A DNA stretch of 64,000 nucleotides from Candidatus Enterousia sp. (GTDB taxonomy: Bacteria > Pseudomonadota > Alphaproteobacteria > Rs-D84): positions 925 to 64,924 of the forward strand of contig JAZQGC010000038.1 in NCBI GenBank assembly GCA_045539815.1, given 5' to 3'. Of this stretch, positions 1-64,000 are shown in pieces (the first letter of the stretch is position 1; the number at the start of each line of letters is the position of its first letter). Below the pieces are notes generated by a model that was given only the letters and a program-made list of their open reading frames with translations, ran no database searches and was not told the DNA's origin. Made by a program: the position numbers and the translations under genes.

Positions 1-95
1 TAAAATGTCTGAATTGCCAGACAGTGGTGAAATGATGGTACGCGATGCAGTATCTTTGTGTCATACCGGGATAAAATTAAAAGAAAATCTGTGAT

Positions 96-773
96 ATGTG
101 GCGCATTTTATTGTTATTATTTCTGACTGGCTGTTGTGCAAATCCGATGGGCCAGTCTTTTTTGGGGACAAAATATATAAATTCCCCATTGGGCGAAGGA
201 ATTACGCCCGATACAGATCCGCTGTTCAGGACAGACGCATTTGATTGTGTAACGTTTGTAGAAACCGTCCTGGCAGATTCAGATGTAACAAAATTAAATC
301 AAATCAGATATAAAAATGGTAATGTAAGCTTCCTGGACAGGAATCATTTTATTGAAACAGATTGGACGACCAATAACGCGAATTTGGTTGAAAATGTTAG
401 TGCTAAATATGCAAAAACTGCGTACAGAACTGTTGTAATCGATAAAAAGTCTTGGTTTAAACAGAATTATAATATAGATACTGATTTTGCGCCAGAAACA
501 GTTAATCTGGAATATATCCCGTATGAAAATATTACAGAATTAAATATAAATAAAGCTGTTATCGTAATGTTTGTTGCTGACAAGCCAAAAATTCGTGATA
601 AAATAGGTACAGATTTGGCAATATTTCATATGGGATTATTGTTGCCTGGGGGCGTCTTGCGACACGCGTCCAGTCAGCAAAAATCTGTTGTGGATGTTGA
701 TTTTTATGAATATATTGCACAAAAGAAACAGGATAAAACAAATTTGGGAATTATATTGGTAAGAATAAAATGA
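96..773 (+). CDS. putative lipoprotein, DUF1460-like
   Basis: 225-aa ORF. Signal peptide with lipobox LFLTGC. FDCVTFVE motif as in DUF1460-family proteins. Stop overlaps the tsaD ATG (ATGA). Confidence 0.6.
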   Translation: MWRILLLLFLTGCCANPMGQSFLGTKYINSPLGEGITPDTDPLFRTDAFDCVTFVETVLADSDVTKLNQIRYKNGNVSFLDRNHFIETDWTTNNANLVENVSAKYAKTAYRTVVIDKKSWFKQNYNIDTDFAPETVNLEYIPYENITELNINKAVIVMFVADKPKIRDKIGTDLAIFHMGLLLPGGVLRHASSQQKSVVDVDFYEYIAQKKQDKTNLGIILVRIK

Positions 774-1891
774 ATACAGACAAAATTATTCAAATTGATA
801 TGGGTGCAATGGACGGCAATAAACATAGTGACAAGCCTGTTTTGTGCCTGGGGATTGAATCTTCGTGTGATGAAACATCTGCTGCAATTGTGGACAGCGA
901 TAAAAACATATTGTCGCATATCGTATATTCGCAAATTCCAGAACACCAACAGTTTGGCGGTGTTGTTCCTGAATTGGCGGCACGCGCACATATTTTGGCC
1001 ATAGAATCCGTTATAAAACAAACATTAGAAAAAGCCAATAAAAACATAACTGATATTGATGTTATTGCGGCGACGGCGGGACCTGGATTAATTGGCGGGG
1101 TTTTGGTCGGATGGATGGCTGCAACTGGCATTGCGCAATCTTTGAATAAACCACTGGTCGCCGTAAACCACCTGGAAGGACATGCACTGGTTCCGCGTTT
1201 AAAGGCCGCACGCGCCGACGGCAGTGGCGAAGATGCAAATGTTGAATTTCCTTATTTGCTGGTACTGGCGTCGGGCGGACATTGTCAGATTCTGTTGGTG
1301 TTGGGCGTTGGCAAATATCAATTAATTGGACAAACACTGGATGACAGCGCGGGCGAAGCGTTTGATAAAGTATCAAAAATGTTAGGATTGGGATATCCTG
1401 GCGGACCAATTGTTGATTCACGTGCACAAAACGGAAACGAAAAAGCCTTTGATTTTCCACGTCCGCTGTGTGATAAGCCAGGGTGCGATTTTTCGTTTAG
1501 CGGCATAAAAACTGCGGCACGCACTTTCTTGAATCGTGCAACAACGCCATTGACAGATGAATATATTAATGATTTTTGCGCATCTTTTCAGGCGTCTGTG
1601 GTCGACTGTATCATCAATCGATTGTCAAACGCGATAAAAGACGAACGGGTAAAACAGGCCGCGCCAAAATCACTGGTTGTTGCAGGCGGTGTTGCAAAAA
1701 ACACTGCGATACGCGCAGCAATGGAAAAATTTGCCATGCAAAATAAAATGATTTTTGCCGCCCCACCAATGAATTTGTGTACAGACAATGGGGCAATGAT
1801 TGCATGGGCAGGATTGGAAAACTTTATGGTCGGCAATATTGTTACAGAACCTGTTGCGCCCCGCCCCAGATGGCCACTGACAGACCTGTAA
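770..1891 (+). CDS. tsaD: tRNA N6-adenosine threonylcarbamoyltransferase TsaD
   Basis: 373-aa ORF with GIESSCDETSAAIV, AVNHLEGH and GYPGGP motifs typical of TsaD/Kae1. Confidence 0.95.
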   Translation: MNTDKIIQIDMGAMDGNKHSDKPVLCLGIESSCDETSAAIVDSDKNILSHIVYSQIPEHQQFGGVVPELAARAHILAIESVIKQTLEKANKNITDIDVIAATAGPGLIGGVLVGWMAATGIAQSLNKPLVAVNHLEGHALVPRLKAARADGSGEDANVEFPYLLVLASGGHCQILLVLGVGKYQLIGQTLDDSAGEAFDKVSKMLGLGYPGGPIVDSRAQNGNEKAFDFPRPLCDKPGCDFSFSGIKTAARTFLNRATTPLTDEYINDFCASFQASVVDCIINRLSNAIKDERVKQAAPKSLVVAGGVAKNTAIRAAMEKFAMQNKMIFAAPPMNLCTDNGAMIAWAGLENFMVGNIVTEPVAPRPRWPLTDL

Positions 1892-1895
1892 TTTT

Positions 1896-2876
1896 TTAGC
1901 GGGAATTTTCAACGGCTGACATTTGCGCTTGTATCAAGTGTTTATCTTGGGCGTTTGTTACAGATGCCCTGGCCGTATCCAATATACGAAATGCCATTTG
2001 TGTTTCGCCATGCAACATTTCCAAACGAATTTTAATACTTTTATTATTTGGATTTTTTAATATTTGAACACCAGACCATTTTACCGACTGTAATGCGTTG
2101 CGCAAGCTTGCCAGTGCAGGATTCGCATTTGTTATTATTGGGCGTTCTTGGGGGATTTTATTTAATTCCGTAACCAACCTGTTAACATCCAACCATTTCA
2201 GATTTGCATAGTTGCGATATATCATATCATGGGCATTTTCATATTTTGCGTCCGCAACATCAATAACAGATAACTTTTTTGTTTCAGTGTTATAAAATAC
2301 ATTATGTTCATTTATGTCGCCATGCGAAAATACGACATTGGCATCGTTTAATGTTTCTGTATCAAAAAAGGCCTTGGCTTTTCTTAGTTGTTCGATTTCT
2401 GGTTTTTTAAGAAATTTTTTCATATGATTTAAAATATATGCAAATGTCGGCGTAACATCATGTTTGTGTTTGTCGCCGGGCATATCAAAAAATTCTGATT
2501 GTGTTAAGATTGGTTTATATGTGGCCATGTCGCAAATAAAATGCGCCAGTCCGCGGTATATAATATCTTTATCTGCGTCAGACAGTGTTTTAACAAAATT
2601 ATTTGTTAACGGTTGACCATATACACGTTCTTCGACAACAGATAATGTATCACATGATATTTCCAACATCTGTGGGACAAAATATGCAGGATTCTTTTTT
2701 GAACGCAAAAAATCTTGAATCTTCTGGGCACTTTTTTGTTTTTCCAGCCAAACCGTTTGTTGTGTGGCGCCATGCAAATTTATTGGACGCTTTACAACCG
2801 TATTGTCAAGTGAAAAAACAGCAGTTTCACGCGGTACATTTGTATTTAATTGTTGCAATTTTTCCAGATTGCTCAT
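1896..2876 (-). CDS. APH/choline-kinase-family phosphotransferase
   Basis: 326-aa ORF with HGDINEHNVFYN ... SVIDVADA, matching the HGD-x4-N / ID-x-D kinase catalytic motifs. Confidence 0.7.
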   Translation of the reverse strand: MSNLEKLQQLNTNVPRETAVFSLDNTVVKRPINLHGATQQTVWLEKQKSAQKIQDFLRSKKNPAYFVPQMLEISCDTLSVVEERVYGQPLTNNFVKTLSDADKDIIYRGLAHFICDMATYKPILTQSEFFDMPGDKHKHDVTPTFAYILNHMKKFLKKPEIEQLRKAKAFFDTETLNDANVVFSHGDINEHNVFYNTETKKLSVIDVADAKYENAHDMIYRNYANLKWLDVNRLVTELNKIPQERPIITNANPALASLRNALQSVKWSGVQILKNPNNKSIKIRLEMLHGETQMAFRILDTARASVTNAQDKHLIQAQMSAVENSR

Positions 2877-2920
2877 AATATATCTCCATCAATTATCAAA
2901 CAGATTATACCAGTAAAATC

Positions 2921-4153
2921 ATGCAAAAACCAGAACCTTTTGTTAAACCAGATATGATTTTCAGCGTTTCAGATGCATCGGCGCTGTTGAAAAACGTTGT
3001 AGAAACGGCTTTCCCACGAATAAAAATTCGCGGTGAATTATCACAAATTACACGCGCAACATCTGGACATATTTATATGACAATCAAGGATGCAGGTGCC
3101 GCAATTTCTGTGATTGTATGGCGTGGAACACCGCTGAATTTTAAGTTGGAAGATGGACTGGAAGTAATTATTACAGGACGTTTTACAACGTATCCTGCAC
3201 GCAGCAACTATCAGATTATTGCCAGCGAAATTGAAATGGCGGGCGTTGGCGCAATCTTGAAAATGCTAGAAATGCGCAAACAAAAACTGGCGAGTGAAGG
3301 TTTGTTTGATGAATCCAGAAAAAAACCGTTACCAAAACTGCCACAAACAATTGGCGTGGTAACCAGCCCAACTGGTGCCGCGTTTCAAGATATACAAAAC
3401 AGATTGCGCGAAAGATTCCCTGTACGCGTGTTATTATATCCTGCAACGGTCCAGGGGGTAACAGCCGCAGCAGAAGTTGCCGCAGGTATAGAATATTTCA
3501 ACAAAATGCAAAATGTTGATGTTATTATCGTGGCACGTGGCGGTGGCTCGTTGGAAGATTTATTGCCCTTTTCCGAAGAAATTGTTGTTCGTGCGGCCGC
3601 AGCCAGTAAAATACCATTAATATCTGGTGTTGGGCACGAACCTGATTGGATGCTGATTGATTTTGCAGCTGATTATCGTGCGCCAACACCAACCGGCGCA
3701 GCAGAAGCGGTTGTGCCGACAAAATTATCTTTGATTCAGGATTTGGATAATCTGTGGGTTCGTTTGTCCGGGATGTTTACAACACGTTTAATGAACGCAA
3801 AACAACGTATCGATGCAATTAATATCAAAAGCCCAAAACAGATGTTAATGGAACAAACACAACGCTTGGACGATTTGGGACGATCTTTGAATATCATTAT
3901 TAACACCAAGATTGTTGCCGCACAACAAAAAATGGAAACAGTATCTGGATTTGCGAACATACTACAAAACCAGATGACCGCGTTGGGACAATCTGTATTA
4001 CACATGGAACAAATGTTAAAATCATTAAGTTATAAAAGCGTATTATCACGTGGATACGCCATTGTGCGTGACGCAGACAACAATATCATCAGTAACGCTG
4101 GCAAGGCTGTCCCAAAATCGATTGAATTTGCAGACGGAATTGTACAGTTGTAA
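2921..4153 (+). CDS. xseA: exodeoxyribonuclease VII large subunit
   Basis: 410-aa ORF. N-terminal OB-fold region (IKIRGELSQI) and central VIIVARGGGSLEDL motif typical of XseA. Confidence 0.9.
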   Translation: MQKPEPFVKPDMIFSVSDASALLKNVVETAFPRIKIRGELSQITRATSGHIYMTIKDAGAAISVIVWRGTPLNFKLEDGLEVIITGRFTTYPARSNYQIIASEIEMAGVGAILKMLEMRKQKLASEGLFDESRKKPLPKLPQTIGVVTSPTGAAFQDIQNRLRERFPVRVLLYPATVQGVTAAAEVAAGIEYFNKMQNVDVIIVARGGGSLEDLLPFSEEIVVRAAAASKIPLISGVGHEPDWMLIDFAADYRAPTPTGAAEAVVPTKLSLIQDLDNLWVRLSGMFTTRLMNAKQRIDAINIKSPKQMLMEQTQRLDDLGRSLNIIINTKIVAAQQKMETVSGFANILQNQMTALGQSVLHMEQMLKSLSYKSVLSRGYAIVRDADNNIISNAGKAVPKSIEFADGIVQL

Positions 4154-4176
4154 AAACCGCCATTGGCGGTTTTTTG
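4152..4176. terminator. bidirectional rho-independent terminator
   Basis: ACCGCC-ATT-GGCGGT hairpin flanked by an A-run and a T-run, between convergent xseA and the 135-aa ORF. Confidence 0.6.
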
Positions 4177-4584
4177 TTATCGGACGTACTGTTGTTGATG
4201 CTGTAACAATAAACGCAAATTAGTATTTTTATTTAATGTTGGTTTTATATTATTTTGACGCAAATATTCCAAGACATCGAAATACAAACATACAGCATCG
4301 ATTATATTCAACTTGCTGTAAATGTTGTCATGATATTTTGGCGACAAGAAATCAATATAGCGTTTATTATCAGTCTTATACGAATGCACCATTGACGCAC
4401 AATAACCATACTTTGAACTGTTTTTATCATTGTATATCTTGATTATATCGCCCTTGTTCAATATCGGTTGTTGACGATATATAATAAATTCATGTTTTGT
4501 TGATAAATTTATATTTACAGGGCTTACAAACAGGCGCTGTTGACGACCGTCGGGAAAAGCGTCCCGCACAATAAGTTTTTCCAT
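4177..4584 (-). CDS. hypothetical protein
   Basis: 135-aa ORF directly downstream of recN on the same strand. No recognisable motif. Confidence 0.45.
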   Translation of the reverse strand: MEKLIVRDAFPDGRQQRLFVSPVNINLSTKHEFIIYRQQPILNKGDIIKIYNDKNSSKYGYCASMVHSYKTDNKRYIDFLSPKYHDNIYSKLNIIDAVCLYFDVLEYLRQNNIKPTLNKNTNLRLLLQHQQQYVR

Positions 4585-4588
4585 TTTT

Positions 4589-6241
4589 TTATTCCTTGAT
4601 TAATGTTTTTGCCATTGATATTGATTCTGGCGTAATTTCTGCGCCACTGATAATGCGCGCAATTTCGTTTATACGATCTGTATCAGATATTTTACATACT
4701 GATGTTGTTGTTTTGTTGTCTGTGACGGATTTTGAAATCTTGAAGTGCAAATCTGCAAATCCTGCCACCTGGGCAGAATGCGTTATAACCAAAGCCTGTG
4801 AAGACTGGGCCAGACGATTTAAACGGGCGCCAACAGCAGATGCCGTTGAACCACTGATACCTGTGTCAACTTCGTCAAAAACAAATGTGTGACAATTATC
4901 AACACCCGCCAGAACAACACGAAACGCCAGCATTAAACGTGCCAATTCACCACCAGATGCCGATTTGTGTAATGGCGCAAACGGTGCACCAGGGTTTGTT
5001 TTTATTAAAAATGTAACATCGTCCGTTCCCATGGCGCCGGGGGCGGCGTTTGTAAAATCGGTTACAAAATCTGTCCCGCCAAGTTTTAAATCAGGCAATT
5101 CCGATAATAACGCCTGGCGCAATTGTTCAGCGGCATGTTTGCGTGCATCAGATAATTTTTTTGTCGCAGTATCGTACAACTGTTTGTTTAGATAAACCTG
5201 TTGTGTCAGTTTGTGTAATTCTGCGTCAGAATTATCAATCTGATTCAATTGTTGGGTCATGCGATTTAACAATTCAGGTAATTCATCCGGTTGAACACGA
5301 TGCTTGCGCGCGGCGGCACGGATTGCAAACAAACGCTCTTCAACAGATTCCAGATTATCCGTATCAATATTTTCCGGTTGCAAGGATTGACTGATTTCTG
5401 CAACAGATTCCGCAATATCATACAACCTATCGATTTGATCTGAATACGGATTGTCATCACCCCGTATGCGTTGCAATATGTGCGCAACATTAAATAATTG
5501 AGATTCAATTGTATTGCCGCGCGGTGCCAAGGCTTCCAACGCTTCGTTCAAAATTGCTGTATTCTTTTCTGCGTTCATCATAATGGCGCGTTTCGCAGAT
5601 AATTCTTCTTCTTCGCCAACCTGTGGATTTAATGCGCTTAGTTCAGAAACATTATGTTTCAAGAAGTCGCGTTCAGACGCGCTGCGCGATATCAGTTCTT
5701 GTAATTCTGTCAGGCGCAATTGTGTTGTGTGATATTTTGCGTATGTGTCATGTACATCTGATAACAATGCGGAAAAATTATCAATGTGATTCTGGGCATA
5801 TATATCCAATGTCTTGCGGTGTGTTGCCTGATTTAACAAATTATGATTCGCAAATTGACCATGTATTTCAATCAAAGTATCGCCAATTTGTTTTAACGTT
5901 TTTATCGATACAGGCACATCATTTATCCATGCGCGACTTTTACCGTCTGAATTTAGTGTGCGACGCAATATTAAACCATCTGTGGAAACAATATCAAATT
6001 CAGATAAAATACCAACAGCCTCGTGTGGTGTGCTGTCAAATTCTGCGGTAACAGACGCAGATTCGCATCCATGTCGTATCAAACCAACATCAGATCGTGC
6101 GCCCAGCGCCAAAGACAATGCGTCTAATAAAATACTTTTGCCCGCCCCTGTTTCGCCAGTCAAAATATTTAAACCCGCGCCAAATTCCAGATTTAGCCGT
6201 TCTATTAAAACAATGTTACTGATGCTTAAACCGATTAACAT
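4589..6241 (-). CDS. recN: DNA repair protein RecN
   Basis: 550-aa ORF. N-terminal Walker A TGETGAGKSILLDAL, long coiled-coil middle, C-terminal SGGELARLMLAF signature and FDEVDTG Walker B. Confidence 0.95.
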   Translation of the reverse strand: MLIGLSISNIVLIERLNLEFGAGLNILTGETGAGKSILLDALSLALGARSDVGLIRHGCESASVTAEFDSTPHEAVGILSEFDIVSTDGLILRRTLNSDGKSRAWINDVPVSIKTLKQIGDTLIEIHGQFANHNLLNQATHRKTLDIYAQNHIDNFSALLSDVHDTYAKYHTTQLRLTELQELISRSASERDFLKHNVSELSALNPQVGEEEELSAKRAIMMNAEKNTAILNEALEALAPRGNTIESQLFNVAHILQRIRGDDNPYSDQIDRLYDIAESVAEISQSLQPENIDTDNLESVEERLFAIRAAARKHRVQPDELPELLNRMTQQLNQIDNSDAELHKLTQQVYLNKQLYDTATKKLSDARKHAAEQLRQALLSELPDLKLGGTDFVTDFTNAAPGAMGTDDVTFLIKTNPGAPFAPLHKSASGGELARLMLAFRVVLAGVDNCHTFVFDEVDTGISGSTASAVGARLNRLAQSSQALVITHSAQVAGFADLHFKISKSVTDNKTTTSVCKISDTDRINEIARIISGAEITPESISMAKTLIKE

Positions 6242-6262
6242 GCACGGATTATAATTTATAAA

Positions 6263-6703
6263 CTATACAGTTTCCAGCACAAAATCATGCGTCCATAACA
6301 AGTGTCCCCGCACAGAGTACGTAGGATAAATCTGTTGAACTAATTTTATATATTCCCGTATTTGCAAAATATATTTGTCGCGATACATATCGGGATTTAC
6401 GTCTGTTTTATAGTCAATGATATCAACTGATTTTTGTTCGTGATTAATACATAATCTGTCAATGCGTCGCGATACAAAACGACCATTAAGATAACCAGCA
6501 ATTGGAACCTCGGTTTGTGTGCTGGGTGCAAAAAACGGCACCAAGTGCGGATGATTTAAAATTTGTTTAATTATCGTGGCGTCACCGATTGTCCCATCAG
6601 AATCAATAACTATTTTTTGCAGTTTAGCATGCGTTTTAACACCGGTGCCGACCGCATGTTTTATTTGTTCTTGGTCATGTAAAATATTATGCAATGTCTT
6701 CAT
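6263..6703 (-). CDS. addA: AddA C-terminal PD-(D/E)XK nuclease domain encoded as a separate ORF
   Basis: 146-aa ORF with IDRL ... VDIIDYKTD ... Q-x3-Y nuclease motif. Its ATG (6703) lies 17 nt inside the end of the helicase ORF, in another frame. Confidence 0.7.
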   Translation of the reverse strand: MKTLHNILHDQEQIKHAVGTGVKTHAKLQKIVIDSDGTIGDATIIKQILNHPHLVPFFAPSTQTEVPIAGYLNGRFVSRRIDRLCINHEQKSVDIIDYKTDVNPDMYRDKYILQIREYIKLVQQIYPTYSVRGHLLWTHDFVLETV

Positions 6704-9305
6704 TTGTTATCCTGATAAAGTCAGATGTTTGATTGTCAGAAAGTGTTTGCCACAATTGTGTGTGCCAACAATTATCCGGCGCCACGTTGGTTGCACTGTA
6801 TCCATATATATACAACATGTCGCGGGCACGCGTCATCGCAACATATAACAAACGATAATATTCCGATAATTTTGTACTGGCGCATTGGTCAAACAATGTT
6901 TGATATGCAGTGCTGTTCCCGGCATTTACACCCCACAACCATACCGGCCTGTCACCAGATGTTATCGTTAAAATTTTGTCTGGTTTTGGCATACGTGTTG
7001 TATCAATCAAGAACACCACTGGCGCTTCCAAACCTTTGCTGCCATGTACAGTAACAATACGAACACCGGTCGACGCGTTCATGTCGCGAACAACTTCGCT
7101 GCCACCAGTGATAAACCATTTTAAAAAGTCGCGAATTGTACCGGATTGCGTTCTTTCATAAGACAAACATATTGTTATAAATTCTTCTAGCGGATCAATA
7201 ATTTGATTACCAAGTGCAGAAATAAACTTTTGGCGGGTGTTGTCCGTATTTAAAACATCGCAAAAGAACGAATATGGCGCCAATATCTGTGATTTTTCCC
7301 GGATGTGTGCCAATCGTTCGTGAATATCTGGGTGTGTCTCACGCAATACGTTGAAAACATTTGTTAATGGTGCCTGGGGTGAATTTTGTTTTATATCCCG
7401 ATTAATCGTATTTCGTATGGTGCAGATATTATAAATATCAGCTTCTTTCAAATAAAACAACGGGCTTTTTAACACACAACATAAACTGTAATCATCGTAT
7501 TCGTCTGAACACCAACGCGCCAAATTCAACAGATCACGCACAGGCGGATAATCTGGCAAGAAAATTCTGTCACTGCCAGCAACATCAATGCCACGCCGTT
7601 TTAATTCTGTTGTTAACGGTCCGACCAGCAAACTGCGCCGCTGGACCAATATCATAATATCTTTGGCGGTGTGTTTTTTTGTGTTTAACAATCGTTGTAT
7701 TTCATCTGATATAATATTTATATACCCTGTCAATGACGTGTTTTCGTCATCTTGTTTGGAATACAGTTTGTTTATGTACACCAATCCAGCGTCATTTTGC
7801 CGAAAACATTTATGATCATTGTTGATAAATCCTGTTAAATTACGAATTGCGGAATCGGAAAAGAATTTATCCACTGTATGCAATATTGGCGCCACTGAAC
7901 GAAAGCTTTGCGTTAATGGGATTTCTTGGATATCGCGCATATTGTTTTTTATCTGGGCTGCGATGTCATGGCGACTGCGCGCAAACGCGTCAGGATCCGC
8001 CCCTTGAAAGCCGTATATGGATTGTTTTGTATCACCAACAACAAATATGGAATTTGGTGTTTCTGTCGTTTGCGAATCTGTGAAAAAATCACCAGACAAC
8101 ATGCGTAAAATATCCCATTGCAGTGGCGATGTATCTTGGGCCTCGTCAACCAAAATATGCGACAAAGATACGTCCAGTTGGGATAACACCCATCCCATTG
8201 TAGCAGAATCTGAAAACAGCTTTCTGGTATATAAAATCAAGTCTTCAAAATCTAATAAATTACGCTCGTGCTTAATATGACGATATGTTTGATTAAAGGC
8301 AATACATAAATCAAATAATGCAAGTGTGTCTTGGAATATTTTATTGTTTATATTGTATTGATTTACAGAATATACACGTTCCGCCTCGGAAAGTAAAAAG
8401 TCGTTTTTTAATATCTTGGATTGTATATTGCCATCTTGTTTCAAGTACGCTGTTTTGTAAACATCAAAATCAACAGTCGTATCAATATATTGTCTGGTTA
8501 AATTTATAATTTTATCCAGATACTCTACCGGTGTTTTTTTAGTTTTTTGTATGTCTGTGGCATTATTTATAATATTTTCCAATTCAAATTGATTAATATC
8601 GGTTTTTACAACCTGATTCAGATTTAAAAAAATACGCGTCGTATCAATAAAATACTGTCTGTATTTCAGAACATCTGTTATCTGAAATAAATTCTTGTAC
8701 TGACTGCTTAACAGTTGCAACAAATCGTCCAAAAAGTTTTCAGACACACGTTCTACGATATGTTCAAACGCAGAAAATATCCCCTGGTTTTCATACGAGG
8801 TGTTAATCAAACGATTAAACGCATCTTGTAACAAAACCTTTTGCGGGGCGCCAGAAATCAAAGACCAAGCTGGCGATATGCCCGCCTCTATTGGGAAACG
8901 ATGTAAAATCTCTTCACAAAAACCATGTATTGTTTTGATTTTTAACATATCAGGGTTGTCGATATATTTGAAAAACATTTCACGCGCATGCGCAATATCT
9001 GCGTCACTGGCAGGATTATGAACGGCAACAGAAAACAAAGCCGAACGCAAATCTTCGTCTGACATCATGGCCCAGCCGCGCAATGCCGCCAATATCCTGT
9101 TACGCATTTCGCCCGCACCAGCGTTTGTGTAAGTCAAACATAATATACCGCCATTATCATCATTTGACGCACGAAACAAAATTCGCAATAAACGCTGAAC
9201 CAAAACACTGGTTTTTCCGGTTCCGGCATTCGCCTGGACCCATACATTTTCTGATGGATTTGCAGCCAAGTCTTGTTCTGGTGAAAGAATATGTTTTTTT
9301 GCCAT
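6687..9305 (-). CDS. addA: AddA-type UvrD-family helicase (helicase portion of a split addA)
   Basis: 872-aa ORF with helicase motifs ANAGTGKTSVL, ILVDEAQDTSPLQW, VGDTKQSIYGFQGA, TQSFRS, VHGSKGLEAPVVFL and LLYVAMTRARDML. Confidence 0.85.
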   Translation of the reverse strand: MAKKHILSPEQDLAANPSENVWVQANAGTGKTSVLVQRLLRILFRASNDDNGGILCLTYTNAGAGEMRNRILAALRGWAMMSDEDLRSALFSVAVHNPASDADIAHAREMFFKYIDNPDMLKIKTIHGFCEEILHRFPIEAGISPAWSLISGAPQKVLLQDAFNRLINTSYENQGIFSAFEHIVERVSENFLDDLLQLLSSQYKNLFQITDVLKYRQYFIDTTRIFLNLNQVVKTDINQFELENIINNATDIQKTKKTPVEYLDKIINLTRQYIDTTVDFDVYKTAYLKQDGNIQSKILKNDFLLSEAERVYSVNQYNINNKIFQDTLALFDLCIAFNQTYRHIKHERNLLDFEDLILYTRKLFSDSATMGWVLSQLDVSLSHILVDEAQDTSPLQWDILRMLSGDFFTDSQTTETPNSIFVVGDTKQSIYGFQGADPDAFARSRHDIAAQIKNNMRDIQEIPLTQSFRSVAPILHTVDKFFSDSAIRNLTGFINNDHKCFRQNDAGLVYINKLYSKQDDENTSLTGYINIISDEIQRLLNTKKHTAKDIMILVQRRSLLVGPLTTELKRRGIDVAGSDRIFLPDYPPVRDLLNLARWCSDEYDDYSLCCVLKSPLFYLKEADIYNICTIRNTINRDIKQNSPQAPLTNVFNVLRETHPDIHERLAHIREKSQILAPYSFFCDVLNTDNTRQKFISALGNQIIDPLEEFITICLSYERTQSGTIRDFLKWFITGGSEVVRDMNASTGVRIVTVHGSKGLEAPVVFLIDTTRMPKPDKILTITSGDRPVWLWGVNAGNSTAYQTLFDQCASTKLSEYYRLLYVAMTRARDMLYIYGYSATNVAPDNCWHTQLWQTLSDNQTSDFIRITNEDIA

Positions 9306-9394
9306 TTCTGCCCTTGCTTTATGAGTTTGATTTTAGTATAAATCAAAATGAACTGCAAGTTTTATAACACATTGCATTGCACAGGGAGAAAAGG

Positions 9395-11320
9395 ATGGAA
9401 ATATCACAATTTTTAGTAGTTGGTGGCGCAGTAGTTAGTGGATTATTATTTGTTACGCTGGGGGTATTATTTTTTATATCCAGAAAATCACAAAAAACAA
9501 TGCAGGCACTGTTAACAATAATGACTCAGCCACAACGCGCCAAGGTTAATGACGCTGTTCGTGTGTTGGAAAGTATCCTGGGCGATGAAATCAAAAAAAT
9601 AGAACACAGTTTCCAAACAATGCAAAATACATTGGATGCACAGATAAGGTCTGCAAATGAATTAAATACAATCCTGACTGCGCAAAATGAACAACTGATT
9701 GGCAGTGCCGATAATGCCACAAAACAGATTGAAGTTATGTATAAAAAATTAACTGATACAGTCAACAGTATTGAAGATATAACAACATCAGAATCATGGA
9801 ACAATACAAAAACAACAACTGAAAATTTTCAATCTTGTGTCAACGAGTTACTGGAACAAATTAAACAAACTTCTGAAGATACAACACAACATGCAGCCGG
9901 ACTGCAAACACAGATAGATTCATGGATAGAAAGTGGAAAAACATTGGCCGAAAATCTGCAAGAAGAATTTAAGTCTAATGCAGATCAGATGAAAAATATT
10001 TCTGCCGAATCAGATTCACTGCAAAATAAATTAAAGGAATTAACCACCGCAACCGCAGATGGATTTAACAATGTTAAAACATCGGCCGCAAATTATGAAG
10101 AAATCATGATACGAAACGACAGATTGTTGGATGGACACCTGGATAAAATGGAAGCGTTCAGCAAACAATCAAAAAAACAATTAACCAGCCAAATGAACAC
10201 ACTGACCAATACGGCAAATGTTGTCGCAGGTCAGGTACGACTGGTAGAAACTTCAATAGACAAACAAACAAATAAATTAACCAATGTCGTGGAAACACTG
10301 ATGAATACAGCAGCATCAACCGAAGGTGCAGTTCGCGGTATATCAACAGAATTGGCCGGGCTGACGAACAGATTCGACGGCGAAATCAAAGAATTCGCAA
10401 CCGGCGTCGTATCCGAATTAAAAACTGTATCAGGTGTCGCAAACGCAACATTAGAGAACACAAAAACAGCCGCCAGCGCGTTTTCTGAATCCGTAAAAGC
10501 AATGGCAACCGGTGTGCGCGAGACATTGATAGAAATGAATACAGCGCACACACAACTGTCAGGACAATCTGAAAACCTGATAAAAATGTCCAGCGATACA
10601 ACCGCACAATTACAGCCATTGTCAGTATTGATTGAAAAATATTATTCTGCCCTGCCCGATTTGTCGCGCGGCAGTATAGAGGCAAGCGAAACACTGGAAA
10701 AAATTGTAAGCAGCCTGAACGAAAAATTGAATTTAATGAAGGAAACAGTTGCACAATCAACCAGTGCAGTATCTGAGTCCGCAACAAAACTGGAAGATTT
10801 GGCGGGCGCTTCGCGACAACAGATGATTGATTTGATGTCAGATTATGCCAAGGCCGTAAATACAATGCAGACATTAAACAAGCAAATGATGGTGGCGCGC
10901 GCATCTGCGCCAATGGATGCAATCAAGACGGCACCAACCCAGACATTTGGATATATCAGTTCTAGTGATTTTTTGGCAAACAGTGAACAAATGCTGAAAA
11001 ATCTGCATGAACAGTCTTTGGATTTAACGCGCGTCGCAGGCGCAGAAATCCCGGATATAGTATGGAAAAAATATCACGCCGGCGATAAAACAATCTTTTC
11101 AAAATGGTTGGCCAAAATGTTGGGGGCGGCAGATAAAAAAAGAATTCGCGATATGATAAAATCCGATACTGTATTCCGTCGTCAGGCAACACAATTTGTA
11201 CACGGGTTTGATAAAATTTTGGCAAATGCACAACAAACAGACAATCCAGACAATGTGTCCGCCAGCCTGATAAAAACTGATCTGGGACATATATATATTG
11301 CGCTAAAAAGCTATGTATAA
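9395..11320 (+). CDS. membrane-anchored coiled-coil protein
   Basis: ATG at 9395 preceded by GGGAGAAAAGG. One N-terminal TM segment (VVGGAVVSGLLFVTLGVLFFI), then about 500 aa of Q/E/K/T-rich heptad-like sequence. The ORF track starts 18 nt earlier at TTG. Confidence 0.7.
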   Translation: MEISQFLVVGGAVVSGLLFVTLGVLFFISRKSQKTMQALLTIMTQPQRAKVNDAVRVLESILGDEIKKIEHSFQTMQNTLDAQIRSANELNTILTAQNEQLIGSADNATKQIEVMYKKLTDTVNSIEDITTSESWNNTKTTTENFQSCVNELLEQIKQTSEDTTQHAAGLQTQIDSWIESGKTLAENLQEEFKSNADQMKNISAESDSLQNKLKELTTATADGFNNVKTSAANYEEIMIRNDRLLDGHLDKMEAFSKQSKKQLTSQMNTLTNTANVVAGQVRLVETSIDKQTNKLTNVVETLMNTAASTEGAVRGISTELAGLTNRFDGEIKEFATGVVSELKTVSGVANATLENTKTAASAFSESVKAMATGVRETLIEMNTAHTQLSGQSENLIKMSSDTTAQLQPLSVLIEKYYSALPDLSRGSIEASETLEKIVSSLNEKLNLMKETVAQSTSAVSESATKLEDLAGASRQQMIDLMSDYAKAVNTMQTLNKQMMVARASAPMDAIKTAPTQTFGYISSSDFLANSEQMLKNLHEQSLDLTRVAGAEIPDIVWKKYHAGDKTIFSKWLAKMLGAADKKRIRDMIKSDTVFRRQATQFVHGFDKILANAQQTDNPDNVSASLIKTDLGHIYIALKSYV

Positions 11321-11324
11321 AAAT

Positions 11325-11348
11325 AATCCCCATATCTGGGGATTTTTA
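11325..11348. terminator. rho-independent terminator hairpin between convergent genes
   Basis: AATCCCC-ATATCT-GGGGATT followed by a T-run. Confidence 0.6.
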
Positions 11349-12113
11349 TTTTTGTTTTTTATCAAACAGCCTGTCAACAACAGTCTGAACAAAATTACGT
11401 TGTTTGAAGTACAACGACATTTCATATGATGGACGCTCGAACGGTTGCTGGCAATATTCTTCGCCTTCCAGTTCATAAATATATCCGTATTTTATTATAT
11501 ATGCCTGTTGCGCATTAACATCTGTTTTATTTGGACACTGGATATATAAATAATGAGAAAATTCATGCGCAAACATTTGAATAAAATTTTCTATGTCACA
11601 ATTTTCTGTACAAACACGTTGTTGAAAAACAATCGTATGTTTTGAATCATAATAAGCCTTGACCGCGGGATTATCATTTGCAATAAAAAATAAACTTGTC
11701 GCATTGCCATGGTCTTGATTGTATAAATTCGCCATTTGACTAAACAATATCTGACCAAATAATTGCTTAGTAGACAATTGCAGATTGCAAAAATGCTGAA
11801 CACAATCTAATAAGAAGGGATTTTTTATTACCGTATTAACCGTATTTTCAAACAAACAATTCGCGTAACGAGAAAACTTTGTATAGTTAAATGGTGTCAG
11901 TGCATGTATTTGCTTTAACACATCCACTAAATTATCGTGCAGGCGTGTTAACTCGGCCTCGGTTGCGCCAAAATCTGTTTCAGACGCAAACGATACAACG
12001 TCTTTAATTTGTGCGCTTATTTGCTGACATTCGCGTTTAAGCGGCACAAAGAGTTTTGCCAAACCGATATCGTATTTGGAATACAAACCATAATTTTTAT
12101 ATGTCTTAGCCAT
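11346..12113 (-). CDS. hypothetical protein with HExxH motif (possible zinc metallopeptidase)
   Basis: 255-aa ORF containing FAHEFSHYLY. No other recognisable domain. Confidence 0.5.
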   Translation of the reverse strand: MAKTYKNYGLYSKYDIGLAKLFVPLKRECQQISAQIKDVVSFASETDFGATEAELTRLHDNLVDVLKQIHALTPFNYTKFSRYANCLFENTVNTVIKNPFLLDCVQHFCNLQLSTKQLFGQILFSQMANLYNQDHGNATSLFFIANDNPAVKAYYDSKHTIVFQQRVCTENCDIENFIQMFAHEFSHYLYIQCPNKTDVNAQQAYIIKYGYIYELEGEEYCQQPFERPSYEMSLYFKQRNFVQTVVDRLFDKKQK

Positions 12114-12159
12114 AGTGCATGGCAGATTAGCACGTTTTTTACAATAAACAAGCGATATT

Positions 12160-12190
12160 TAAATAAAAACACCCATTTTTGGGTGTTTTA
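12160..12190 (-). terminator. terminator downstream of the csp gene
   Basis: AACACCC-loop-GGGTGTT hairpin with a T-run on the minus strand. Confidence 0.55.
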
Positions 12191-12195
12191 GATGT

Positions 12196-12537
12196 TTATT
12201 TTTTCCAAAATGCAAATCCGCGGCGACTGGCCTTGTCATCACGCTGTTTGCGTTCTTCGATTGCGCGTCTGCGTTCGGCGCGTCGTTCCTGGAATCTGCG
12301 GGCAGATTCTTCGTCACGCTGAATAACATTTATTGTTGTTGCAGACAGTTTACCGTTACGAACTTCTTCTTCAAATTCAACGATATCGTTTTCGTTTAAA
12401 AAGCGAATACCTGCTGCCTTTAATGAACTGGAATGAACAAATACATCATCTGTGTTTCCGTCTGCATTTGGCGCGTCTGGGCAAATAAACCCAAAACATT
12501 TTTTGCCGTTATACCATCTTACTTTTCCTTGACGCAT
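12196..12537 (-). CDS. cold-shock domain protein with Arg/Glu-rich C-terminal tail
   Basis: GKVRWYNGKKCFGFI and DVFVHSS (RNP1/RNP2-like CSD motifs), followed by a basic extension of about 40 aa. Confidence 0.9.
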   Translation of the reverse strand: MRQGKVRWYNGKKCFGFICPDAPNADGNTDDVFVHSSSLKAAGIRFLNENDIVEFEEEVRNGKLSATTINVIQRDEESARRFQERRAERRRAIEERKQRDDKASRRGFAFWKK

Positions 12538-12630
12538 AATCGTAATCCTTTGTTATGCTTGTTATGGTTCTGCAAAACATTTTCTAGAACCTGTTATAAT
12601 TTTTACATTTTTACATACTGAAAGCAAGCG

Positions 12631-12665
12631 GAATAAAAATCCCCGTATGTGGGGATTTATTTTTT
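12631..12665 (-). terminator. terminator hairpin after the 467-aa ORF
   Basis: AAATCCCC-GTATGT-GGGGATTT with flanking A/T runs. Confidence 0.5.
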
Positions 12666-14060
12666 ATAATAACGCTGAACTTCGGTCATAACAAAATTAA
12701 ACAAGCGTCCTGCCAATGTGTTTGTTGGCATTTCCCAATCGCTTTGCATATAAGGCATCGCAGATACCAACACAAAACGCGCCATAAAATGGAAAATTGT
12801 GCTTTCTTGGTGCTTGGACAATTTAGCAGGTGAATTTTCGACACGAAAAACCTCATTTTCTATTGCGTCGTCTAATTTTTCAATTATATTGTCCAAAATT
12901 TTTGGCGGATAATATAATGTGCACTCTTTTGGAAAGCCTTCGAACATGGAAACATTATTGTTTCTGGAATACAAAATATTCCAGCCGACGCGTTCAAACA
13001 AATCTTCCAGACATTGACATATCTTGCGATTATAATCTTTGACGCCCTGTTCATAATAATTTGCCAATTGCGCTTCGATATTCTTGGTTTTGTTATTCTT
13101 TTTCTTGCGGGCGTTTTCATACGCAATATGCGTACGATTTTCGTATTCAAAGAAGGTACGAACCTGGCATATAATTTCCATCGGTATCACTTTGTCTGGG
13201 TCAGAACTGATATTCAAAATAACCTTGGCATCGCGATAATTACGCGGATTTTGCATGCTATAAAACTTATCACGAACAGATATTATTCTGTCTGGCATAA
13301 TTTCATACAAGCGCTCAATAAACAGACGCGCCTGGGGAATCAAGTCAAACAAACATTTTACACGCCAGACATCCTGCAATCTGAAACGCGGCGGCAACAC
13401 CTTGTCAATTTCACGGACCATATCAACCGCTATTTTTTCATGACGACTGCCAATTATAGACAAAACTGTTTCTGATGCGGCACTGATATATTTTTCTGTG
13501 AAAATATCCTGAATTTTTTCAGCAATTGCGTTGGCGGATGCTTCGCGATTATGATGAATTAAAACACGACGAGCAGCGTTTGCAACATCATTGACGTAAT
13601 CTGTGTAATATTTTCCGGTTATCTTGTCCAATGCACGTTCAATTTTTTTCTGTGCGGCAACAATAACAGTAACAATAGATGATACAGACAAATCAATCTT
13701 GTGCCCAGCAGAGCTGGTAAAAAACTGATTACGCATTGGGTCGGCGTCCAAACGATGATTTACCAAATATGGCGACAACGGATTAATATCAGCAATACGA
13801 ATTGGTTCATCAATTGCGGCATCTTTTTCATAGTCGTATTTCATAACGGCCGCTTTGGGGGCACCAAAACATTTACCCAAAATGTGAAACAATTCACGAA
13901 ACCAAACCGTACTGTCCGAATACAAAGTACGCAAGTATTCAGCAGCATCTTCGTTAATCCGCCCTTCTTCAACTGCTTTATTAATGGCGGCTAAATTCTT
14001 TCTGTCGTTTGTATCACATAAATCTTGTGTACATGTATCGCTGCATATTTCTTCTGTCAT
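12657..14060 (-). CDS. hypothetical protein, possible divergent RelA/SpoT-type nucleotidyltransferase fold
   Basis: 467-aa ORF. The segment QDVWRVKCLFDL ... ISVRDKFYSMQNPRNYRDAKVILNIS ... IPMEIICQVRTFFEYENRTHIAYEN has the same order and spacing as the DIAGxRI / GYRSxH / EIQIRT motifs of alarmone synthetases. The match was made by eye only. Confidence 0.55.
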   Translation of the reverse strand: MTEEICSDTCTQDLCDTNDRKNLAAINKAVEEGRINEDAAEYLRTLYSDSTVWFRELFHILGKCFGAPKAAVMKYDYEKDAAIDEPIRIADINPLSPYLVNHRLDADPMRNQFFTSSAGHKIDLSVSSIVTVIVAAQKKIERALDKITGKYYTDYVNDVANAARRVLIHHNREASANAIAEKIQDIFTEKYISAASETVLSIIGSRHEKIAVDMVREIDKVLPPRFRLQDVWRVKCLFDLIPQARLFIERLYEIMPDRIISVRDKFYSMQNPRNYRDAKVILNISSDPDKVIPMEIICQVRTFFEYENRTHIAYENARKKKNNKTKNIEAQLANYYEQGVKDYNRKICQCLEDLFERVGWNILYSRNNNVSMFEGFPKECTLYYPPKILDNIIEKLDDAIENEVFRVENSPAKLSKHQESTIFHFMARFVLVSAMPYMQSDWEMPTNTLAGRLFNFVMTEVQRYYKK

Positions 14061-14085
14061 AATATATATTTTGCCTGTCTGTTTT

Positions 14086-15552
14086 TTATTTCATCATTGG
14101 GAATAACACGATGTCGCGTGCGGTTGGCTGATTAAAGATAATGCATGCCAATCGGTCCACACCCATACCAACACCAGAAATCGGTGGAAAACCATGTTCC
14201 ATCGCACGAACAAAGTCGTTATCTGGATTGAACGCTTCTTCGTCGCCGTTTGCAATATTTTTAGATTGTTCTTCAAACGCTGCAATCTGTTGAATTGGAT
14301 TGACCAGTTCTGAATACCCCTTGCAAATTTCTGCGCCACATACCAATATTTGATACATATCGATTCTGCGTTCGTCCGCATCGTTACGACGCGCCAACGG
14401 CATCATGTACGCAGGATAATTATACAAAATTGTCGGATTTACAATATCGTTACGTATCTTGCGCTTGTACACATAATCAACCAATGTCGGTATAGATTTT
14501 AAATCTTCCAATTCCGACATCGGGAACATCCCTGCATCAACCAGATTTTGACGCAGAACATCAACATCATCAAATTCCAGAATATCACAACCAAAGAATT
14601 CGTTCATTTTTGCGGTATAATCAACCATATCATATTTGCTGAAATCCAGTTGTGCGCCCTGGTATTCGATCTGCAAGGTACCACGACATTTCATCAACAA
14701 GTCCTGAATCAATGCCCAGGTAAACTTGATATTATCGTTAAAATCCCAGTACGCAGCATACCATTCAACCATTGAAAATTCTTGCAGGTGTGTGGCATCC
14801 ATCCCTTCGTTACGGAAATCCTTGGCCACTTCGTAGATACGATCAAACCCCGCACCAATCGCCTGTTTCAAGAACAATTCTGGGGAAATACGCAACTGGA
14901 AATCCGTATCCAAGGCATTGTGATGTGTTGTAAACGGACGCGCCGCGGCGCCAGACGCAATGTTCTGTAATACGGGCGTTTCAATTTCCAAGAAACCATG
15001 TTTGTTCATAAAATCACGCCAGTATTGCGTCATCTTAAAGCGCCCCAACAACGCATTGCGCGCATCAGGATTAGATATGATATCCAAATATCTTTGACGA
15101 TAACGCGTTTCCATATCTGTCAAGCCATGATATTTTTCTGGTAATGGACGCAGTGCCTTGGATAAAATCTCGTACCCGGACACGCGAACAGTTAATTCAC
15201 CAGCAGTCGTGTGATACAAACTGCCTGTGATTCCAATAAAATCACCCAAATCAACATTGGCTTTCATAAATTTATAATTTTCTTCGCCCAATTCTTCGCG
15301 CGACATTGAAAACTGAATTTCGCCATTTATGTCATAAATACGCCCAAACATCAATTTACCCAGCCAACGCAATGCCGTTACGCGACCCGCCAGCTTAACA
15401 GGTGTATCATCTGGCAATTGGCGTGCAGCCTCTATTGTATGTGTACGATCAAATCTGGCCTTCCATACGACGCCATCGCGTGCCTTGATATTTTCAGCCT
15501 TTTGCAGACGAGCGGTCAGTTCGTTTGTTGACATTGGTGTGTTTTCTGACAT
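14086..15552 (-). CDS. lysS: lysyl-tRNA synthetase, class II
   Basis: OB-fold N-terminus plus class II motifs (FRNEGMDATHLQEFSMVEWY; GFPPISGVGMGVDRLACIIF). Start set at the internal ATG 15552 (MSENTP...). The ORF track extends to 15621. Confidence 0.93.
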   Translation of the reverse strand: MSENTPMSTNELTARLQKAENIKARDGVVWKARFDRTHTIEAARQLPDDTPVKLAGRVTALRWLGKLMFGRIYDINGEIQFSMSREELGEENYKFMKANVDLGDFIGITGSLYHTTAGELTVRVSGYEILSKALRPLPEKYHGLTDMETRYRQRYLDIISNPDARNALLGRFKMTQYWRDFMNKHGFLEIETPVLQNIASGAAARPFTTHHNALDTDFQLRISPELFLKQAIGAGFDRIYEVAKDFRNEGMDATHLQEFSMVEWYAAYWDFNDNIKFTWALIQDLLMKCRGTLQIEYQGAQLDFSKYDMVDYTAKMNEFFGCDILEFDDVDVLRQNLVDAGMFPMSELEDLKSIPTLVDYVYKRKIRNDIVNPTILYNYPAYMMPLARRNDADERRIDMYQILVCGAEICKGYSELVNPIQQIAAFEEQSKNIANGDEEAFNPDNDFVRAMEHGFPPISGVGMGVDRLACIIFNQPTARDIVLFPMMK

Positions 15553-15721
15553 TTTATTTTCCCTTGATTTAAAAAAACGGACGCCCAAAAGTGCGCCCGC
15601 AGTTAATTCTGTTGGTCGCACTTTTTAATTAAAACGTTTCATATTTTGTTTCATTATATTTGCGTCGTTTTGTTTTGTTGGCGTAATTATACGACAGTTT
15701 TGCAAAAAAGTAAAGTATATT

Positions 15722-16327
15722 TTACAAGGTTTTATGTTGTTCGCGCAATAATCTGGCGATATGCGCATTCAGTCGCGAATTATATCTGTCTTTGACCGGT
15801 TGCAAGATATAATCGATATCAATACCGGCATTAAAAAAATCAATCGGATTACATGTGTTTGCCTGACGCACGGATGTGTCATGCGGCATATTTGTACGTT
15901 GTGCAACAATATCCGCATTGTTTGTATCTGGCAAGAAATAAGCAACCTTGAAATTATAAAATCTGGCCAAATCTTGTTTCTTAAACCACTGTATCATCTG
16001 TTGTGTATATTTTGGCTCTATGACATCATATATTAAATTTTTGCCCAGATTTTGTAATATTTCTGATTCAGGAACGCCATACAACCATTTAGGCGTGTTT
16101 GGTGTCCAGAAATCTTCATTAACCCACAAACGCGTGGCCAAAGGCGTGTTGTCAAAATAAGCCTCGTCACGAAAGAAATATGGATTGCCTTCGGATTCGC
16201 CCGTGCGCATGGGACGCGTGGTCGCGGAACGCAAATTATAAAACAACCCTGTTGGCAATACATTTTGCACAAAATGACTTTTGCCACTGCCCGAAACGCC
16301 ATTACAAAACAACAGTGTATTTTTCAT
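15722..16327 (-). CDS. guanylate-kinase-like P-loop NMP kinase
   Basis: GVSGSGKSH Walker A and SATTRPMRTGESEGNPYFF (GMK-type TTRxxRxGExxGxxYxF). The C-terminal half is divergent from canonical Gmk. Confidence 0.65.
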   Translation of the reverse strand: MKNTLLFCNGVSGSGKSHFVQNVLPTGLFYNLRSATTRPMRTGESEGNPYFFRDEAYFDNTPLATRLWVNEDFWTPNTPKWLYGVPESEILQNLGKNLIYDVIEPKYTQQMIQWFKKQDLARFYNFKVAYFLPDTNNADIVAQRTNMPHDTSVRQANTCNPIDFFNAGIDIDYILQPVKDRYNSRLNAHIARLLREQHKTL

Positions 16328-16384
16328 ATCTTTTTCCTTTTTCTATTCAGAAAAAAGCCCCGTTAAAATACAGGGCAATTATCA

Positions 16385-18472
16385 TCAGTCTTCCAAAAAG
16401 CTGCGCAGTTTGCGGGCGCGCGTTGGATGTTTAAGTTTCATCAATGCTTTTTGTTCAATCTGTCGGATACGTTCACGCGTAACCCCAATATTTTCACCAA
16501 CCTCTTCCAAGGTACATGTTCTGTTATTGCTCATCCCAAAACGCTGGCGCAAGACAGTTTCTTCCTTGGGGTCTAATTCAGACAAAATTTGTGTTACAAT
16601 TTTACGCAAATTTTGCTGTGCGGCAGATGTAAATGGATTTTTTGCCGTTTCGTCTGCGATGATTTCCAATCTGGAACTGTCATCTTCGGTACCCACAGGC
16701 GCTTCCAATGAAATTGGTTTTAAATTAACCTTCATTGCCTTGTGAATCTTGTCGACCGGCAGATATATTATTTTGGATAATTCTTCTGCGGTTGGCTGAC
16801 GTCCATATTTATGCATAAATTGACGTGTTGCACGTTGGATTTTATGAATATTATCAATCATATGTACAGGAATTCTGATTGTTCGCGCCTGATCTGCAAT
16901 ACTGCGCGAAATTCCCTGTTGAATCCAGTTTGTTGCATATGTGGAAAACTTATTCCCCAGGCGATAATCAAACTTGTCTACGGCCTTCATTAATCCGATA
17001 TTTCCATCCTGGACCAAGTCTGAAAAATCCAAGCCCAAACCACGGTTGCTGGATTTTTTTGCAAATTTTATAACCAAACGCAAATTTGCTTCTATCATTT
17101 CGCGTTTTGCGCGTGCAGCCTCGGTCTGGCCACGACGGACCAATTCAACGACCTTTTTATATTCTGCGGTTGGCTGTCCTGTTTCGTTGGCGATTGCAGT
17201 AATGTCGTCCTGGATTTTCAAGATATCTTCGCCATGTTTCTTGGCAAAGTTCGCCCAAACCGGATTTTTATGTTTTGCCAATTTCTTGACCCAGTTGCGA
17301 TTTAATTCATTACCAGTATATTCCGCCAAGAAATCTTCGCGTTTTACCTTGTTTGCCAATGCCAGACGTAACAATTTCCCTTCCAGTCCCATTAATAACT
17401 GGTCGCGTTTAGTTAACTGTTCCAAAATTTCTGCAACACGATCGTCATTCAGGCGAATTTTGCTGACATATTCGAACAATTCCAAACGCATTTTTGTGTA
17501 TTTCTTTTCCAATGTCATGTCTGGTGTATTGGATGTCAATAAATTTTCCAAGCGTTTGGCCTGTAATTTTTGCATATTGTTAAAGACGCGTTTAATTTTT
17601 GCAAACAAATCCAGCATCATTGGCATCAGTGCTTCTTCCATAACAGGAATTGGAACACCAGATGTACCACGCGGCGCGTCTTCTTTCTTTACACCATCTT
17701 CGTCTTCATCTAAATCTTCGTCTTCTTCGTCAGAATCAACCGCAGAATCAGTTAATTCGTCCAAATCTGCGTCATCCAGTTCATCAACATGATCAACCCC
17801 CTTGGATTTCAGGGTTTCTGACAAAGCCGCCAATGATTTTTGTTCGGCGTCGCTGGAATACATAACTTCCAGATTTACAATGTATCGCAAACGAATATCT
17901 TCGTTAAGCAATTGCTGATACCAATCCAACATTGCTTGGATTGTCATTGGACTTTCACACAATCCATAAACCATTAAACGAGATGCAGCCTCAATCCGTT
18001 GTGCGATTGCAACTTCGCCTGCGGCAGTCAACAACTGAACAGTACCGATTTGTTTCAAATAAGATTGAACCGAATCCTGGACCCCCAAAACCAACGAACC
18101 AGTTTGACTGCGTTCCAATTGTTTTGCATAATGTTCATAATCTTCATCATTAACATCAACCTGTTCCGCGTCCGCATTCAGCAAATTACGCGTTTTATCG
18201 CGTGGCATATCGTCATCATCAACATCATAATAACGCCCCATATCGCGTGGATAATTGTCTGTTTCCAGAATTTCAAGTCCCAAGTCCTGTTGAAAGAAAT
18301 CCAAAACTTCGTCTTGTTCTTCATCAGGAACCTCATCCGCTTCTATTGCAGCAGTAAAATCCATGCGTGCGATATAACCGACATCTATTGACCCTTGGGC
18401 CAGTTTTTGCAGATTTTCCGGCAATGAATCAATTAACAATCTTGTCGCTTCGTCCAGTTTTTTAGCCATCAA
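16385..18472 (-). CDS. rpoD: RNA polymerase sigma factor RpoD
   Basis: 695-aa ORF. Acidic region 1, region 2 ([30 protein letters not shown]), region 4 ([20 protein letters not shown]). Confidence 0.97.
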
Positions 18473-18503
18473 CCAAACCTTTCCGTGTTTTTTGATTTAT
18501 GTA

Positions 18504-19049
18504 TTATTTTTTCTTTTTTGCGTTTTCTGCCATTTTTTGCGCCTTGGCAACAGCGTCATGAATAGCAGATTCTGACACCAAACCTAAAACAATCGGACTT
18601 TGTATTTGGATTACAGAATAAGATTTATGTGTTTTATTCCGAACAGACGCAACCGTTGGGTTTGTACTGCGCATCAAACGCGCGATTTGGCCATCGGATA
18701 ATTCTGGATAGTTTTTAACAATCCACAAAATACCCCCCAAACGATTTTGACGATGTAATTTAGGCGTATAACCAACACCTTTTTTATTTTGTTTTTGTTG
18801 TGCCTTGACAATTTCTTCGCGTAATGTCAGACGCAAAGAAGCATCTGCTTCACATTTTTCAATATCTTCACGTGTTAATTGACCGCTTAATACCGGGTTT
18901 AATGGCTGTATTTTATATGTTTCTGCATCGGCAATATTTTTAACCTCTAATTCATGCAGACCGCAAAAATCAGCAATTTGTTCAAATGTTAATGCTGTGT
19001 TTTCAATCAGCCACAGCGCAGTAGATTTAGGCATATATGGATAGTTCAT
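18504..19049 (-). CDS. DUF1013-domain protein (TrcR-like cell-cycle regulator family)
   Basis: MPKSTALWLIENTALTFEQIADFCGLHELEV is characteristic of alphaproteobacterial DUF1013. The internal start is preferred; the ORF track extends to 19106. Confidence 0.8.
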   Translation of the reverse strand: MNYPYMPKSTALWLIENTALTFEQIADFCGLHELEVKNIADAETYKIQPLNPVLSGQLTREDIEKCEADASLRLTLREEIVKAQQKQNKKGVGYTPKLHRQNRLGGILWIVKNYPELSDGQIARLMRSTNPTVASVRNKTHKSYSVIQIQSPIVLGLVSESAIHDAVAKAQKMAENAKKKK

Positions 19050-19130
19050 GGAATTTCCCTTTGTAATTACAGGGGGCAATATACACCAATATCGCCCAAA
19101 ATTCAAGCCATTTTTATAGCTTTTTTGATA

Positions 19131-19742
19131 TTATTTTCTTCGCCCTTGGTTAAGAAAATAGTCTTTCAATTGTTTTGCAAATGTATTGATAATTTGCCTT
19201 AATTCCGGTTCTTCGTTGAATATTTTTGTTTTTTTATCGACAGATTGTTTTTCTGTTGCACGAAATGTCGATAATTGTTTTTTTGATTTTCTTAACAAAA
19301 AACCTGTTTCATCACGCATATTTATTGTACGCGAACGCATCCAACGGATAAAATCATGCAAACGATTTTCCGGCAAATATAATTGTTCCTTTTTGTTTAT
19401 GGGAATAAAACGAAATGCACCATATTGTGATAATAACTCATCGGCGTTACTGATATTTAAACATGAATTTAATTCTGCGACTGAAAACAATCTGTTATCA
19501 GCACTCAACGAACGCACATGCGCGGATAATGGCAGCGTTGGAACATGACTTTCATATAACGGAAAATCATAAAACATTGCAAACTCAATCAGGTAATCCA
19601 TTGCCTCTTGCTTGCCTGCTACTGGCTTGGAATAAAACTTATCAAACACAGAAACATAGTCCTGTAATGACAAATATTTATACCCAAATGCCTTGTTCAA
19701 AAAAAACATTTTTAAGCGCACATCTGGTGACACTATAAACAC
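19131..19742 (-). CDS. hypothetical protein
   Basis: 203-aa ORF, co-directional with flanking genes, no recognisable motif. Confidence 0.45.
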   Translation of the reverse strand: MFIVSPDVRLKMFFLNKAFGYKYLSLQDYVSVFDKFYSKPVAGKQEAMDYLIEFAMFYDFPLYESHVPTLPLSAHVRSLSADNRLFSVAELNSCLNISNADELLSQYGAFRFIPINKKEQLYLPENRLHDFIRWMRSRTINMRDETGFLLRKSKKQLSTFRATEKQSVDKKTKIFNEEPELRQIINTFAKQLKDYFLNQGRRK

Positions 19743-19800
19743 CTTTGTTTATTTTATCTAAACAAACAGATAGCACAAAATATAAACATTGTCAATAAAA

Positions 19801-21228
19801 TTAAGCTTTTTTGACGATTTTATATCCGTCCTTGGTGTCCAGAACACTCCAACCCGCATTATCAATTTGGGCACGCAGTGCGTCTGCACTGGCCCAGTCT
19901 TTGTTTGCCTTGGCGGTTGCGCGTTGCTGTGCCAACGCAATAATGTCGGCGGGTGCGGACTCTTTTTCTAAATCAACCAGTTTTTGTGCCCTGTCCATAA
20001 ATTGCAATCCCAACAATCGGTCAACAAATTCAAACAACGCCAGTTTTGTCGCAGGATTTACGGTTGTGTCTTTTAATAATTCCTGGACAACAACCAATGA
20101 TTCTGCTGTTTTCATATTGTCAGACACAGGGGCCAAGATTTTGTCATGCCACATATTATACACATCAGAATCCAATTCGCCGATATTGTCAGCGCTTATC
20201 AAATCTGCAATTTTGCGAACGATATTTTTATATCCTGTTGCCGCCGCGTCCAGTGATTCAAACGAGAACGCAAGTTGTGTTTGATAATGCCCCAATGTTA
20301 TCAAATAACGATACACCATCGGGTCAAAACCACGCTTACGCACCGATTCCAATCCCAAAAATTCACCCTTGGACTTCGCCATTTTTTCGCCAGCCTTGTC
20401 AATTAAAAAGCTGAAATGAACCCAATAAGAAACCCATGGCGCACCAGTGATTGGTTCACTTTGTGCAATTTCGTTCGCATGATGAACACGCGATAAATCT
20501 TCGCCACCTGTATGAATATCGAAATGGTTTCCCAGTAATTTCATACTCATCGCGCTGCATTCAGCGTGCCATCCGGGAAAACCAACACCCCACGGACTGT
20601 CCCACTCCATTGCGCGTTTTGTATCTGTTGGTGAAAATTTCCATAACGCAAAATCTGTTGGATTGCGTTTTGCATCATTAAAACCAACGCGGGCGCCCGC
20701 ACGATTTCCAGACAACGAACCACCTGTCAACGCACCATAATTTGCAAACTTGGACGTATCATAATAGATTCCATCACCCGGGATTTCGTATGTATAACCC
20801 AATTCTTCCAGCTGTTTGACCAATTCTATCTGTTCGGTAATATAATCAGTTGCACGCGGCATATGTGTTGGAAGCAATAAATTCAAATCGTCAAAATCAT
20901 GCATAAATTCATCCAGATAAAATTTCGCGATATCCCATACAGACTTATTTTCACGTGCGGCGCCCTTTTCCATTTTATCTTCGCCAGAATCATCTTCGTC
21001 GTTTGTTAAATGTCCAACATCTGTGATATTCATTACATGTCGAACATCATAACCGTTTTCAATAAACATACGCTTCATAATATCATTATGAATCATCGTA
21101 CGCAGATTCCCGATATGCGCATAATGATAAACAGTCGGACCACATGAATAAAAACCAACCTGACCAGGTATCAATGGCTTAAATTCTTCCAGTTTACGTG
21201 TTAATGTATTGTATAATCTGATTGTCAT
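19801..21228 (-). CDS. cysS: cysteinyl-tRNA synthetase
   Basis: 475-aa ORF. HIGN (HIGH-type) motif in CGPTVYHYAHIGNLR, KMAKS (KMSKS-type) motif, WHAECSAM zinc/cysteine site. Confidence 0.95.
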   Translation of the reverse strand: MTIRLYNTLTRKLEEFKPLIPGQVGFYSCGPTVYHYAHIGNLRTMIHNDIMKRMFIENGYDVRHVMNITDVGHLTNDEDDSGEDKMEKGAARENKSVWDIAKFYLDEFMHDFDDLNLLLPTHMPRATDYITEQIELVKQLEELGYTYEIPGDGIYYDTSKFANYGALTGGSLSGNRAGARVGFNDAKRNPTDFALWKFSPTDTKRAMEWDSPWGVGFPGWHAECSAMSMKLLGNHFDIHTGGEDLSRVHHANEIAQSEPITGAPWVSYWVHFSFLIDKAGEKMAKSKGEFLGLESVRKRGFDPMVYRYLITLGHYQTQLAFSFESLDAAATGYKNIVRKIADLISADNIGELDSDVYNMWHDKILAPVSDNMKTAESLVVVQELLKDTTVNPATKLALFEFVDRLLGLQFMDRAQKLVDLEKESAPADIIALAQQRATAKANKDWASADALRAQIDNAGWSVLDTKDGYKIVKKA

Positions 21229-21425
21229 AATGCGTTCCTTTTCCAGTTTTAATTTTTTTGGATTTTAGTAATTGTGTGATAAAAATGCAAACAAATTCAG
21301 TTTGCGTAAAATACGCAACTTAACAACAACAGTAAAAATTGATAAATTGAATTGTCATTTCACGCTGAATGATACCACTTGCCAATCCCAAAAGTCAATG
21401 AAATTTGTTTTTTAGATTTTCGTGC

Positions 21426-21454
21426 TTGCAATTAAAATTATGATTCTATATAAT
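21426..21454 (+). promoter_or_regulatory. sigma70-type promoter for tRNA-Ser(GCT)
   Basis: TTGCAA-N17-TATAAT ending 11 nt before the tRNA 5' end. Confidence 0.6.
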
Positions 21455-21465
21455 AAGCCTCGCAC

Positions 21466-21553
21466 GGAGCGTTGGCAGAGTGGTAATGCAGCAGATTGCT
21501 AATCTGTGACCGAAATTTTTGGTCCATAGGTTCGAGTCCTATACGCTCCGCCA
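21466..21553 (+). tRNA. tRNA-Ser (anticodon GCT), CCA encoded
   Basis: Acceptor GGAGCGT/ACGCTCC, anticodon loop TTGCTAA, long variable arm, T-arm ATAGG-TTCGAGT-CCTAT, 3' GCCA. Confidence 0.95.
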
Positions 21554-21560
21554 GAAATTC

Positions 21561-21579
21561 ACCCGCCAATTTGGCGGGT
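21561..21579 (+). terminator. tRNA trailer hairpin
   Basis: ACCCGCC-AATT-TGGCGGGT, a variant of the hairpin repeated at 21708-21727 and 25144-25162. Confidence 0.5.
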
Positions 21580-21592
21580 TAATTTATGTTGT

Positions 21593-21701
21593 GGACGTTG
21601 GACGAGAACCATAAAAGGTTCGATACGGAGTAGATTTGGGAAGTAAAACGCACCCAAATCGTCACGAGTGGATGGGGAGTACAGTCCCATACGCTCCGCC
21701 A
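21593..21701 (+). pseudogene. decayed tRNA-Ser-like copy
   Basis: 5' GGACGTTGGACGAG resembles GGAGCGTTGGCAGAG of the adjacent tRNA. The 3' end CATACGCTCCGCCA is identical to the tRNA 3' end. The T-loop is non-canonical (ATGGG-GAGTACAGT-CCCAT) and the middle is unalignable. Confidence 0.5.
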
Positions 21702-21732
21702 GAAATTTACCCGCCGATTTGGCGGGTTTTGG

Positions 21733-23478
21733 CTAGTGTTCTTCGCCGATATGTTCCGGCTGATATATTTCGACATCACGTGTCATGGACAAGAATTTAT
21801 CCGCACGTTGCGCCGGTAATTCAGATGACGGAATCTGTTGCAATTCTGTTATCTGTTTTGCAACCGCATTGGCCAACAGTTCCATTGTTGTTTGCCAATC
21901 TGTATGCGCGCCACCCGCCGGTTCCGGGATTATTTCATCAATAACGTTCAGGTTTGCCATATCACGGGCCGTTAACTTCATTGCCGCCGCCGCCGTTGCG
22001 CGATATTTGTTATCACGCCACAGAATGCTGGCACATGATTCTGGGGCAATTACCGAATAAATTGCATTTTCCATCATCAAGACACGGTCGCCAGTACCAA
22101 TCGCAATCGCACCGCCGGATCCGCCCTGACCAACATTAACTGCAACATATGGCGTTGCAATCGATAATCCTGTTGAAATAGATGATGCGACCGCCTGGGA
22201 TTGACCACGTTCTTCGCCTTCACGACCGGCAAACGCGCCCGCGGTATCAAACAATGATATCAGTGGCAATTCAAATTTTTCAGCCAGGCGCATCATACGT
22301 ATTGCCTTGCGATAGCCGTCCGGATTCGCCATACCAAAGCGATGTTTTTGACGCGTCTCGATTGTGCGTCCCTGCTCTTGCCCGATAATCACCGCCGGAA
22401 TACCGCGCCAAAATCCAATACCAGACCCCATGGCCGCATCTTCGGCATATAATCTGTCGCCCGCCAGATAAGTCCAACAATCAACAATGCCGTTTATATA
22501 ATCTAAAAAGTGTGGACGATTTTCATTACGCGCCAGTAAAACCTTGTCATAAGCCTCGTTTTCACCCATACCACGAATCTTTTTAGACGCGTCATGCACA
22601 GGTGTTGTGGCAACAATTTGTTTTGGTTCATGTGGTTGCTTGGTTAAAACCTGGATAATATCAGACAATTTATCATGCAAATCTGTACGCGCAACAACCA
22701 TATCAACCATACCGTGTTCATACAGATAGTCTGCAGTCTGGAAATTAGACGGCAATTTTTCGCGAATATTTTGTTCAATTACACGACGACCAGCAAATCC
22801 GATACGGGCGCCCTTTTCTGCGATATGAATATCACCCAACATCGCAAAAGACGCTGTTACGCCACCGAATGTAGGGTCTGTTAATAAAACGATATATGGG
22901 ATTTTGTTTGCATGTAATTTGTTTACTGCGACCGTGGTGCGCGCCATCTGCATCAGCGACAAGATGTTTTCTTGCATGCGGGCACCACCACTGGATGTTA
23001 CCATGATAAATGGTCGGCGTTCAGATACGGCATGCTCTATTGCGGCAATAATTGCGTCACCAGCAGCACGCCCCATAGACCCCATCATAAAATACCCATT
23101 TAAAACACATATTGTTGATGGAACACCACCGATTGTACCATCAGCAGTCGTAATTGCATCATACGCCCCCGTTTCAGAACGCGCATCATCCAACCTGTCT
23201 TTATAAGAAACCCTGTCTTCAAAATTCAACGGATCATCAGATATGGTGGGCGGATTTAAACGAACCCAAGAATTATCATCAAACAACAAATCAAATCGCT
23301 GTTTAGGACTCATAATAAACGCACGACCACAACGCGGACAGATATATTTATTATCCTTGTAATCTTTATAATACACCAAACGACCGCAAGATTCGCATTT
23401 AATCCACATCAAACGACGAACGCGATCATATCTGTCACGGTTTTTATTTTTTATGCCAGATTTTGTGCCAAACAACAT
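21733..23478 (-). CDS. accDA: acetyl-CoA carboxylase carboxyltransferase, fused beta (AccD) and alpha (AccA) subunits
   Basis: 581-aa ORF. The N-terminal half has the AccD zinc ribbon CESCGRLVYYKDYKDNKYICPRCG and the GGARMQE motif. The C-terminal half aligns to AccA (ARNENRPHFLDYI ... GQEQGR ... FGMANPDGYRKA ... GQGGSGGA). Confidence 0.85.
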   Translation of the reverse strand: MLFGTKSGIKNKNRDRYDRVRRLMWIKCESCGRLVYYKDYKDNKYICPRCGRAFIMSPKQRFDLLFDDNSWVRLNPPTISDDPLNFEDRVSYKDRLDDARSETGAYDAITTADGTIGGVPSTICVLNGYFMMGSMGRAAGDAIIAAIEHAVSERRPFIMVTSSGGARMQENILSLMQMARTTVAVNKLHANKIPYIVLLTDPTFGGVTASFAMLGDIHIAEKGARIGFAGRRVIEQNIREKLPSNFQTADYLYEHGMVDMVVARTDLHDKLSDIIQVLTKQPHEPKQIVATTPVHDASKKIRGMGENEAYDKVLLARNENRPHFLDYINGIVDCWTYLAGDRLYAEDAAMGSGIGFWRGIPAVIIGQEQGRTIETRQKHRFGMANPDGYRKAIRMMRLAEKFELPLISLFDTAGAFAGREGEERGQSQAVASSISTGLSIATPYVAVNVGQGGSGGAIAIGTGDRVLMMENAIYSVIAPESCASILWRDNKYRATAAAAMKLTARDMANLNVIDEIIPEPAGGAHTDWQTTMELLANAVAKQITELQQIPSSELPAQRADKFLSMTRDVEIYQPEHIGEEH

Positions 23479-23481
23479 AGT

Positions 23482-23760
23482 TTATCCATTCATTTTTTTT
23501 GTTAATTCACGACTGGGCTTGAATAAAATAGTCGTACTGGCCGGCAATGGCATTGGCTGGCCTGTACAAGGATTATAGCCAATCTTGGTTGCACGGGCGC
23601 GTGGCTGAAATGTACCAAAACCACGAATTTCAATTCTGTCCCCATTTGCAATACTTTCAATCATGTGATCAGAAACAGTATCCAATATCGCCGCAGCATC
23701 CGATGCGCGCATATGTTTAAAACGAACTTGTATTGATCTTACTATATCCGAGCGTTTCAT
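23482..23760 (-). CDS. ihfB: integration host factor beta subunit
   Basis: 92-aa HU/IHF-fold ORF with DRIEIRGFGTF and the NPCTGQ arm, closest to the IHF-beta pattern ERIEIRGFGSF. Confidence 0.85.
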   Translation of the reverse strand: MKRSDIVRSIQVRFKHMRASDAAAILDTVSDHMIESIANGDRIEIRGFGTFQPRARATKIGYNPCTGQPMPLPASTTILFKPSRELTKKMNG

Positions 23761-23911
23761 TTTTTTATCCTTTTATCTTGCATCGTATTATTCATTGCTT
23801 TGCAGATTTTATCAAGAACAAAGTTTGTCTGCCAAGCGAATATCTTCCTGTATATCATAAAACAAAAAAATGATATTTTGTTTATATAAGATTTACAAAG
23901 GAAAAACACAC

Positions 23912-24583
23912 ATGGATGACAATTGCAAAAAATTCCCCCTGATTGGCGACATCGCCCCAGATTTCTATGCCAGCACAACAAACGGTCCAATTAATTTTCC
24001 ACAAGATTTCAAAGGTAACTGGGTCGTATTCTTTTCCCATCCGTCTGACTTTACGCCCGTGTGCACAACAGAATTTATCAAATTCCAACAAGACATAAAT
24101 GAATTTAAAAAAATGAATACAAAATTACTGGGACTGTCTGTTGGAGCGTTGTCTTCACACCTGGCATGGCTGGATGCAATTGAAAAAATGCCAAACGGCA
24201 CAAAGATAGACTTTCCATTGATTGATGACCTGGATAAAAGTATCGCCACCAAATATGGTATGATACAACCCCACGCAAGCGATACTTCGGCAGTACGCGC
24301 CGTATTCATCATTGATACAAAATCAGTTATCAGAACAATATTGTACTATCCGGCAATTCTGGGACGAAATATTGATGAAATAAAACGAATTGTGTTGGCC
24401 TTGCAGGTTTCTGAAAAATTCAAGGTCGCAATGCCAGTAAATTGGGAACCCGGGGCAGATGTATTAAATTTTGCACCAAATAACGCAAAAGATATGCGCA
24501 AACGAAATAAAAATTCAATATGGTTTATAAAATATAAAAAACTGACCAAGCGGGATATTAATGAAAAAATATATAAAAAATAA
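23912..24583 (+). CDS. peroxiredoxin (Prx6-like, 1-Cys type)
   Basis: FSHPSDFTPVCTTE peroxidatic-Cys motif. ATG 23912 preceded by AAAGGAAAA. The ORF track starts at 23870. Confidence 0.9.
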   Translation: MDDNCKKFPLIGDIAPDFYASTTNGPINFPQDFKGNWVVFFSHPSDFTPVCTTEFIKFQQDINEFKKMNTKLLGLSVGALSSHLAWLDAIEKMPNGTKIDFPLIDDLDKSIATKYGMIQPHASDTSAVRAVFIIDTKSVIRTILYYPAILGRNIDEIKRIVLALQVSEKFKVAMPVNWEPGADVLNFAPNNAKDMRKRNKNSIWFIKYKKLTKRDINEKIYKK

Positions 24584-24606
24584 TCAGACAACCATTTCTT
24601 ATTGGC

Positions 24607-24960
24607 TTAAAATACCAGCGGAAAATCGCGTATATCCAACGGCACGCAATCGCGTTCTGGATCCCACTGAAATTGATTCATAATAACGGTTTTATCGGGA
24701 TTAAATTTTACACCTTCGGCACGCAAGGCACGATATTGAACGTCTGGCATGCCGGGGTTTAAGACACCATCTTTGAACACCACACGATGCCATGGCAAAT
24801 GCCACGAGGCACGATTATTTGACGCATACCCAACAAAGCGCGCACAACGCGGACGGCCAATCATCTGGGCGATTTGACCAAAAGTCGCCACGCGCCCAGA
24901 TGGGATACGTGCAACAACATCATAAACCATTTCATTAAAAGTTTTTTGCGTATCAGACAT
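24607..24960 (-). CDS. alkyltransferase-like protein (ATL; MGMT DNA-binding domain without the acceptor Cys)
   Basis: 117-aa ORF. VATFGQIA helix-turn-helix and LPWHRVV where Ogt/Ada have PCHRV (Cys replaced by Trp). Confidence 0.8.
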   Translation of the reverse strand: MSDTQKTFNEMVYDVVARIPSGRVATFGQIAQMIGRPRCARFVGYASNNRASWHLPWHRVVFKDGVLNPGMPDVQYRALRAEGVKFNPDKTVIMNQFQWDPERDCVPLDIRDFPLVF

Positions 24961-25005
24961 GCGTCGTATTGTATTACAGATGAATAAAAAGTCAAATTTT
25001 TACCC

Positions 25006-25034
25006 TTGCAAAACACTTGTAATATATTTATAAT
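25006..25034 (+). promoter_or_regulatory. sigma70-type promoter for tRNA-Ser(CGA)
   Basis: TTGCAA-N17-TATAAT ending 11 nt before the tRNA. Confidence 0.6.
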
Positions 25035-25045
25035 GCCCATCACGT

Positions 25046-25136
25046 GGAGACGTGGCAGAGCGGTTGAATGCGCGCGACTCGAAATCGTGTATACGGCAAC
25101 CCCGTATCAAGGGTTCAAATCCCTTCGTCTCCGCCA
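25046..25136 (+). tRNA. tRNA-Ser (anticodon CGA), CCA encoded
   Basis: Acceptor GGAGACG/CGTCTCC, anticodon loop CTCGAAA, long variable arm, T-arm AGGG-TTCAAAT-CCCT. Confidence 0.95.
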
Positions 25137-25143
25137 GAAATTT

Positions 25144-25167
25144 ACCCGCCGATTTGGCGGGTGTTTT
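25144..25167. terminator. trailer hairpin and terminator, shared with the convergent giant gene
   Basis: ACCCGCC-GATT-TGGCGGGT followed by GTTTT. Confidence 0.55.
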
Positions 25168-25185
25168 CATTTTAATAGCTTTAAT

Positions 25186-28100
25186 CTATAAATAGGAACT
25201 AAACCCGGCTAAAAGATCTAGCAGTTCTTCCATTTTATAGTAAATGCTATGTAGAAAAACTGTAGTATCATCATCTGGTAATAAAGGTCTAGAATTAAGT
25301 TCTGCTAACATTTGTGTTATTTCAGTAGCTTTCTTTTCAACATCTAATTTCTTATTAATATCTAAATCCAATTTATTAAACTTATCAGGATGAAAGTTTT
25401 TAATAATTGACCGGAGAAATTTCTTTTGTTTGTCTGCGGACATGTATTTTATGTTATCCATATTTTCAAGAAATTCTTCCGAAGCTTTATAAACAGCAAA
25501 AACTTCTTCTGGATTTGCCGAGGCCTTTATTATGTCTTCTACTGTCATTATGTCTTTTACTGTCATATCTGCGGCGTCATCAGCTTTTGCAGAAGTTTTT
25601 GCCACATCGGCAGTGTCATCAGCCATACTGTTTGCTCTTTTCCCAATATCTGCCATCGTATCAGTGACCTTAGCTGGCAACGCAGGTACAGCGTGCACTG
25701 CATTGTCTGTCGCGTTAGTGGTACCACGCGCAACATCCGTCACAACATTTGTGGCTTTGCCGGCATCAGCAGTCGCATCGGCAGCTTTTCCTGCATTTGT
25801 GGCAGCGTCAGTCGCAGTGTTTGCAGCATTTTCCATATTTTTTATTATGGCTTTATATGTTTCATCAATATGGTTTAACGCTTCGTCCCCGGATATACGT
25901 TTAGTTTTATTTAAAGTATCAAAGTAACGATATTGCCCATTTTTATCTACTACCTCTTTTACACCAACCAACGCAAAATTTTCAGTATCAGACATTTTTC
26001 TTGATCTTGCTATTATCTCAGGCAGTTTTTCTATACGCTTCATCGCATTGTCTGCGGATATTGGTTTTGTTCCATTAAATTCATCAAAATAACGAACTGC
26101 CCCTCTTTTATCTAAAACCTCTCTGATACCAACAGCTTTCAACTTTTGGTCCCAAGTCATCTTTGATACACTCTTAATGATATCATCAGATATAGTGACA
26201 CCATCAGTCGCGGCGTTTGTCGCACCAGATGCTGCGCCTGTTGCGGTATGCACAACATTTGTGGCCTTGCCGGCATCCGCAGTTGCATCGGCAGCTTTGG
26301 CTGGCAACGCAGGCAACGCGCGCACCGCATTATCAGTCGTATTAGCAGCGCCACGCGCAGTATCCGTCACAACGTTTGCTGTCTTGACTGCATCAGCACC
26401 ACCTGTTGTCTTTTCAACAATTTTTGTAAATTTCAATACATCGCCACCGCAATCAGAACATTCAAAACCGTATTCTTTTGCTTTTTTCATCAAATCTTTT
26501 AGCGTTGCGTTTTGAATATCCCCCCTCTTAATTTGCACTAAATCATCGGCATTTTTAAACACGTCATCAGGAGTATTTCTGCTGAAATAAGCAGCATCAT
26601 AAATAATATTTTGGACCTTTCCCGTTGTTTTTGTGGCATCCGCAGTTGCATCGGCAGCTTTTCCTGCATTTATGGCAACATTGGCAGCTGTATCTGCTGT
26701 CTTTGCCGCATCAGTGGTTGTATCAGCCGCCTTGGCAGCATCATAAACAACAAGCGCTTTTGTTGCATCTGCCACATCATCAGCCGCGGCGGCAATGTTA
26801 TCGGCAGAACTTAACAACGCCCTTAGTGCTGTTGGTGTTTTTCTTAACAGATTAACCGCAGATGTTCCCAATGATGCAAATTGTCCCAGAACACCGATAC
26901 GCCCCATCCATACAAGTGCCGTACCAGTCCAATCGCTTGTTGCACCACCTGCGGCTGCAACCATTGTATTCCATTCACTGTCACTGACTTCTGATTGTAA
27001 ATCTTCTGGTTTAAGCAGAGATATTAAACGTGCCAATTCTTCGTCGACATTTTTGATAGAATGTTCATCCAGCGCATCTTTTACACTGATAACCTTTGCC
27101 CCCAATTGGCGTATAGTATCTTTCGCGCAATCGCGTGCTTTACACACTGTTGATGCGCGTAAAAATTCTTGGACACGATCCTGGATAAGAACTTTTGATG
27201 AAATATCAGCTGCCAAACTTGCTGATTCTACTGCAAACATTACGCAACCAACACGTGTACCAACCATACAGTCAATAACAGCAATCGCAGATGTACCAAC
27301 CTGAATCACACCATCATAGAATGAAGCCTCTGATTGGTCGCTCAAAATACAAACCTGATTTTTTGCATCCCATTCTGTACCGCTGGACCCCGGATTTATA
27401 CGCTTTATATTTTGGTCTGCCTTGGCGCACTGCGATGCAGATAAACCGTAACATTCTTTGCCTTCATATTTACCACCAGTTCCAAGACACGCAAATGCTG
27501 CTTCCCCTGCCTCATACTTATAGCTCCACGCTTCGCTAACATCGTCAAAAACAAAATCGATTGGTTGTTTATTTAAATAACAACGAATAATATCATCGTC
27601 GTCTTCGTACCACGCCCCCTCTAATGCGGCAGGATTTGGAATACACTCTAAACTTTTGATTAAAAAACCCTTGGATTCGATATAATCATAAATATTGTTT
27701 TTACCTGTCTGTGCACCTTGAATTTGCAGTACTTCGCCCATAAAATATCTATTATCCAAGCCGTCTATTTTTGCCAGATATTTATCTGCATCTGCCTTGG
27801 ATACAACACGCTGTGATAATACACATGTGTTACCCTTTGGTGTGGCGGTCAAACCAAAATGAGCCGCAGCATTTTGGATTTCTTGACTGCATGATGAAAA
27901 ACATGCAAAGCCACCTGAGATATTTCGTACAGAACTATTTTTCGATACATTAGATGAATAACCATATATTTTGCAAATACCATTGACCAAGCCCGCCTGA
28001 ATATCAGCATCAATACTTTCTGTGACATCATCAAATCTGAACGCATAATATTTATCAGCATCAACACTGGCACACATGATAAAATCATCCCAACCCGCAA

Positions 28101-36158: not shown

Positions 36159-36782
36159 TTAGTCATCAATAACGGAATATTCACAGAAACCTTCGTTGGT
36201 ATCACAGCGCGCTGTTGTACCTTCGCTGATGAAATACCCCTGTTCGTGCAAACATGCCGGACATACGTTTGGAGCCTCGGTCCCGATATGCCACATGCCA
36301 CAATTTGTGCAACGCCACATAACAATCTTGTCCTGTTTAAACAATGTACCTTCTTCAATCGCTTCGGCCAATGCACGGAACCTGGATTCGTGATAACGTT
36401 CCGCATAACCGATATTTTTCAGAATTTCTGCAATTGCAGGAAAACCTTCCTGGGCGGCAATTTGCGCAAACTTTGGATACATATCTGTATTTTCTTCGTG
36501 TTCACCATATGCTGCGGCCTGTAAATTTTCCAATGTTGTACCAATTTTACCCGCAGGAAAAGATGCCGTTATTTCCAGTTCGCCACCTTCTAAAAATTTA
36601 AACAAACGTGACGCGTGTTCTTTTTCCTGGTCCGCTGTTTCTAAAAAGATTTTTGAAATCGCCTGATATCCATCTTTCTTGGCCTGGGACGCATACATTG
36701 TGTAACGATTACGCGCCTGGGATTCGCCAGCAAATGCAATTAACAGATTCTTTTCTGTCTGAGTACCCTTTAATGATACCAT
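36159..36782 (-). CDS. rubrerythrin
   Basis: Ferritin-like diiron domain (TEKNLLIAFAGESQARNRY; EHEEN) plus C-terminal rubredoxin CTNCG...CPAC. Start at MVSLKG (36782). Confidence 0.9.
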   Translation of the reverse strand: MVSLKGTQTEKNLLIAFAGESQARNRYTMYASQAKKDGYQAISKIFLETADQEKEHASRLFKFLEGGELEITASFPAGKIGTTLENLQAAAYGEHEENTDMYPKFAQIAAQEGFPAIAEILKNIGYAERYHESRFRALAEAIEEGTLFKQDKIVMWRCTNCGMWHIGTEAPNVCPACLHEQGYFISEGTTARCDTNEGFCEYSVIDD

Positions 36783-36850
36783 CTTTTCTCCTTTTTGTGT
36801 TTTTGTTTGTGCGTGAATTTTAACAGACAAAATGCCAAATTGCAAAAAAA

Positions 36851-38364
<1,514 letters not shown>

Positions 38365-38379
38365 TTATAACTTAAAAAC

Positions 38380-38408
38380 TTGCAATTTCCAGTCTAAAAG
38401 ACTATAAT
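38380..38408 (+). promoter_or_regulatory. sigma70-type promoter for the tmRNA precursor
   Basis: TTGCAA-N17-TATAAT. Confidence 0.6.
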
Positions 38409-38414
38409 TAGGTC

Positions 38415-38752
38415 GCTGTGCATACAGTGATGATTCTGAATCCGTTGTGCAATAGTCATTTTGGACTGGGGGGCGGTACCCCACAGCTCCACCATTATCT
38501 GATATGATGTGGTGTCATATCTGAAAATGGGGCTGACATAGATTCGACAGATGATGAAAGACAAATTGGTTGAATCCGACATGGCGTCGTTAAAAGCCAA
38601 ATAAAAACTGAATGGCGATAGAATCGCTGCGAACGACAATGTTCGCTTTGCAATGGCTGCCTAAGATGGCGTTGAATATGGTTGGCGATTGTTGGCCGTA
38701 TTCGTTTTAGCAATTGCGGGGTCGGTCGGGTACCTGGCACCAGAAACCCGAC
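38415..38752 (+). ncRNA. ssrA: two-piece (circularly permuted) tmRNA: acceptor piece ending CCA at 38494, coding piece starting GGGGCTG at 38529
   Basis: T-arm and 3' acceptor ...GGGGGGCGGTACCCCACAGCTCCACCA lie upstream of 5' GGGGCTGACATAGATTCGACAG. GGGGCTG pairs with CAGCTCC, giving a G3:U70 pair. Tag ORF is (GCT) GCG AAC GAC AAT GTT CGC TTT GCA ATG GCT GCC TAA = (A)ANDNVRFAMAA at 38626/38629-38664. The outer ends are approximate. Confidence 0.88.
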
Positions 38753-38788
38753 ACACAATTAATTACAGTAAAGTGAAAGGAAGATAAA

Positions 38789-39013
38789 ATGTTTGGAAAA
38801 ATTAAGAAAATATTCTTTACAGGCGTATTTGGTGCTTTATACATATCATTTATCGCACAATTGGTTTATGTATTGGGTTGGGTTTCCGGTATTGAAAATA
38901 AATTTGCGGCATTGGGCGTATTGTCATTGGAATGGTTGATATTGATTGCAGCACGTTATTTATCAAAACGTTCCAGCAACAGCGCACAACACAATGGATT
39001 TCGCCGTCGTTAA
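38789..39013 (+). CDS. small membrane protein (two predicted TM segments)
   Basis: 74-aa ORF preceded by GAAAGGAAG, followed by a terminator. Hydrophobic segments FFTGVFGALYISFIAQLVYVLGWV and LGVLSLEWLILIAARYL. Confidence 0.45.
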   Translation: MFGKIKKIFFTGVFGALYISFIAQLVYVLGWVSGIENKFAALGVLSLEWLILIAARYLSKRSSNSAQHNGFRRR

Positions 39014-39018
39014 AAATA

Positions 39019-39046
39019 AAAATCCCCGTTCTGGGGATTTTTTTTA
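39019..39046 (+). terminator. rho-independent terminator
   Basis: AATCCCC-GTTCT-GGGGATT followed by T8. Confidence 0.65.
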
Positions 39047-39112
39047 TTATCTTGAAAACAATGATTTTATTACCCTTGAAATATTATAAAAAAGTTTTAT
39101 ATTTACCGTGCT

Positions 39113-40876
39113 ATGAGAAAATATATCTTACCATTTCGTGATGTTGTAATATCACCCAATATGACCGTGCCTGCGTTGATTGATAACCAGGCATCTGTTA
39201 ACTGTATAAAAACCGCGATTGCCAATGGAAATCCAACGATCGTATTGGTACCACAACATTCGTGGAACTATCCAAATTCCGCAGACGATTTGTATTCTGT
39301 CGGCACAATTGGCGATATTATCCAAGAACTGAATATGCCAGATGGCGCAATACATATCGTTGTAAAAACAACAGGGGTTGTTTCACTGAAAAATGTCGCA
39401 ATCCAAGACGGGCTGTTCACATGCGAAACAGAAGATATAAATATTCAAGACGATCAAAACGATGTCAAGACACTGATGCTGCGTGATATTGTGGCAGAAA
39501 ATTTGCAAACATTGGCAACCGCCACACGCAAATTTAAAATGGATAAATTTAAAAACATTATCGCCAGTTATCCATTGCCAGCCTTTGTTGATTCTGTGGT
39601 GCAAACATTAGACATAGACACAGATACCGCAGTGAAAATCTTGTGCGCAAACAGCTGGTATGAAAAATTAAACATATTGTTAGAATCTGTAAAAATCATG
39701 CTGGAATCCGCAAAGATAGAAGATGCAATCAATCGCCGTATCCATCAACAAATGGAAAAAGGACGGCGCGAGGCAATCTTGCAAGAAAAAATGCGCGCAA
39801 TCCAAAAAGAAATGGGCGATGATGACGAAGAAACAGACACCGTCAATATGCGAAAAAAAATCCAAAAATCCGCAATGCATACAGACGCAAAAGAAAAAGC
39901 ATTGTCTGAATGGAAACGCATGCGCTCTATGTCACCAATGTCAAACGAAGGTGGACTGCTGAAAACATATCTGGAAGAGTTGTTGGCGATGCCGTGGGGC
40001 AAATCTGATAAATCTGAAATAAATCTGGACAATGCGCGAAATATACTGGATTCTGAACATTCTGGGATGCAAGGCGTCAAAGAAAGAATACTGGAACATA
40101 TTGCAGTAATGAAAAAAACAAAATCTAATCAAGGCAGTATTCTGTGCTTTGTTGGCGCGCCGGGCGTTGGTAAAACATCTTTGTGCAAATCAATTGCAAG
40201 TGCGCTGGGACGCAAATATCAACGCATATCATTGGGCGGAATATCTGACGAGGCACATTTCCGTGGGCACCGTAAAACCTATATCGGCGCACAAACCGGT
40301 CGTATTATGGATGCATTAAAACGTTGCAAAACCAATAACCCTGTTATTGTGTTGGACGAAATTGATAAAATGGGACGCGACTGGCGCGGGGACCCAGAAT
40401 CCGCACTGTTGGAAATACTGGATCCGGAACAAAACAAAACTTTTCGCGATCATTACCTGGAAGTGGATTTTGACCTGTCTGGCGTTCTGTTTATTGCAAC
40501 AGCAAACAGTTTAAACATGTCAAATGCACTGAAAGACCGTATGGAAATCATAGAAATCCCTGGATACTCTGTGGAAGATAAAATAAAAATCGCACGCGAA
40601 CATTTAATCAAACGCGCCGCTGATGATACCGGCTGGAAGACAGAAAATATCATTATGTCTGATGATGCAATCAAACATATAATCCAAAATTACACATCAG
40701 AACAAGGGGTGCGCGAACTGAAACGCGAAATCACCGCTGTGTTGCGTCGTGAATTACTGGAAAACAACTGTGAAGACATAGAAACGGAATTTACACCGGA
40801 AAAGATAGATAACCTGTTGTCGTTACGCAAATCTGTGGGATTCGCAAAAAAAATCGGATTCAGTGCACGCGTGTAA
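39113..40876 (+). CDS. Lon-like AAA+ protein lacking the S16 protease domain
   Basis: LON N-domain (ILPFRDVVISPNMTVP), AAA+ module (GAPGVGKTSLCKSIA; VIVLDEIDKM; sensor YTSEQGVRELKR). The ORF stops about where Lon's protease domain would begin, and tsaB starts 29 nt later. Confidence 0.8.
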   Translation: MRKYILPFRDVVISPNMTVPALIDNQASVNCIKTAIANGNPTIVLVPQHSWNYPNSADDLYSVGTIGDIIQELNMPDGAIHIVVKTTGVVSLKNVAIQDGLFTCETEDINIQDDQNDVKTLMLRDIVAENLQTLATATRKFKMDKFKNIIASYPLPAFVDSVVQTLDIDTDTAVKILCANSWYEKLNILLESVKIMLESAKIEDAINRRIHQQMEKGRREAILQEKMRAIQKEMGDDDEETDTVNMRKKIQKSAMHTDAKEKALSEWKRMRSMSPMSNEGGLLKTYLEELLAMPWGKSDKSEINLDNARNILDSEHSGMQGVKERILEHIAVMKKTKSNQGSILCFVGAPGVGKTSLCKSIASALGRKYQRISLGGISDEAHFRGHRKTYIGAQTGRIMDALKRCKTNNPVIVLDEIDKMGRDWRGDPESALLEILDPEQNKTFRDHYLEVDFDLSGVLFIATANSLNMSNALKDRMEIIEIPGYSVEDKIKIAREHLIKRAADDTGWKTENIIMSDDAIKHIIQNYTSEQGVRELKREITAVLRRELLENNCEDIETEFTPEKIDNLLSLRKSVGFAKKIGFSARV

Positions 40877-40904
40877 CCACATCAAACCAAACAAGGGGCC
40901 ACAA

Positions 40905-41447
40905 ATGATTTTAATAATAAATACTGCTGGTAAAGGCTTGGAATTCGTATTAGATGATAAATATAAATTTGTTACAGTGGAAAAACAGTCTGTTGCCCTG
41001 CCCCAGGAATGCGAACAATTTATTACAGAATCTGGGGCAACATGGCGCGACATCACCGCAATTGGCGTCGTTGTGGGCCCTGGCAGTTTTACAGGAATCA
41101 GATTGGGGATTGCATATGCCAAGGGATTGGCACTGGGGCTGAATATTCCGGTCATTGGAATCAATGCGTTTGAATTATATCTGGCGGCAACACCAGACGC
41201 ATTTGTGGCAATCGATTCTGGGCGTGGCGATTTCTTTGTCGCGGCAAATGGCCTGACCCCGCAGACAATGAAAATAGAAGAACTGGAAACAAAACAAATG
41301 GAATGGCCACGCACAGTCGGACACAGACCATTTGATTTGAAACATGGAATACAAATCGCAGAAAATAAAATCAAATCTGGAAACTTGGAACCCGTGGTGC
41401 CGATGTATCTGCGCCCAAGCTATGCCGAACAAAATAAAAATAAATAA
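40905..41447 (+). CDS. tsaB: tRNA threonylcarbamoyladenosine biosynthesis protein TsaB
   Basis: GPGSFTGIRLGIAYAKGLA motif. ATG 40905 (MILIINTAG). The ORF track starts at 40863. Confidence 0.85.
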   Translation: MILIINTAGKGLEFVLDDKYKFVTVEKQSVALPQECEQFITESGATWRDITAIGVVVGPGSFTGIRLGIAYAKGLALGLNIPVIGINAFELYLAATPDAFVAIDSGRGDFFVAANGLTPQTMKIEELETKQMEWPRTVGHRPFDLKHGIQIAENKIKSGNLEPVVPMYLRPSYAEQNKNK

Positions 41448-41448
41448 T

Positions 41449-41835
41449 ATGTTAAACGAATTGGCGAATCTTCATGCAAAATGCTTTCCGAACAAGCCTT
41501 GGTCGGCATCTGACTTTGCAGACTTGAAAAAATCAGGTTGCGAAATTATCGCCAGCCAAAATGGTTTTATTGTATATCGTCAAACATTGGACGAAGCTGA
41601 AATAATTACCATCGGGGTTGCACCAGACGCACGCAGATCTGGTATCGCGGCAGCAATGTTGGGAATTGTTGAACAAGAACTGAAAAAATCAGGTGTCAAA
41701 AGTATTTTCTTGGAAGTTGCAAAAAACAACGCACCCGCCCGCAAATTATATGAACAGAACGGCTATGTTCAAATTGCTGTGCGACCAAAATACTATGACG
41801 GCATTGATGCAATCATGATGAAAAAAGATTTATAA
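41449..41835 (+). CDS. rimI: ribosomal-protein-alanine N-acetyltransferase (GNAT)
   Basis: GNAT motif A (ITIGVAPDARRSGIAAAML) and the conserved tsaB-rimI gene order. Confidence 0.8.
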   Translation: MLNELANLHAKCFPNKPWSASDFADLKKSGCEIIASQNGFIVYRQTLDEAEIITIGVAPDARRSGIAAAMLGIVEQELKKSGVKSIFLEVAKNNAPARKLYEQNGYVQIAVRPKYYDGIDAIMMKKDL

Positions 41836-43107
41836 ACCATTAACAAAATCCAAAACACGACTGTCAAAAATAACATCACGCGCAGATAATGGCGACAATA
41901 TATGCATGTCTGATGCGCGCCTGGTTCGAGATAACGCAACATATGTTTGACCGTGTGCAAAACAACCGCGTGACACATCAATAACAACCGCATCCAATGT
42001 TTTTCCCTGGGCCTTGTGTATGGTCATGGCATATCCCAGACTTAATGGGAATTGTTTGTATGCACCGACTTCTTTTTCAATCAATCGGTCATTCTCATCA
42101 CGGGAATATTCTATCTTTTGCCATTTTTCGGGTTTAACAGTTACAATTTCGTGTGAATCTGATAACAACTGTACCGTTATATCACGCGCAGACATTGCGC
42201 GAACAATCCCCATTGATCCGTTGTGCCATCTGTCACCATTTTTTACAAAAACAACCAATGCGCCGACCTTTAATGTCAATTCTAATGGCGCGGGCGTATC
42301 GCGTTCTGAAAAATTGCCAGACAAAACCCCATTGTATGTAACCGCCGTTTGGGGAATCTGATTCAGGCGCGTTGCGTTTATTCGTTCTGCAACCGCACGA
42401 AACGGGGTAATCACAACAGCGTTTTCACGACGCGATGCGTCTGAAATCTGACACGAATTAAAAAAAGACAATGCTGATACTTGGTTCTGGCGCAACAAAC
42501 CCAAATTATCCAATAAATCAATGTCGTTTTGACGGTAAACAAAATCAAAATCAAATTTAACAAAATTTGCGCGTTTATATACATGACTGTCAAAGAAATA
42601 CGCGTTTGAATGATCGTATTCCGATTCATAATACCCCATTGCCCCGTGCGTTATCACCGGTGGCAACTGAAACAAATCACCAATTGCAACCACTTGCAGT
42701 CCACCAAACGGTTCGTTATTACGTCTGGCATAGCGCGCCAAAATATCAATTGCGTCTAACAAATCTGGCGGGACCATTGAAATTTCATCAATAATCAAAA
42801 CATCAGTGGCAACCAAAATATTGCGTGGTTTTGCCTTTAACTTTAATAATTCGGGCATTATAAAATCGCGCGGTTGAATTTGAAACAGCGAATGGATGGT
42901 CTGACCACCGACATTTAACGCAGAAACCGCGGTCGGACACGCACAAACAATGCGTTTTTTTGATGCGGACTTTAAATAATTAATAAATGTTGACTTGCCA
43001 GTACCCGCAGGTCCCAATATCAATGCATTGGAATTTGTGCGTTCTATTGTATCAAACGCAGACATTTGCACATTGTTCAAGATGGGTTTTACACCGTTCA
43101 TGTTCAT
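41830..43107 (-). CDS. Pif1/RecD-family SF1B helicase
   Basis: LILGPAGTGKST (Walker A), VLIIDEISMV (Walker B), GDLFQLPPV, AMTIHKAQGKTLD, YVALSRTR. The start is uncertain (M at 43107 or 43101; the ORF track gives 43161). Confidence 0.8.
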   Translation of the reverse strand: MNMNGVKPILNNVQMSAFDTIERTNSNALILGPAGTGKSTFINYLKSASKKRIVCACPTAVSALNVGGQTIHSLFQIQPRDFIMPELLKLKAKPRNILVATDVLIIDEISMVPPDLLDAIDILARYARRNNEPFGGLQVVAIGDLFQLPPVITHGAMGYYESEYDHSNAYFFDSHVYKRANFVKFDFDFVYRQNDIDLLDNLGLLRQNQVSALSFFNSCQISDASRRENAVVITPFRAVAERINATRLNQIPQTAVTYNGVLSGNFSERDTPAPLELTLKVGALVVFVKNGDRWHNGSMGIVRAMSARDITVQLLSDSHEIVTVKPEKWQKIEYSRDENDRLIEKEVGAYKQFPLSLGYAMTIHKAQGKTLDAVVIDVSRGCFAHGQTYVALSRTRRASDMHILSPLSARDVIFDSRVLDFVNGL

Positions 43108-43153
43108 TATCTTGACACAAAGAAACAAAAAATAAAAATAAATAATTTTTATC

Positions 43154-43182
43154 TTGCACATTTTAATAAAAGTATATATAAT
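43154..43182 (+). promoter_or_regulatory. sigma70-type promoter for tRNA(CAT)
   Basis: TTGCAC-N17-TATAAT ending 9 nt before the tRNA. Confidence 0.55.
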
Positions 43183-43191
43183 GGGCGCCGT

Positions 43192-43268
43192 GGGTTAGTA
43201 GCTCAGTTGGTTAGAGCGGAGCGCTCATAACGCTTTGGTCGTGGGTTCAAGTCCTACCTAACCCACCA
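43192..43268 (+). tRNA. tRNA with CAT anticodon (elongator Met, or Ile2 if lysidinylated), CCA encoded
   Basis: Acceptor GGGTTAG/CTAACCC (G1:C72, so not an initiator), anticodon loop CTCATAA. The TTGGTCGTGGGTTCAAGTCC region resembles tRNA-Ile2. Confidence 0.9.
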
Positions 43269-43379
43269 AAAAGATTCGCACCAGACGGTGCGTTTTTTTA
43301 TTTTTATGTTTTTATATATTTTGTACTTGCCCTGACACAGGTAAATTTTCTAACATATTCATTGAAAGAGAGGAATTCT

Positions 43380-46300
43380 ATGAACACAAAACGCGTTTTT
43401 GCCCGGATTTTAGCACCTTTGAGCCTGTTTTTCATCGCAACAAATTCGTTTGCAGGCGACTATACTAACTGCAGTGCAAAATATTATACGGGATGTTTGC
43501 CCCGTTATTATATGACATTAAACGGCGTTTATAATGGAACGGCACAAACAGGAAACTATTGTTCAGATTGCCCCAGTGATGCGGAATTCTGTCCCGGACA
43601 TACCTATGCGCCGGCATATAAGGTTACATTAAATGCAAGTGGTGGTTCTGGGGGCACGTCTGCCATATATCGCATTCAAAATGTTGGTTGGTTCAGCAGT
43701 TTGCTGAAAAACACAACAACCGAAGCAACAACCGTATCTGCAATCGGCACACAAATAACCACAATAACAAAACCAACCAAAACAGGATATACTTTTAAAG
43801 GTTTTTATGACGCGCAATCTGGCGGAACGCAAACAATAACTTCTGCAGGTGTGGTTTCAGCCAGCAATGCTTATGGTACTGCGACTTGGTATGCGCAATG
43901 GACGGCAAATACTTACACAATTAAATATAATTCTGATGGTGGTTCGTCTGTATCCGACACAACATGCACATATGGTCAAAATTGTACCGTATCCAGCACA
44001 AAACCAACAAAAACTGGTTATACCTTTAATGGATGGAAGTATGGTTCAACAACATATCAGTCGGGCGCGACTGTATCTAATCTGACCAGCACAAATGGTG
44101 GCAGTGTTACATTTACTGCACAGTGGACGGCAAATACTTACACAATCAAATATAATTCTGATGGTGGTTCGTCTGTATCCGACACAACATGCACATATGG
44201 GCAAAATTGTACCGTATCCAGTACAAAACCAACAAAAACTGGTTATACATTTGCTGGATGGAAGTATGATTCAACAACATATCAGGCGGGTGCGACCATT
44301 ACCACCAGCCTGACCAGCACAAATGGTGGCAGTGTTACATTTACCGCACAATGGACGGCAAATACATTTACGTTAAAACATGTTTCAGATGGTACTGTTG
44401 TAAGGGAAAAAACGTGTACATACGATTCTGCGTGTACGGTTACCGCCACAGTTCCAACCAAGACAGGTTATACGTTTGATGGCTGGTTATATAATGATAA
44501 AACTTATACCAGCGGACAAGATGTTAAAAATTTGGTTAACACAAATGGTACGACGGTTACATTGACCGCACAATGGACGGTGATTTCAAAGACTTGTTCA
44601 GCGGGCCAATACTTTAATGTAACAGAATGTGCGGATTGTACATCTGGGTATTATTGTCCAAACGGTTCGAAAACATACACTTATAACGGCAATATCCAGG
44701 GGCGTTATACATGTCCGGCAAATTCATCCACAAATGGAAAAACGGGTCAGGCAAGCTGTACATGTAACACGGGATATAACTATAATGGTGGCACAACCGC
44801 AACAACAAATGCATGCATGGCAAACACATATACAATTAAGTATAATACAAACGGTGGCGATGGCAGTATAGCAGACACAACATGCACATATGGACAAAAC
44901 TGTACCATATCCAGTACAAAACCAACAAAAACTGGTTATACATTTACCGGATGGCAGTATGTTTCAACAACATATCAGTCGGGCGCGACCATTGATACCA
45001 ATCTGACCAGTACAAATGGCGCAGTGCTGGAATTTGTTGCACAATGGACACCGGTTAGTTATTCAATTATATATAACTCACAATCCGGACTAAGTTTACC
45101 AAGCACAAATTGTACATATGATTCATCTTGTACAATCAATGAGACAAAACTGACCAAAACAGGATATACCTTTGCGGGTTGGAAATATGGTGACGAAACA
45201 TATCAACCAGGCGACACAGTTATTAACCTGACCAACAATGGCGGTTCGTCTGTGACACTGACAGGACAATGGACACCGATTACATTTACCGTCATATATG
45301 TATCTAATGGTGGCAGTGGTACCAGTATGGAAAACACAATATGTACATATGATACCGATTGTTATATTACCGCAAACACATATACAAGAACGGGATATAC
45401 ATTCAAGAATTGGGCGAATTCTGATAAAAGCCAGTATTTTGAAGATGGTGCAAACCTTAAAAATGCATCGTCAACACAGGGCGCAGGTCTGTTCTTGTAT
45501 GCACAATGGGAACCGATTACATATACGGTAAGATATGATGCAAATGGTGGCAGTGGCAGTATGACAGACAAACAATGTGTTTATGACACAGACTGCAAAC
45601 TGGACGCAAACACATTCACAAATACAGGACACAGTTTTGTAGGCTGGTTATACGGCGGGATAAAATATCAAGACCAAGAAACACTGCCTAATCTGACCAC
45701 AGAAAACGGTGCGGTGCTGGAATTTGTGGCACAATGGTCAAAAAATGCACGCACATGCGAAGCCGGAAAATACCTGAATGGCGACACATGCGAAACCTGC
45801 CCTGCCGACCATTACTGTACAGGTGGCGCATGGGAATACAATGGCGACAAACAAGGTTTAGAAAAATGCCCAGCGAATTCGTCCACAAATGGGAAGACGG
45901 GTCAGGCGAGTTGTACATGCAACACGGGATATAATCATAACGGTGGAACAATCGCAACAACAAATACATGCGAGGCAAACACATATACAATTAAGTATAA
46001 TACAAATGGTGGTGATGGCAGTATAGCAGACACAACATGCACATACGGTCAAAATTGTACCGTATCCAGTACAAAACCAACAAAAACTGGTTATACATTT
46101 GCTGGATGGCAGTATGGTTCAACAACATATCAGTCGGGTTCGATCATTGATACCAATCTGACCAGCACGAACGGTGCAGTACTGGAATTTGTTGCACAAT
46201 GGACACCAATCACATATACGATAAGATATGATGCAGATGGCGGTTATGGTTACATGGAAGACACAACTTGTACATATGATCAACTTTGCTATTTACGTGA

Positions 46301-48632
46301 AAACACCTATACCAAGACAGGACATCGTTTTGTTCATTGGTGGTTTATGGATTATATGGCTGGGGAATATGTTACCTATCGTCCCACACAGCAAGATGAA
46401 GTAGTTGTTGCCAAAGCATACTGGTTGCCAATTCAGATACCTTGCCCAGCAGGACAATATCTGGATGGTTTATATTGTATCGACTGCGAAGATAAATACT
46501 ATTGCGAGGGCAGCGAGGCCGAAGGTTGGTCAAATGGTTGGTCGTACGATGGCGGAATTCATGGCAGAAAAGATTGCCCAGTAACAACAGAAACATATGG
46601 GGCGGCCGAAAATCTTGGATTCCTTGATGTTTTGGCAACTGCGCCACATACGTCAATTGAGGAATGTCGTGCAACTTTTGTGTATGTGCCAGAGTGGCTA
46701 ATAAAGACACAAGACCCAAACGCGGAATTGGCTACAGAATATGATCCACAGGCGAATAATCGTGGTGTGTATTTTGTAAGTTGTGATTATAATTCAGATA
46801 CAAAACAGTATGATTCTAATTGTACGGGATTTCCACTGAGCTGTGGTGCAGGATATGTTTCTAGTACAAATGTAGATTTGGCAACAGATTTTGAAGATTT
46901 GTCAAAAAATTTGTATTATGCAAACAGTCCGCAAGATGCGATTGAAAAAACTTGTGTGCCAGTCGGACGTAATAATTGGTCACCAAGTGGACAAGAGTGT
47001 ATTGGCTTGCCAGATGATGAAGTGGTTTTTTGTCTTTATGAAAAGTCTCTAGAGAAAAACGCATGTCCGGATGGGGGTATAACACTGACGGATACCGCGG
47101 GGGCAATCACAGATTGTTTAAAGAACGATGTTGAATGCGCGACCGAATTGGGCGACGGTATCAAGACTTGTTCTTATGACGAAGCAACTGGTGGATATAA
47201 TAATTGCGGCGAATGCAGCGTTGATTCATGTAAGTCGGGATATTATATGAATAACGGTGTATGTACCACATGTCCGGCCGGTTCTGCATGTTCTGACAAC
47301 AATATTACAACATGCGGTGCAAATACTTGGTCAACAGTTGGTGGCGCACAGTGTAATGCGTGTCCGGCAAATTCGTCCACAAATGGTGCCACAGGACAAA
47401 CACAATGCGTATGTAATGATGGATATACCACAAATGGCAAATTTGATGGTCCAACCACTACAACAACGCAAGACTGTATCAGAACAGATATAAATGTTAC
47501 ATATGATGTAAATGGCGGAAATGGCGCGCTGGGTGGACACACATGTCCTGCGGGTACACAATGCACCCTGCTGACACCAGATGTTATCGGCAATCATATG
47601 TATCGTGCAGGTTATGTATTCATTGGATGGGGCGATAAAGCAAACGCAACAACCCCGGTCAATCCCGTCTTTAATACAGATGTAACACTGTACGCGATAT
47701 GGAACGCATGTGCAGCAGGCACATACAAGACAGCAGATGCAGCATTGGATGCACAATGTAGTGCGTGTCAGGTTTTGGGCGACAAACAATATAACGCAAC
47801 AAATGACGTGGCATCAACCAGCCCTGAACAATGTTTTACAACATGTGCCAATAAAAAAATAACAAATGCAACCCTGTTCCCAAAGAACACAACGGCATAT
47901 TATCCAACTGTCTGCGAATACGAAAATGGTATAACAGACAATGGCAACCCATGTAAATTTGATGGTGACACATGTAAAGAGGTCAGCTGTAAGCCAGACA
48001 ACGAAATGATTAACGGCAACTGCCAGCCATGTAATCGAGAACATGCAACCGAGTATAAAACAACCGGAAACTGCGAGGTTGCAAAATGTAGATATGGATA
48101 TCATCCAAATGGTCAGTCTTGTCAAAGCAATGTAATCGAATGTCAGATGCAAAATGCAAAGTCTGCATCGCAAAAGTGGGATGAACAGACCGGCGCATAT
48201 GGCGTATGCACAATCACAGAATGTGAACCAGGCTTCCATATCGTTGCAAATGCATGCCAACCAGATGAACAAACATGCGAACTGGAACACGGTATCGGAT
48301 GGCGCGAATGGGATGACAAGAAAAATGATTGGGGCAAGTGTATCGCAACACAGTGTGAACCAGGATACACAAACGACCCAGACCTGACAAACGAGTCATG
48401 GGAACAATGTGGACGCTGTAACAATATGTATGGCGCACACGGTGAACGCGTTGTCAGTAGCTATGTCCGGGAATGCGAAATTGCATCTTGTATGTATCAG
48501 GGCGAACACTTTATATTGGAAAATAACGAGTGTCGCGACATATGCGAAACATACAGCGACGAAACCGGCAGTCGCAAATGGAACGGCAACAAGTGCGTAC
48601 ATACATGTAACGAAGGTTACACAAACTGGTAA
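43380..48632 (+). CDS. giant exported protein with Listeria-Bacteroides (InlB-B/Flg_new-type) repeats and eukaryote-like Cys-rich modules
   Basis: ATG 43380 after AGAGAGGA. Signal peptide MNTKRVFARILAPLSLFFIATNSFA. At least 10 copies of Y-x-(I/V)-x-Y...C-x-Y...TK(P)TKTGYTF-x-GW repeats, interspersed with C-x-AG-x-Y...C-x-x-C-x-x-x-(Y/H)YC modules and a C-terminal W/C-rich region. Confidence 0.88.
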   Translation: MNTKRVFARILAPLSLFFIATNSFAGDYTNCSAKYYTGCLPRYYMTLNGVYNGTAQTGNYCSDCPSDAEFCPGHTYAPAYKVTLNASGGSGGTSAIYRIQNVGWFSSLLKNTTTEATTVSAIGTQITTITKPTKTGYTFKGFYDAQSGGTQTITSAGVVSASNAYGTATWYAQWTANTYTIKYNSDGGSSVSDTTCTYGQNCTVSSTKPTKTGYTFNGWKYGSTTYQSGATVSNLTSTNGGSVTFTAQWTANTYTIKYNSDGGSSVSDTTCTYGQNCTVSSTKPTKTGYTFAGWKYDSTTYQAGATITTSLTSTNGGSVTFTAQWTANTFTLKHVSDGTVVREKTCTYDSACTVTATVPTKTGYTFDGWLYNDKTYTSGQDVKNLVNTNGTTVTLTAQWTVISKTCSAGQYFNVTECADCTSGYYCPNGSKTYTYNGNIQGRYTCPANSSTNGKTGQASCTCNTGYNYNGGTTATTNACMANTYTIKYNTNGGDGSIADTTCTYGQNCTISSTKPTKTGYTFTGWQYVSTTYQSGATIDTNLTSTNGAVLEFVAQWTPVSYSIIYNSQSGLSLPSTNCTYDSSCTINETKLTKTGYTFAGWKYGDETYQPGDTVINLTNNGGSSVTLTGQWTPITFTVIYVSNGGSGTSMENTICTYDTDCYITANTYTRTGYTFKNWANSDKSQYFEDGANLKNASSTQGAGLFLYAQWEPITYTVRYDANGGSGSMTDKQCVYDTDCKLDANTFTNTGHSFVGWLYGGIKYQDQETLPNLTTENGAVLEFVAQWSKNARTCEAGKYLNGDTCETCPADHYCTGGAWEYNGDKQGLEKCPANSSTNGKTGQASCTCNTGYNHNGGTIATTNTCEANTYTIKYNTNGGDGSIADTTCTYGQNCTVSSTKPTKTGYTFAGWQYGSTTYQSGSIIDTNLTSTNGAVLEFVAQWTPITYTIRYDADGGYGYMEDTTCTYDQLCYLRENTYTKTGHRFVHWWFMDYMAGEYVTYRPTQQDEVVVAKAYWLPIQIPCPAGQYLDGLYCIDCEDKYYCEGSEAEGWSNGWSYDGGIHGRKDCPVTTETYGAAENLGFLDVLATAPHTSIEECRATFVYVPEWLIKTQDPNAELATEYDPQANNRGVYFVSCDYNSDTKQYDSNCTGFPLSCGAGYVSSTNVDLATDFEDLSKNLYYANSPQDAIEKTCVPVGRNNWSPSGQECIGLPDDEVVFCLYEKSLEKNACPDGGITLTDTAGAITDCLKNDVECATELGDGIKTCSYDEATGGYNNCGECSVDSCKSGYYMNNGVCTTCPAGSACSDNNITTCGANTWSTVGGAQCNACPANSSTNGATGQTQCVCNDGYTTNGKFDGPTTTTTQDCIRTDINVTYDVNGGNGALGGHTCPAGTQCTLLTPDVIGNHMYRAGYVFIGWGDKANATTPVNPVFNTDVTLYAIWNACAAGTYKTADAALDAQCSACQVLGDKQYNATNDVASTSPEQCFTTCANKKITNATLFPKNTTAYYPTVCEYENGITDNGNPCKFDGDTCKEVSCKPDNEMINGNCQPCNREHATEYKTTGNCEVAKCRYGYHPNGQSCQSNVIECQMQNAKSASQKWDEQTGAYGVCTITECEPGFHIVANACQPDEQTCELEHGIGWREWDDKKNDWGKCIATQCEPGYTNDPDLTNESWEQCGRCNNMYGAHGERVVSSYVRECEIASCMYQGEHFILENNECRDICETYSDETGSRKWNGNKCVHTCNEGYTNW
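43899..44351 (+). repeat. two tandem near-identical coding repeats (225 and 228 bp)
   Basis: TGGACGGCAAATACTTACACAAT(T/C)AAATATAATTCTGATGGTGGTTCGTCTGTATCCGACACAACATGCACATATGG... restarts at 44124. The next, more divergent unit starts at 44352. Confidence 0.9.
44715..46207 (+). repeat. dispersed intragenic duplication of about 338 bp (44715-45052 and 45869-46207)
   Basis: Both copies encode PANSSTNGKTGQASCTCNTGYN-x-NGGT-x-ATTN-x-C-x-ANTYTIKYNTNGGDGSIADTTCTYGQNCT-x-SSTKPTKTGYTF-x-GWQY...TNLTSTNGAVLEFVAQWTP with few nucleotide differences. Confidence 0.85.
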
Positions 48633-48636
48633 AGAC

Positions 48637-48662
48637 AACACCCCATTACGGGGTGTTTTTTA
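48637..48662 (+). terminator. rho-independent terminator
   Basis: CACCCC-ATTAC-GGGGTG followed by T6. Confidence 0.65.
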
Positions 48663-48705
48663 TTGTTCAATAGACAAACACTATTATGATGATATAATAG
48701 GCGAT

Positions 48706-49863
48706 ATGAATACATACGATATTGTTATTATTGGCGCAGGTGCGGCGGGATTGGTCGCGGCGTCGGTCGCCACGGCCCGTGGTAAAAGTGTTGCAGTGTT
48801 GGAAATGGGACAGTCCCCTGCCCGTAAAGTTATGGTGTCTGGGGGCGGAAATTGCAACATAACAAATGACGCGGTGGCGTATGACAGATACTTTGGCGAA
48901 AATACAAAATTTGTGCGCAGCGCAATCAGCGCATTGAAACCAACAGATGTTTTGGACTGGGCGCAGAAACACAATATCAAACTGTATGAAAAAACAAGGG
49001 GGCGATATTTTTGTACACATGGTGCAAAACAAGTTGTTGATGCCCTGATTGCTGATGCGGACAAGGCAAAATTCTGTTTTAACACAACCGTAACAGATAT
49101 CATAAAAACAGCAGATAAATTTCATATACATACAACCAATAACAAATTCATCGCACACAGTGTAATTATCGCAACTGGCGGGATTTCTTTTGATAGTTTG
49201 GGCGTGTCTGATATTGGATATAAAATCGCAAAAAAATTTGGTCATAAAATTATTCCTGTACGCCCCGCCCTGTGCGCATTAATCACCAACGCTATCCCGC
49301 ACGACCTTGCCGGGATATCAATGCCCGTGCAGATAAAAATAGGTGCCGACAAAATCTGCGATGACTTATTGTTTACACATAACGGTATTGGTGGTCCCGC
49401 AGCATATCGGGCCAGTGTACGCAATTTACACGACGGAATATATTTGGACTGTTTGCCAAACACAGATATATTAAACATATTTATACAGACCAAGAAAACA
49501 AACGGGAAAAAAAGCGTTGCCAATGTTCTGGGCGAGCATATGCCAAACAAAGTTGCAAGGTGGTTCGCAGCAAATATTAATAAAAATATCGCAGATATAA
49601 AAGATTCTGAATTAAAAAAATTAGCCGAAAATATAAAAAATTTTTGGATACCTGCACATAATATCAAAACAGCCAATATGGCACATGCAGAGGTTGTACG
49701 CGGTGGTATATCAACAGACGAAATATCATCCAAGACAATGGAATCAAAATTATGCACAAAGCTGTTCTTTGCCGGTGAAGTATTTGATATCGCCGGGGAT
49801 TTGGGCGGATTTAACCTGCATTGGGCGTGGGCCAGCGGATACGCAGCGGGCAAAAACGCATAA
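48706..49863 (+). CDS. HI0933/BaiN-family FAD-dependent oxidoreductase
   Basis: MNTYDIVIIGAGAAGL dinucleotide-binding motif, SGGGNCNITN and GEVFDIAGDLGGFNL, typical of the family. The ORF-track start (48409) overlaps the giant gene and is rejected. Confidence 0.8.
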   Translation: MNTYDIVIIGAGAAGLVAASVATARGKSVAVLEMGQSPARKVMVSGGGNCNITNDAVAYDRYFGENTKFVRSAISALKPTDVLDWAQKHNIKLYEKTRGRYFCTHGAKQVVDALIADADKAKFCFNTTVTDIIKTADKFHIHTTNNKFIAHSVIIATGGISFDSLGVSDIGYKIAKKFGHKIIPVRPALCALITNAIPHDLAGISMPVQIKIGADKICDDLLFTHNGIGGPAAYRASVRNLHDGIYLDCLPNTDILNIFIQTKKTNGKKSVANVLGEHMPNKVARWFAANINKNIADIKDSELKKLAENIKNFWIPAHNIKTANMAHAEVVRGGISTDEISSKTMESKLCTKLFFAGEVFDIAGDLGGFNLHWAWASGYAAGKNA

Positions 49864-49987
49864 AAACAAACTCAACCCCAAGTTGTATTTTTATTATTTG
49901 ACAATTTGTCTTGATAAAAACTTTATTTTATGAAATAATTCAACCTTGGCTAGACTAAATAATTAACAATAACCGAGGGGGCAACCA

Positions 49988-50254
49988 ATGGACCATAAAA
50001 TAATGTGGCACGCAATTGAATTAATCGCAAAATCAAATGGACTTACCTGTTCAGGGCTGGCAAAAATCAGCGGTTTAGATCCAACAACATTTAACAAAAG
50101 CAAACAATTTACATCTGATGGGGCACCACGCTGGCCGTCGTGTTATACTGTTTCAAAAGTAATTCGCGCAACAGGTATGACAATACACGAATTCGCAAAT
50201 TATATACAATGCAGTATGAACGCATATAAAAACACAAATCAAAATGACGCATAA
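49988..50254 (+). CDS. small helix-turn-helix (XRE/Cro-like) DNA-binding protein
   Basis: 88-aa ORF after RBS GAGGGGG. LTCSGLAKISGLDPTTFNKSK resembles an HTH. Confidence 0.55.
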   Translation: MDHKIMWHAIELIAKSNGLTCSGLAKISGLDPTTFNKSKQFTSDGAPRWPSCYTVSKVIRATGMTIHEFANYIQCSMNAYKNTNQNDA

Positions 50255-50255
50255 A

Positions 50256-50283
50256 AAAACACCGCATTCGCGGTGCTTTTTTT
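50256..50283. terminator. bidirectional terminator
   Basis: CACCGC-ATTC-GCGGTG with A7 and T7 flanks, between convergent genes. Confidence 0.65.
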
Positions 50284-51988
50284 ACATAGATTGCGGAACA
50301 CGCAACCCCATTAAATCAATCGCCTGTAATAATGTGTTACGCGCCATGTTCGCAATATACAATCTGGACCCCTTGACAGATTCAGGTACATCATCACGCA
50401 ATATTGGGCAATGATGATAAAATGTATTTATATCTTGCGCCAAATCGTATGTATAATTTGCCAATAAATCTGTTGCACGACGCGTAAAAGCATTTTCCAA
50501 GACACGGGTAAAATCCATTATGCGCAACAATAAATTACGTTCTTCGGGTAATAAATCTGTCCCCGCAGATGTCATTTCCACACCCGATGTTTGCGCCTTG
50601 TTCATGACAGAATTCAGACGAACCGCCGTGTATAAAATATACGGACCTGTACGCCCTTCAAATTGGGTTACAGAATCAACATCAAAAACATAATCAGATT
50701 TTACATCATGCATTAAATCGTTGAACTTTAATGCAGCCATGGCTATCATCTCGATAGTTTCTTCGGGCAAATCTTTGCCGGATTCTTGGGCGCGCGTGCG
50801 CACAGATGCTGCAACCATGTCAACCATATCATGTAAACTGGGGACGCTGCCGTCACGGGTTTTGAACGGACGACCATCCGAACCCGTTATAGTACCAAAT
50901 CCAACATGTTGCAGGTTCGCAGTGTCCATACCTGCCATCTTGGCCGCACGAAACACCTGGGTAAAGTGTAAATTCTGACGATTGTCTGTAAAATAAACAA
51001 TGTCTGTTGGATTGTCTGTTTTTGTTCGATAATAAATCGCCGCCAAATCCGCCGCCGCATATGTTTGGGCACCGGTACTGGAACGCCATAATACAGGCGG
51101 CATTGGGGCGGTATCTGTATCCATTTTTACAGGAATAACATCAGCCCCATTATCATGAACCAACAAATTCTTTTCTTCTAAAATCTTTTGAACCGCAGGC
51201 ACATATTCTGCGACCAGGCGTTCGCCCTTGTTTTCATCAAATGGCAAAATATTTAATCTGACCAAGACATCTGAAATTTGCTGCAAAGACATTGGGGCAA
51301 ATTCATTATATATCTTTAAATATTCAGGATTTCCATTTTGCAGGTCAACCGTTACTGTTTGGGCGCGCGACAACCATTGCTCATCGTCCTTGGCACGGGC
51401 AGACGACGCAGGATACATCGCGTTTATATCGTCTGCATTTTTTGGCATGCCATATTCCAAAATCCATGCAATAATCAGCCCCATTGGACGCCCCCAATCG
51501 CCCATATGATTATAAGACTTGGTATCATGCCCCAAAAAGCGCGCAATACGATTAAATGTGTCGCCAACAACAGTTGTGCGCAAATGCCCGATATGCAAAG
51601 CCTTGCCAATATTATAACTGCCATAGTCCATATCAACAAATTTCTTGTCAATCATATCCTGGTAATCGCCGCGATACTTTTCTGGATTGATTAAAAATTC
51701 GTTTTTCAAAACAATATTTATAAACCCAGGTCCTGCGATACTGACACTTTGAACAAAGTCTAATTCTTCCAGTTTTGGCAAAATCATATTTGCTATATCG
51801 CGCGGAGATTTCTTTAATGCCTTGACCAACATCATGGCAACATTTGTTGAAAAATCCCCAAAATCACGAATTTTTGGCGTTTCTATGGTAATATTATTTA
51901 ATTGTTCTTGCGCCAAGACATTGCGTATTTCATCAATTTCACAAATCTTGGTTTTTATATTGTTTGAAATAAAGTTATAAATATTCAT
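50282..51988 (-). CDS. argS: arginyl-tRNA synthetase
   Basis: 568-aa ORF. HIGH-type motif in GKALHIGHLRTT and the C-terminal anticodon-binding DALR-type domain. Confidence 0.93.
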   Translation of the reverse strand: MNIYNFISNNIKTKICEIDEIRNVLAQEQLNNITIETPKIRDFGDFSTNVAMMLVKALKKSPRDIANMILPKLEELDFVQSVSIAGPGFINIVLKNEFLINPEKYRGDYQDMIDKKFVDMDYGSYNIGKALHIGHLRTTVVGDTFNRIARFLGHDTKSYNHMGDWGRPMGLIIAWILEYGMPKNADDINAMYPASSARAKDDEQWLSRAQTVTVDLQNGNPEYLKIYNEFAPMSLQQISDVLVRLNILPFDENKGERLVAEYVPAVQKILEEKNLLVHDNGADVIPVKMDTDTAPMPPVLWRSSTGAQTYAAADLAAIYYRTKTDNPTDIVYFTDNRQNLHFTQVFRAAKMAGMDTANLQHVGFGTITGSDGRPFKTRDGSVPSLHDMVDMVAASVRTRAQESGKDLPEETIEMIAMAALKFNDLMHDVKSDYVFDVDSVTQFEGRTGPYILYTAVRLNSVMNKAQTSGVEMTSAGTDLLPEERNLLLRIMDFTRVLENAFTRRATDLLANYTYDLAQDINTFYHHCPILRDDVPESVKGSRLYIANMARNTLLQAIDLMGLRVPQSM

Positions 51989-52137
51989 TTTTTGCCCTCG
52001 TGTAATTTTTTGATAATAATATATTATATTTTTTTAATTATCAATCTTTTTGCATTAATGAATTTAAACGCGAACCACAATTGGCAATCACAGATTATGA
52101 ACACAGCACGATTTCACACAAACAAATTCAAAAAAAA

Positions 52138-52776
52138 CTATAAGCAAACAATTCTGTCTATGTTGATGTTTTTAGCAAACATCGCGTCATGAGACACCAA
52201 TAGAATCGCACCACGATATTGATTCAGCGCTTCTTCTAGTATTGATATGCTTTTGATATCCAAATTGTTTGTTGGTTCATCCAGAATCAGTAAATCTGGT
52301 TGCTGGGGGCTGCCTAATATCGTTGCCAATGTTGCCTTTAGTAATTCGCCACCCGATAACTGTCCCGCTTTCTTTTTGGATGCATCACCACGAAAACCAA
52401 AGTTTGCTGCGATTGTGTGAGCATCATGTTTTAACACACCGGATATTGACATAATGTTTTCAACAACCGTCTTGTCGCAATCCAGCAGCGATAAATCCTG
52501 ATCCAAATACACTATGCGACCACGGGTTTTTATATCACCCGACTGCGGATATAATTTGCCACAAATTATTTTTAATAGGGTTGATTTTCCTGCTCCATTT
52601 TTTCCAGTCAGCCGAACACGTGTTGCACCATACATAGAAAAATCAAAATTGCTAAAAATCTGCCTATCTGCGTATGCGAAATACAACGAAGAAATTTTTA
52701 TCAGTTCTTTGCTGTAAAAGGCCTTGGACGGCAATGGAATCTTTATCATATCATCACGCATTTGACCAGATAACAT
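52138..52776 (-). pseudogene. ABC-F-type ATPase, single (C-terminal) ABC domain only; probable 5'-truncated remnant
   Basis: 212 aa with GKNGAGKSTLLK, LSGGELLK, LLILDEPTNNLD and VSHD. ABC-F proteins normally carry two such domains plus a linker. The 5' end abuts another truncated gene. Confidence 0.6.
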
Positions 52777-53198
52777 TTGTCGTTGCTGAATTTGGCAAAG
52801 ATTTTGCCGTTATGTCTGATCAAGAACGAGTTGAGTTTTATAAGGATAAAATCAAGCCATCTGGAACCTTTATTTCTGTGTATCAACCAGCAATTGCAGC
52901 CCCACTAGCTAAAATAGATCCAAAAACAAATCTAGGACTTGATGCAGAAATAGTGTATAATGGCAAAGGAATTGCACATATATACGTTTGCGAAAACAAT
53001 TATGAGAAGTTAGTAACGATCTTCAAAACTCAAGATAAAACCCAACAAAAATGGGATAAGGATTTTTTATTAAAAGCCAAAGCTGGACTTCCTTCAACTG
53101 TTGGTGTTGCGATTGGCCTGGATAGAACCATAGCGGGTTTATTCGGTGTCACTGTAAACGACTTAGTTATCAGAGGCAAATTATCAAATGAACGATGA
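52734..53198 (+). pseudogene. class II (subclass IIb, LysRS/EpmA-like) aminoacyl-tRNA-synthetase C-terminal fragment
   Basis: Contains FISVYQPAIAAPLAK and motif 3 GLPSTVGVAIGLDRTIAGLFG, but no motif 1 or 2. At most 174 codons are open (from 52674). The stop overlaps the next ORF's start by 11 nt. Confidence 0.6.
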
Positions 53199-54273
53199 GA
53201 TAAAAACCATAGAATTTCTAAAAACGGGTTTGTCTTTACAAACCCATATTGGTTGCCCAATAAAATGTTCTTATTGTGTGGTCACTGGCTTTTATGATGA
53301 TATGGCAAAAAGCCAACAACTAGTAGATACGAACACCCTAATAAACAACCTAATAACACATGAGTTTTTTTATGACGATGTTATTTTGATGGTAAATAAC
53401 AAAACAGAAGGATTTCAACCAAAGGTTGAAAAATATACGTTTGACATTCTGGACAAACTGAAGAATTACGGAATAAAAAATCCAAAAATATTGATAACGA
53501 AACTTCCAATACCACTCAGATATACAGACTCTTTGACTGACAACAATGTTTTTGTTTTTACAACATATTCCGGAATGCCATCCACGATAGAACCAACATC
53601 AACCCCGACAAACCTATCTAATATTGTAAACAATATTAAGGTGTTAAGGCAGCATTCTGACGCAAGACATGTACATTATTGGCGTCCTATTGTTAGAAAT
53701 ATAAATAGCGATTCTGATATCATTAATAATATATTAGACAATGTGAATGGTGTATTTGATTGCTCTGTTATATCTGGCATACGTTTAACACCTGTTATAA
53801 AACAACATTTAGAAAGTCGTGGGGCAGATTTTTATGATTGGAATGGTGATATTAATCATAAATTTTTACCTGAGGATATTTATAATCAAATTATACAATC
53901 AAAGAATGCATTATGTCCTGAATATAAATTATTTACAAAGACCAGTTGTTCTATCAGTCATTTGTTGAATAATTTTGACGCAAATTTAAATTTTGTAAAA
54001 CGAAATTATTCTTGCTCTGTTCAATGCCCAAACGGATCGATATGCAAATCATACCAACCGCGATACACGGACAAAGAACGAGAAATACTAAAAAAATTCA
54101 ATTTATTGGATTGTGCAAATTTTATAGACGGTGTTTTATATATAAACAAACCAATTTCCCAAGAGCTAAAAGCATTTCTTATACAAACAATAAAATTAAG
54201 AATAATTGTTCCAGAAACACTAAAATCTCATACCGAAGGTATTTTCAATGCACGAAATGGGCGTTCTTTGTGA
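53188..54273 (+). CDS. radical SAM protein (COG1533/SplB-like by eye), unknown function
   Basis: CX3CX2C at residues 23-30 (GCPIKCSYC) and a C-terminal Cys cluster CSISH...CSVQCPNGSIC. Very AT-rich. Confidence 0.7.
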   Translation: MNDEIKTIEFLKTGLSLQTHIGCPIKCSYCVVTGFYDDMAKSQQLVDTNTLINNLITHEFFYDDVILMVNNKTEGFQPKVEKYTFDILDKLKNYGIKNPKILITKLPIPLRYTDSLTDNNVFVFTTYSGMPSTIEPTSTPTNLSNIVNNIKVLRQHSDARHVHYWRPIVRNINSDSDIINNILDNVNGVFDCSVISGIRLTPVIKQHLESRGADFYDWNGDINHKFLPEDIYNQIIQSKNALCPEYKLFTKTSCSISHLLNNFDANLNFVKRNYSCSVQCPNGSICKSYQPRYTDKEREILKKFNLLDCANFIDGVLYINKPISQELKAFLIQTIKLRIIVPETLKSHTEGIFNARNGRSL

Positions 54274-54778
54274 TTTTCATGGCACTTTAGTAGATGCCAA
54301 CAAAGCATGGATAAAAGCTTTTGAAACATATGACATCCCTGATATAAATCAGGTAATTACGGATGTATATCATAAAGTAAATCGAAAGATAATATGTCGC
54401 AGGTATGGTATAGATTATGAAGAAATAAAAAATAAATACACATCTTTTCTAGAAATTCGTTATGAAATTGTAAATCTTGTTAAATTATTAAGCAATAATA
54501 CAGGAATTATAATCGTTTCAAATTCTAGCAGGGAACGCTTACTCAAGGACATAAATTTTGTTAAAGCAAATTTAAACTTGGAGATACGGGAAATATTGTC
54601 TAAAGACAATGGTAACAAAAACGATCCTGATTATATAAACCAAGTACTAGATAGATACAATTATAAGTCTGCATATTTAATAGGGAACGATATCAGGGAA
54701 GATTTTAATCCATCACCACGTATAACAAATATATTCGTTCCCTATAAAAATACAATACTTATGAACAAGACCTTATAA
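54248..54778 (+). CDS. HAD-superfamily-like protein with atypical motif I
   Basis: Motif I LCDFHGTLVD (second Asp replaced by His), motif II IIVSNSS, motif IV LIGNDIRED. The start overlaps the radical SAM ORF by 26 nt. Confidence 0.6.
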   Translation: MHEMGVLCDFHGTLVDANKAWIKAFETYDIPDINQVITDVYHKVNRKIICRRYGIDYEEIKNKYTSFLEIRYEIVNLVKLLSNNTGIIIVSNSSRERLLKDINFVKANLNLEIREILSKDNGNKNDPDYINQVLDRYNYKSAYLIGNDIREDFNPSPRITNIFVPYKNTILMNKTL

Positions 54779-55735
54779 CGATATTTTTATCGTATTCTTT
54801 TCTGTGTCGATACTTGCTCTGCCACCAATAGGAAATACAAAATATGGCATCGTGTGTCCAAAATCTAATCCTGTTATAACTGGTATTTGGCCTAATTTAA
54901 CATGGTCGTTGAAAAAATTTCGTAATCTATCACTAGTAAAATCAGAATTATTTCTAAACCTACCTATAACAACGCCCTTAATTTTATCAAAATTTGATTG
55001 TTGCGACAACGAAGCAAAATTCCGTTTGAATAAATCGATACTCATGCCGTCATCTTCTAGAAACAGTATTTTATCTGTTAAATCTGGCATATACTGTGTC
55101 CCGAACAATAAGGGCAATGTCCCAATATTGCCGCCAACAATAACTCCTTCCGCATATCCAGACCGTAGAACTTCACGACCGGGATTGTTCATAAAATGTC
55201 TATCCTCCTGATTCTTATGCCATTTATCATCACTCCAATCCTCAGAATCTACGACATCAAACTCAAATTGCTTATATTTTACGATATTAATGAACGCTTT
55301 TTCTATGTAATCAAATCCCTGTTTCATAGCGAAATGACTGAAGCAAGGACCATACAAGTTTATTAAATTCGATTTTTTAAACAAAGCATCCTGTAGTGCT
55401 GTGATATCGGAAAAACCACAAAAGATTTTCTGATTGTTTTTTATCAGTTCATAATCAATATAAGGCAGCAACTCATTAGAATTTGCACCGCCAAACGCTG
55501 CCATAACTAAATCGACATTTGGGTCGGTAAAAGCATCATGTAAATCTGCGACTCTACTTTGTACACTTGATGAACCAAACTCATCTCGTTCAAAAGCATG
55601 CTGTCCAAACGAAACATTAAACCCCAATGCGTTCAGTCTTTTTTCCGCTAATTCTCTATTAGATTCTGCCAGGTTTGCCAGACTTGCAGCTGGAGCGATC
55701 ACGCGTATATTTATTATTTTTTTATCGAAAATCAT
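54773..55735 (-). CDS. S66 LD-carboxypeptidase family protein (MccF/LdcA-like)
   Basis: IRVIAPAASL, nucleophile motif GFSDITAL, C-terminal DFGHTMPYFVFPIGG. ATG 55735; the ORF track extends to 55774. Confidence 0.8.
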   Translation of the reverse strand: MIFDKKIINIRVIAPAASLANLAESNRELAEKRLNALGFNVSFGQHAFERDEFGSSSVQSRVADLHDAFTDPNVDLVMAAFGGANSNELLPYIDYELIKNNQKIFCGFSDITALQDALFKKSNLINLYGPCFSHFAMKQGFDYIEKAFINIVKYKQFEFDVVDSEDWSDDKWHKNQEDRHFMNNPGREVLRSGYAEGVIVGGNIGTLPLLFGTQYMPDLTDKILFLEDDGMSIDLFKRNFASLSQQSNFDKIKGVVIGRFRNNSDFTSDRLRNFFNDHVKLGQIPVITGLDFGHTMPYFVFPIGGRASIDTEKNTIKISL

Positions 55736-55858
55736 GGTATTGTCCTTTGGGTTTGCATAGTGCAAATATATCAAAAGAACATATATTTATCAACTTATTT
55801 CAACTTGACTTAGGCGCCTTTGTAAGCAGTAATTGCACAACCCTAGAAGGAGGCACTT

Positions 55859-56296
55859 ATGGCGAAAATAGAACTTCCAACAACACTGGATGCTCTGCGA
55901 GCAATGCCGTTTGCAGATCGTGCGACTCTTTGGGCTAAATACAGCCCACCCCCATTCAAACGACAAATGCGGGCATTGTGGTACTATATTCAATGCGACC
56001 GCTTCAAACTGCGGATTGAACCAAAGTTCCTGACCAAGATAAAGAAATACAAAGACAATCCCACAGAATGTGTCACCCATGCGTATCATAATCGGTACTA
56101 TATCCGTCCCGGCACGGTTATAACACGAACATTCCGCGGAATCGAACATTGTGTCACAACAAATGACGATGGAACGTTTTGTTACAACGGACAAACCTAC
56201 AGAACGTTGTCTGGAATTGCGAAAGAGATTTCCGGCATAAAGATTTCAGGCCCAAAGTTCTTTGGACTAAATAAAGGGGGCAACAATGCCAAATAG
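55859..56296 (+). CDS. DUF2924-family protein (recombinase-associated)
   Basis: Strong RBS GAAGGAGG. RALWYYIQC ... YRTLSGIAKEISGIKISGPKFFGL matches the DUF2924 pattern. It overlaps the recombinase start by 11 nt. Confidence 0.7.
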   Translation: MAKIELPTTLDALRAMPFADRATLWAKYSPPPFKRQMRALWYYIQCDRFKLRIEPKFLTKIKKYKDNPTECVTHAYHNRYYIRPGTVITRTFRGIEHCVTTNDDGTFCYNGQTYRTLSGIAKEISGIKISGPKFFGLNKGGNNAK

Positions 56297-57890
56297 ATGT
56301 GCGATTTATACGCGTAAGTCAACCGAGCATGGGTTGGATATGGAATTTAACTCCCTGCAGAACCAAGAAGATGCATGCAAGGCATATATTGCATCCCAAT
56401 CATTCAACGGGTGGCAATATTGTAAAACATACAGCGATGCGGCAATATCTGGTGGAACTATGGAACGACCCGCATTAAAACAAATGTTGGACGATATGGC
56501 ACATGGGTTGGTCAATACTGTGGTGGTTTATAAGGTTGACAGGTTATCACGTTCCATATTGGATTTTCATAAGATGATGCAGTATTTCAACAAGTATAAT
56601 GCGAACTTTGTGTCCATAACCCAATCGTTTGACACCAGTACATCTATGGGTAAATTGACGCTGAATATGCTGCTGTCATTTGCCCAGTTTGAACGCGAAG
56701 TTTCCAGCGAACGAGTACGGGATAAAATACGCGCCAGTAAAGCCAAAGGTATATGGATGGGCGGCAATCCGCCGTTGGGTTATGATGTGATAAATAAAAA
56801 ATTGATTCCGAATGAGGCTGAGGCCGCGACTGTTCGGACACTCTTTGAAAAGTATCTAGAACTACAATCTGTAAATGCGCTGACCGAATATGCAGCGGCA
56901 CATAGTATATTTGCAAAACAATGGACGACCGCCAAAGGCGTCACAAAGGGCGGCCGACCCATTGCCAAAATGAGCATGCATCGATTATTGCGTGACAGGA
57001 TTTATATCGGCCAAATTGTGAACAAGACGAATAATACTATTGCCCCGGGCGAGCATCAGATGATATTACCCACAGAACTGTTTAAACGTGTACAAGTGGC
57101 CTTGCAAAACAACGCGAATAACAAGTCTGAAACACACGGTTCACCCAATTTGTTGACCGGCAAACTGTTTAATCACAACGGCGTGCGCTTTACCAATCAG
57201 CGGACTTGTGGCAAAGGCAAAACCAACACCCATTATTATGCAACCCGTGGCTTTTATCTGCCCGCACCCCAGGTGGACGATATCGTCATAAAAACTATAA
57301 CAGATTTTCTGAACAGCGATATGTCAAATCTACCTCCCAACTTAACCACCACATTAAAACGCATAGATATAACAAATATGAACTTCGCAGAAAAGCGCAA
57401 TTTGATTCAATCACTGGTTGAAAAGATTGTGTATTCACAAAACCAATTGATTTATACATTGACCACTGACACAACCAAATTACAACCATTTATGACGGAA
57501 AATTATGTAAATCAAAACTCAGATAAAATGGAATACATAATTGGTAATAACAACATAACAATTACCGAAAAAGTATTTCTACGAAAACACGTTAACACAG
57601 TATACGATCATGGCAAAAATGGTGTATTAAACGTCTCTGATAATAATCATTTAATACTCAAAGCTTTTGCCACTGCATGGCGGTACAAAGAGTTATACGA
57701 ACGATGTGGCGATGTTGATTTAGTGGCAAAAGAATATCACGTTTCGCCCATGACGGTATATAGATATTTCAACTTAGCATACATGATGCCTGATAAGGTC
57801 AATAATATTCTATCTGGGAAAACAGCTTGTAGTGTAACTAGCATTCTGAACCAAAGAAATCATCATGATGTTTTTCCAACAGTTTCATAG
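56286..57890 (+). CDS. large serine recombinase (resolvase/invertase N-domain plus recombinase and zinc-ribbon-type extension)
   Basis: CAIYTRKSTEHG...SLQNQ (catalytic Ser), VVVYKVDRLSRS, SFAQFEREVSSERVRDK, GGNPPLGY; 534 aa. Confidence 0.9.
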   Translation: MPNRCAIYTRKSTEHGLDMEFNSLQNQEDACKAYIASQSFNGWQYCKTYSDAAISGGTMERPALKQMLDDMAHGLVNTVVVYKVDRLSRSILDFHKMMQYFNKYNANFVSITQSFDTSTSMGKLTLNMLLSFAQFEREVSSERVRDKIRASKAKGIWMGGNPPLGYDVINKKLIPNEAEAATVRTLFEKYLELQSVNALTEYAAAHSIFAKQWTTAKGVTKGGRPIAKMSMHRLLRDRIYIGQIVNKTNNTIAPGEHQMILPTELFKRVQVALQNNANNKSETHGSPNLLTGKLFNHNGVRFTNQRTCGKGKTNTHYYATRGFYLPAPQVDDIVIKTITDFLNSDMSNLPPNLTTTLKRIDITNMNFAEKRNLIQSLVEKIVYSQNQLIYTLTTDTTKLQPFMTENYVNQNSDKMEYIIGNNNITITEKVFLRKHVNTVYDHGKNGVLNVSDNNHLILKAFATAWRYKELYERCGDVDLVAKEYHVSPMTVYRYFNLAYMMPDKVNNILSGKTACSVTSILNQRNHHDVFPTVS

Positions 57891-58305
57891 CGATTCTTGT
57901 AATTATTACAGGAATTCCTTCTGTTGTATTTACAAAATACTCGCCTGCAGGGATTTTTAGAATCCCTTTATTTTGCATTCCACGTGCAATTGCTAGTCGT
58001 TCATACCCAATATGGGTTGTATCAGAATAATTTGTTACATATGCTTCAAATAGTAATTCTTGTTCTTGAGGAGACAAATTATGTAAGGATTCTAATACAT
58101 ATTTTGCAGCTATTTTATATTTGATATATTTTAGTAATACTTTAATTATCCATTGTACAATAGCGGCCAAACCAATGGCCACCATAATCGCCGCACCTAA
58201 ATACTTTTCTAGATTGTAGTATTCTATAATAATCCAGGCCACTCCAACACATATGTATTGAAATGGGTTTTTTATCTGCGATATAAAAGCCGTTATAACA
58301 TCCAT
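57838..58305 (-). CDS. SieB-like (superinfection exclusion B family) membrane protein
   Basis: Two N-terminal TM segments, then LESLHNLSPQEQELLFEAYVTN...GILKI, matching the L-x-x-Lt-x-eE-x-x-L-x-x-y pattern of PF14163-type proteins as I recall it. Confidence 0.5.
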   Translation of the reverse strand: MDVITAFISQIKNPFQYICVGVAWIIIEYYNLEKYLGAAIMVAIGLAAIVQWIIKVLLKYIKYKIAAKYVLESLHNLSPQEQELLFEAYVTNYSDTTHIGYERLAIARGMQNKGILKIPAGEYFVNTTEGIPVIITRIAMKLLEKHHDDFFGSEC

Positions 58306-58451
58306 ATTTTAACCCTGTTTTCACACGTACTTTTTAGACTATGTATATCCTTGTCGACAGAAACGCTCTTACTGTCAATGAACTAAATATACCATTGTGA
58401 ATACTGGGATTTCAACTATAAAAAATCCCCAAATTACGGGGCAACTGCGGG

Positions 58452-58490
58452 ATAAAAATAAAAGGTATCCAAAACAGATACCTTTTTTAT
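58452..58490 (-). terminator. terminator downstream of tRNA-Ser(GGA)
   Basis: AAAGGTATC-CAAAACA-GATACCTTT with a T-run on the minus strand. Confidence 0.6.
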
Positions 58491-58496
58491 TATTCC

Positions 58497-58587
58497 TGGC
58501 GGAGACGAAGGGATTCGAACCCTTGATACCCTTGCGAGTATACCACATTTCCAATGTGGCGCACTAGACCAACTATGCGACGTCTCC
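58497..58587 (-). tRNA. tRNA-Ser (anticodon GGA), CCA encoded
   Basis: The reverse complement gives acceptor GGAGACG/CGTCTCC, anticodon arm CCACA-TTGGAAA-TGTGG, a long variable arm and T-loop GGTTCGAATCC. It lies 11 nt downstream of rpoZ. Confidence 0.95.
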
Positions 58588-58598
58588 GTATCCCTTGA

Positions 58599-58976
58599 TT
58601 ATTCGGCGTCTGTTTCTGCTTCTGCAACAGCTTCTTCGGCCGTTTCAGTGGCAACTTCATCCGAAGATAACGACGCTTCTAATTCTGCATCAATTTCACG
58701 CAATAATGGATCTTCGCTGCCAACTTCCAATGATTCTTCACCGGAAACCGCAGGCGTATCCTTGTAAGACTGTACAAATTCATGACGAACAGAATCAACA
58801 TCCAATTTGCCACTGGCAATCTCGCGCAGGGCAACAACTGTTAATTTATCGTTTCTGGTATCAACCACAGGTTCTGCACCACCGTTCAAATCACGAACAC
58901 GCTGTGATGCCAGCATTCCCAGCTCATAACGGCTTTCTACGTATGGTAATGTATCAGAATTTGTTGTACGTGCCAT
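58599..58976 (-). CDS. rpoZ: DNA-directed RNA polymerase omega subunit
   Basis: SRYELGMLASQRVRDL ... LTVVALREIASGKL matches RpoZ. Acidic C-terminal tail. Confidence 0.9.
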   Translation of the reverse strand: MARTTNSDTLPYVESRYELGMLASQRVRDLNGGAEPVVDTRNDKLTVVALREIASGKLDVDSVRHEFVQSYKDTPAVSGEESLEVGSEDPLLREIDAELEASLSSDEVATETAEEAVAEAETDAE

Positions 58977-59037
58977 TTCTTAAATCCTTTGTTGAAATAC
59001 TTTTTCGTCAGGCTATAATGCATTATGGACGGTCAAA

Positions 59038-60273
59038 ATGCAAGAAGAAAATAAAAAAAACAATATAAAAACACTATCTTTCGGTTGCAGACTGAATGCA
59101 CTGGAATCAGAAAAAATAAAAAATATGCTGAAACAGCGCATGGACACTGCAATTGTTGTGAACACTTGTGCCGTTACAGCCGAGGCTGAAAGGCAATCCG
59201 GCCAGGCAGTTCGACGCATCGCACGAGAAAATAAAAATGTGAACATTTTTGTAACCGGATGTGCGGCGACCAGAAATCCAGAATTGTTTGAAAAAATTCC
59301 TGGAACAACGGTAATTCATAACAAAAACAAAATGAATATGGATTACTATACAACAGATATTAACAATATTGACGCGCCACAAATCGACAAGTTTCAAAAT
59401 ACAGATACAGAACTGTCGAAAAAATTTATACAAATACAAAACGGATGCAATCATAACTGTACTTATTGTATAACACGGGCGTTACGCGGAAAATCTGTAT
59501 CTTTTAAATACCAGGATATTTTACATGATGTGCAAGATGCAATAAAAAATGGGTTTAGAGAAATCGTACTGACCGGCGTAGATATTGCATCATATATATA
59601 TCAACAAGATGATAAAATTATGTTGCTGTCTGATTTGTGTAAACAATTGTTGGCAGACGAACCAAACATACAAAGACTGCGACTGTCATCAGTTGACCCG
59701 GCTGTTCCAGATATAGAAAATATCATCAACCTGATTTTGTCTGAACCACGGATGATGAATCATATGCATTTTTCCATGCAATCTGGGTCTGATACAATAT
59801 TAAAAAGTATGGGACGCAGACATAATGCGCAACGCGTACGCAATCTGGTGGATATGTCAAAAAATAAAATTACTCTCAGTTGGGATATTATTTGCGGATT
59901 TCCAGGCGAAACAGACGAATTGTTTAACGAAACATTGATGTTAGTACAAGAAACCAAACCAATAAAAATTCATGCATTTCCATATTCGCCCCGCCCCGAT
60001 ACGCCCGCTGCATATATGCAAAACCAAATAGATAAAAGTATATCAAAAAAACGTGTAAAAATTATTAGCGATATGACAAATCAAAATCGAATTCAATTTA
60101 TGAATACACAAATCGGAAATACCGTTCAGGTACTGGTCGAAGAAAACAATATCGCCAGAACACCAAATGACATCCCGGTTAAAATATGTGGAAGTTGTAT
60201 ACCAGTAAGAACAATATGCGATGTAATACTGACCGATATTGCAGACGATATTTTTGTTGGAAAGATTTTATAA
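59038..60273 (+). CDS. mtaB: radical SAM methylthiotransferase, MtaB-like (MiaB/RimO family)
   Basis: N-terminal UPF0004 Cys triad (FGCRLNALESE, VNTCAVT, VTGCAA), radical SAM GCNHNCTYC, and a C-terminal TRAM-like region. Confidence 0.8.
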   Translation: MQEENKKNNIKTLSFGCRLNALESEKIKNMLKQRMDTAIVVNTCAVTAEAERQSGQAVRRIARENKNVNIFVTGCAATRNPELFEKIPGTTVIHNKNKMNMDYYTTDINNIDAPQIDKFQNTDTELSKKFIQIQNGCNHNCTYCITRALRGKSVSFKYQDILHDVQDAIKNGFREIVLTGVDIASYIYQQDDKIMLLSDLCKQLLADEPNIQRLRLSSVDPAVPDIENIINLILSEPRMMNHMHFSMQSGSDTILKSMGRRHNAQRVRNLVDMSKNKITLSWDIICGFPGETDELFNETLMLVQETKPIKIHAFPYSPRPDTPAAYMQNQIDKSISKKRVKIISDMTNQNRIQFMNTQIGNTVQVLVEENNIARTPNDIPVKICGSCIPVRTICDVILTDIADDIFVGKIL

Positions 60274-60332
60274 AAAAAGTTGACAATTATCATTTTTATA
60301 TTAGACTTACATCCACCAACAAAGGAATAAAC

Positions 60333-60515
60333 ATGGATAAAAACATACAATTTGACAGAAATTTACAAATCGCAGATAAAATCGTTATCACAATCGGTGT
60401 GTTGGTTACACTGGCGCTGGGTATCGGATTGGCACATGATACAAAACAATACAATAAAGCAAAACAGAATAAAATAGAGCAAGTATCAAACACCATTGGA
60501 CAAAACATAAAATAA
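60333..60515 (+). CDS. small membrane protein
   Basis: 60-aa ORF after AAAGGA, one TM segment (IVITIGVLVTLALGIGLA), followed by a terminator at 60516-60545. Confidence 0.4.
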   Translation: MDKNIQFDRNLQIADKIVITIGVLVTLALGIGLAHDTKQYNKAKQNKIEQVSNTIGQNIK

Positions 60516-60653
60516 AACGACCGCAATTTGCGGTTGTTTTATTATAAAACAACAGTATTAAATATACCATGTAAGATTTCTGGGGGGCATACCAAATTCA
60601 TAGCACAAAAAATATATTGGAAATGTGCAAAAAAATACGCTAGGATGACCAAC

Positions 60654-61826
60654 ATGAAAAAGAAATACATCGCTTTGTTTTTAATATTTATGTCCACCGC
60701 AGCACATGCTGAATTTAAAACACGCGCAAAATCTGCGTTCTTGATAGACTATGATTCTGGCGTTGAAATTGTCGCAAAAAACGCAGACACACTGATGCCA
60801 CCATCTTCTATGATAAAATTGATGACATTGGCGTTATTGTTCGACGAAATCAAGGCCGGAAATCTGACCATGGATTCAAGAATTACAGTCGGTGAAAACG
60901 CGGACTATAATAAACCAGAATGGTATCCAGCCAGCAAAATTTGTCTGGTCGCAGGACAAACAATTACTGTGCGGGATTTGATACTGGGGTTAATTGTATT
61001 ATCTGGTGGGGATGCGTCTGTGGTTGTGGCTGAACAGCTGGCCGGGACCGAGATTGCGTTTACTGATATGATGCAGAAAAAAGCACGCAGTATCGGCATG
61101 GAAAAATCAACATTTGGCAATGCCAGCGGACTGCCCAACCCAAACAATTTGATGACCAGTCGCGAACTGGCGATATTGGGACAACACTTAATCGCAGATT
61201 ATCCCGAAATATATCCGATGTTCGCAACAAAAAGATTCGAATTCAAAGAACATAAAACAGATTGGTGTCGTGAATGGGGACGCACACATACGCTGAATTA
61301 TAATAAACTGTTGTTTAATATGCGTGGCGCAGACGGTATGAAAACAGGACATACTGATGACGGCGGATACGGCATGGTCGCCAGCGCCAAGGTCGGTGGA
61401 CGCAGACTGATTGGCGTAATAAACGGATTTCACGGCAAAGGACACGATGCATTGGCGGCTGAAATGAAAAAATTACTGGAATACGGTTTTGCAACAACCG
61501 AAAATAAAGTGTTCTTTCAGCCACAAGATGTCGTAACAGAAATTCCCGTGTGGTATGGCAGAAAACCAACCGTCGCTGCAACAGTTGATAAAACATTTGC
61601 CATAACTGTTGATAAAAAAACAGGCATACGGGGCGTTCGCGTATTGGCACGCTTTAATGAACCTGTTGCCGCACCTGTCAATGCGGGCGACAAAATCGGC
61701 GAACTGATTGCCGAACAAAACGGGGTTGTTTTGGCGCGCGCACCGCTGATTGCGAAAGAACGCGTGTCAAAGACTCAATTCTTGGGACGCGTAATAAAAA
61801 ACATAAAAGTACTGATTGGATTTTAA
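60654..61826 (+). CDS. D-alanyl-D-alanine carboxypeptidase (PBP5/6 type)
   Basis: Signal peptide MKKKYIALFLIFMSTAAHA; SMIKLMT (SxxK), SGGDA (SxN-like), KTGHT. The ORF track starts at 60528. Confidence 0.88.
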   Translation: MKKKYIALFLIFMSTAAHAEFKTRAKSAFLIDYDSGVEIVAKNADTLMPPSSMIKLMTLALLFDEIKAGNLTMDSRITVGENADYNKPEWYPASKICLVAGQTITVRDLILGLIVLSGGDASVVVAEQLAGTEIAFTDMMQKKARSIGMEKSTFGNASGLPNPNNLMTSRELAILGQHLIADYPEIYPMFATKRFEFKEHKTDWCREWGRTHTLNYNKLLFNMRGADGMKTGHTDDGGYGMVASAKVGGRRLIGVINGFHGKGHDALAAEMKKLLEYGFATTENKVFFQPQDVVTEIPVWYGRKPTVAATVDKTFAITVDKKTGIRGVRVLARFNEPVAAPVNAGDKIGELIAEQNGVVLARAPLIAKERVSKTQFLGRVIKNIKVLIGF

Positions 61827-62736
61827 TAAAATGGCACCACGAAAAAAAGCAACTTCGCAATATAATTTTCCAAACCCGATGGATAACGATTATCTGGTTG
61901 GTCATGGTGATACATTGAAAAACTTTATTTCCGCATGGGAAAAACGCGATACGCACCCATTACATCCTGTTTGGATGCTGACCGGCCCCAAGGGAATTGG
62001 CAAGGCAACATTGGCATACAAAATTGCAAAAATGGTATATGGTAATATCGGGGACTTTTTTATCATTGACCAAGAAAGAAATATTGACAAGGACGGAAAA
62101 CCAAAACCCGATGGCAAGGTTATTTCTGTGTACACTGTACGTGCAATGATTGATAAAATGCAGATGTCTTCTATGTCCGGGGATTGGCGTGTGATATTAA
62201 TAGATTCTGTCGATCAATTAAATACAGCCGCATCAAACGCAATATTAAAACTGTTGGAAGAACCACCTGCAAAAACATTGTTCCTGTTGGTGGTGCATCA
62301 ATTAGCAAATGTTTTACCAACCGTACGGTCGCGCGCACGCGTTGAAAAAATGCGTCCATTATCAATATCACAACTGCGTGATTTGTGCGCAAAATTTATC
62401 CCAGAAGAAGATATCAGCACAGAAACCCTGCGATTATCCAGTGGCAGCTTTGGTAAAATTGCGAACTTAAAAACAACTGGGGGCGATGCAATCTATGCAG
62501 AACTGATTGATATGCTGCAAAGAAAAAACACAAACAGCGCAGATATTATGACAATCGCAAAAAAAATCGCATCTGCACCCGAATTATACAGCATTTTGTT
62601 GGACGCAATTGCACGATTTGGTCTGGCAAATTTGTACCCAAAAGCAACAATGGCAATCGCAGATATTAAAAACCTGAATCTGGAAGCAGAAATTGCCGTT
62701 TTTAAAATTATTATGGAAATAAAAAAATGTTTATAG
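61816..62736 (+). CDS. holB: DNA polymerase III delta-prime subunit
   Basis: LTGPKGIGKATLAYKIA P-loop-like motif, ILIDSVDQL, NAILKLLEEPP and TVRSRA (SRC-type) motifs. Confidence 0.8.
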   Translation: MDFNKMAPRKKATSQYNFPNPMDNDYLVGHGDTLKNFISAWEKRDTHPLHPVWMLTGPKGIGKATLAYKIAKMVYGNIGDFFIIDQERNIDKDGKPKPDGKVISVYTVRAMIDKMQMSSMSGDWRVILIDSVDQLNTAASNAILKLLEEPPAKTLFLLVVHQLANVLPTVRSRARVEKMRPLSISQLRDLCAKFIPEEDISTETLRLSSGSFGKIANLKTTGGDAIYAELIDMLQRKNTNSADIMTIAKKIASAPELYSILLDAIARFGLANLYPKATMAIADIKNLNLEAEIAVFKIIMEIKKCL

Positions 62737-63479
62737 ATACACATTGTCATCTGACAGATAAATATGCCGAAGATACCGATGCAATTATAAAACAAGCAAC
62801 CGATAACGGCGTCGGCGTTATGATTTGCCCAACCGCAGACCCAACAGATATACCAGATGCGATTAGTATCGCAAACAAATACAGCAATATTTTCTGCACA
62901 ATTGGTATACACCCAGAATACGCAACGGTCGATGCCACACAATACCTGACAGACGATGTGCTGAGAAATCCGCGCGTGGTTGGGGTTGGTGAAATTGGCC
63001 TGGACTATCATTACAATTCCGATAATAAAAAAGATCAAATCAATCTGTTCTTGCAACAAATTGATATCGCAAAAAAACACGCCCTGCCCGTGGCAATCCA
63101 CACGCGTGAAGCCGAAGAAGACACTGCGAATATTTTAAACGGCGATGTGCGTGGGGTCATGCATTGCTATACCAGTTCATGGGATTTGGCAAAAAAAATG
63201 TTGGACCGTGGATTCTTTTTTTCTGCCAGCGGAATATTAACATTTAAAAATTCAGACGCTGTTCGTGAAACTTTTGCAAAAATACCAACAGACAAAATTG
63301 TTATCGAAACAGACGCACCGTATTGCGCGCCCGTGCCATATCGCGGAAAAACATGCCAGCCATATATGGTTGTCGAAACAGCACGCGTATTGGCAGATAT
63401 TAAAAATTTGCATTTAAAAGATTTAGAATTTATACTGATGGAAAATGTAAAAAAACTGTATCCAAAAATAGAATTTTAA
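62727..63479 (+). CDS. tatD: TatD-family metal-dependent hydrolase/DNase
   Basis: FIDTHCHL, GEIGLDYHY, AIHTREA, HCYTSS and ETDAPY motifs. Confidence 0.9.
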   Translation: MFIDTHCHLTDKYAEDTDAIIKQATDNGVGVMICPTADPTDIPDAISIANKYSNIFCTIGIHPEYATVDATQYLTDDVLRNPRVVGVGEIGLDYHYNSDNKKDQINLFLQQIDIAKKHALPVAIHTREAEEDTANILNGDVRGVMHCYTSSWDLAKKMLDRGFFFSASGILTFKNSDAVRETFAKIPTDKIVIETDAPYCAPVPYRGKTCQPYMVVETARVLADIKNLHLKDLEFILMENVKKLYPKIEF

Positions 63480-63481
63480 AA

Positions 63482-63952
63482 ATGGCACGACAAATTATTA
63501 AATCTGGTCAGGTTTCTGAAAATCGCAAGGCGCGATTTAGTTACTCTATTGAAGATACGATAGAGGCTGGAATTTCATTGACCGGCGCAGAAATTAAATC
63601 AATCAGATATGGGTTGGTTACAATCGTTGACGGATTTGTACAAAGACGCGGTGACAACCTGTTCTTGGCGGGGGTAGAAGTACAAAAACTGCCCACAGCA
63701 GCACGGATTGTTAATTTCGACGAAAGACGCAGCAGACAATTGCTGTTACATCGCAGTCAGATTAATCGCCTGATTGGTAAATTACAAGAAAAAGGCGCAA
63801 CGATTGTGCCACTGAAATTGTACTTTAACAATCGCGGCAAATTAAAGGTTTTGTTGGGCGTCGGGTACGGAAAAAACAAAATAGATAAACGCGAAACAAT
63901 CAAACAACGCGAGTGGAACAAAAACAAAGCACGAATATTAAAGGGCGCTTAA
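63482..63952 (+). CDS. smpB: SsrA-binding protein SmpB
   Basis: NRKARFSYSIEDTIEAGISLTGAEIKSIR and the basic C-terminal tail typical of SmpB. Confidence 0.93.
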   Translation: MARQIIKSGQVSENRKARFSYSIEDTIEAGISLTGAEIKSIRYGLVTIVDGFVQRRGDNLFLAGVEVQKLPTAARIVNFDERRSRQLLLHRSQINRLIGKLQEKGATIVPLKLYFNNRGKLKVLLGVGYGKNKIDKRETIKQREWNKNKARILKGA

Positions 63953-64000
63953 AAAACACGCCCTTTAATTATTGATTAAAGTCTGTTTTTTTGATATGAT

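Follow-up and report, generated by a model that had tools for sequence, protein, structure and literature searches.

Remnant of a mobile operon encoding radical SAM enzymes, a miniaturised LysRS-like protein, a HAD-fold protein and an MccF-like peptidase in a Candidatus Enterousia prophage

Several described systems resemble the cassette considered here, in which genes for radical SAM enzymes, a LysRS-like protein (mini-LysRS), a HAD-fold protein and a peptidase lie together. Like the cassette, microcin C (mcc) clusters (MccA/MccB/MccC with MccF, MccG, MccE and MccH) are borne on mobile elements, can include SAM-dependent tailoring enzymes, and encode a peptidase of the S66 (MccF) or S51 (MccG) type that splits the amino acid from the nucleotide in a toxic aminoacyl-adenylate mimic. 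MccF and MccG represent the two families shown to cleave processed microcin C at its aminoacyl-nucleotide carboxamide bond, and in some mcc clusters an aaRS gene provides immunity (PMC8323819, PMC9239234). However, the cassette lacks a precursor peptide, a ThiF-like MccB and an exporter, its ligase is lysine-type, not Asp/Asn, and its product would be made by an enzyme derived from an aaRS together with two radical SAM enzymes, and so would not be a RiPP. The immunity component alone is homologous between the two.

EpmA/EpmB (PoxA/YjeK), responsible for the beta-lysylation of EF-P, likewise combine a truncated LysRS paralog with a radical SAM enzyme, but EpmA has no OB domain, whereas mini-LysRS has one, EpmB is a PLP-dependent lysine 2,3-aminomutase unrelated to either radical SAM enzyme of the cassette (rSAM1 and rSAM2), and the pair are chromosomal housekeeping proteins rather than prophage cargo with HAD and peptidase genes. 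The puromycin, ascamycin, blasticidin S and albomycin pathways use NUDIX (Pur7) and HAD-like (Pur3) (pyro)phosphatase steps, methyltransferases, amino-acid ligases or aaRS-like enzymes, radical SAM enzymes (BlsE/BlsG, AbmM/AbmJ), a hydrolase or peptidase acting on the aminoacyl bond, and resistant aaRS copies. It is by these enzyme types that the cassette resembles them; no homology to their enzymes was found beyond the superfamily level, and these are large actinomycete clusters with exporters, whereas the cassette comprises five to seven genes in gut Alphaproteobacteria, Clostridia and a Woesearchaeota MAG. Finally, prokaryotic viperins (pVips) and other nucleotide-modifying defence enzymes share with the cassette a radical SAM enzyme that probably acts on a nucleotide, a position on a mobile element or in a defence island, and phosphatase or kinase partner genes. 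The similarity of pVips to rSAM2 is at the level of fold (viperin is among the Foldseek matches), a sequence-level relation being absent, and viperin systems lack the aaRS-like ligase and the peptidase, both of which the cassette has.

The window, a 64,000 nt stretch of Candidatus Enterousia contig JAZQGC010000038.1, contains three forward-strand ORFs of this cassette: an aaRS-like ORF (52674-53198), the intact gene for rSAM2, a 361-aa radical SAM protein (53188-54273), and an intact gene for a 176-aa HAD-fold protein (54248-54778). Successive ORFs overlap by 11 and 26 nt. An intact gene for an S66 serine peptidase of the MccF-like clade lies on the reverse strand (54773-55735 from an ATG, or to 55774 from an upstream TTG) and shares 6 nt with the HAD stop in a tail-to-tail overlap. 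The G+C content is 0.30-0.34 across 53000-55000, compared to 0.40-0.45 in the flanks, and the translations contain GLPSTVGVAIGLDRT, CPIKCSYC (residues 23-30), CSVQCPNGSIC, DFHGT, GFSDITAL and DFGHT. On re-reading of the window, the coordinates, overlaps, motifs and AT-rich block given in the initial annotation were all correct. Its proposal that the three ORFs and the peptidase form a functional unit was not upheld, since intact copies also carry rSAM1 and the full 356-aa mini-LysRS.

The first ORF, annotated as an aaRS-like gene, is a chimera, and that description applies only to 52783-53198 (forward strand). This segment is a 3' remnant of mini-LysRS (about residues 222-356 of 356), with 70% identity to residues 221-355 of the L002 protein (tblastn) and a Pfam tRNA-synt_2 match (1e-10) confined to profile positions 157-295; it keeps motif 3 (GLDR) only, the OB domain and motifs 1 and 2 being gone. 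From either annotated start (52674 or 52736), the 5' codons are foreign sequence, antisense to the 3' half (212 of 462 codons) of a chromosomal ABC-F ATPase gene that lies outside the cassette (52138..52782, reverse strand) and matches the NCBIfam ABC-F model at positions 306-495 of 499 only. In two sibling strains (L045 and L046), an intact 462-aa ABC-F gene adjoins that for ArgRS, and the homology of the window to these loci extends up to position 52795. Three-way alignment and blastn end-points place the deletion junction at a 13-bp microhomology, TTGCTGAATTTGG (52783..52795), that occurs identically in both parent genes, ABC-F and mini-LysRS, in their intact form; on the left side of the junction the window is the same as L045, and on the right side the same as L035. 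Deletion across this microhomology fused the ABC-F 3' half to codon ~222 of mini-LysRS and took the other half of ABC-F, the body of the prophage, rSAM1 and the mini-LysRS codons up to ~221, confirming an earlier suspicion that the aaRS-like ORF is a dead fragment. The window cassette is a remnant, the right half of a larger operon, in which rSAM2, HAD and S66 are still intact.

The four window genes make up the right-hand part of an operon that is conserved and horizontally mobile; its intact order is rSAM1 (a class-B-like radical SAM protein of about 400 aa), mini-LysRS, rSAM2, HAD (with a D-x-H motif I) and an S66 or S51 peptidase. The same gene set was found together in other genomes, in about 12 distinct locus arrangements spread over several bacterial lineages and one archaeal MAG: prophages and islands of Candidatus Enterousia, other Alphaproteobacteria, Clostridia, a Woesearchaeota MAG and unbinned metagenome contigs. 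Such a grouping is far beyond chance, and the suggestion that this is a real, recurrent, mobile and undescribed cassette was borne out, the cassette being rare and apparently undescribed. An identical HAD protein occurs in at least 72 index blocks, and the operon was intact in all 10 of the places listed. Identities among the recurring loci span 30% to 99%, by which a single clonal contaminant was rejected as their source. Values of dN/dS (rSAM2, 0.06 against L006; HAD, 0.11; S66, 0.08) show strong purifying selection on these three genes. In some variants the operon also includes a SAM methyltransferase, a NUDIX or histidine phosphatase, or an aaRS gene, either a complete LysRS (L019, 468 bits) or a near-complete AlaRS (L033 and L034).

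In Candidatus Enterousia the operon is the cargo of a prophage integrated beside a tRNA-Ser gene, and lies between the terminase and ParB-methylase genes and a DUF2924 and large-serine-recombinase module. In the window, this module consists of a DUF2924 protein (55859..56296, forward strand; PF11149, 1.4e-20), the gene for which adjoins the recombinase in every Enterousia locus, and a large serine recombinase that is the integrase of this prophage or island (56286..57890, forward strand; Pfam Resolvase and Recombinase, CcrB/XisF-like matches). The tRNA-Ser(GGA) gene (58497..58587, reverse strand; ARAGORN) is probably the right-hand border and integration site of the element; related elements end beside tRNA-Ser(TGA), and other islands beside tRNA-Lys or tRNA-Glu. 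The slot between recombinase and attachment site holds variable cargo, here a 155-aa membrane protein (57838..58305, reverse strand) with a weak SieB-like match (Pfam SieB, 2e-3, below cut-off), the gene for which is also present in L035, L037 and L039, with other genes in this slot in L036, L040 and L041.

Intact mini-LysRS consists of a short OB domain, five-stranded and N-terminal in the AF2 model, and a class IIb catalytic core. Its best Pfam and NCBIfam matches are LysRS and EpmA, both of whose equivalog cut-offs it misses by wide margins (72 bits against 264 for EpmA), and its best 50 Foldseek matches are all full-length LysRS (around 1e-21). Of the LysRS/EpmA-like identity initially assigned, the LysRS part stands, in miniaturised form, but not the EpmA part, given the retained OB domain and the missed cut-off. 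The arginines of motifs 2 and 3 do not vary, nor do the acidic residues that align with LysRS Glu240, Glu278 and Glu428, positions whose roles are known from LysU. Within motif 2, FRNEG has become FRNMG and HNPEF has become KYATEY; since residues that bind ATP in LysRS have been lost, the chemistry may differ, and the OB domain means that the substrate could be tRNA rather than free nucleotide.

The rSAM2 protein of the window gave no match in the Pfam search, its family having no Pfam model, and the radical SAM assignment is based on an invariant CxxxCxxC (residues 23-30) and on the match of its AF2 model to PFL-activase (PFL-AE) and viperin folds. A four-Cys C-terminal motif (C254 plus C-x2-5-C-x5-C) is also conserved in the alignment, and rSAM2, a novel radical SAM enzyme, likely has an auxiliary Fe-S cluster. 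The family has 559 representatives among 1.84 billion proteins, and both rSAM2 and mini-LysRS are very rare (6 and 10 clusters, respectively, at 90% identity among 5.8 billion). Domains of the rSAM2 family are fused to TIR (TIR_2), nucleoside 2-deoxyribosyltransferase (Nuc_deoxyrib_tr), DUF4062+HD and TCAD9+kinase, although these are paralogs about 25% identical and not the cassette enzyme. The HAD protein matches HAD_2 (2e-6) and TIGR01549, and its motif I is D-F-H-G-T, with His replacing the general acid/base Asp; this substitution, noted at the outset, is kept as D-x-H-(G/N)-T in every homolog read.

The window peptidase has both Pfam Peptidase_S66 domains (N, 1.6e-32; C, 7.7e-28), carries GFSD, LED and GHT motifs, and is MccF-like rather than LdcA, as had been proposed: PDB matches were to the MccF-like Lmo1638/BA_5613 (1e-92) and to MccF (1e-43), compared to 1e-18 to 1e-22 for LdcA, and the LdcA equivalog score was 111 bits against a cut-off of 378. 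It is presumed to be an antidote or immunity enzyme. S66 is present in the Enterousia loci, L001, L008 and L016, and its place is taken by an MccG-like S51 peptidase in L002, L010, L011, L022, L033 and L034.

These features point, tentatively (a probability of about 0.45), to an intact operon for the biosynthesis of, and self-immunity to, an antimetabolite of aminoacyl-nucleotide type. Mini-LysRS would activate a lysine-like amino acid with ATP and keep the aminoacyl group on, or transfer it to, a nucleotide or nucleoside, which both radical SAM enzymes, the methyltransferase if present, and the HAD, NUDIX or histidine phosphatase would remodel and dephosphorylate to a stable product. By mimicking an aminoacyl-adenylate or the 3' end of aminoacyl-tRNA, this would poison translation, while the S66 or S51 peptidase would protect the carrier cell by cutting the amide or ester bond between aminoacyl group and nucleotide; where a LysRS or AlaRS is embedded, it may act as alternative self-resistance. 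The lysogen would thereby gain a weapon or an addiction module. The idea had been raised in the initial annotation, and gains independent support from the alternation of S66 with S51 in other lineages, both being families of aminoacyl-nucleotide hydrolases (PMC9239234); the product and role proposed stay conjectural. Embedded aaRS genes parallel the resistant copies in clusters for aaRS inhibitors (PMC8323819), and a link to nucleotides, counted in favour, is seen in the HAD, NUDIX, His-phosphatase and HD+TGS genes among the cassette's neighbours and in the rSAM2-family fusions. No gene for an exporter or for uptake (Trojan-horse peptide, siderophore) accompanies the cassette, an unusual lack if the product is a secreted antibiotic; that it is released when the prophage lyses the cell is a speculation. 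Against this reading, MccF and MccG have been characterised on aspartyl (and Glu/Ser) nucleotides whereas the cassette ligase looks lysine-type, the differing types of embedded aaRS (LysRS and AlaRS) are a poor fit with a single target, and in three loci mini-LysRS is replaced by an unrelated ~420-aa protein. The motif 2 losses and the OB domain of mini-LysRS likewise count against it.

The main rival, which we consider rather unlikely, keeps the same biochemistry but assigns it to immunity rather than antagonism, as an anti-phage or abortive-infection module. Upon infection, the radical SAM enzymes and mini-LysRS would turn a cellular nucleotide into an aminoacyl-nucleotide that terminates chains, blocks translation or acts as a signal, with the peptidase and phosphatases as off-switch or antidote. 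Consistent with this, the cassette always lies within the accessory cargo of prophages or islands, lacks an exporter, and in other Enterousia elements sits beside R-M systems, ApeA, DUF4747, NOV_C and a pair of RT and 5'-3' exonuclease genes; the radical SAM enzymes that rSAM2 resembles in fold include viperin, and the family's fusions are typical conflict-system architectures. However, this defence-gene association holds in only part of the loci, the fusions are found in the distant paralogs, and a conserved sensor or regulator gene is absent. Membership in a known defence family was not supported by PADLOC, in which no model matched any cassette protein except for a weak match of rSAM1 to a candidate family. 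For a response triggered by infection, radical SAM chemistry is also slow and sensitive to oxygen, although viperins provide a precedent.

Modification of a macromolecule rather than a free metabolite is more doubtful still. The radical SAM enzymes could supply a modified lysine to be charged onto tRNA, an EF-P-like translation factor or a cell-wall precursor, and the OB domain of mini-LysRS (homologous to the anticodon-binding domain), the EpmA/EpmB precedent in which a radical SAM enzyme is paired with a LysRS paralog, a protein with a TGS domain encoded beside the cassette in L011, and the cutting of Lys/DAP-D-Ala bonds by S66 enzymes such as LdcA are all in keeping with this. Yet none of 17 loci has a dedicated tRNA gene, those present being island borders, the EpmA and LysRS cut-offs are widely missed, and a radical SAM enzyme of the lysine aminomutase type is absent. 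Hypermodification of the prophage's own DNA is suggested by the adjoining ParB-methylase gene, but a DNA transglycosylase, an hmdU pathway and an aminoacyl-DNA transferase are all absent, and the cassette also occurs outside prophages (L001 and L008). The S66/S51 alternation fits aminoacyl-nucleotide hydrolases and not any modification pathway. That the genes are unrelated housekeeping or decaying neighbours (an LdcA that recycles murein, a phosphatase and a radical SAM enzyme of generic type, and an aaRS pseudogene) is highly improbable, for although the window operon is truncated, its aaRS-like ORF is a pseudogene fragment, and S66 and HAD proteins belong to common families, this reading is effectively refuted by the recurrence of the set across distant lineages, together with the low dN/dS, the failed LdcA test and MccF-like grouping of the peptidase, and the rarity of rSAM2 and mini-LysRS.

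If the operon does specify an aminoacyl-nucleotide antimetabolite, the window copy cannot run the pathway, since rSAM1 and the full mini-LysRS have been deleted; its biosynthetic arm would be dead, and the rSAM2 and HAD genes probably orphaned. The S66 gene is intact and has its own promoter-like site upstream (55793-55765), so it may still confer immunity, like that of a non-producing immune 'cheater'.

The ORF map reproduced the coordinates given in the initial annotation. A chimeric aaRS-like ORF (52674-53198, plus strand) shares an 11-nt overlap with the gene for a radical SAM enzyme, here called rSAM2 (53188-54273, plus strand; 361 aa), which in turn overlaps the gene for a HAD protein (54248-54778) by 26 nt. 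The stop of the latter lies within a 6-nt overlap with an S66 peptidase gene on the minus strand (54773-55735 from an ATG, or to 55774 from an upstream TTG). All of the protein motifs quoted previously were found in the translations, and the AT-richness attributed to this block is seen in its G+C content of 0.30-0.34 across 53000-55000, compared to 0.40-0.45 on both sides. Pfam and NCBIfam models detected the C-terminal piece of a class II (D/K/N) aaRS, the two S66 domains and a HAD-IA fold. Sites resembling promoters were no more frequent than background, apart from one good match upstream of the S66 gene, and terminator-like sites were about twice as frequent as in shuffled sequence (9 vs a mean of 4.6 ± 2.2), none of them informative.

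Genomic contexts were gathered by a genome scan, a metagenome scan and exact-protein look-ups, and mapped using tblastn and blastp. They reveal one recurring operon, in the order rSAM1 (a second radical SAM enzyme, ~400 aa), aaRS-like gene, rSAM2 and HAD, plus a peptidase. The expectation that the window genes form an operon co-occurring in other genomes was correct, but the real unit is larger than the genes seen in the window, as it also includes rSAM1 and a full-length aaRS-like gene. Literature searches gave no description of this gene combination, in agreement with the earlier view that it was undescribed. The aaRS-like protein is 353-360 aa long across the loci, and 390 aa in a Clostridia locus (L011). 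In Candidatus Enterousia, the core operon faces a convergent S66 gene, in a Rickettsiales MAG (L001) the S66 gene lies within the operon, and in two loci from uncultured Alphaproteobacteria (L008, L016) S66 is accompanied by a SAM methyltransferase at the head. Other loci carry an S51 peptidase. It is convergent in a JGI metagenome (L002), while the Clostridia locus specifies HTH, HD+TGS (RelA/SpoT-like), aaRS-like, rSAM1, rSAM2, HAD, S51 and NUDIX proteins. A metagenome contig (L022, ERZ779869) has an N-terminally truncated rSAM2, HAD and S51 with an adjoining tyrosine integrase, and two Logan contigs (L033, L034) have a methyltransferase, a 588-aa AlaRS-like gene and S51. In a further metagenome locus (L019), the aaRS-like gene is found with a bona fide 539-aa LysRS (468 bits), rSAM2, HAD and a methyltransferase. 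A Woesearchaeota MAG (L010) carries genes for a His-phosphatase, S51, rSAM1, rSAM2 and a ~420-aa protein, and in two metagenome contigs (L003, L018) the ~420-aa protein likewise replaces the aaRS-like gene. Between Enterousia species, dN/dS is 0.06 for rSAM2, 0.11 for HAD and 0.08 for S66, as is typical of functional genes that are strongly constrained. Across 17 loci, no cassette encloses a tRNA gene, and for this reason a pyl-like system of genetic-code expansion (aaRS, amino-acid biosynthesis and tRNA) was rejected.

The copy in the window is a decayed remnant, in which the putative immunity gene and two probably orphaned biosynthetic genes are left. Homology to every intact cassette begins exactly at 52783. 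In two sibling strains (L045, L046), the ArgRS gene is followed by an intact 462-aa ABC-F gene, and their homology to the window reaches 52795. A three-way alignment places the 13 bases TTGCTGAATTTGG (52783-52795) in both parents, which marks the event as a microhomology-mediated deletion. The deleted DNA comprises the 5' half of the ABC-F gene, the intervening DNA up to the prophage, the prophage body, rSAM1 and ~221 codons of the aaRS-like gene (OB domain, motifs 1 and 2). The remainder of the window has no rSAM1 and no copy of the lost half of the aaRS-like gene. The suspicion that the aaRS-like gene is a dead fragment was well placed, since the window copy keeps motif 3 only. On the other side of the junction, the ABC-F ATPase (52138-52782) is cut to its second ABC domain, 212 aa vs 462 aa in the siblings (L045:4997-6385), and the strain has therefore lost this chromosomal gene. 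ABC-F was considered as a resistance gene of the cassette and rejected, being chromosomal, intact in sibling strains and simply cut by the deletion. Assembler k-mers exceed the 13-bp repeat in length, which makes a chimeric assembly at the junction unlikely; the junction was not found in a second sample, and exact look-ups of ArgRS, the ABC-F fragment, the chimeric ORF and rSAM2 were blank. The rSAM2, HAD and S66 genes contain no stops or frameshifts, and compared to an intact Enterousia copy (L004) they show a dS of ~0.03 and only 2, 0 and 2 window-derived amino-acid changes, respectively, so either the loss is recent or these genes are still useful. Further decaying copies were observed, including an rSAM2 without the N-terminal cluster motif (L022:2367-3272), an S66 gene split into 252-aa and 83-aa pieces (L042:6526-7480) and a split prophage ParB-methylase gene (L036:1164-2458).

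The window belongs to a genome of Candidatus Enterousia, an alphaproteobacterium of the gut, and its permuted tmRNA accords with this. A HAD protein identical to that of the window occurs in same-species contigs (at least 72 index blocks; 10 places among the matches listed). These begin with leftward genes for Terminase_6C, DUF5681 and ParB/N6_N4-methylase proteins, continue with rSAM1, the aaRS-like gene, rSAM2, HAD, S66 (leftward), DUF2924 and a large serine recombinase, and end with one variable gene, rpoZ and a MiaB-like gene, that is, the right flank of the window. Since contigs with phage genes share this flank, the cassette must travel as cargo on a prophage that is inserted next to tRNA-Ser(GGA). 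The integrase has the Resolvase and Recombinase domains (Pfam) and an adjacent tRNA-Ser, as expected of a prophage or integrative element, and the phage body is absent from the window itself because it was deleted. A search for att-site repeats gave nothing convincing, PHROGs had no informative match for the cassette, and a scan of IMG/VR viral contigs with the rSAM2 profile returned no relatives despite the prophage-borne Enterousia copies. In other Enterousia species, the cassette-plus-recombinase block adjoins different, defence-like cargo, and those elements end at tRNA-Ser(TGA). Genes recorded around the cassettes include DUF4747, ApeA-like and PD-(D/E)XK genes with two DNA methylases (L006:2060-7291), NOV_C with a BsobI-type R-M system (L027:1-8171), and Fic, DUF488, glycosyltransferases and an RT-like gene with a 5'-3' exonuclease (L028:3331-8450). 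Between the serine recombinase and tRNA-Ser of the window is a gene (57838-58305) for a 155-aa membrane protein with a weak match to SieB (superinfection exclusion). Sibling prophages have unrelated genes of 118, 264+138 or 385 aa at this position, so the slot at the end with the attachment site takes variable cargo.

The S66 protein shows both family domains (PF02016, 1.6e-32; PF17676, 7.7e-28) and the Ser-His-Glu triad motifs GFSDITAL, FLEDDG and DFGHT. Using phmmer, it matched PDB entries for the MccF-like Lmo1638/BA_5613 (1e-92), MccF (1e-43) and LdcA (1e-18 to 1e-22), and it scored 110.8 bits against the LdcA equivalog NF008424, where the cut-off is 378. It is closer to MccF and MccF-like proteins than to the muramoyltetrapeptide carboxypeptidase LdcA, as originally suggested. 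MccF cleaves the aminoacyl-nucleotide carboxamide bond in processed microcin C, and LdcA gives cells no protection from that compound (PMC8323819). Peptidases of family S51 (MccG) perform the same function as MccF, and mobile mcc clusters gain and shed immunity genes (Yagmurov et al. 2022; PMC9239234). Among the cassettes, S66 is carried by the window, L001, L004-L008, L016 and L027-L044, and S51 by L002, L010, L011, L022, L033 and L034, the two alternating across at least seven independent arrangements. This alternation mirrors that of MccF and MccG and, by analogy, is the strongest single argument that the product would contain an amino acid joined to a nucleotide, with the peptidase as its putative antidote.

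The homology to microcin C systems is limited to this immunity component. An S66 (MccF) or S51 (MccG) peptidase is common to the cassette and mcc clusters, whereas the ThiF-like nucleotidyltransferase MccB belongs to the latter, and no ThiF/MccB-like protein was detected with Pfam or NCBIfam in the cassette genes of the window and L001-L034. Nor was there an MFS or ABC exporter, as a counterpart of MccC, in or beside the cassette at any locus; the ABC-F fragment in the window is of the soluble translation-factor type and represents unrelated chromosomal DNA. The genes of L001, L008 and L011 are spaced such that there is no conserved intergenic slot for a short precursor-peptide gene ending in Asn, as mccA is.

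The aaRS-like protein is a miniaturised LysRS (mini-LysRS). Its first ~66 residues align to the LysRS OB domain, an AF2 model has a confident five-stranded barrel at the N-terminus, and the best 50 Foldseek matches of the model are all full-length LysRS (~1e-21). The description of the window ORF as LysRS/EpmA-like holds for its best matches, which are to LysRS and EpmA, but not for an EpmA-type enzyme. An intact homolog scored 72.3 bits against the EpmA equivalog NF006828 (cut-off 264), has the N-terminal OB domain that EpmA lacks and is accompanied by no EpmB-like gene within the cassette, so an EpmA/PoxA identity was rejected. The same homolog retains a shortened OB domain and motifs 1-3 and scored 77 bits against the LysRS equivalog, far under the cut-off of 427.6; with the alterations to its motif 2 (FRNEG to FRNMG, HNPEF to KYATEY), it falls outside the class IIb lysyl-tRNA synthetases. 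In the mini-LysRS alignment, the arginines of motifs 2 and 3 are invariant, and the same is true of the acidic residues at the lysine-binding positions of LysRS, the residue roles being those of LysU.

The ~420-aa proteins found in place of mini-LysRS (L003:1667-2932, L010:4307-5563, L018:1187-2431) have no Pfam, NCBIfam or PDB match and no family model, and form a single cluster in a database of 5.8 billion proteins. The hhalign probability of 0.2 gave no support for their being divergent aaRS. Complete or near-complete synthetases are embedded in some cassette variants, namely the LysRS mentioned earlier (L019:815-2434) and the AlaRS-like proteins, which lack C-Ala and have catalytic and editing domains (L033:5123-6889, L034:4954-6720). 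They may be resistant target copies or additional ligases. A resistant aaRS copy occurs in some gene clusters for aaRS inhibitors, for example AgnB2, and aaRS genes are present in some mcc clusters (PMC8323819). The embedded LysRS and AlaRS would fit this resistance logic, although the two differ in aaRS type.

Of the two radical SAM enzymes, rSAM1 matches PF04055, and its best matches, all weak, are to class-B, B12-type enzymes such as ApyD, HpnJ, AprD4 and PhpK. For rSAM2, C23, C27 and C30 of the CxxxCxxC motif are invariant in the alignment; C254 and a C-x2-5-C-x5-C motif are also conserved, suggesting a putative second Fe-S cluster. Window rSAM2 has no match in Pfam, no model for the family existing, and a sequence search of the PDB retrieved nothing. 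Its distant relatives match PF04055 and the PA0069-family model under or near the cut-off, and paralogs of ~25% identity show weak matches to the PA0069-family and DUF1848 models. An AF2 model (pLDDT 67.7) matched PFL-AE, viperin, SkfB and RlmN with probabilities of 0.96-1.0 and TM scores of only 0.3-0.5, which are generic fold matches that allow no subfamily to be assigned. By sequence, rSAM2 appears to belong to an uncharacterised family of radical SAM enzymes. In a word-indexed search of 5.8 billion proteins, its relatives made up only six clusters, and scanning 1.84 billion representatives in full with an HMM brought out 559, of which 100 were at or below 1e-30. Family members are fused to TIR_2, nucleoside 2-deoxyribosyltransferase, DUF4062+HD, or TCAD9 and an APH-type kinase, the large fusion proteins being distant relatives (L024:2459-5896, L025:8648-12079, and proteins P0057, P0076 and P0089). 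Such architectures point to nucleotide substrates and a link to conflict systems, and these conflict-system-like fusions seem to be undescribed.

The HAD protein keeps the nucleophile Asp and matches HAD_2 with 28.5 bits (cut-off 23.8). The replacement of Asp by His in motif I, noticed in the initial annotation, is a family trait: DFHGT in the window and D-x-H-(G/N)-T in every homolog read. It thereby departs from the canonical motif of HAD phosphatases (D-x-D-x-T), in which the second Asp is the general acid/base.

We tentatively propose, at slightly better than one chance in three, that the intact cassette would be the first pathway in which an aaRS-derived enzyme, and not the ribosome, leads to a toxic aminoacyl-nucleotide or -nucleoside. 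This translation poison, built by mini-LysRS and the two radical SAM enzymes, would be neutralised by MccF/MccG-type peptidases, and would serve the prophages and islands of gut bacteria and archaea as a weapon, for addiction or as an effector of abortive infection. Mini-LysRS would activate a lysine-like amino acid, and the two radical SAM enzymes, together with a HAD, NUDIX or His phosphatase and an optional methyltransferase, would remodel an aminoacyl-nucleotide, or a nucleotide acceptor, into a stable toxic analogue from which the S66 or S51 peptidase would protect the carrier. Counting against a toxin are the lack of any exporter or uptake moiety, the characterisation of MccF/MccG on Asp, Glu and Ser nucleotides and not Lys, the sequence change in motif 2 of the ligase, and the replacement of the ligase by an unrelated protein in three loci. 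The main rival assigns the same chemistry to anti-phage defence or abortive infection, and draws on the defence-island neighbours of the cassette and on the TIR and deoxyribosyltransferase fusions of the rSAM2 family. For the related proposal of a nucleotide-modifying defence cassette, no defence-system model in PADLOC-DB v2 matched rSAM2, HAD, S66 or mini-LysRS, and rSAM1 had one weak match (candidate family PDC-M51A, 3e-6). The retained OB domain also weighs against a toxin, in that the substrate could be tRNA. A role in modifying a macromolecule, be it tRNA, EF-P, the cell wall or phage DNA, is less likely. A coincidental grouping of housekeeping genes is effectively excluded by the recurrence of the operon and the purifying selection upon it.

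If the cassette does make a toxic aminoacyl-nucleotide, its product would found a new class of natural products or immune effectors, and the widespread stand-alone MccF/MccG homologs would have a natural substrate. Were a second, non-RiPP pathway to recruit both peptidase families, toxic aminoacyl-nucleotides would seem to have a wider currency in microbial conflict than microcin C alone. The biosynthetic logic would be new. The cassette is best seen as a mobile unit that combines biosynthesis of an aminoacyl-nucleotide antimetabolite with immunity to it, and there is about one chance in three that a specialist would call it a new class. Because the rSAM2 family is uncharacterised and has relatives fused to TIR and deoxyribosyltransferase domains, its reactions, once solved, could uncover nucleotide radical chemistry not seen before. 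With its 5-7 genes, the operon is small enough to be directly testable. Decay of the window copy lowers the value of this locus, not of the cassette family, and for the window genome the more modest finding is a well-resolved case of prophage decay.

Elsewhere in the window, 43362-48632 encodes a 1756-aa Cys-rich secreted protein in which a 'TGYTF...GW' repeat of ~75 residues occurs many times; a 1534-aa gene with a faint Flg_new match was seen in comparison contig L038. A permuted, two-piece tmRNA gene, of the kind expected in an alphaproteobacterial host, is located at 38401-38755; its tag is AANDNVRFAMAA.
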